Shown: positions 1 through 64,000, numbered from the stretch's first letter. The stretch is 64,000 nt of DNA from Tubulanus polymorphus (GCF_964204645.1 NC_134033.1:2066131-2130130); one strand, 5' to 3'. Notes: generated by a model from the letters alone, not told the origin. Program-made: numbers and translations.

Positions 1-270
1 AAATGTCTCAGGTGAAGCACTGAACACATGTGAAGTGTGGACGATCAGTTTTTGAAAGTGTGCTGATAAAATGTTTAATGTCTAGTGTTTGTAGTTCATT
101 TTCAATTAGAAATGTCTCAGGTGAAGCACTGAACACATGTGAATTGTGGACGATCAGTTTTTGGAAATAAAATGTCTAAATATTCTGGTGTTTGTAGTTA
201 CAGGTAATTTTCAATCAAAAAAAGTCTGAAGTGAAGTTATGAACTGTATGTGAAGTGTGGTTTTTGAAAG
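1..270 (+). repeat. ~110-bp tandem repeat (~2.5 copies); inverted homologue at 24863-25160
   Basis: aaatgtctcaggtgaagcactgaacacatgtgaa at 1 and 111; reverse-complement copies in ATP11 intron 8. Confidence 0.85.
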
Positions 271-665
271 TGACGATAAAAAAATGTCGGAATGGTAACG
301 ACAGTCTGGAGGGGTACACAGTCCCGGTATAGAAGGCTGCTAATTGATATTATCGTCTATAAGCGGAGATTTTCTGGAATTGAACAGTTTGCCGGAGTGA
401 ACCTCCGAGGGGGAGGAGAATTGTGAACAGAACTCCAAGCAGCCCGAGGCCGGAATTGATAAATTACAGAAATAAAACAGAAAGATTTGATACATCTACT
501 ACACCTACTACATGTCTACAGACCCTGATTAAATTCGTACAAGAATAAATAATAACCTAATTAATATTCAACGTGTGCTAATTACATCGATCAAAAAGTG
601 CTCGGGGCCACAGTCGCTCAAAGGTTGGTTGAACCAGCATGTCAATTTGATCATTTATCAGTTAA

Positions 666-940
666 CTCTTTTAGTGGTAATTAAAACCCGAAAGTGCTGG
701 AGATAATTCAAAATTTCAAAAAATTTCACCCCAGTGCGTTGAATAACAGCATACCACAATAGTGTGTCTACACCGTGGTGCGGTGTATCATTAGTTACTA
801 TTATTTCAATATGTTTGACAGGTGCTGACATTTTTTAATAGAGGTGAAAACTAATAACATCAATACACCACAATGCAGTGTATTAGCAAAGTCCATTATT
901 GATTTATACACCGCACTGCGGTGTAGATGCACTGAAAGGG
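666..940. mobile_element. piggyBac-like MITE copy (TTAA-flanked)
   Basis: TTAA on both sides; right TIR GCACTGAAAGGG; homologous to 3508-3785. Confidence 0.75.
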
Positions 941-3507
941 TTAAGCATCATCCAGTTTCATGAGTTAGGGTTAACTATGAGCTGAATATTCAATGAGTTA
1001 ACTATGATTCACATCCAAGTTAACTCTTAACTCACAACTGTGGAACTGGATACAGGGTAATACTGAAACCCTGCAGCCAATCCGCTAGTTTCACAGTTGT
1101 GAATTTAAATTTGAGTTAACACATGAACTGATTTCAGCCTAACCTCACAACTGTGGAACCAGATTCAGAGTAGCATTATTGATTTGTGAATAGTTAAATC
1201 AAAAATGCATCGTAACCTTGCAATTTCGATTCAACATATTATGCACTACCAACTTTTGAGCGACTGACCCCCGGGCGACTATTTACATGAGCAAATTTGG
1301 CGATAATAATAATAATAATAATAATAAAACTAAATATCATTAAACAAAAACAGTGGTGAAAAATAGTAAATAAATTATTTTGTACAGTATCGATACAAGA
1401 TATGGAAAATTTGTGGCATTTTAAAGAAATTGAAATTCGATGACACTTACGAAGTTTATATTTGAATTCAAATCGATAACTAAAGTTATGACGACGATTA
1501 AATTTCGACAGTTAAGAAATTCAAATTCAAAATAGATGACAGTTAAGAAATTCAAATTCAAAATAGATGACAGTTAAGAAGTTTAGATTTGATATGACAG
1601 TTAAGAGTGCCTGGTGCTAGCTGTGCGAAATGTTGACCCAATACATTTCAGCACCAGCGAAACCTTTTCCGATCTGGAGGTTGACACTTTTACCTCGAAT
1701 TCAATTCAGATTCCGACTCAGCAATATTTGACTTCTAACAGAATTAAACTAATTAATCTTAACTATTTCGTACTCTGGATCCAGTTCCATAGTTTTGAGC
1801 CGAGATTTGGCTGTTCAATCAAAATAAGTTCCATTTTTCAACTAACAACAATTAAACCGTTCAAACTGTTTCTTGACTTTAATCTCAGCTCTAATCAACG
1901 AACACCTTCTAAAAACTAAGGTTTTATCTTCTTCATTACAAATCAAATTTTTTCAATGACTAAAATTAAACCACCAAATTCAATTACTAATAATTAGTTA
2001 ATTAGCACTATTCTAGTTAATTGTCAGCAGCTTTGTTACGTAATTAGGCGTCTTTGTTAATTACATTTTCTCGATGAACTCTTAACGACTGAATTCTCAC
2101 TATATTTACACGCTCATGCACGACCCTGGATAACTTTCCTCGAAGCCCCAGACTAAAACCCCGGGCCCCGGTTTCATAATTACAGACACAGGCTGTGGGT
2201 TTCACGAGACTTAAATCAATTCGATTTTTTTCATCAAATTCACAGAATCGAACGTCTAAATAAAACAAGCTCCGGGAATCATGTCAATCCGGAGACCACG
2301 AGGAAAAATGGCTGCTGCAGGTTTGAAGTTACCAGCTTCCAGCTTCGGCAGGCCCAATCTAGCCAAGTCTGTGTGCGTATACCAACTTAAACCTAAGGTC
2401 ACAGAAATGTTTTCAACCGCCCAAGATTTCTTTGGCTATGGGGATTGATTTTCGAAATAACTAGCTTAAAACTAAAGACCATTTATAACAAGTCTACGCA
2501 TGAATACCGTTTTGACCATAGATAAGTAAATATATACCCAAGGGCAGCTGCTCATAAGTTAGTTACAGTAAACCAGTGGATAGTTGACAGTGACAATTAA
2601 AAGTTCTACGGTATTTATCCGCCGGTTATCTTTAACAAACTTTCGAGCAATGCAGCCCATGACCATCACAACTATAGTTATCATAGCTATCATACATTAG
2701 TTACCTCAGATACAAAAATGTTCACGCAATACTTTTGACGATTTTTTCGTTGTAAAATTAGAAAAAACATTTTCACTTTCTATCACAAACAGCAAGCGAG
2801 CCTTTTATACTATATTTACCAGAAACTGAAAGAGCTTTCGGTATTTGAATCACGGATTTTCAACAAATTGACCGCGACAGTGGCAAACCAGAGCCCCAGT
2901 GGCAAACCAGATGGTCCCACAGTGGCAAATAAGAGAGCCCAACAGTGGCAAACCGGATGGTCCCACAGTGACAGGGATGCCACAGTATAAGACAACCCCG
3001 TAGTTGCAGAGCCCCACGATGGCAGAGAATACCAAAATTGGTGGGTGTTACAATAATGATACACCACAGTGACAGACGCCACCATGCTGACAGACAGATG
3101 GCGCCACACTGGCAGACACCTCTGACAGACGGCAATTCGTTTAAAAATCCATGAATATATTATGTATATTCACTGCTAGTAAGTACACAGCACACAGTTC
3201 AAGATTAATAACATTTCTGAGCAGTCTTTTGACCAAACTCAAACCGAGTCATTTCAACCGGCGACTGCCCGAGCCGTATTCATGTATCATCAATTTCAGA
3301 ACGGACGATAATATACGTCTGCCTGGTTCCATATACAACACTATCTACAATTTACACGTCAATAGAACAGCGCAGCTGAACTACAGAGAGCAGACTGACC
3401 GACCCAGCTTCACAATTACCGGGTTAAATCCTAGTCGAATCATTCGACATAAACCCGAGAGAACTGCGGACGCACCGTCTGGACCAGTTCCACAGTTATG
3501 GGCTTAA

Positions 3508-3785
3508 CCCTTTCAGTGCTGACTAGTTAATACCCTATAGTGCTGGAGATAATTTGAAAATTTTTAAAAATTCCACCCTAGTGTGTTGAATAACAGGAAT
3601 ACCACTATAGTGTCTACACTGCAACGCGGTGTATCGTTAGTTACTAGTATTTCACTATGTCTGACAAGTGCCGCCATTATCAAGAGAGATAATTACTAAT
3701 TACATCAATACACCGCAGTGCGATGTACTAGCAAAATCCATCACTGATTTATACACCGCACTGCGGTGTAGACGCACTGAAAGGG
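3508..3785. mobile_element. piggyBac-like MITE, 278 bp, TIR CCCTTTCAGTGC, TTAA TSD
   Basis: TTAA|CCCTTTCAGTGC ... GCACTGAAAGGG|TTAA. Other copies at 25419-25696, ~27040-27290, 35081-35625 (tandem pair), 39407-39745 (inverted) and 63527-63563 (fragment). Confidence 0.9.
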
Positions 3786-4640
3786 TTAATTAGACTCAAC
3801 AGTTCATTTTCAAATTTTCCTCGACGCAATTCGAACGTGAACTAGTGACCGCTTCCAAAGTTGAGACTTAAGATAAAACCAGTCCAAGCTCTTTTTGGTC
3901 CTATAATATTAGACCTACATCAATTAAGACCAGTCTCTTATCGACTGTGGAGGGACCGTTAGGTCCTACGTTACATATTGTCTTTTCACAAAAAACGACG
4001 AAAAAATTTACAGCCGCGAATGAAATTTACACAAATCTAAAAATTCAACATTTAAATAAACAATGTTATGATATAACCTATAATTACAATAATATTGATA
4101 AATTTAATATTCGATGATAGTGTTTCGCGTACAAAACACTTTCTAACGACGGATTGGCAAGAGAGGAGGGGAAACTAGGTCGAATTTTCGATCTAAACGT
4201 AAATCTAAATATCTAAATTTTCAACGTCAAAAAAAAAACAAACTCGAAAGTATCGTAGTTTTAAATACCGTACAAGCGCACCAAAGATATGACTCTATCG
4301 AAGAAATTTGAGGTAGGGACAAATTTTTTGTTTGCATTTTAAATACATTTCTGCGAATCATACCTTGAACTCTAAAATCTAAATTTACATCAAAGCGTGC
4401 TCATATATATATAAAGCGATTACATATACTGTGATATAAGTATAAAGCGTAGCAAATATATTGGCATTTGACAAAGTTTGACTATCAAAAACTGTTTGAC
4501 TATTTTTATTCACCTGGATAAAAAGGCATTTGACACAGTTCGTTAACGAAAACTTTCGATACAATTGATAAGCAAAGTATTTGATACAATTGGGAACTTT
4601 CAAGGCTACTAGTTTGGCGATCGAGGATTCCATTTATGCA

Positions 4641-4808
4641 AAGTGAGGATCCAGCAGGTGTCATTAACTTGCAGTAGGACATCAACTACTGCAGCAATCG
4701 TGGATTCCACTTGTGACAAGTGAGGATCCACCAGGTGTTGTTAACGTGCAGTAGGACATCAACTACTGCGGCAATCGTGGATTCCACTTGTGGCAAGTGA
4801 GGATCCAC
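4641..4808 (+). repeat. ~77-bp tandem duplication; related segment at 62313-62342
   Basis: aagtgaggatcca...gtggattccacttgtg occurs twice. Confidence 0.8.
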
Positions 4809-5258
4809 CACAAAGTAGTAACTCGATATTCCGCGCTTCAATTTCTAGTACTATTTGAATTCAGGTGTTCAGTATTTCGAACTTCAAAGTTGAAAATTGA
4901 CGATGAACTAATTTCGCCGAAACTGTAAAAACGACTCGTGCGATCACGCGATATGGTCGTAGGATAGCTGATATAGCGCTTCCGCGTCAAAAAAAAAAAA
5001 AACCATTCATCGTCACGCGACGATGTTCTCCTGAAACGCATTTGATACAATTTGAGAGTTTGTGTAACAAAAGCATTCGACGAAGTTCTCTTCAAAAGCA
5101 TTTGATACAGAGTTTGTGTAACAAAAGCATTCGACATCATTACGACGCAATCACAGCTTTAGTTTGCATTGTCCGTGTTGTTTTTCAGAGAGAGAGAAAG
5201 AGAGTATGATATCAGGACCGCGCCCGCCCGCCCGCCCGGCCCGTCTATAAGACGGTGT

Positions 5259-5354
5259 TCAGTCCATTTCGTCGTAGTTGATGAATTTGCCGCTCCACGG
5301 AAGCGAGTTCAGGGGAATTCTTTCAGACCGGTCATGCGGCTCCTGTTGCTCCCA
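5259..5354 (-). CDS. ATP11: Putative distal alternative terminal exon of ATP11 (WEQQEPHDRSERIPLNSLPWSGKFINYDEMD*)
   Basis: tttttatttgtag acceptor; 96-nt open frame in phase 0, matching the exon-25 donor at 15369; GC-rich island in AT-rich surroundings. Confidence 0.5.
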   Translation of the reverse strand, partial: WEQQEPHDRSERIPLNSLPWSGKFINYDEMD

Positions 5355-6438
5355 CTACAAATAAAAATTTCGAAAAAAAAATTAAGAATTACTAATATAA
5401 TACTAAGATTTACGAGATTAAAATTGGAATTAAACTGGTACAGATTACAAACTCTCTACCGGCCGCTCCTATCAGGTTTATAGATTACGCTATTCCAGGT
5501 GCCAGTAGAGAATTCCGGAATCGAAAAGAGACCAATCAAATCAAAACCTGCCTTACGAAGGATCCAGTAAATTTGAATCCGACTGTTCAAAATTCTGGGC
5601 TCAGTTTCTTTTCGATTTTGAGTCGAAATTTTACTCATCTGAAGTCAATCGACAACAGGATCCAGTTCCGCAGTCGCATTGTTGAATTTAGGTCATGAGT
5701 TCAAGTTTGATTTAATTTGCAATGTTCATTTCCAATCTTCAACTCACCTGACGATGATCTCGAGTAAGAGAGTTAAAAACTTTTTATCCTCTGTTTAAAA
5801 TTTTTAATTCTCTGAATAATTTTGTGGGTTTTCCTCTTTTCACTACACATGCGGCTATCCTACTATCAAACTCACAACTACGGAACTTGTTCCCGAGTTA
5901 AAATTCCACCCTCAAATCATCGCAACTCGCCTCAGAAAGATTAAACTAGTTTCGACTTAATTTACTGAACATATTTCATCAATATCAAAATAGATGTAAA
6001 ATGATTAATTTCTTTTCAGAAATCACGAAAAATTAAGATCAAATCGAATCGACAGTTAAAAACTACCACTAATAACTAATCTACGAGGTTAATCAACATT
6101 AATCGGTAATTAGGAATAGTTAATTACGAATATTAATTAACCGAAGCGTCAATCATTATCCAATCAAAGCGTATAAAAGCGTTTTCAGAATTATTCGTGC
6201 AAAAAAAAAACGGTTAAGAAAAGTCGAAAAGGAAAACTCGACTCTGAAACGTTGTTGAAAGCTTGTTTTAAAAAACGGGGGTCGGGGGATCACGCACACA
6301 CGGTGAAATGAAGGTTGAAACAGTCGTGCATCGAGGAGGTTCTGAGGTGTTAATTGAAATCACGATCTCGTAAAGACCCAAACAAAAGTGGACCGAAAAT
6401 TGAAATCAGTTTGAGTCAAGTTCGAAATATCTAATAAA

Positions 6439-6681
6439 GGATAATAAGATAGAAACCCACTATCTACAGATTAAAAGAATTCAAAAACAAGAAATTTATT
6501 CATTCGAACAATCTAAAATATATAAAATATTTTAGATTGTATTTTAGATTGTATATATATATTTTAGATTGTAGATTTTATATATTTTAAATTGTATATA
6601 TTTTAGATTTAGAATTAATAGATTTCTTGTTTTTAAATTCTTTTGATTTGTAGATAGTGTCGGGTTTTTATCTTATTATCC
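6439..6681. mobile_element. Foldback (palindromic) element, ~240 bp
   Basis: GGATAATAAGATAGAAACCC... at the left end pairs with ...GGGTTTTTATCTTATTATCC at the right end over ~70-90 bp. Confidence 0.75.
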
Positions 6682-8767
6682 GTTCACCACGTTTGAGTGT
6701 GGCTATCGTTCTATCTCATAAAGGAATTTGTCTCTACTCTTCTTAAGTTCTAACAGCGATGAAGCGCGATTTCTCGAAAATCTAGGCGACGAAAAAGGTA
6801 TCGACCTAAAAATCGGAAAAATGTCGCCTCGTTACTACGCAAACTGTAACTTGTAACAAATTTCTGCTAATTCTAAATTATTGCCGCATCTAAGATGAGC
6901 GTAAATTTAAATCCGGCGAAATTACGAGAAAACATTTTCTCTACGTAACCACAGCAAAATATTTGCGTTTCTAATTGAAAGTAATATCGGATTATGGCTG
7001 ATGGCTTTAGGTGTGACAAAAATTCAAAATCGATTAACGATTTCATTTATCATATCATTTTGTTTGGTTATTCGTACAGCAGCGAGTAAAGCGTCCATAT
7101 TTTCTCTTCCCAGGGGGCGAGGGCGGGGATACAGTCTTATGCCGGTGTACTTTTCAATCATTTAGTTTCGGCCGAAAATTTGCCCTAAACCTCGATAGGT
7201 TTTTTTTCTTCGTAATTGCACGTCTTTTCTTCAATTACAGCCAGTCACTTGAATTTACGTTAAAACCATTTGTACATAAAACTGAAGCCCCCGCCCCCAA
7301 AAAACGTGACGTAATTCTGAGGCTGATCTTTTGTATGTATTAAATAAATATTATCATTTAGAAGAAAAAAAAGTGAGGAAAAAATGTCTACCTGTCGCAC
7401 GCGTGGAGTAAAAATAAACTAGTTTTACAATGAAGTATCGGTTCTAGTGACTGAATGTAAAGATACCGATTCAGTCAGTAGAGACGTCGACTCTGAGAAC
7501 ACCTACAAATAGTTTATAAACGACCACATATTTAACAAACCCTTCCGCGAAAAGATCGATATTCCCCCAACGATATCATCGTGATAATATTCCCGTCTAC
7601 GCGGATTTATACGGAGGGCGCCATCGACCAAATCGCTGTAAGCAATTTGATGATGTCATAGGGGGATAAATACATGAATAAATTTTTTCTAGAATGGTCT
7701 ATAAATCAAATGACTATAAGAAGTTAGATGACGTCATAGGGGGATTCAACTAGGCAGCCATCTTTTCCTGCAAGGTCTATATCTACCTCGTAATTAGTGA
7801 TGTCATAGGGGGATCTGCGGAGGCAGCCATCTTTTCACGAAAGGTCTTGAGGGTTAATTTGATAAGAGCTCGGGTTAATTCGGTGATATCGTAAGGCGAG
7901 GCAGCCATTTCCGCCGGACAGGTCGATTATAAGTGATGTCATAGGGGGATTTATGCGGAGGCGGCCATCTTTTCTGGAAGAGTCTGTAACGTCACGAATG
8001 ATTTACCTTCAAGATCCCTCGAGTTCGATAGGAACAACTCTACACTGATGATAGTCAACAACAAAATAGTTTAGTGACCGTAGGTCATTTTAGGGGTTTA
8101 GGCTGCAATTATTACGATTTTTGGCGTTTCAACGCAACACAACATTTAATAAAAGTGCAAGACAAAAAACTTAAACAATTTTGCAAAACGCTGAAAAAGA
8201 TTTCGAATTTCATCAGTGAATCGCAAAACAAACAACGAACATTTAAACGGAAAATAATTACGAAATTATTTTTTAACGAAACGTGTGAAAAACGGCGACG
8301 ACAGCGACGTCCGACGCGTGCGTGAAAAACAGTAGCAGACGGACTCGACGATATCTAGATAAAATTGAAAACTCGACCGACTGAAATGTGGATACGGTAT
8401 CGCGAGAAAATCCGAATCGAATTCTTATCATTTCGGGATGATAAACGCACGTTCTAATAAACGGCGTCGAAATATCTATCGCGCAAACAAAAATGCCGCG
8501 CATAATTTATCATCCTCGAAAAGAGTCTAACTCTAAACCTGACAGAATTTTTACGGTTTCCATCTACGAAAGCAAATAGTTCTACGTCCCCTAGCCGGTC
8601 AAAATTACCGTTTAAAGGAAAAATTCATTTCTTGCGGTTTGTGAATTTAGGCAGATTGGATTCTGTGCAAAAAAATATCAACAAAAAATAAAAATATCCT
8701 ACAAACAATTAGAAAATTAGCGTTAAATCAGGCAGGTAGAATAGTGTTGTGATATAGGATTACACAT

Positions 8768-9094
8768 ATAGGGCAGTCCCAAAAAAGCGAACTGCTTCTT
8801 GATGAGTATTTTCCCGGCAATCTAGCGAAATAGCTAAGAAATCGGTCTTAGATTCTACGAGTATTCTCAAATTCAATAAAGCATGTCATAGAATGCGGTA
8901 TAACTATAGATAAAGGTACTCGCAATGCATATTTTGACATGCTGTATTGAATTTGAGATTACTCACAGAATTTAAGACGGATTTCTTAGTGATTTTGCAT
9001 ACTTGTTGACAATACGCTACGGTTATGCCGTAGACTGTTCTCTATCACTGAGAAAATACTTGAAATGCGGTTCACTTTTTCAGGATTGCTGTTA
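8768..9094. mobile_element. Foldback MITE, Tc1/mariner-like (TA-flanked)
   Basis: Imperfect TIRs (tagggcagtcccaaaaaagcgaactgc / gcggttcactttttcaggattgctgtta) and a long internal palindrome (~8833-8992). Confidence 0.65.
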
Positions 9095-11032
9095 TATTAA
9101 CGTACACATAATAGTAATGATATATAGACGTCTTGGTTTTTAAAGACTGGGTTGAAAACCATAACCCCGAGGGGAGGCTTACACGGGTGATGTGAAAATC
9201 ATGTATACCATGGTGACGAGGGTACAGTTCCACAGTCGTAGGTTGAATTCAAATTAGGCTCATCTTCAATTCAAAGTCAAGTTTAACCAGTATCTGCGAA
9301 ACTGGGTCTCGAATTATCAGTTCAAGATGGGTTAAAAGCCACGGTCCGGTTCTACAGTTACGGTTCGAATTTAACAGTTATGAAGTTCAAACTTGATTCA
9401 AATTTCAAACTCGTTAACTGTGGAACTGGATGCGTCCAGGAAGGTTAGATTTAGTAAGTGTAACAGACAGTCTTGTGGATATAGGTTTGATAATGTCTAA
9501 TGATACTTCATTGAAGCCATGCCATTATTTACTGCATTGAAACCATGCGTGATGAATTTTAAAAACAAAACCCAATCGGTGGTTGGTAATGTTTTTAGCA
9601 TGAATATAATGCCTTTAAGTGATGATTTGTTGATTTTATTTTTCATACCACGTGCAGAGTTAACAGTGGCCTAGATATATGAATCAAATTCAAATTCAAA
9701 TGCAATGAAGGGGCAAGTTACGACACAGCGATGGCTTAGATTTAAGACCGGTCCAAGACCGTCTAAGATTTATAGCCAAACTAACGACTTCAGACCAATC
9801 TTATAGATTAAAGACCAGTTTTCGACTTAGCCTTAAAGAACGCATTAAGATCATCTTGGTCTTAAGTCGTTAAGGCTACGTAGAATGAAAACAGACCGGT
9901 CTTAAATCTAAGTCTCTCTACTGTGCTTGGATCAGTTGTGGGCTAAGTTAGACTAATCAAAACAGCCGTACTGGGACCACCTTTACTACAAGCCCGGGGT
10001 CAGTTGCAGAGTCATGACTTAAGTCCTAAAGTGCTCTAAAATCTTAAGACTGGTCTTAATATGTTAGATCGGCTATAGAACTAAGTTGGTCTAAGAACGG
10101 TGTTAAGTCTAAGCCATGACTGTGCAACCGGCCCCTGGGATTAGCCCAATCTTTAGTTCAAGTTAAAACCCCATTCACCGGTTAAAGTGGGCGGATTTAT
10201 TTCTTTAAGTTGTTTTATTTTGATTTTGTGTGAAAACGTGCAGGGAAAAAATAGCTACGGTACAAATCAATCGTGCGTGTGACAAATTCTAACTACGGTA
10301 GGATTTTTTCTACATCGACTCAAAAAATAATCAAAATTAATATATCAAATCAAAAACCTCCCCCCCCCAAAAAAACATTCATGATTAAATTAACCAATTT
10401 TTTTGTGGTATGATTAGTCGAAATTAAGTCAGGCTCTCATTAACCATTCCATAAATAAGAATTGATTATCTTATAAATCAAACAGATCTAGAAAACAACG
10501 AACGAGCTATTCTTAAAATTTCTTTGAATATTTTTGCTTCAAATTATTTTCAAAAGTTTTTTTCAGTATTTTTGCTATAAATTCTAAGTAGTTTTTTGTT
10601 TCTTTTCCATGGTTCATATTGCATCCAATCAAATACAAACCAATATTCTATTCATTCTATCGTCCCAAAATATGAAGTAATTCTTATCAAGATCAAGTCG
10701 TTTCAATATTTCTACTCTAAATTTTCAGATTGCTTTTTTGGAAACACAATAAACATATTGCACCTATAGCCACAAGTCAGTCAGTCGGTCGGTTATTAGA
10801 CAGAAAAAGAAAAATACATTTTGATATTCGTTTTGAAACGGTTAGATATGTGTGTACAGTAAAAAAACAAACTGGGATCGTCTATCATAGATATGGACCC
10901 GGTTCCACAGTTGTGAGCTCGAGAGATGACATATTTTCGACGTTTGAACTCCGTGAGTCGAATCTGAACTCACACAACTGCGGAACCGGGTCCACGAGTG
11001 TCGATATTTACGACAGATGTGACAAAAAATAA

Positions 11033-11344
11033 TACAGTAGATTCTTCCTTGAATTCTGTATTTTGAAAATCCATAAGACTTCAGAATAGCAGCTTATAAT
11101 TTGTGGTCAATTTCACCGAGAAATTTTGGGTAGAATTTTACCAGTATAAATTTTACCGCAGTAAGAGAGAGATTCTACTGTATTTCACTAACTCTTACTC
11201 AGCATTCGACACCAACTCTGGGTAGAATTTTACCAGTCTCAACTTTACTCAAGTAAGAGACGCAGAGTTTACTGTATTTCACAAACTCGGTATTTTACTC
11301 GGTATTTTGACCATTTTTGTCCAAAACGGGCGGAGTCTACTGTA
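11033..11344. mobile_element. Tc1/mariner-like MITE (TA|CAGTAGA..TCTACTG|TA) with internal ~80-bp repeats
   Basis: tacagtagattc at the left end, gagtctactgta at the right end; internal duplication of gggtagaattttaccagt. Confidence 0.55.
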
Positions 11345-11599
11345 CATAAATGTATACAAATATATATTTGATTGACACTCACAACACCAATATGGCGTAC
11401 CTAGCAACAGTCGTCGAGCATATCCGTCTGTGAAATCGTTAATTTCCCCGATCTTTTAGTGAACGAAATGAACATATGATCGGTCTGATAGAGCTGAGCC
11501 TGAAAACATTCAATATTCATATCATTCATTAGCAAAAACATATCCAATACTGATATATTCATTAATTACCAGTAAATCTGACTTCGGTGCCGAAGTCCT

Positions 11600-11996
11600 G
11601 GGCCCAGTTGCATAATCGCAAAGTCATCTTGAATCTTAAAACTGATCTTAAGTTGTTTGATTGGTTTTAGAACTAAGATGAGCTTAGACTGGTCTTAAGT
11701 TGTTAGATTGGTTATAGAACCAAAATGAGCTTAGACTGGTCTTAAGTTGTTAGATTGGTTGTAGAACCAAAATGAGCTTAGACTGGTCTTAAGTTGTTAG
11801 ATTGGCTATAGAACCAAAGTGAGTTTAGACTGGTCTTACGTTGTAAGATACGCTATGGAACCAAAATGAGCTTTGACTGGTCTTAAGTTGTAAGATTGGC
11901 TATAGAACCAAAATGAGTTTAGACTGGTCTTAAGTTGTGCTATGAAATTGGCTATAAAATCAAAATGAGCACAAACTGGTCTTCAATTTGCAACTG
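11600..11996. repeat. 47-bp tandem array (~7 copies) inside a family-A MITE
   Basis: Unit tagactggtcttaagttgttagattggttatagaaccaaaatgagct, between gggcccagttgca and tgcaactg. Also arrayed in reverse at 41040-41397 and 43590-43950. Confidence 0.9.
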
Positions 11997-12964
11997 TTTA
12001 ACCAGATCCAGAACTTGACACAAAACATAACGAAAAACCTGAAAAAAAAACAGAATTAGATTTTTATCATTTCAAGAGAACATATTATTACATTGACACT
12101 CAGTGTGAAAGAACTATGAATCTATTTTTTTCATTTTTTCTCTAAGATAGACTGTGATTTTATCCTAATGAACTAAAGAAACAAAGGTAGTCATATTTTG
12201 TGTACATGACTCCCCTTCAAATGATCCCCAGCCATCAGAAAAGTGAATAAAGTACCGATTCCTAAATGAAACTGATCCTCAATTCATCATTAAGATTTAC
12301 TTGGAAACTTCTCTGGTCTAAAAAAAAGTCTAGTTTGGTCTCCCTAATTTTCTTTTAAAATAGATTTCCACCAAGTTAGAGAAAAAGATACATTTAAAAG
12401 ATCAGTGAACATTATAGACTGGATAGTTTTTTAGATTGTAGTTGACATCATATCGATGAACTTTCTAAAGTTCTAAAGTGGTGCGTGTCATACAAGTTGT
12501 GTCGGCTACAAGAGAAGACAAATAGTTCGGTGCTGAGGAGTTCAAATCACCAGAACAAAGTTAAATTTTTTTGCATTCGACGGAATGAGTTGAATTTGTT
12601 TTAATGAAGGTTTGATTGAACTGTTCAGTTTGTGTATAAGTATAAACAGAAGTCGCACAGACTAGTTCAGTTACATTTGCCTGTATAAACCAGGCTTTCA
12701 ACGCAAGCAGACGGACCCGGAATCAAACTTACAAATCAGGGTCTGCAGTTGCTCAAAAATTGCTTAAAGATAACCAGCAGATAAATACCATAGAAACAAT
12801 GATCTTTTTGATTGTCATTATGTCAACTATCCACTGGTTAACTCTAACCAACTTTTGAGCAACTGCAGCCCTAGAATCATATACCAAACTATTTCCCGAA
12901 ACCGATTCCCGTTTTCAAAGTTCTTTCACACGCGTGCAGTGTAAAAATGATGTCAAAAACCTGG

Positions 12965-45894
<32,930 letters not shown>

Positions 45895-48652
45895 ATCCGC
45901 CTGATCACAAGATAATCCAACTTAATCCACATAATCCCATATTTTCCTTAAAAAACGACCATTAGCCGAATATATTCCCCGTAAATGAACGCGTCGATTC
46001 TGATAAACTCCGCATAAACTCCACGAAAACTCAGAACCAGGAAGTAATATCTGTAGTTTAGCGGAATATCGCAAGGTGGCGGCACGTGACGGTAACGGTG
46101 CCGGCCGCCACGGGTTACACAACGGACCGCGGACCTGGACGATGACCCGGGTCTGAGCATCGACCCAGGGCGCAGCGGGCCGGTTTGCTGATTTCATTTT
46201 GCTCATTCATGGTAATTTTGCTGATATTAATATTTCGAAAATAATATAAAGACTGTACTTAATATTTCAAAAGGTGGAAATGGTTCTGAACTCGAATTGG
46301 AAATCTATCCATGGAAATGTTATTATTGCGTTGCTTTAAAGTTAGTGTTACTTTGTAAATTCTGTTTTGTTTTTCTGGGCATTTTGATGTCTACAAATAT
46401 AAGGGAAATGCACCGAGTATCATCTTTTTTTGACAAAATAAAAGGGCACGCTCAGTCCAAAAATTTGATGAAAGTATCACCAGAAAGAGTCTTGCTCAGG
46501 ATCTGGTTTTCTCGACTTTCGAACTAAACCTCCCATGCACTCGCCTATAGCCGCCCTGGAAATTAAAAACAAACCGCATGAAAAAAAAAAACCAGAACGA
46601 ATCAGACACTGAATTGAATACAATGCGATAATCGATTAAATCGATGACAAGCATTGCTTTTGTACAATTGTATGAAGTAACGAATAAAACTGAACTGAGT
46701 TGAGGGGTTGATTAGAGACAGTCCCAGCAGCAGCGCGTAAACGTGTTGACCAGCTGCACTATATCGACAAACAGCTCAACGTTGATGACAGACGACACAG
46801 TGTGTGCGTGTATGTATAGGTAAGTATATCATATATGCAGTAAGTACTGTTTTTGTATTATGAAAATTTGCATATATTTTTCTGCTGGTTCCAAGTTCCA
46901 CGGTTCTGAATTAAATTCGGGCTCTTTGCAGAGTTAAACATTGAAAATTAACTGATTTTAACTGTGATTTATGTTTTACTCGTAACTGTGGGCCCGGACC
47001 CACGGTAGTAAACTCGTGGAGAAAAGAATGAGAGAGGGGACAGGGAAAGCGAGATGATGGCAGAGAGGAGAGGGTGTGAGCAGAGTGAGACGTGAATAAG
47101 GAGAGAGAGAGAAGGGGAGAGGGAGAAAGAGGAGAGAGAAAGGCGAGGATATGGAGGAAGAGGGAAAGATGAAGAGAGGAGAGAGAGAGAGGGACTGGAG
47201 CAGGGAGAAAAGGAAGAGAAGTAAAGAGGGAAAGGGCAGAGACATGAGCATGGAAGAAAGATTAGCCCTGGATTTGTGAAGGGACTGTTCCTGAAGAACA
47301 TCGCGAAAGATTAGAAAAACTGAACGAATTCAAAAGATTAGAAAAATCCGAATTTCATCAAAAGTTAAATTCGAAAATTAAAAGACACGACGGTTTGGAC
47401 TCTCTCTAGAGACCAGCGTCAGGCGTGACTTGTTAATAGATAAATTACGTTTTCGATGTTTTGAATTAGTTTTAATTCTATACTCAGTGTGTTCGCGTAC
47501 GGCTGCGGCGTCTGCCCGATGGGAATACTAACAACACAATCATAAAATGTTACACGATTGTTTGCTCATAAAAACCTCGTTGCTTGATTCTATTTAGAAT
47601 TAAAAATTTATCCGTATCAATTTTGTGCAAACAACTAAAGCAATGACATATCCGATCATTTATGATGCAGATATTGTCATAGAACACTTGACTGCCTCAA
47701 TTGGTTTTTTTTAAAGTCCCACGATCCTTCAATGAAGAAGTTTCCGCTGCATCAGTTACTAGGCGCCATATTGTTACGGTCCCTCCATGTCTCCTTTTTT
47801 GAAAGATGAGTTTTGATTGAATATCAATTAGCTCTGCATGTCGCGGCCCCTTCTTGTTAAAACATAATTTATATGTAGCATCATTATGAAGAAAATGAGA
47901 TGTAGATTTTTTCTGGCGATTCTTACGTGATTCAATGAAAAGTGAATAAATCGTAAAAATCTTATCACTCTCAGAGAATTTTGTGTAGGAAAAATCGGGG
48001 AATTTGTTACTTTGCGGAAAGTGGCGGCACCCTGTATATATACGTCGAGTTGCAGTGTCGTCTGCCGATGATTTCGAATTTCAAAATAACGGTTAAATCG
48101 CGTGACAATCTACAATCTGAGAAGTAATGTATATAACGCGTACATAATAACCATCCATAAACGATAATAAATTATTCCGTTTTGACGACGGATTTTTCAA
48201 CAGCGAAGCATCATCAGCGTCACAGATAGTTCGTGTCCAGGATCGAGTACAATCTAAACCTTGTTTTTGTAGAGACGCGCCGCTGAAAAATATGGAATAA
48301 TATCAGTGGCGAATTTCCGTGTAAGTATCTCCTTTATTACTCATATATTTCTTTTTTTTTAAATCTTGAAATAGGGATTGACCCGATTATTTATTTAATT
48401 CGAAGATTTCGTTAGATTTTCTGATTTGGTGTCACTTACGAACCCACCTGCCGGGAGCGAAACAGGGGGGGGGGGGTTGATTTCTTTTTTAAAGACTGTT
48501 TGCGTTGTTATTGCTTTACGTCGTCCGGACCTTGGTTAGCCGAGAATAAACTAACCGCCTAAGACTGCTGAACTGATTTTATTTATTGATGACGATATTT
48601 CAGCAAAATTTAGAACTACTCCATCGGCGCATTCGCATCAACGTCAAGAAAA

Positions 48653-50648
48653 ATGCGATTTGGTTTATTGAAACTGACCTTGGTGCTCGTCATGAACTTG
48701 CTGGTCCTCGGAATCATCTTATTACGGTAAAAAAAGAAAAAACGTCGGTTCCTTCAATTTGCAATCATCGATTATTCCAGACATTTTTCAGGGCCATATA
48801 TCTATAGGCCAATACCCGAGATTCTGAAAATTTTAAGCGTTTTATAGATGCATTTCTGGCCAACGCTAGTGAATATAACAAAGGCCACCGAACCATTGGT
48901 GTAATCTAAAAAAAGTTTCTTTGACTAAAAATAGTGGAACTCGGGATCTTGCGTGGGTGCGTTCGCAGCCCCTCCACGGGTAAAACGAGAAGAACACATT
49001 ACCCAGACCACATCGAGTTCAAGCAAAAGCAATTTATTCTTTGTATCACACGAATGAATAAAATTTTACTAACACACAAATTAAAAAAGCAAAACGCCCT
49101 AGTCACTAAAAACGAACCAAATCTCTAAAATTTCTACAAAAAAAAATTCTGGAATTTCATAGCTTTTTCACTCTTTCAGATGACACGAAACAAACAATTT
49201 TATAGCCATTTTCACAAAACTTTGAAAATAACAATTGAATTATAACAATTTCCATAACTTTTCCAGGTTTATCGGGAATTTATAACACGAAGAAACCCCA
49301 ACACGTTGACGTACAAGTTCCACAGAGATTTTTGGAAAACGTTCAATAATATAATTGTTCATATGGGTCCAGTTCCACAGTTCTGAGTTAAGATTTGGCT
49401 CTGAGTTAACACATCGAAAATGAACTAACTTTAACTAAGAGTTAACTCTAACTCACAAATGTCGAACTGGGCCATGGTGTAAAATCTTCTAGCAGAAGAC
49501 TGCGTTCAGAAGAATGATTTTCTGTCCTCTTATAAGATTTCTAATGTTAAAGATTTCTTAAAATTATTTTCAGGAGGCGATCCGAGGTGGCACGAGCGAG
49601 AAAACGCGTTTACTTCTTGAAGGTGTACGAAAGCGGTTCCACTACAGTCGGCGGTGTGCTGGCCCGATACGCCGACAAGCAAAACCTGAATTTCATTTTT
49701 CATAAAATGGATCCGTTGACATACGGCACGTTGATAAGCTGGCCCGGAAGTTGGCTGTTACCGGAAGCTGGTCGGAACGGAGGCGTCGATATTCTAACGT
49801 CGCACATCAAATACGACGAGACGAAATTGAAGACGATTTTGCACTCGGACCCGGAGGAAATCTTATCGGTCGCGATCATTGAGAATCCGTGGAGCCAGTT
49901 CCTGTCCGCTTTCGAAACGTTCAAAGTTGCCGCAGAAATGCCCGATATTGGCTCGTCGCCGAACCCGGTTCTCGAGTATCTCTCGAATTTCGAAAAACAT
50001 CGTTCTCGAATAACGGCCGTTGATCGCAGACGACAACATAGACGGGCTGACGGGAAAAGAAATTACGCCGGGCTTCGGAATTTGCTTATCACACAATTCG
50101 GCGGTTCGGCCGACTCGGCGGGATTTCCCCTTGAACGGTCTTATTTCAACCGATTCGTCGAATTGATAAATCGAGAATTTTCCCTAGTTATGATTCTAGA
50201 GTATTTCTACGAATCGTTAGTGTTATTCAGGCGAATCGCAAATTGGCGATTGGAGGACATTTTATTTCAATCGTTCGCAATCAAAAATAGACGACAAAAA
50301 CGCGGCGGCCGCGATCGTCTGTGGCCGGTTGCCGAGCAACAACTTGAAAAACGCGCCAAAACGATTCACGATCAATACAGCGCAGACGATTACGAGTTTT
50401 ATCGTTATTTCAATCGATCGTTTTGGGAGAAAGTTCGCCGAGAAAACGCCGCAGATTTCTACGCAGAGGTCGACTATTTCAGACACGTGAACGAACGGGT
50501 TTTGAAGTATTGCGACGAGCCGGAGAGCGACGGTCCGTTTCTGGTTTCGGCGTCGCCGTGGAACCTCGATTTCGAGTTCACCAAATACAAATGCGTCATG
50601 TTGAACATGGATATGTTCGATCACATGGAATCAAAACGAAAATATTAA
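48653..50648 (+). CDS. Galactose-3-O-sulfotransferase family (GAL3ST/cerebroside sulfotransferase-like) type II membrane protein, 382 aa, with degenerate PAPS motifs
   Basis: Exon 48653-48726 encodes a signal-anchor (MRFGLLKLTLVLVMNLLVLGIILLR; phase-2 donor CG|gtaaaa), joined to 49574-50648. Family motifs: YFLKVYESGSTT, DILTSH, FSLVMILEYFYESLVLFRRIANW, DYEFYRYFNRSFWEK, terminal C...C. Confidence 0.85.
49365..49473. mobile_element. Harbinger-like MITE family B (TIR GGGTCCAGTTCCACAGTT)
   Basis: Copies at 53562-53666, ~24290-24400, ~950-1160, ~37270-37500 and 10895-10993. Confidence 0.7.
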
Positions 50649-50735
50649 TAAAACAGTTTTCATAAATCAAAAACCATTTTTGGGTCGTACACACATCTAA
50701 AAAACAAAGAGACACTAGATCTACTACGCTGACCT

Positions 50736-50978
50736 AGGGGCGGATCAAGGGGATGTCAGGGTGTCCGGACCCCCCTCAAATTTGAAGTGCGCTCAAAAAT
50801 GTCACCCCAAAACTTTTTGGACCAAGTTTTTCCACCTATGATAGTTTTTTCAACGCATGAAATTACCGAAAGCACCCCCTAAAATGGTGTAGAAGTATCC
50901 AGAGTACGGGGGGGGGGGTACGTGATGTTTCGTAAAAAGTGTCCTTCTTCTCATTGGACAAATCCTAGATCCGCCCCT
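50736..50978. mobile_element. hAT-like MITE (AGGGGCGGATC...GATCCGCCCCT)
   Basis: 11-bp TIR; no clear TSD. Confidence 0.6.
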
Positions 50979-51620
50979 TAGACAAATACTTTGGGCTATA
51001 GGCAAGCTTTTTCGAACAAACTTTTTTACAACATAAATGATTACTGTATCGGTTAATTGATATTTTAAACATTTAACAAAATTTTGTAACGAGCTATAAG
51101 CGAAGACGATGTAACAAAAAATGTAACAAACTGAGCGATCTGCTTCATAAATAACATACGTAACATGAATATAATGCAATGGCTATTGATATCATAAACA
51201 TTTCAAACAAAACAAAAAAAAGAAAATAAAATTTCGTTACGAGCTATAAGCAACTTAATAAAGATGTAACAAAAAATATAACATTCGATTCAGTTTTCAG
51301 TCAGGGTGACTTTATGAAAGCAATAAATAGCTAATTGTAAAACCGGCAACTTTTTGAATTTAGTTAAGGGTATATATTATAATCCCGTCAAATCATGTGT
51401 TAAGCGTAATTGAAAAACGTCGCCGCTGATAAAGGCTCAACACAAGGAAAAACCGGTCGCCTATTCTTTTTCCTTATTCCTGGATGACGAGATTGAAGAC
51501 GTTTTTATTCGCCGTGGCAACCCCCGACTTCGTCGTTTATGCAATTCAGCAACGCAATAATTTGTTTAAAAGTCTAAAAGCGAATTAAGGTTTATGATCC
51601 CTAAAACGCATCACTGATAT

Positions 51621-54182
51621 TTAGTCGTCCAAAAACTGCCACGCGCCGAGAACACCTCCAACAATCATTATCAAATTCATCCCGTCAGCACTGATGGCAG
51701 CACTGTTACAATAGTCGAAATTGTTGCAGCAATGGAATGTGGCTGCAAAGCCATCGGGTGAGCTACTAAAATCTTCTTCTGCGTCAACGCAATAGTGACT
51801 ATTTTCCGTTGGAAAACATCCTCGAAAGTACGTTGATTCATCACGATTGGTAGAACACTATATCCGTGTTGACGCGATGAGGAGAGAATCCCACAATGAT
51901 AATAAAAAGTCCGAAAATGAAACTTCGAGATAGTAGTTTATTTCAACGTTTCGACTATATCCTAATAGTCATCTTCAGGAACTCCTCAATACGTTGATTC
52001 ATGATTTAATTTCTGTAATAAAATAGAGAATTTCGTAAAACACTTTGAACTCTGGCTATTGCCGCTTGAAACGGCCTGCAGGGCGGATCCAGCAGCTGTG
52101 GATACACGGTAATCCGACGCCTAAACTTCGGTACATGAACGCCATGCCGTAAAACGCAAAATCCTTATGGGAGTTTGGGGGCCCTGTCGCTTAAGATGAA
52201 TCGAGGGAGAAGCTCTGGGTCTTCAGTTGCTCAAAGGTTTGTTAAAGATAACTGGCGGATAAATACCGTAGTAACGATGAACTTTTAATTGTCACTATAT
52301 GTCAATTATCCACTGGTTAACTCTAACCAACTTTTGAGCAACTGGGTCTAGTTTCACGAAAAAGTTTAAGCCTAAAACAGTAAAGTTCGAATTGTTGTCC
52401 TCATTGAAAACATGAAATAACCAATGGCAATTACACCAAAAATTTGAGTTTAACTTTTTCGTGAAACCGGGCCCAGGCCCCAGAATTTCAATTTATTTCA
52501 TCCCTTTGAGCGTTTAGATTTGTAGGGTATCTAAGGAATTAAAAGAACCCTATAGCAACCCGTCCGGTCCCTCTTATTGGGCAAGGTCTCGATCCATCCC
52601 TGATACTGATACCTACCACGCATGTATAGTTACTGGGACACGTGACACTCATAACGGCATCCTTGTAGAATTGAAGGTCCTCAGGTGAAGGCTTCAAGCC
52701 GCCATTATTTTCAGATTTCGTGTACATTCCGCGCATGCAATCCTTCCCAGAAAACACCTTCCCGCTGGTGATTTCACTCTCAGCATCGGCTGCTATCACT
52801 CCATCTGAAAACCGAACACGCTTTGATAATGACTAGGGCATCCTTTACCAAAACTCTCGCAGGTGTTTGGATTGGCAGGGGTGTATGCCTACGAACCATA
52901 ATTTTTGATGATTTGAAAATAATTTCAAATGGTAGGCATGGAAATAAACTGTTGAAATTATTTTAATGGAGTATCTTTTCTCTGATTCAAAGTAGTTAAA
53001 ATTTGACTACTAAGCCATTCTTCAATAAAGTGTACAATGAATATAAAAAACGATGGTTCATTTAGACTGCAAAGTTTCACTGGTCGTTTTGAGACCAATT
53101 TGAGGTATGTGCTCCAAGGATTGAGAGAAATGTCCAAAAAAGATTTACGTCAGACAAAAAATAGACTTCTTACCCCTATAAAGTTTTTCATTATACAAGA
53201 TTTCACTTTTAGTTGAATACCTTTGATAATTCCAACAAATCTATTAACAATCGCCGGGCTGAATAAATTATATATTTACGCATTGGTTTCTTATGTGATA
53301 TCGATATAATATTCAATGACAAATACCTAACTAATCAAAGTCCGTTACAACGCCAAAAGTTTTAATGCCAACATTTTTTCAGGGAAGAAATTTGCTCAAT
53401 CTAACTGTAATTAAATGGAAACACCGTCTATTTTATCTCTAAACTCGTTACGACGCCATTTTTAATGGCATGGAACTAGTGTCAAAATTAGAATAGCATT
53501 TTCGTATATACGAGTTATGATAATTCATATGTTTGTACCCTACAACTTTTAAAATCCTGCTTGGTCCAGTTCCACAGTTCCGAGTTAAGATTTAACACTC
53601 TGAGTTAACTCATTGAAATGGAACAAACTTTAACTCAGACTTAACGCTAACTGTGGAACTGGGTCCGGATACGCGCCCTGGGTTCATGAACGCTTGATAA
53701 TTTTTACCAGTGAGAAAATTGCCCTCTGATCGCGTATATTCTCTCCGCGATATCAGACGTTAAAGCTAAATTATTGTTGACAAATACATAGGCCTACACC
53801 ATCCACACTTACGGTCTTCGGCGAATTTCCTCATTTGAGCCATTATTCCGGAATCGTCCTCTTTATTGTACTCACAAGAGACACAGGTCAAACTTGAAAC
53901 GGTCGCCCCTAAAAAAATTAAAATTCACAGGGTCATATATGTATGTAATTCAGCACAAAGAGAGTATTACCGGTACTGCATGAAAAAAAGGTTAATGAAA
54001 ACAGAGTGAATACGGTAGACTCCGTCCCCCTCACAACTCACAAACCCCAGTTAAGTCATACAGCCCGCTGGATGGCTGACTATCACTTTTTCTCCTAATT
54101 CAGAAATATACCTGTTTGAAAGTTTACCTTGAACCAATATGACAAGTAAAACTGCCGCAAACATTATCTGTAACTGATCCAT
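51621..54182 (-). CDS. Ly6/uPAR three-finger (quiver/sleepless-like) GPI-anchored protein; last exon interrupted by an insertion
   Basis: Exons 54182-54128 (signal peptide MDQLQIMFAAVLLVILVQG), 53908-53813 (LTCVSC), 52804-52617 and 52012-51621 (YFRGC...CCNNFDYCN plus hydrophobic tail). Ten cysteines in an LU pattern once 161 bp (the insert plus one TSD copy) are removed. Confidence 0.85.
51842..51989 (-). mobile_element. 148-bp Penelope-like (pLTR) fragment with hammerhead-like motif and 13-bp TSD
   Basis: TACGTTGATTCAT direct repeat at 51829-51841 and 51990-52002. The minus strand reads ttc-CTGAAGA-t-gacta(ttaggata)tagtc-GAAA-cgtt-gaa, then AATAAA. Confidence 0.75.
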
Positions 54183-56021
54183 CTTGTTATCTTTCGTCGA
54201 TTTGTATGTATCCTAGCTGTCGTCTGTCACCTGTATAGAACTGATGTCGTCTGTCTTCGAAGAACTACTGTCCCGTCTGCTCACGCGGAGCGGGTACCCC
54301 TCACACCTCACACACCGTTTGCGCTTGACAACGAGTTCTTAATCTGCAGGAATCTTGCGCAATTTAAGCTTCAATCAATCCACTTATTTGTCAATTTCAG
54401 TGAAACAAAAACTTTGATTTCCTTTCATCAAAATTAATTCCTCCTTGACGCTCAACAAATGTTTCTTGGCAAGAGAGGAAATATGCAGACCATAAACAAA
54501 TCGTAAAAGAGATTTCAAACAGATTAATTATTCTAAAAATTCATCTATAAATACATCGATACATCATAATTAAATTTCGAGGTCAACGCATCTATACGAT
54601 AGATGGCGCATTGGTAAAACGAACATAAATTTTCTCATTTCTGTTTCTTGTTGCTAGACGTTACGGTTGAGGTAGCAGACGGTGGCGGTTCGTACGATTT
54701 TAAAATTCTCAACGACGGAAATCCGACGATAAAAGTTTGTATTATCCACAAAATTCGACAGCGACGACTTATATTTTTTCTCCTGGAAATGAAAATTAGA
54801 AACTGTTAAACAATTACATCTTCACCGCAAAAACCCAGTAGGGGGCGTTTCTTATGCTGGGTCACTGCACGACTGGTCAACAACAAACCACCAAAAATTC
54901 AAATCTCTGAATTTTCAAGAAAATAGAATTCCAGGATTTACCAGGATCAGTGAGAACTAAGAAAACAATTGGTTTTCGGAATGAAGTCAACTTTTTAATT
55001 CTAGCTGAGCTCATAAAAAATGAAAAATAAATTCTCGCATGCTCGAATTTATTTTTCATTTTTTACTCATTCGACCATTCATTCTTTGATATGAACCCCT
55101 ATTATCCCTATTACTAATAGCAATTGAGTTGATAAGCAATATTTCAACTCACTTGCATAATACATTTGCATACATGGCTTCACATACATGGGCAATCCAG
55201 GCACCAATACATCTGTAAATATAGAATAAATATTAATTGTCAGGGTCCGATTTAAGGAGCAAAGGCCACTCGCACGAGGGCAAGTACATCTGAAATTTCA
55301 CCAGCCCCTCAAATATCTTCTTGCCCTACACAGGCAGTCCGATTGGCTGAACAATTTTTGGTTCGGTTGGGAAATAAAGCTTTGAGACATGAAAATGCAC
55401 TAGCCAGAGGCGCCAGTGATTATGACAACCTGCCCTTGTCCCGGGCAATCGGACATGCGCTTAGATCGGAAATCGCTCTTGAAAATTTATTCATTTCGTA
55501 AATCAATATTAAAAAGATTGAATTGTATACATACATTAAGCATAAAAGGTATTTGTGGTTGAAATGTAAATAAACGATGAATTCACCGAGCGGCCCGAGG
55601 TGCTCGCAGGGAATCAGGTCCAGTCTAAACGGGGCTACCTGTAGTAACACGATAAATAAACATAGACAATAAAACAATGGAACTATAAAAAAAACAATTG
55701 AGCAATGTTGAGAATGTGGGTGCTAAAATGAGTCCAGTTAGATTCTATTTGACCCAACACGATAACCCTCTAGACCTTAAACCGTAACCTTTAGATTTTT
55801 TCGCAGTTGAAAAAGCCGCCATTTTGTTTTTTGATGTAACAGAAAAACTAGTCTCGTGGCTCGTGAACGACCATCTATCATCTAAGTTATGAAACACGTC
55901 AACGCTAACGGAATAAATTCATCGCGTTCATTTCTATACTCACGGTGCATATTGCCATTCCGTATATGATCAGGACGAACCATAGAAGTCCCGGACGTCG
56001 AAAAAAATCGAATCCACTGGG

Positions 56022-56230
56022 CGCCGCCATCTTGGATTTCCCTCGGAAAACGCGGAAGTAGATGACGTCATATTGCTGTATTCGGGCTCAGTCGCGTGCC
56101 AGGGATTGGAATCCTGGGACTTCATTTGGCCATGGATAACACCACACGTCGGACTCGTTCAGATAAGTCCGCCGACCGCCAATTCGATATTCCCGAAAGT
56201 AGATGACGTCATTTTGGCGGGATTTCCCCG
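56022..56230. promoter_or_regulatory. GC-rich cluster of YY1-, ETS-, CRE- and E2F-like motifs
   Basis: CGCCGCCATCTTGG (56022), CGGAAGT-aga-TGACGTCA (56053), a second AAGTAGATGACGTCAT (56197) followed by TTTTGGCGGG and TTTCCCCG. Confidence 0.4.
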
Positions 56231-56422
56231 GCATACATGCCGCGTAAAAAATGAAATGTTGTGAAAAATGTATCTTTTCATCGGTCTTTGTATCATTAAT
56301 GAAATGGGTGCACCTTTACTATCCCTTACACAGCAATTGAGAATATATAAATATGTAACGTATTCTCACTCTCTTACTCAAATGTGGAACTACTTTTTCT
56401 GACATTTTATGACATTGACAAT

Positions 56423-56637
56423 GGGGACAGTGACATCGGGTGACATGGGGGACAGTGACATAGAGTGACATCGGGGACAGTGACATAGGGTGACATCGGG
56501 GACAGTGACATAGAGTGACATCGGGGACAGTGACATAGAGTGACATCGGGGACAGTGACATAGAGTGACATCGGGTGGGACAGTGACATAGAGTGACATC
56601 GGGGACAGTGACATAGAGTGACATCGGGGACAGTGAC
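56423..56637 (+). repeat. 25-bp tandem array GGGGACAGTGACATAGAGTGACATC, ~8.5 copies
   Basis: Direct reading; degenerate reverse-complement copies (TGTCAC) at 60036-60118. Confidence 0.95.
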
Positions 56638-56959
56638 CTCTCTAGGATACATCTCCGGGGATATTTTTCCAGCTCCGCATCCCTCCCCCCAAAATGGTTG
56701 AGTTGCATCCAAGAAAACCATGCAGAAATGTCTAGAAAACAGCCAGCCATATGAGTTTTTAAAAGTGAAAATGTGATAATTATTAATCACTATTAGGACT
56801 CAATTATTTATTCCAATCGAATATATTTACATTGAAAAATTTTTCAAAAGTGACAATGTGATAACTATTAATCGCTATTCAAGTAAGTTTCTTATGGTAT
56901 GAATAAGGTATAATATTATTCACAATGGGGTATAGTATAAATGGGGCCGATAGATGTAA

Positions 56960-58877
56960 TTACAATAGTTCATGCTGGTAATGTTTTGGTAAATGCGTAA
57001 TAAATTCAGGTAAACAATCCTTTGAGAAATTTTCACTGTAATGCTGAATGTCGATTCCAGAATTGAAAATATCGTCATATTCAGGAAGTTGCACGGTGTC
57101 CGGATGCGGTTTCATGAAGAATACTGATCTTCCAAGAATGTAAATTCGGCCGAATCCTCGTTCGGTCAACTGCAGTAATTCGCCTGAAATAAAGTTTCAG
57201 TAGTTAGAAACTGATAGTAAAAGAGGATTATGAGGCTCATCGATTATGGCAGCGTCAATGACGGCCCAAAATAACAGCAAAATGAAGCTATAAAACGTTT
57301 GACTAGTACTAACAATAATAATTACCTTTAACTTGTTCTGCTAGACAGCTTTTCACAACTCTGTGAATGTTGCGTACAGATGTGACGGGTCCTTGTGACG
57401 AAAGCAAAGCCTTCGATATCTTTTGCGGAAATGATGACACGCGAGGCGCGTGTATTGAATCTACAGCATTGTGATGTTCCACTGCCTGTAAATCAAAATG
57501 GAAAAAATAATTTAGTGTAACCGGTAGTTATTATTGTCGTAAATGTTTAATAATTTGTGTGGGCAATGAACTTTTTATTAAGACCCATTGAGCAGTAAAT
57601 TGGTTCTCAGTGATTAGCGCCAATGCATTTTTCGTACGTGATGAAATTAATTTGATTTGGGGAATGCATACCTCGAGAAATATAGCTTTCTGGTGCTGCA
57701 TTGTTCTGAAAAGTGTTTTCGCAGCTTGCATTTGTTGCATTGGAATAATTTCTGAAATGGTGAATCTATTGTCGGATCTCCTTATGGTGTGCATCATCGC
57801 CTCAACGAATATATGCAGTAACGCAGCAAGCCGAAATATGTGCGTCGCATCCTTTGACGATGCCACGTATATATCGCCGTTCTGTTCTTGGTTTTCTTCT
57901 GAAATATGAAAATAAACGTAAAAATGAATGCATAGCCTTACGATTAAAGACCATTGGTAAAACCATGGTTTCAGCAACTTACCAATATTTTCGTGGTATC
58001 TGCGTTGAAGGTAATCGATGTATTCTTTCCTGATTTCATTAAACAAATTCTCACTTTCATCAGATAATGTGTATGTCACCTTATTGTTCAGGTGTACTTC
58101 ATACACAGACTGCAGAATGCTTTTGAACCCGTTTTTCAAGGGGGAGTTCATCACTTCGCGATGCGCTCTAACGTTTTCTTCAGGTTGATGCAATTCGGGT
58201 TTGCATACACAGAATGTAAATCTGTCTATAAAACCGTCCCCACGACACAATTGCACTAGTTCCATTAAAAGTGGTTCGGCCTGAACCATGACGTTCATCG
58301 ACATTGATGTTTTATTGAATCCTCTTTGTCCGTTGGATAAAGTTGAAGTATCTCCCCGACCTCCCCACATTTTGCAAAGCAACGCACGTTCAGTTTCGCC
58401 ATTTTTCTGTTTTATGTTAATAGCTTTGAGGAGTCTACCTCCTTCGTCCGACGTGATAAGTCCATAACCAGAATTTAAAGCCTGGTGTTTCTGTACCCCG
58501 GCTACAGAATAAGTCTCCAAAATGAAGTTATTTCCTGCATTTGCATCGGTATAGTAATCCGAAAACGGTTCGATAATCCGCTCGAAACAATTCGATTTGC
58601 CACATCCAGGATCACCAACTATCATCATGTAGCTATTCAAAGGACTGATGAACCCGGCATCTTTTGTACTGACACGAGTGTTTGGTCCAGCAATCGACGC
58701 AATACACGTTAACAACGTCGGAATTGCAATATCACAGTTGCAATTGTATGCTCTGTCGTATAATTTCAGCAGATCTAGCACATCCGGAGGTAATATTAAA
58801 TCCCATTGGAATTTGATCTTATATGCACTCTGATATAGTTTGAAGATACTACTTTTAGAAAAACGTTTACTAGCCAT
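56960..58877 (-). CDS. DUF3987/YfjI-like, MCM-like AAA+ ATPase/helicase with C-terminal winged-helix-like region, 501 aa, 4 exons
   Basis: Exons 58877-57983, 57898-57672, 57485-57326 and 57183-56960 (1506 nt, GT-AG, no stops). Walker A VGDPGCGKS, Walker B LITSDEG, arginine-finger-like DGFIDRF, RLAALLH helix, C-terminal ELLQLTERGFGRIY. An upstream in-frame ATG exists at 58925. Confidence 0.8.
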
Positions 58878-59450
58878 GGCGTGGAAAGTAAGGTAACTGT
58901 GAACTATTGAACAAATTATGACCATTTTATATGGTCAGTTAGTTATTCAATAATTCATTAACCAATGAAAATGGTTAGGCCTATTTAAGTGCGTCAATGA
59001 AACTTGACTATCAACGTATCGGTAAACAATTGCAGAAACAATGACAAATTAGGGTTTTAGTGCTAGTACTTAATTCGATTTGCTTGGGTCAAGATTCTAA
59101 ACAGGCAACTTTGACAGGAAATAGTCACACCGAAATTAAAGTGGTAATTAGTAATTGAGGTAGGATTTTAAAACTAGTGGTTTTGATAATTACAGGCCCT
59201 GTACTAACGGCTGCAGCCCACTAACAAATGTGTTAATGCATGGTATATTGAATACAAGCAATAAAGAAATCGAAATCAATGCATTGTTCAACGAAGCTGA
59301 ACAAGTACTAGTGGTAATCATATTTCCACATTTGTTTGCGGTTAACCTGTTTACCGTTCATTGTTCCATAATACTTTGTTATCAAAGTTTGGCCAATAGA
59401 AATGAGCCGAAATGAAAGGTTATGAACGGTCGAATTAAAAATTGGCTAAT

Positions 59451-59846
59451 ATGGAGTTTGGCACTAGGCTCATTTTTGGAACTACAAACATGATTTCGCC
59501 AGAAAGTAAAAAATTGAAAAATGATGATAGTTGGACTTGTAGTTATGAGAGAGACGATAAGAAAAAAGTCATCACCTATAAAGAATTAATTGGAACAATC
59601 ATGAATACAAGACGTGGAACTATTGACTGGTTAATGGATCGTAATCTGATTGCAGCTTCACGTCAGTGTCCGGTTTGTAATGATGAAATGAAATTGTCAT
59701 TGGACGTCAGCAAAAAATCTGCGAGTGAAGGATGGCGGTGGAGTTGCCGAAAACGTGTTGATAGTGTGTTGCACCAACGGTTTAAGTCGGTTCGAGGCGA
59801 CAGTTGGTTTTCTAAATCTAACTTAACGTTGTTAATAAAATGTTAA
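59451..59846 (+). CDS. Merlin/IS1595 (ISXO2-like) transposase N-terminal Zn-ribbon only, 131 aa; no DDE domain
   Basis: WLMDRNLIAASRQCPVCNDEMKL...EGWRWSCRK...SVRGDSWFSKSNLTL fits the Merlin N-terminal pattern (W-L...CPxC...GxxWxC...SxRxxSWFxxSxL). The ORF stops before the catalytic domain. Confidence 0.75.
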   Translation: MEFGTRLIFGTTNMISPESKKLKNDDSWTCSYERDDKKKVITYKELIGTIMNTRRGTIDWLMDRNLIAASRQCPVCNDEMKLSLDVSKKSASEGWRWSCRKRVDSVLHQRFKSVRGDSWFSKSNLTLLIKC

Positions 59847-60869
59847 TATCTGTTTCTGTTTAATCAAACGAATAATTGTAAATGCAAACATGGACTTTTT
59901 ATAGAACTGGTGATTTGTAAATAAAATTTGGGCTTTTAATAGAAATATTGCAACACGTATTTCTTTTCATTTTTTGGAGTTCATAACAATGAATTAAATC
60001 TAATTCCATTAAACATCGCCATATCAGTGGTGTAGTGTCATTCATTGTCACTGTCACCAATGTCACCTCTTGATTCTATGTGTGTTTCACCCTCTTTGTC
60101 ACAGTCACTGATGCCCCCATAATTGTTCTGGCGTATTGATATACGGCGAATTACATGACTTCTCACTTATACATAAAAATAGTAGACTTGCACAGCTGTG
60201 TAAGGTATAGTAAAGCCAAGCCATGAAATGTGGTGACATTTAACCCGAAGTTTAAAAGGTTCAACATCGATTGACAATTCGATCTTAATTTAGAGGCGAG
60301 TTTTAAGATCAGAACCAACCAAAATAGGGGACTAGTAAGTAGTGGGTAAGTTTATTTAGTTCCCCAATCTTCAAATTACTATATTACTAACTATCTGTAT
60401 AATCTGATCATATATATCATCATTATCAATTGAATTACTATTATTATATACATATATATTGCTATAGTCCCCTATTCTTGAATCGCACCCAGGATTCAAA
60501 CCCGCTTGTCATTCCATCCCTGATCTGCTGATGATGTATCGTTTTAAAAAGCCATGATGAGTTGAGTTGAGAGTTGTTTCATAAACCTTCTTAATGCCAT
60601 GGCAAAGGACCACAGCCTTGTGTTTTCACCATAGCCGCATAAAGGCTACAATCAATGTAGTAAGCAGCACGACTCAAACCCACTCGAACCCAAACAAAAC
60701 ACAATATCAAAATGTTTTTTTTGCCGAAGTAGCCTTCATACTGTAGTTTATTTTCCGCCCTCTGCCTCTAATTAGGATATAACGCTAATTTCGTGTTGTT
60801 AATTGTAATGATTGATTGGATGTTAATAAATGTTCTTTTTTTAGACATTGTGTAGTTGTTTGATAAACG

Positions 60870-63713
60870 ATGGAGCCGCACAAGAATGTCGTCGTCGCTG
60901 CCGGCAACGCGTCGCCGTCTGCCGCCGACCTGCGTCGTGTCGGGTCCGACGTCTCGGATCATACTCGTAAAATAGCGAACGGTTACTACGACGACGTCAA
61001 AGCATCGGACGAATTACGAATACGCGACGAACAGGTAGAAAAAACCTCCCCCTATGACATCATCAGACACATCGACATCATCACATTGTCGCCCTTAGAC
61101 TGTTCCTGAAAACATTTGAAAAGATCTAATCATTTGATGATAGGGGGATTTATGTACGTAGCCATCCTGAATTATAAAGGAGTCATGAAACAATGTTGAT
61201 GTCATAGGGGGATTTAGGAGGCAATGAAAGAGAAAGCTGGTTGGTAAATTTGATGATGTCATAAGGGGATTCATAAGATGGCCATCTTTTTCTACAGAGC
61301 CACTTGAATCGTTGGATAAAAGATTTGATGATGTCATAAGGGGATTCATAAGAAGATGGCCATCTTTTTCTATAGAGCCACTCGAATCCCTGGATAAAAA
61401 AGATTTGATGATGTCATAAGGGGATTCATAAGATGGCCATCTTTTTCTATAGAGCCACTTGAATCCCTGGATAAAAAATATTTGATGATGTCATAAGGTG
61501 ATTGAGGAAGTGGATTGATATATTTCTAGGACGAGCGTTGTTGTTACGTGAGTTGTTTGTATGTGGCGTTAGTGGACGCGCGATACCCGTACGGTTTATC
61601 AGATCCACAACTATTCAACGGATCGATAGAAACGATCGCTCCGCCGCCGTCTGCCGCTGTCGATCAACTACTGAAAACTGCCGAAGTCAGGTGAATAAAA
61701 TTATGTCTCAAAGTCGCTTTTAAAAGTTGATAAATTGCTATCGCATCCAGGTAGACGTCAACTCAAAGTTGAACCTGGTGTCTCCTAACCTTTTCGATGT
61801 CCCAAACCATGTTTTAGTCCGATTTGAGTGACCTGGTGTCTCCTAACCTGTAAGATGATATTCCCAAACCTAGTCTTAAGTCAGACCTAAGTTGAACCTG
61901 TCAATTTATCAAACCCGGTTGTAAGTCAGATTTAAGTAAAAATTAACGCCAGTTGCTGGAAAGTTAGTGGGACTATTAAGAAATAACCAAAAGCGGTCAA
62001 CGTATTGATAATTATCCATGATGACAGTTTCACCCATCAAAACCTTTTCAACTAACTTGGTTCGGAAATTTTTTTACTTCAATTAGATTTCTTTCTATTT
62101 TTATGCGTACAGTTTTAAGTCGTTTTTCGAGATGTTGCAGTCGTTGAGGCATCATTTCCCGTTGAGCGACGCCGTCAAACAGAAAGCTACGGAAATGCAA
62201 CGAAAATATTGCATCAGCGCGGCTTTGAACAGTAAACTAAACAGGTACGAGATCTTCTGTTGTCGGGTAACCTTCAATGTAGCTTGCAATAGATACACCG
62301 GGTGGCGCTAGTGTGCAGTAGGACATTAACAACTGCGGCAATAAAGACTGATTTAGCTACGCCGTCTGAGCAGTGAAGTGTGGTTCCGATTTAAATCGTC
62401 TGAATGAATTAGTTAGGAAAAAGTTTATTAGAATTTTGTCACCATTATAGAATGTGCCAAGAAATGTTTCTGAGCGAAGCCGATATTGAGAAAATTAATC
62501 GCGATATTTGGACTCTGTTCGTCTGCGCTAAAGGTATATAGACCAGAAGGGAATGACCGCTCTGAATTACGAAAACAATTTTTTCCAAACTCTTAAGTTC
62601 AATGGACGATGGTTTTTGTGTTTTCAGGAAATTTGCGGCAAGCGAATCAGGAGATCGTATCCGGATTTCATTTGTTGCTCTGCGTCATCGAGCAGATCGT
62701 ACGCAAAATACCGTCGTTTCAACTGCAAGCTCCGTATGGTAATTATATTCACAGGATTTTAAGGAATTGTGAAAATTGTAATTCAGAGGCTGCGGTTGCT
62801 GAAAAGTTGGTTACAGTTTTAACCAGTGGATAGTTGACATTAGTGACAATTGAGAATTCATTGTTACTCTGGGCCCGGTTTTATAGACTGGTATCATCTT
62901 TAACCCGGGGGTTAACTCAATTGAATATGAATTGAGTTAGCCCTTGGGTTAAAGTTGATACCTGTCTATAAAACCGGCCCCTGGTATTTATCTGCCGGTT
63001 ATCTTTAACTAAACCAATCGTTTAGTGACTGTTTTCTTGAGAATCAGAAAAAGTCATGTATCTATTAATTTAATAAAAAACAGTCCCCACTGAGGAGGAT
63101 ATCTTAGAGTTTAATTACAGAATTACAATTTTTGGTGTCTCGTTTGTTCCCTTGACAAGAAACGGCCTCCACTGAGGATATCTTGCAATGCAATCAGGGA
63201 ATTCTAGGGTAGAGCCCTATCATAGAACAATTTGTTAGGGCCACTGGATTGATAAATGGTTTACAAAATTTGACCGATTTTCCGAACAATTCCTCACTGA
63301 TACATGATTTAATGTATTAAACAGATAGTTTGGTGAGAGTTGTAAATACGGTCGCCGCCACAGATTCGTGCGATGTCATTTTACAACAATTGTGCACGAC
63401 ATACGACGCGGACATCGGCGACGTACGGTTGTTACGTACATCGTTTTGGACGTCTTTTAAAACCCGTCTGCTCAAACCGGGTGGCTCCATCAATGTAAGT
63501 TTACCCCTATCGGTCTCATGACTTAACCCTTTCAGTGCTGACTAATCAATACCCTATAGTGCTTGTAAGTGGTAACTTTGGTTTCTTATAGATCGATGAA
63601 ATCAAAAAGATTTACGTCACTGAGTGTTACGAAAAAGAAGGCGATTTCAATGAATTGGAAATATTCCGTCTGCCAACCGCGTCGGAAGAGAATCAACAAC
63701 CGTCTCGAAATCA
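60870..63713 (+). CDS. RB1: Retinoblastoma-associated protein (RB1-type), N-terminal exons; gene continues beyond the window
   Basis: Exons 60870-61034, 61530-61690, 62113-62244, 62451-62533, 62628-62738, 63325-63494, 63592-63713. CLYVALVD, KYCISAALNSKLNR, WTLFVCAKG, GFHLLLCVIEQIVRKIPSFQLQAPY and CYEKEGDFNELEIF align with RB1 [56 protein letters not shown] and IYLKNKDLDARLF. The start codon is less certain (an acceptor-like ttttttag ends at 60844). Confidence 0.85.
62787..63012. mobile_element. Family-D MITE with a 109-bp family-E MITE nested at 62872-62980 (CTG TSD)
   Basis: Host matches 2543-2657, 12740-12872, 24404-24525 and 52218-52347. Insert reads CTG|GGCCCGGTTTTATAGAC...GTCTATAAAACCGGCCC|CTG. 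Confidence 0.8.
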
Positions 63714-64000
63714 GTACGTACCGAAACTTGATTTAAAACGGGATTGATTCTTACAATATTGTTAATACATCGAGGCAAACATTAGAAAAAAAAAAAACTT
63801 GGTGAGGTTGGAAAACCTGGAAAACGCAGGGGACCGGAAAAAATTGTGATGAGATTCTGCTGCAGAGTCATGCAGGGAATTTGTCAATGGGGAAAAGTGG
63901 CCACCCTCATTGGGTAACTGAATATCAATTCTACTACCAGCAGTTCAAAAGTCGTTTTAATTGTCACACTGAATCAAGATTGAGTGGGACAAACATAGGC

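What the first reader, a model, noticed from the sequence alone, without database searches (positions are those of the whole stretch)
56314..60215. IR-bounded animal mobile element built around a spliced DUF3987 (MCM-like) helicase rather than a catalytic transposase
Seen: a 21-bp inverted repeat (20/21), mirror-image GTGACA arrays ~80-90 bp inside each end, an intact 501-aa four-exon P-loop ATPase gene and a divergent 131-aa Zn-ribbon ORF. There is no DDE, tyrosine-recombinase, HUH or RT domain and no TSD. Established: DUF3987/YfjI proteins are typical of bacterial prophage and integrative elements, often next to primase modules, and Merlin is the eukaryotic IS1595/IS1016 relative. Inference: this is a non-autonomous Merlin-related element, or an unclassified element family, whose preserved cargo is a replicative-type helicase. 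I know of no described eukaryotic DNA-transposon family with this gene pair.
Basis: partly seen in the sequence, partly recalled or inferred. Interest (0 to 1): 0.88.

Follow-up and report, generated by a model that had tools for sequence, protein, structure and literature searches.

The report
Merlin transposon carrying MCM-like helicase
This is a crippled copy of a recently active "Merlin" jumping gene of the ribbon worm Tubulanus polymorphus, from a lineage that carries a second conserved gene for an MCM-like DNA helicase beside the usual transposase, a pairing I also found in a mussel and a jellyfish but in no paper.

Summary
The element runs from 56307 to 60222, 7 bp further out at each end than reported. 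It has 28-bp inverted ends that start with GG, and an 8-bp target-site duplication (ATGAAATG).

Three more copies in the genome are about 99.7% identical, each with its own 8-bp duplication. They carry 798 bp that this copy has lost. With that stretch, the "131-aa Zn-ribbon ORF" becomes a 349-aa IS1595/Merlin DDE transposase. The window copy is therefore a non-autonomous deletion derivative of an autonomous Merlin transposon.

The four-exon, 501-aa DUF3987 gene is intact. It has Walker A, Walker B and arginine-finger residues. Its predicted structure (pLDDT 89) matches MCM helicases (Z 15) and ends in a winged helix.

The helicase–transposase pair recurs widely:
- In five deeply diverged families of this genome, 17 of 37 DUF3987 loci lie within 3 kb of a Merlin transposase (0.04 expected by chance).
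- Mytilus edulis has a 7.2-kb element with both genes inside GG ends and 8-bp duplications.
- Clytia hemisphaerica has the two genes adjacent.

The full-text library held no paper that describes this pairing. The scan had already noted the same pairing on other DNA of this genome (s1-496565, s1-496681). What the helicase does is inferred, not shown.

The parts
56299..56306 (.). Left copy of the 8-bp target-site duplication (ATGAAATG).
   Evidence: identical 8-mers directly flank the sequence shared by all four copies. The three sister copies have different 8-bp duplications (CCAGTACT, GCTCTGCT, ACTGCAGC).
56307..56334 (+). Left terminal inverted repeat, 28 bp, starting with GG.
   Evidence: the termini are shared by the four copies. 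The outer 7 bases match the right end only at GG.
56416..56637 (+). Left subterminal array: 8.8 copies of a 25-nt unit, holding 16 GTGACA all on one strand. It is a candidate protein-binding site array.
   Evidence: GTGACA occurs 16 times in the left 450 bp, against 0.2 per 450 bp in the element interior.
56960..57183 (-). DUF3987 helicase gene, exon 4 with its stop codon. It encodes part of the C-terminal winged-helix region and the tail.
   Evidence: acceptor AG at 57185-57184, read from the sequence; colinear with the intron-less homologue P0006; residues about 388-475 align to winged-helix domains, Z 6-7.
57326..57485 (-). DUF3987 helicase gene, exon 3.
   Evidence: GT donor at 57325, AG acceptor before 57485.
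57672..57898 (-). DUF3987 helicase gene, exon 2.
   Evidence: (weak match to the end of PF13148, profile positions 313-359).
57983..58877 (-). DUF3987 helicase gene, exon 1 (298 codons plus 1 nt). It encodes the N-terminal domain and the AAA+ core, with Walker A K94, Walker B E145 and the DRF arginine R219.
   Evidence: PF13148, E 9e-25, 88 bits against a 27-bit cut-off; conserved residues; MCM fold.
58878..59450 (.). Spacer of about 570 bp between the two divergently oriented genes. It is presumably a bidirectional promoter region (inferred, not tested).
   Evidence: Gene positions. The same divergent layout occurs in families F2 and F3 and in three Mytilus copies.
59451..59846 (+). Truncated Merlin transposase ORF. 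The first 129 or so residues carry the conserved CCCH zinc motif, followed by a few junk codons. All three DDE motifs are missing.
   Evidence: matches residues 1-131 of the 349-aa transposase at 97%; C76 and C79 nearly invariant, C102 and H111 invariant.
59827..59828 (.). Junction of the 798-bp internal deletion, with 1 nt of microhomology. The deletion removed the catalytic domain of the transposase.
   Evidence: the sister copies on C7, C6 and C4 carry 798 extra bases here.
60036..60110 (-). Right subterminal GTGACA-type repeats, 4 copies in mirror orientation to the left array.
   Evidence: inverted pairs I1-I7, I10, I12.
60195..60222 (-). Right terminal inverted repeat, 28 bp, ending in CC.
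60223..60230 (.). Right copy of the 8-bp target-site duplication (ATGAAATG).
   Evidence: The flanks are single-copy in the genome.

Best explanation
Window 56307-60222 is a non-autonomous, internally deleted copy of a recently active 4.7-kb two-gene DNA transposon of the Merlin (IS1595/IS1016-like) superfamily in the nemertean Tubulanus polymorphus.

Shown:
- The family moves by DDE transposition that makes 8-bp target duplications.
- Full-length sister copies encode the zinc-ribbon plus DDE transposase.
- This copy has lost the catalytic domain, so it can move only with transposase supplied in trans.
- Its second gene encodes an intact, spliced DUF3987 protein. This is an AAA+ ATPase of the MCM-like (superfamily 6) helicase clade with a C-terminal winged helix.
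- That gene is a conserved component of a set of Merlin lineages in at least three animal phyla.

Inferred:
- The helicase is an element-encoded accessory motor kept by selection on the element.
- The most likely mechanism is that it oligomerises on element DNA and unwinds it. Loading could go through the winged helix and the oriented subterminal repeat arrays, or through the transposition complex.
- Host polymerases could then copy the element or repair the donor gap. That would turn cut-and-paste moves into net copy gain. It would be the same logic as the MCM-like helicases of recombinase-moved bacterial islands such as SCCmec Cch and SaPI Rep.

My odds: identity as a deleted two-gene Merlin copy about 0.95. 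The helicase is a selected element function about 0.8. The specific replication or repair-synthesis mechanism about 0.4.
For: Identity:
- Four copies are at least 99.7% identical at unrelated loci, with the same GG-initiated 28-bp ends and four different 8-bp TSDs.
- The 349-aa transposase matches PF12762 at E 2.4e-19 and NCBIfam IS1595 above its cut-off, and the DESKF, SDCW and NLIE motifs are visible.
- The 798-bp deletion in the window copy is mapped.
- The Merlin definition comes from PMC8101967.

Helicase:
- PF13148 scores 88-99 bits and PHROG 2373 'DNA helicase' matches at E 7e-20.
- K94, E145, Q199, G215 and R219 are conserved across 39 homologues.
- The AlphaFold model has pLDDT 89 and pTM 0.75.
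- The top 50 Foldseek hits are all MCM.
- VIA-align gives MCM Z 15.1 and SCCmec Cch Z 9.9, but MuB and TnsC only Z about 6. Residues 388-475 align to winged-helix domains.
- DUF3987 is classed as an SF6, MCM-related helicase family with a C-terminal wHTH (PMC4889955).
- A PriCT-DUF3987 protein is an experimentally shown 5'-3' helicase (PMC11724360).

Linkage:
- 17 of 37 DUF3987 loci lie within 3 kb of a Merlin transposase locus, against 0.04 expected.
- Five deep families (30-50% amino-acid identity) carry both genes.
- In families F2 and F4 both genes lie inside GG TIRs with 8-bp TSDs.
- In Mytilus edulis, three copies carry both genes. Two of them (L060, L059) show both GG TIR ends with 8-bp TSDs (GGAATCAC, AGGGAGGT).
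- In Clytia hemisphaerica the two genes are adjacent.

Selection:
- Exon-1 frames are intact in several deep lineages.
- dN/dS is 0.25 against the 82%-identical C5 subfamily.
- All four copies of the window's family keep the helicase intact, while two have broken transposases.
Against:
- The element has no primase or polymerase partner, unlike the prokaryotic DUF3987 systems.
- Subterminal repeat arrays are common transposase-binding sites in many DNA transposons. Family F2 lacks clear arrays, so the arrays do not point specifically to helicase loading.
- 8-bp TSDs and an internal-deletion derivative are what ordinary cut-and-paste with gap repair gives, without any special replication.
- Most Merlin transposases have no DUF3987 neighbour (1,972 transposase relatives against 272 helicase relatives). 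Single-gene Merlins coexist in this genome. The helicase is therefore dispensable for Merlin transposition as such.
- The dN/dS estimate is a simple per-exon Nei-Gojobori count against a now-dead copy.
- The Mantel correlation (r 0.86) is driven partly by near-identical copies.
Confidence: 0.55

Rival explanations
1. The DUF3987 protein is not a replication or repair helicase. It is a transposition regulator or target-DNA selector, a eukaryotic counterpart of the AAA+ partners of bacterial DDE transposases (MuB, TnsC, IstB, TniB). It would bind target or donor DNA in an ATP-dependent way and recruit or activate the Merlin transposase.
For: A DDE transposase paired with an AAA+ ATPase has arisen repeatedly in bacteria (general knowledge; Arias-Palomo and Berger 2015 is cited in PMC10045372). 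The two genes stay tightly linked in variable orientations. No primase or polymerase partner is present. MuB and TnsC do appear among the structural matches (Z about 6).
Against: The fold match to MuB and TnsC (Z 5.9-6.2 over about 150 residues) is far weaker than to MCM (Z 15 over 250-280 residues) and to SCCmec Cch (Z 9.9). The only characterised DUF3987 protein is a true 5'-3' helicase. A beta-hairpin before the sensor-1 strand (model residues 174-189) is typical of translocating MCM-clade motors; this last point is my reading of the model. The transposase-helicase interaction could not be tested.
Confidence: 0.2
2. The helicase gene is passive cargo, or serves something other than transposition. 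It could be a captured gene that hitch-hikes, a counter-silencing or host-interaction factor, or a gene on its way to host domestication.
For: About half of the DUF3987 loci have no transposase within 16 kb. The Nematostella and Patiria homologues sit in host-gene introns with no detectable transposase nearby. The C2 element combines a transposase 97% identical to the window family's with a very different DUF3987 remnant, so the two modules can be exchanged.
Against: Passive cargo should not stay intact and linked across five families at 30-50% identity and across three phyla. It should also not show dN/dS of 0.25. Multi-copy location inside TIRs and TSDs excludes a host gene at this locus. 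Lone loci are expected from decayed or deleted copies such as this one.
Confidence: 0.12
3. One reading: this is an unclassified animal element family that has no catalytic transposase and is organised around the helicase.
For: Within the window copy alone, no DDE, HUH, tyrosine-recombinase or RT domain is found.
Against: Sister copies are 99.7% identical and carry a complete DDE_Tnp_IS1595 transposase exactly where this copy has a 798-bp deletion. GG ends and 8-bp TSDs fit Merlin.
Confidence: 0.02

Closest known systems
Merlin superfamily of eukaryotic DNA transposons, related to bacterial IS1016/IS1595 (Feschotte 2004; survey in PMC8101967).
   Same: The transposase has a DDE_Tnp_IS1595 catalytic domain behind an N-terminal zinc motif. 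The TIRs begin with 5'-GG. The TSDs are 8 bp. Internally deleted non-autonomous derivatives exist.
   Different: Described Merlins and IS1595 elements are said to carry a single transposase gene (PMC8101967). Examples in this genome are 1.8-2.1 kb. This lineage is 4.7-7.2 kb and carries a second, spliced gene for an MCM-like helicase, plus oriented subterminal repeat arrays in several families.
DUF3987 (PF13148) SF6 helicases of phages and integrative elements, such as the PriCT-DUF3987 helicase AgaPH (PMC11724360) and phage SF6 helicases (PMC4889955).
   Same: The Pfam domain, the Walker A and B motifs, the MCM-related AAA+ core and the C-terminal winged helix.
   Different: Those proteins are prokaryotic or phage, intron-less, and fused to or next to AEP or DnaG primases. 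This one is in animal genomes, has three spliceosomal introns, has no primase partner, and sits next to a DDE transposase. PMC4889955 noted that SF6 helicases were not found in eukaryotic viruses.
MCM-like self-loading helicases of recombinase-moved bacterial islands: SCCmec Cch and SaPI Rep (PMC7581432, PMC9371898; PDB 5dgk, 7ola, 8tch).
   Same: A mobile element that moves by a recombinase or transposase and also encodes an MCM-clade helicase. The helicase is thought to replicate the element after excision. Structural similarity is Z 9.9 to Cch.
   Different: A different Pfam family (DUF927 or Cch against DUF3987), a different recombinase class (serine or tyrosine against DDE), and bacterial hosts. 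Replication of the Merlin element has not been shown.
AcademH, the lineage of Academ DDE transposons that encodes a helicase (Kojima 2020, cited in PMC10045372).
   Same: It is a precedent for a eukaryotic DDE cut-and-paste superfamily in which one lineage carries a helicase.
   Different: I could not read that paper, so this comparison rests on the citing text and on memory.
Bacterial DDE transposase plus AAA+ partner systems: Mu MuA/MuB, Tn7 TnsB/TnsC, IS21 IstA/IstB.
   Same: The two-gene logic of a DDE transposase with a linked AAA+ ATPase.
   Different: The AAA+ partner belongs to a different clade (Z about 6 against Z 15 for MCM). The transposase family also differs. Those ATPases are DNA-binding switches, not helicases.

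Membership tests
Merlin superfamily (IS1595/IS1016-like DNA transposons) | The transposase has the DDE_Tnp_IS1595 catalytic domain. | tested here: met
   The full-length sister copy (L002:4629-5675) matches PF12762 at E 2.4e-19 (70 bits against a 27-bit cut-off) and NF033547 at 85 bits against 75. The window copy keeps only residues 1 to about 129, because of the 798-bp deletion.
Merlin superfamily (IS1595/IS1016-like DNA transposons) | Terminal inverted repeats with a conserved terminal 5'-GG (PMC8101967). | tested here: met
   The ends begin GGTGCAC... and GGCTTGG... in all four copies. Families F2 and F4 and the Mytilus element also start with GG.
Merlin superfamily (IS1595/IS1016-like DNA transposons) | Target-site duplications of 8 or 9 bp. 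| tested here: met
   All four copies of the window's family have 8-bp TSDs, each different. So do F2 (CTTGTTGA), F4 (GTTATTTC) and two Mytilus copies.
Merlin superfamily (IS1595/IS1016-like DNA transposons) | A match to a catalogued Repbase or Dfam Merlin family. | not testable with these tools
   No Repbase or Dfam library is on hand. Literature searches for Merlin with DUF3987, helicase or ATPase found nothing.
DUF3987 / superfamily-6 (MCM-related) helicases | A PF13148 match above the gathering score. | tested here: met
   Exon 1 alone scores 88 bits. The 501-aa product of the sister copy scores 99 bits against a 27-bit cut-off.
DUF3987 / superfamily-6 (MCM-related) helicases | Intact Walker A lysine, Walker B acidic residue and arginine finger. 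| tested here: met
   In the 39-sequence alignment, R219 (DRF motif), Q199 and G215 are invariant, and K94 (GCGKS) and E145 (SDEG) are at least 90% conserved. Calling R219 the arginine finger is by analogy to the MCM SRFD motif and is an inference.
DUF3987 / superfamily-6 (MCM-related) helicases | An MCM-like AAA+ fold. | tested here: met
   The model has pLDDT 89. The top 50 Foldseek hits are all MCM, at E 6e-7 to 4e-5. VIA-align gives Z 15.1 to M. kandleri MCM, with 252 residues aligned at rmsd 4.3.
DUF3987 / superfamily-6 (MCM-related) helicases | [quoted passage not shown] | tested here: met
   Model residues about 388-475 align to winged-helix domains: SelB Z 7.3 at rmsd 2.1, plus Fur, AntR and SarA-type domains at Z 6-7. 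These Z values are modest, as expected for a small domain.
DUF3987 / superfamily-6 (MCM-related) helicases | ATP-dependent DNA unwinding and an oligomeric ring. | not testable with these tools
   This is known only for a bacterial PriCT-DUF3987 protein (PMC11724360).
DUF3987 / superfamily-6 (MCM-related) helicases | An associated primase (AEP or DnaG), fused or adjacent, as is usual in prokaryotic members. | tested here: not met
   No primase domain was found in the 501-aa product. No other ORF of 50 aa or more was found that could hold one. This association is typical of the family, not defining.
Transposition AAA+ regulators (MuB, TnsC, IstB) | Closest structural kinship to these ATPases. 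| tested here: not met
   MuB Z 6.2 and TnsC Z 6.0 and 5.9, against MCM Z 13-15. No Pfam match to the IstB, TniB or MuB families.
Helitron, HUH or other non-DDE element classes | A Rep/HUH, tyrosine-recombinase or RT domain. | tested here: not met
   Pfam finds only PF13148 and PF12762 in the element's genes.

The most novel reading that the evidence does not exclude
A clade of animal Merlin transposons would be transposon-replicon hybrids. Their MCM-like helicase, of a family otherwise confined to phages and bacterial and archaeal integrative elements, would load at iteron-like subterminal arrays. It would then drive DNA synthesis of the excised or transposing element. This would be a replication-assisted way of spreading not known for any eukaryotic DDE cut-and-paste superfamily. 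It would also be a trace of a two-gene ancestor, or of gene transfer, from the prokaryotic mobilome.
Probability: 0.3. Interest if true: 0.85.

Novelty: new variant of a known kind. Interest (0 to 1): 0.65.

Why it matters
Merlin is treated as a simple one-gene cut-and-paste superfamily. Here a lineage conserved across phyla pairs its DDE transposase with an MCM-like (SF6) helicase of a family otherwise known from phages and prokaryotic islands.

Three things would follow:
- It would add a second example, beside AcademH, of helicase-assisted DDE transposition in eukaryotes.
- It would give a testable model for how a cut-and-paste element might gain copies through replication or repair synthesis.
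- It would extend the DUF3987 family into animals. PMC4889955 remarked that SF6 helicases are absent from eukaryotic viruses.

The Tubulanus family is young: four copies are about 99.7% identical, and two of them have both genes intact. Natural proteins and natural ends are therefore available for biochemistry.

On the practical side, annotators should know that 'uncharacterized protein' or 'RAD54' models in Tubulanus and Mytilus are transposon genes.

Tried and rejected
I did not use read laying and tried no other route to reads. Expression and splicing are therefore not shown directly.
- Transposase-helicase contact: complex prediction was not folded for policy reasons. This gives no evidence either way.
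They remain unexamined.
- Empty site or other haplotype: both flanks are single-copy in the assembly, so no empty site was available.
- PDB by sequence: only marginal hits, the best being HerA at E 0.003. It was not informative, so fold search was used instead.
- Pfam did not detect the zinc-ribbon family in the 131-aa ORF. The CCCH motif is inferred from alignment A2.
- The ORFs that neighbour helicase-less Merlin transposases (L053, L054) have no DUF3987.
- Single origin of the helicase-bearing Merlins: a 13-row transposase tree needs 2 changes of the label, but strongly supported branches force only 1. The question is unresolved. Only loci already fetched were included, and all other transposase loci were left out.
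- Joined-exon searches of the window copy were not made. The window exons were searched one by one by reference. For whole-protein work I used the stored database protein P0001, the product of a sister copy, which differs from the window copy by one residue in exon 1.
- Whether the element lies at an RB1 locus was not checked. The only nearby ORF I tested is a galactose-3-O-sulfotransferase.

Full report
**What is in the sequence**

So is the left 25-nt tandem array at 56416-56637, with 8.8 copies. A weaker mirror-image set of GTGACA motifs lies at 60036-60110.

On the minus strand I rebuilt the gene from GT-AG sites. The exons are 57983-58877, 57672-57898, 57326-57485 and 56960-57183.
- I searched them one at a time by reference. 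Exon 1 matches PF13148 (DUF3987) at E 9e-25, and exon 2 weakly matches the end of the same profile.
- The protein search returned a 501-aa RefSeq model, 'uncharacterized protein LOC141909242 [Tubulanus polymorphus]' (P0001). This names the organism, a nemertean. P0001 is the product of a sister copy and differs by one residue in exon 1.
- P0001 aligns without breaks across all three exon junctions to an intron-less 515-aa homologue from a metagenome contig. This supports the splice model independently of the annotation.

A DNA search of the window's own genome (268 Mb, 77 contigs) found three more copies, on contigs C7, C6 and C4, that are almost identical. Each has about 800 extra bases at one internal point.

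Aligning the four copies gave these results:
- The ends are 28-bp imperfect inverted repeats that begin with GG.
- Each copy is flanked by its own perfect 8-bp direct duplication: ATGAAATG in the window (56299-56306 and 60223-60230), and CCAGTACT, GCTCTGCT and ACTGCAGC elsewhere.
- Only about ten substitutions separate the four copies.

The window flanks are single-copy.

**The 'Zn-ribbon ORF' is a decapitated transposase**

In the full-length copies (4,714-4,867 bp) the ORF that starts at window 59442/59451 continues to 349 aa.
- It matches PF12762 DDE_Tnp_IS1595 at E 2.4e-19 and the NCBIfam IS1595 transposase model above its cut-off.
- The three catalytic motifs are visible. The CCCH zinc motif is conserved: two positions are invariant and two nearly so across 30 relatives.
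- The window copy has a clean 798-bp deletion at 59827/59828, with 1 nt of microhomology. The deletion removes the whole catalytic domain.
- The C6 copy has a 7-bp frameshifting deletion in the transposase and a 160-bp duplication at its right end. The C7 and C4 copies have both genes open.

GG termini, 8-bp TSDs and this transposase domain are the published definition of Merlin (PMC8101967). The element is therefore a non-autonomous deletion derivative of an autonomous Merlin transposon.

**What the second gene encodes**

Homologues are few: 272 at E below 0.001 among 1.84 billion representatives. I aligned 39 of them.
- R219 (in a DRF motif), Q199 and G215 are invariant. K94 (Walker A) and E145 (Walker B) are at least 90% conserved.
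- With this alignment, AlphaFold2 gave a confident model (pLDDT 89, pTM 0.75).
- The 50 best Foldseek matches in the PDB are all MCM subunits.
- An independent aligner gave these scores:

| Structure | Z |
|---|---|
| Archaeal and eukaryotic MCM (250-280 residues aligned) | 13-15 |
| SCCmec helicase Cch | 9.9 |
| SaPI primase-helicase and Rep | 7-8 |
| Transposition ATPases MuB and TnsC | about 6 |

- Residues about 388-475 align to winged-helix DNA-binding domains.
- PHROGs calls the family 'DNA helicase' (E 7e-20).

The literature agrees. DUF3987 proteins were classed as superfamily-6 helicases distantly related to MCM, with a C-terminal wHTH. They are usually next to primases in phages and were noted as absent from eukaryotic viruses (PMC4889955). 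A PriCT-DUF3987 protein was shown to be an oligomeric, Walker-dependent 5'-3' helicase (PMC11724360).

**The gene pair is a conserved feature of a set of Merlin lineages**

Within this genome:
- Protein and Pfam searches gave 37 DUF3987 loci and 51 Merlin transposase loci.
- 17 DUF3987 loci lie within 3 kb of a transposase locus, where about 0.04 would be expected by chance.
- The paired loci fall into five families that share only 30-50% amino-acid identity. Gene orientation is divergent in three families and convergent in two.
- For family F2, the two genes lie inside a 4,821-bp element with 25-nt GG repeats and the TSD CTTGTTGA.
- For family F4, they lie inside a 5.5-kb element with 32-nt GG repeats, the TSD GTTATTTC and mirror-image subterminal arrays of a CCGACA unit.

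In other phyla:
- Named homologues of the helicase come from Mytilus, Nematostella, Patiria and Clytia.
- In Mytilus edulis, three copies have a DDE_Tnp_IS1595 gene placed divergently next to the DUF3987 gene.
- Aligning the Mytilus copies defines a 7.2-kb element with GG repeats. Its 8-bp TSDs are GGAATCAC and AGGGAGGT, and it has mirror-image GACAGGTC arrays.
- In Clytia hemisphaerica a 494-aa DUF3987 gene sits directly upstream of a Merlin transposase gene.

Limits on this picture:
- Most Merlin transposases have no such neighbour.
- Classical 1.8-2.1-kb single-gene Merlins with long perfect TIRs coexist in this genome.
- A small transposase tree places helicase-bearing elements in two well-supported groups, with helicase-less ones interspersed. 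A single origin is neither shown nor excluded (13 rows, only loci already fetched).
- One element on C2 joins a transposase 97% identical to the window family's to a very different DUF3987 remnant, so the modules can be exchanged.

**Selection**

- Several deep lineages keep open exon-1 frames.
- Against the 82%-identical C5 subfamily, a per-exon Nei-Gojobori count gives dN/dS of 0.25. Against a truncated dead copy it gives 0.89. The method is rough.
- All four copies of the window family keep the helicase intact, although two have lost the transposase.

**How it most likely works**

Shown: DDE transposition with 8-bp duplication; a trans-dependent deleted copy; an intact MCM-clade AAA+ protein with a winged helix, linked to the transposase over long evolutionary time.

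Inferred: the helicase is an accessory function of the element. I favour a role in unwinding element DNA so that host enzymes can copy it or repair the donor site. This is analogous to the MCM-like helicases of SCCmec and SaPI islands. My reasons are that the fold and the only characterised relative are true helicases, and that the match to MuB and TnsC is weak.

The main rival is a MuB/TnsC/IstB-like regulator of target choice. A passenger role is less likely, given the depth of the linkage.

The subterminal arrays could be loading sites. They could equally be ordinary transposase-binding sites, and family F2 lacks them.

**Novelty**

- No paper in the library holds both Merlin and DUF3987.
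- All 13 papers that mention DUF3987 concern prokaryotes or phages.
- Searches that combined Merlin, IS1595 or transposon with helicase, ATPase or SF6 found nothing relevant.
- AcademH is a precedent for a helicase in another DDE superfamily (cited in PMC10045372). I could not read the paper itself.
- Repbase and Dfam could not be consulted.
- The scan had already noted two-gene Merlin elements with a DUF3987 helicase on other DNA of this genome (s1-496565, s1-496681). I saw those notes only after reaching the same reading, and they are not independent evidence.

**Not done**

- Complex prediction: not folded.

Noticed in passing
window 60296-60489: A MITE-like element of about 195 bp lies 74 bp to the right of the main element. 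Its right end is nearly identical to the terminal repeat of the diverged two-gene Merlin family F2 (L032). Its left end is a degraded version of the same repeat. I saw no clear TSD.
   Followed up: partly
L046 (G000:C2:12129001-12135000), about 590-4441: This element has an intact 349-aa transposase that is 97% identical to the window family's. Upstream, in divergent orientation, it carries a very different and fragmented DUF3987 gene. Two fragments match PF13148 at E about 1e-5, with a GTNKS Walker A motif. This suggests that related elements exchange modules.
   Followed up: partly
L040:2865-4657 and L041:3086-5162 (G000 C3 and C11): These are classical single-gene Merlin elements of 1.8-2.1 kb, with perfect or near-perfect TIRs of 102 and 246 nt and intact transposases of 329-330 aa. 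One-gene and two-gene Merlins therefore coexist in this genome.
   Followed up: partly
G000 C2:16482670, C2:16506106, C3:16179092, C10:8767171, C2:18033967, C4:17716189, C8:175486: These are multi-copy DUF3987-like loci with no Merlin transposase within 16 kb. One lies in a 779-aa open frame. They could be deleted derivatives or a different carrier element.
   Followed up: no
L003 / L012 (G000:C6, right end of the copy): The C6 copy has a 160-bp duplication at its right end that creates a second, internal TIR-like sequence. It also has a 7-bp frameshifting deletion in the transposase.
   Followed up: partly
window 59451-59846: The truncated transposase ORF keeps the conserved CCCH zinc motif but has no catalytic domain. 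If expressed, it would be a product with DNA-binding capacity only, and could compete with full-length transposase. This is speculation and was not tested.
   Followed up: no
L036:6312-7256 (G000:C10): Family F4 elements contain a large internal tandem array, with a period of about 50 bp spanning about 1 kb, in addition to their subterminal CCGACA arrays.
   Followed up: no
L008 and L009 (G000:C49:23342-27073 and C12:6858524-6862255): Contig C49 gives hits identical to a stretch of C12. It is probably a haplotig or a duplicated contig in the assembly.
   Followed up: no
window 49587-50645: A 353-aa ORF on the plus strand matches galactose-3-O-sulfotransferase (PF06990, E 3e-32).
   Followed up: no
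P0007, P0157 and P0164 (Mytilus edulis): The helicase genes of these transposons are annotated as 'RAD54' or 'RAD54L' in Mytilus edulis records. This looks like a misannotation.
   Followed up: no
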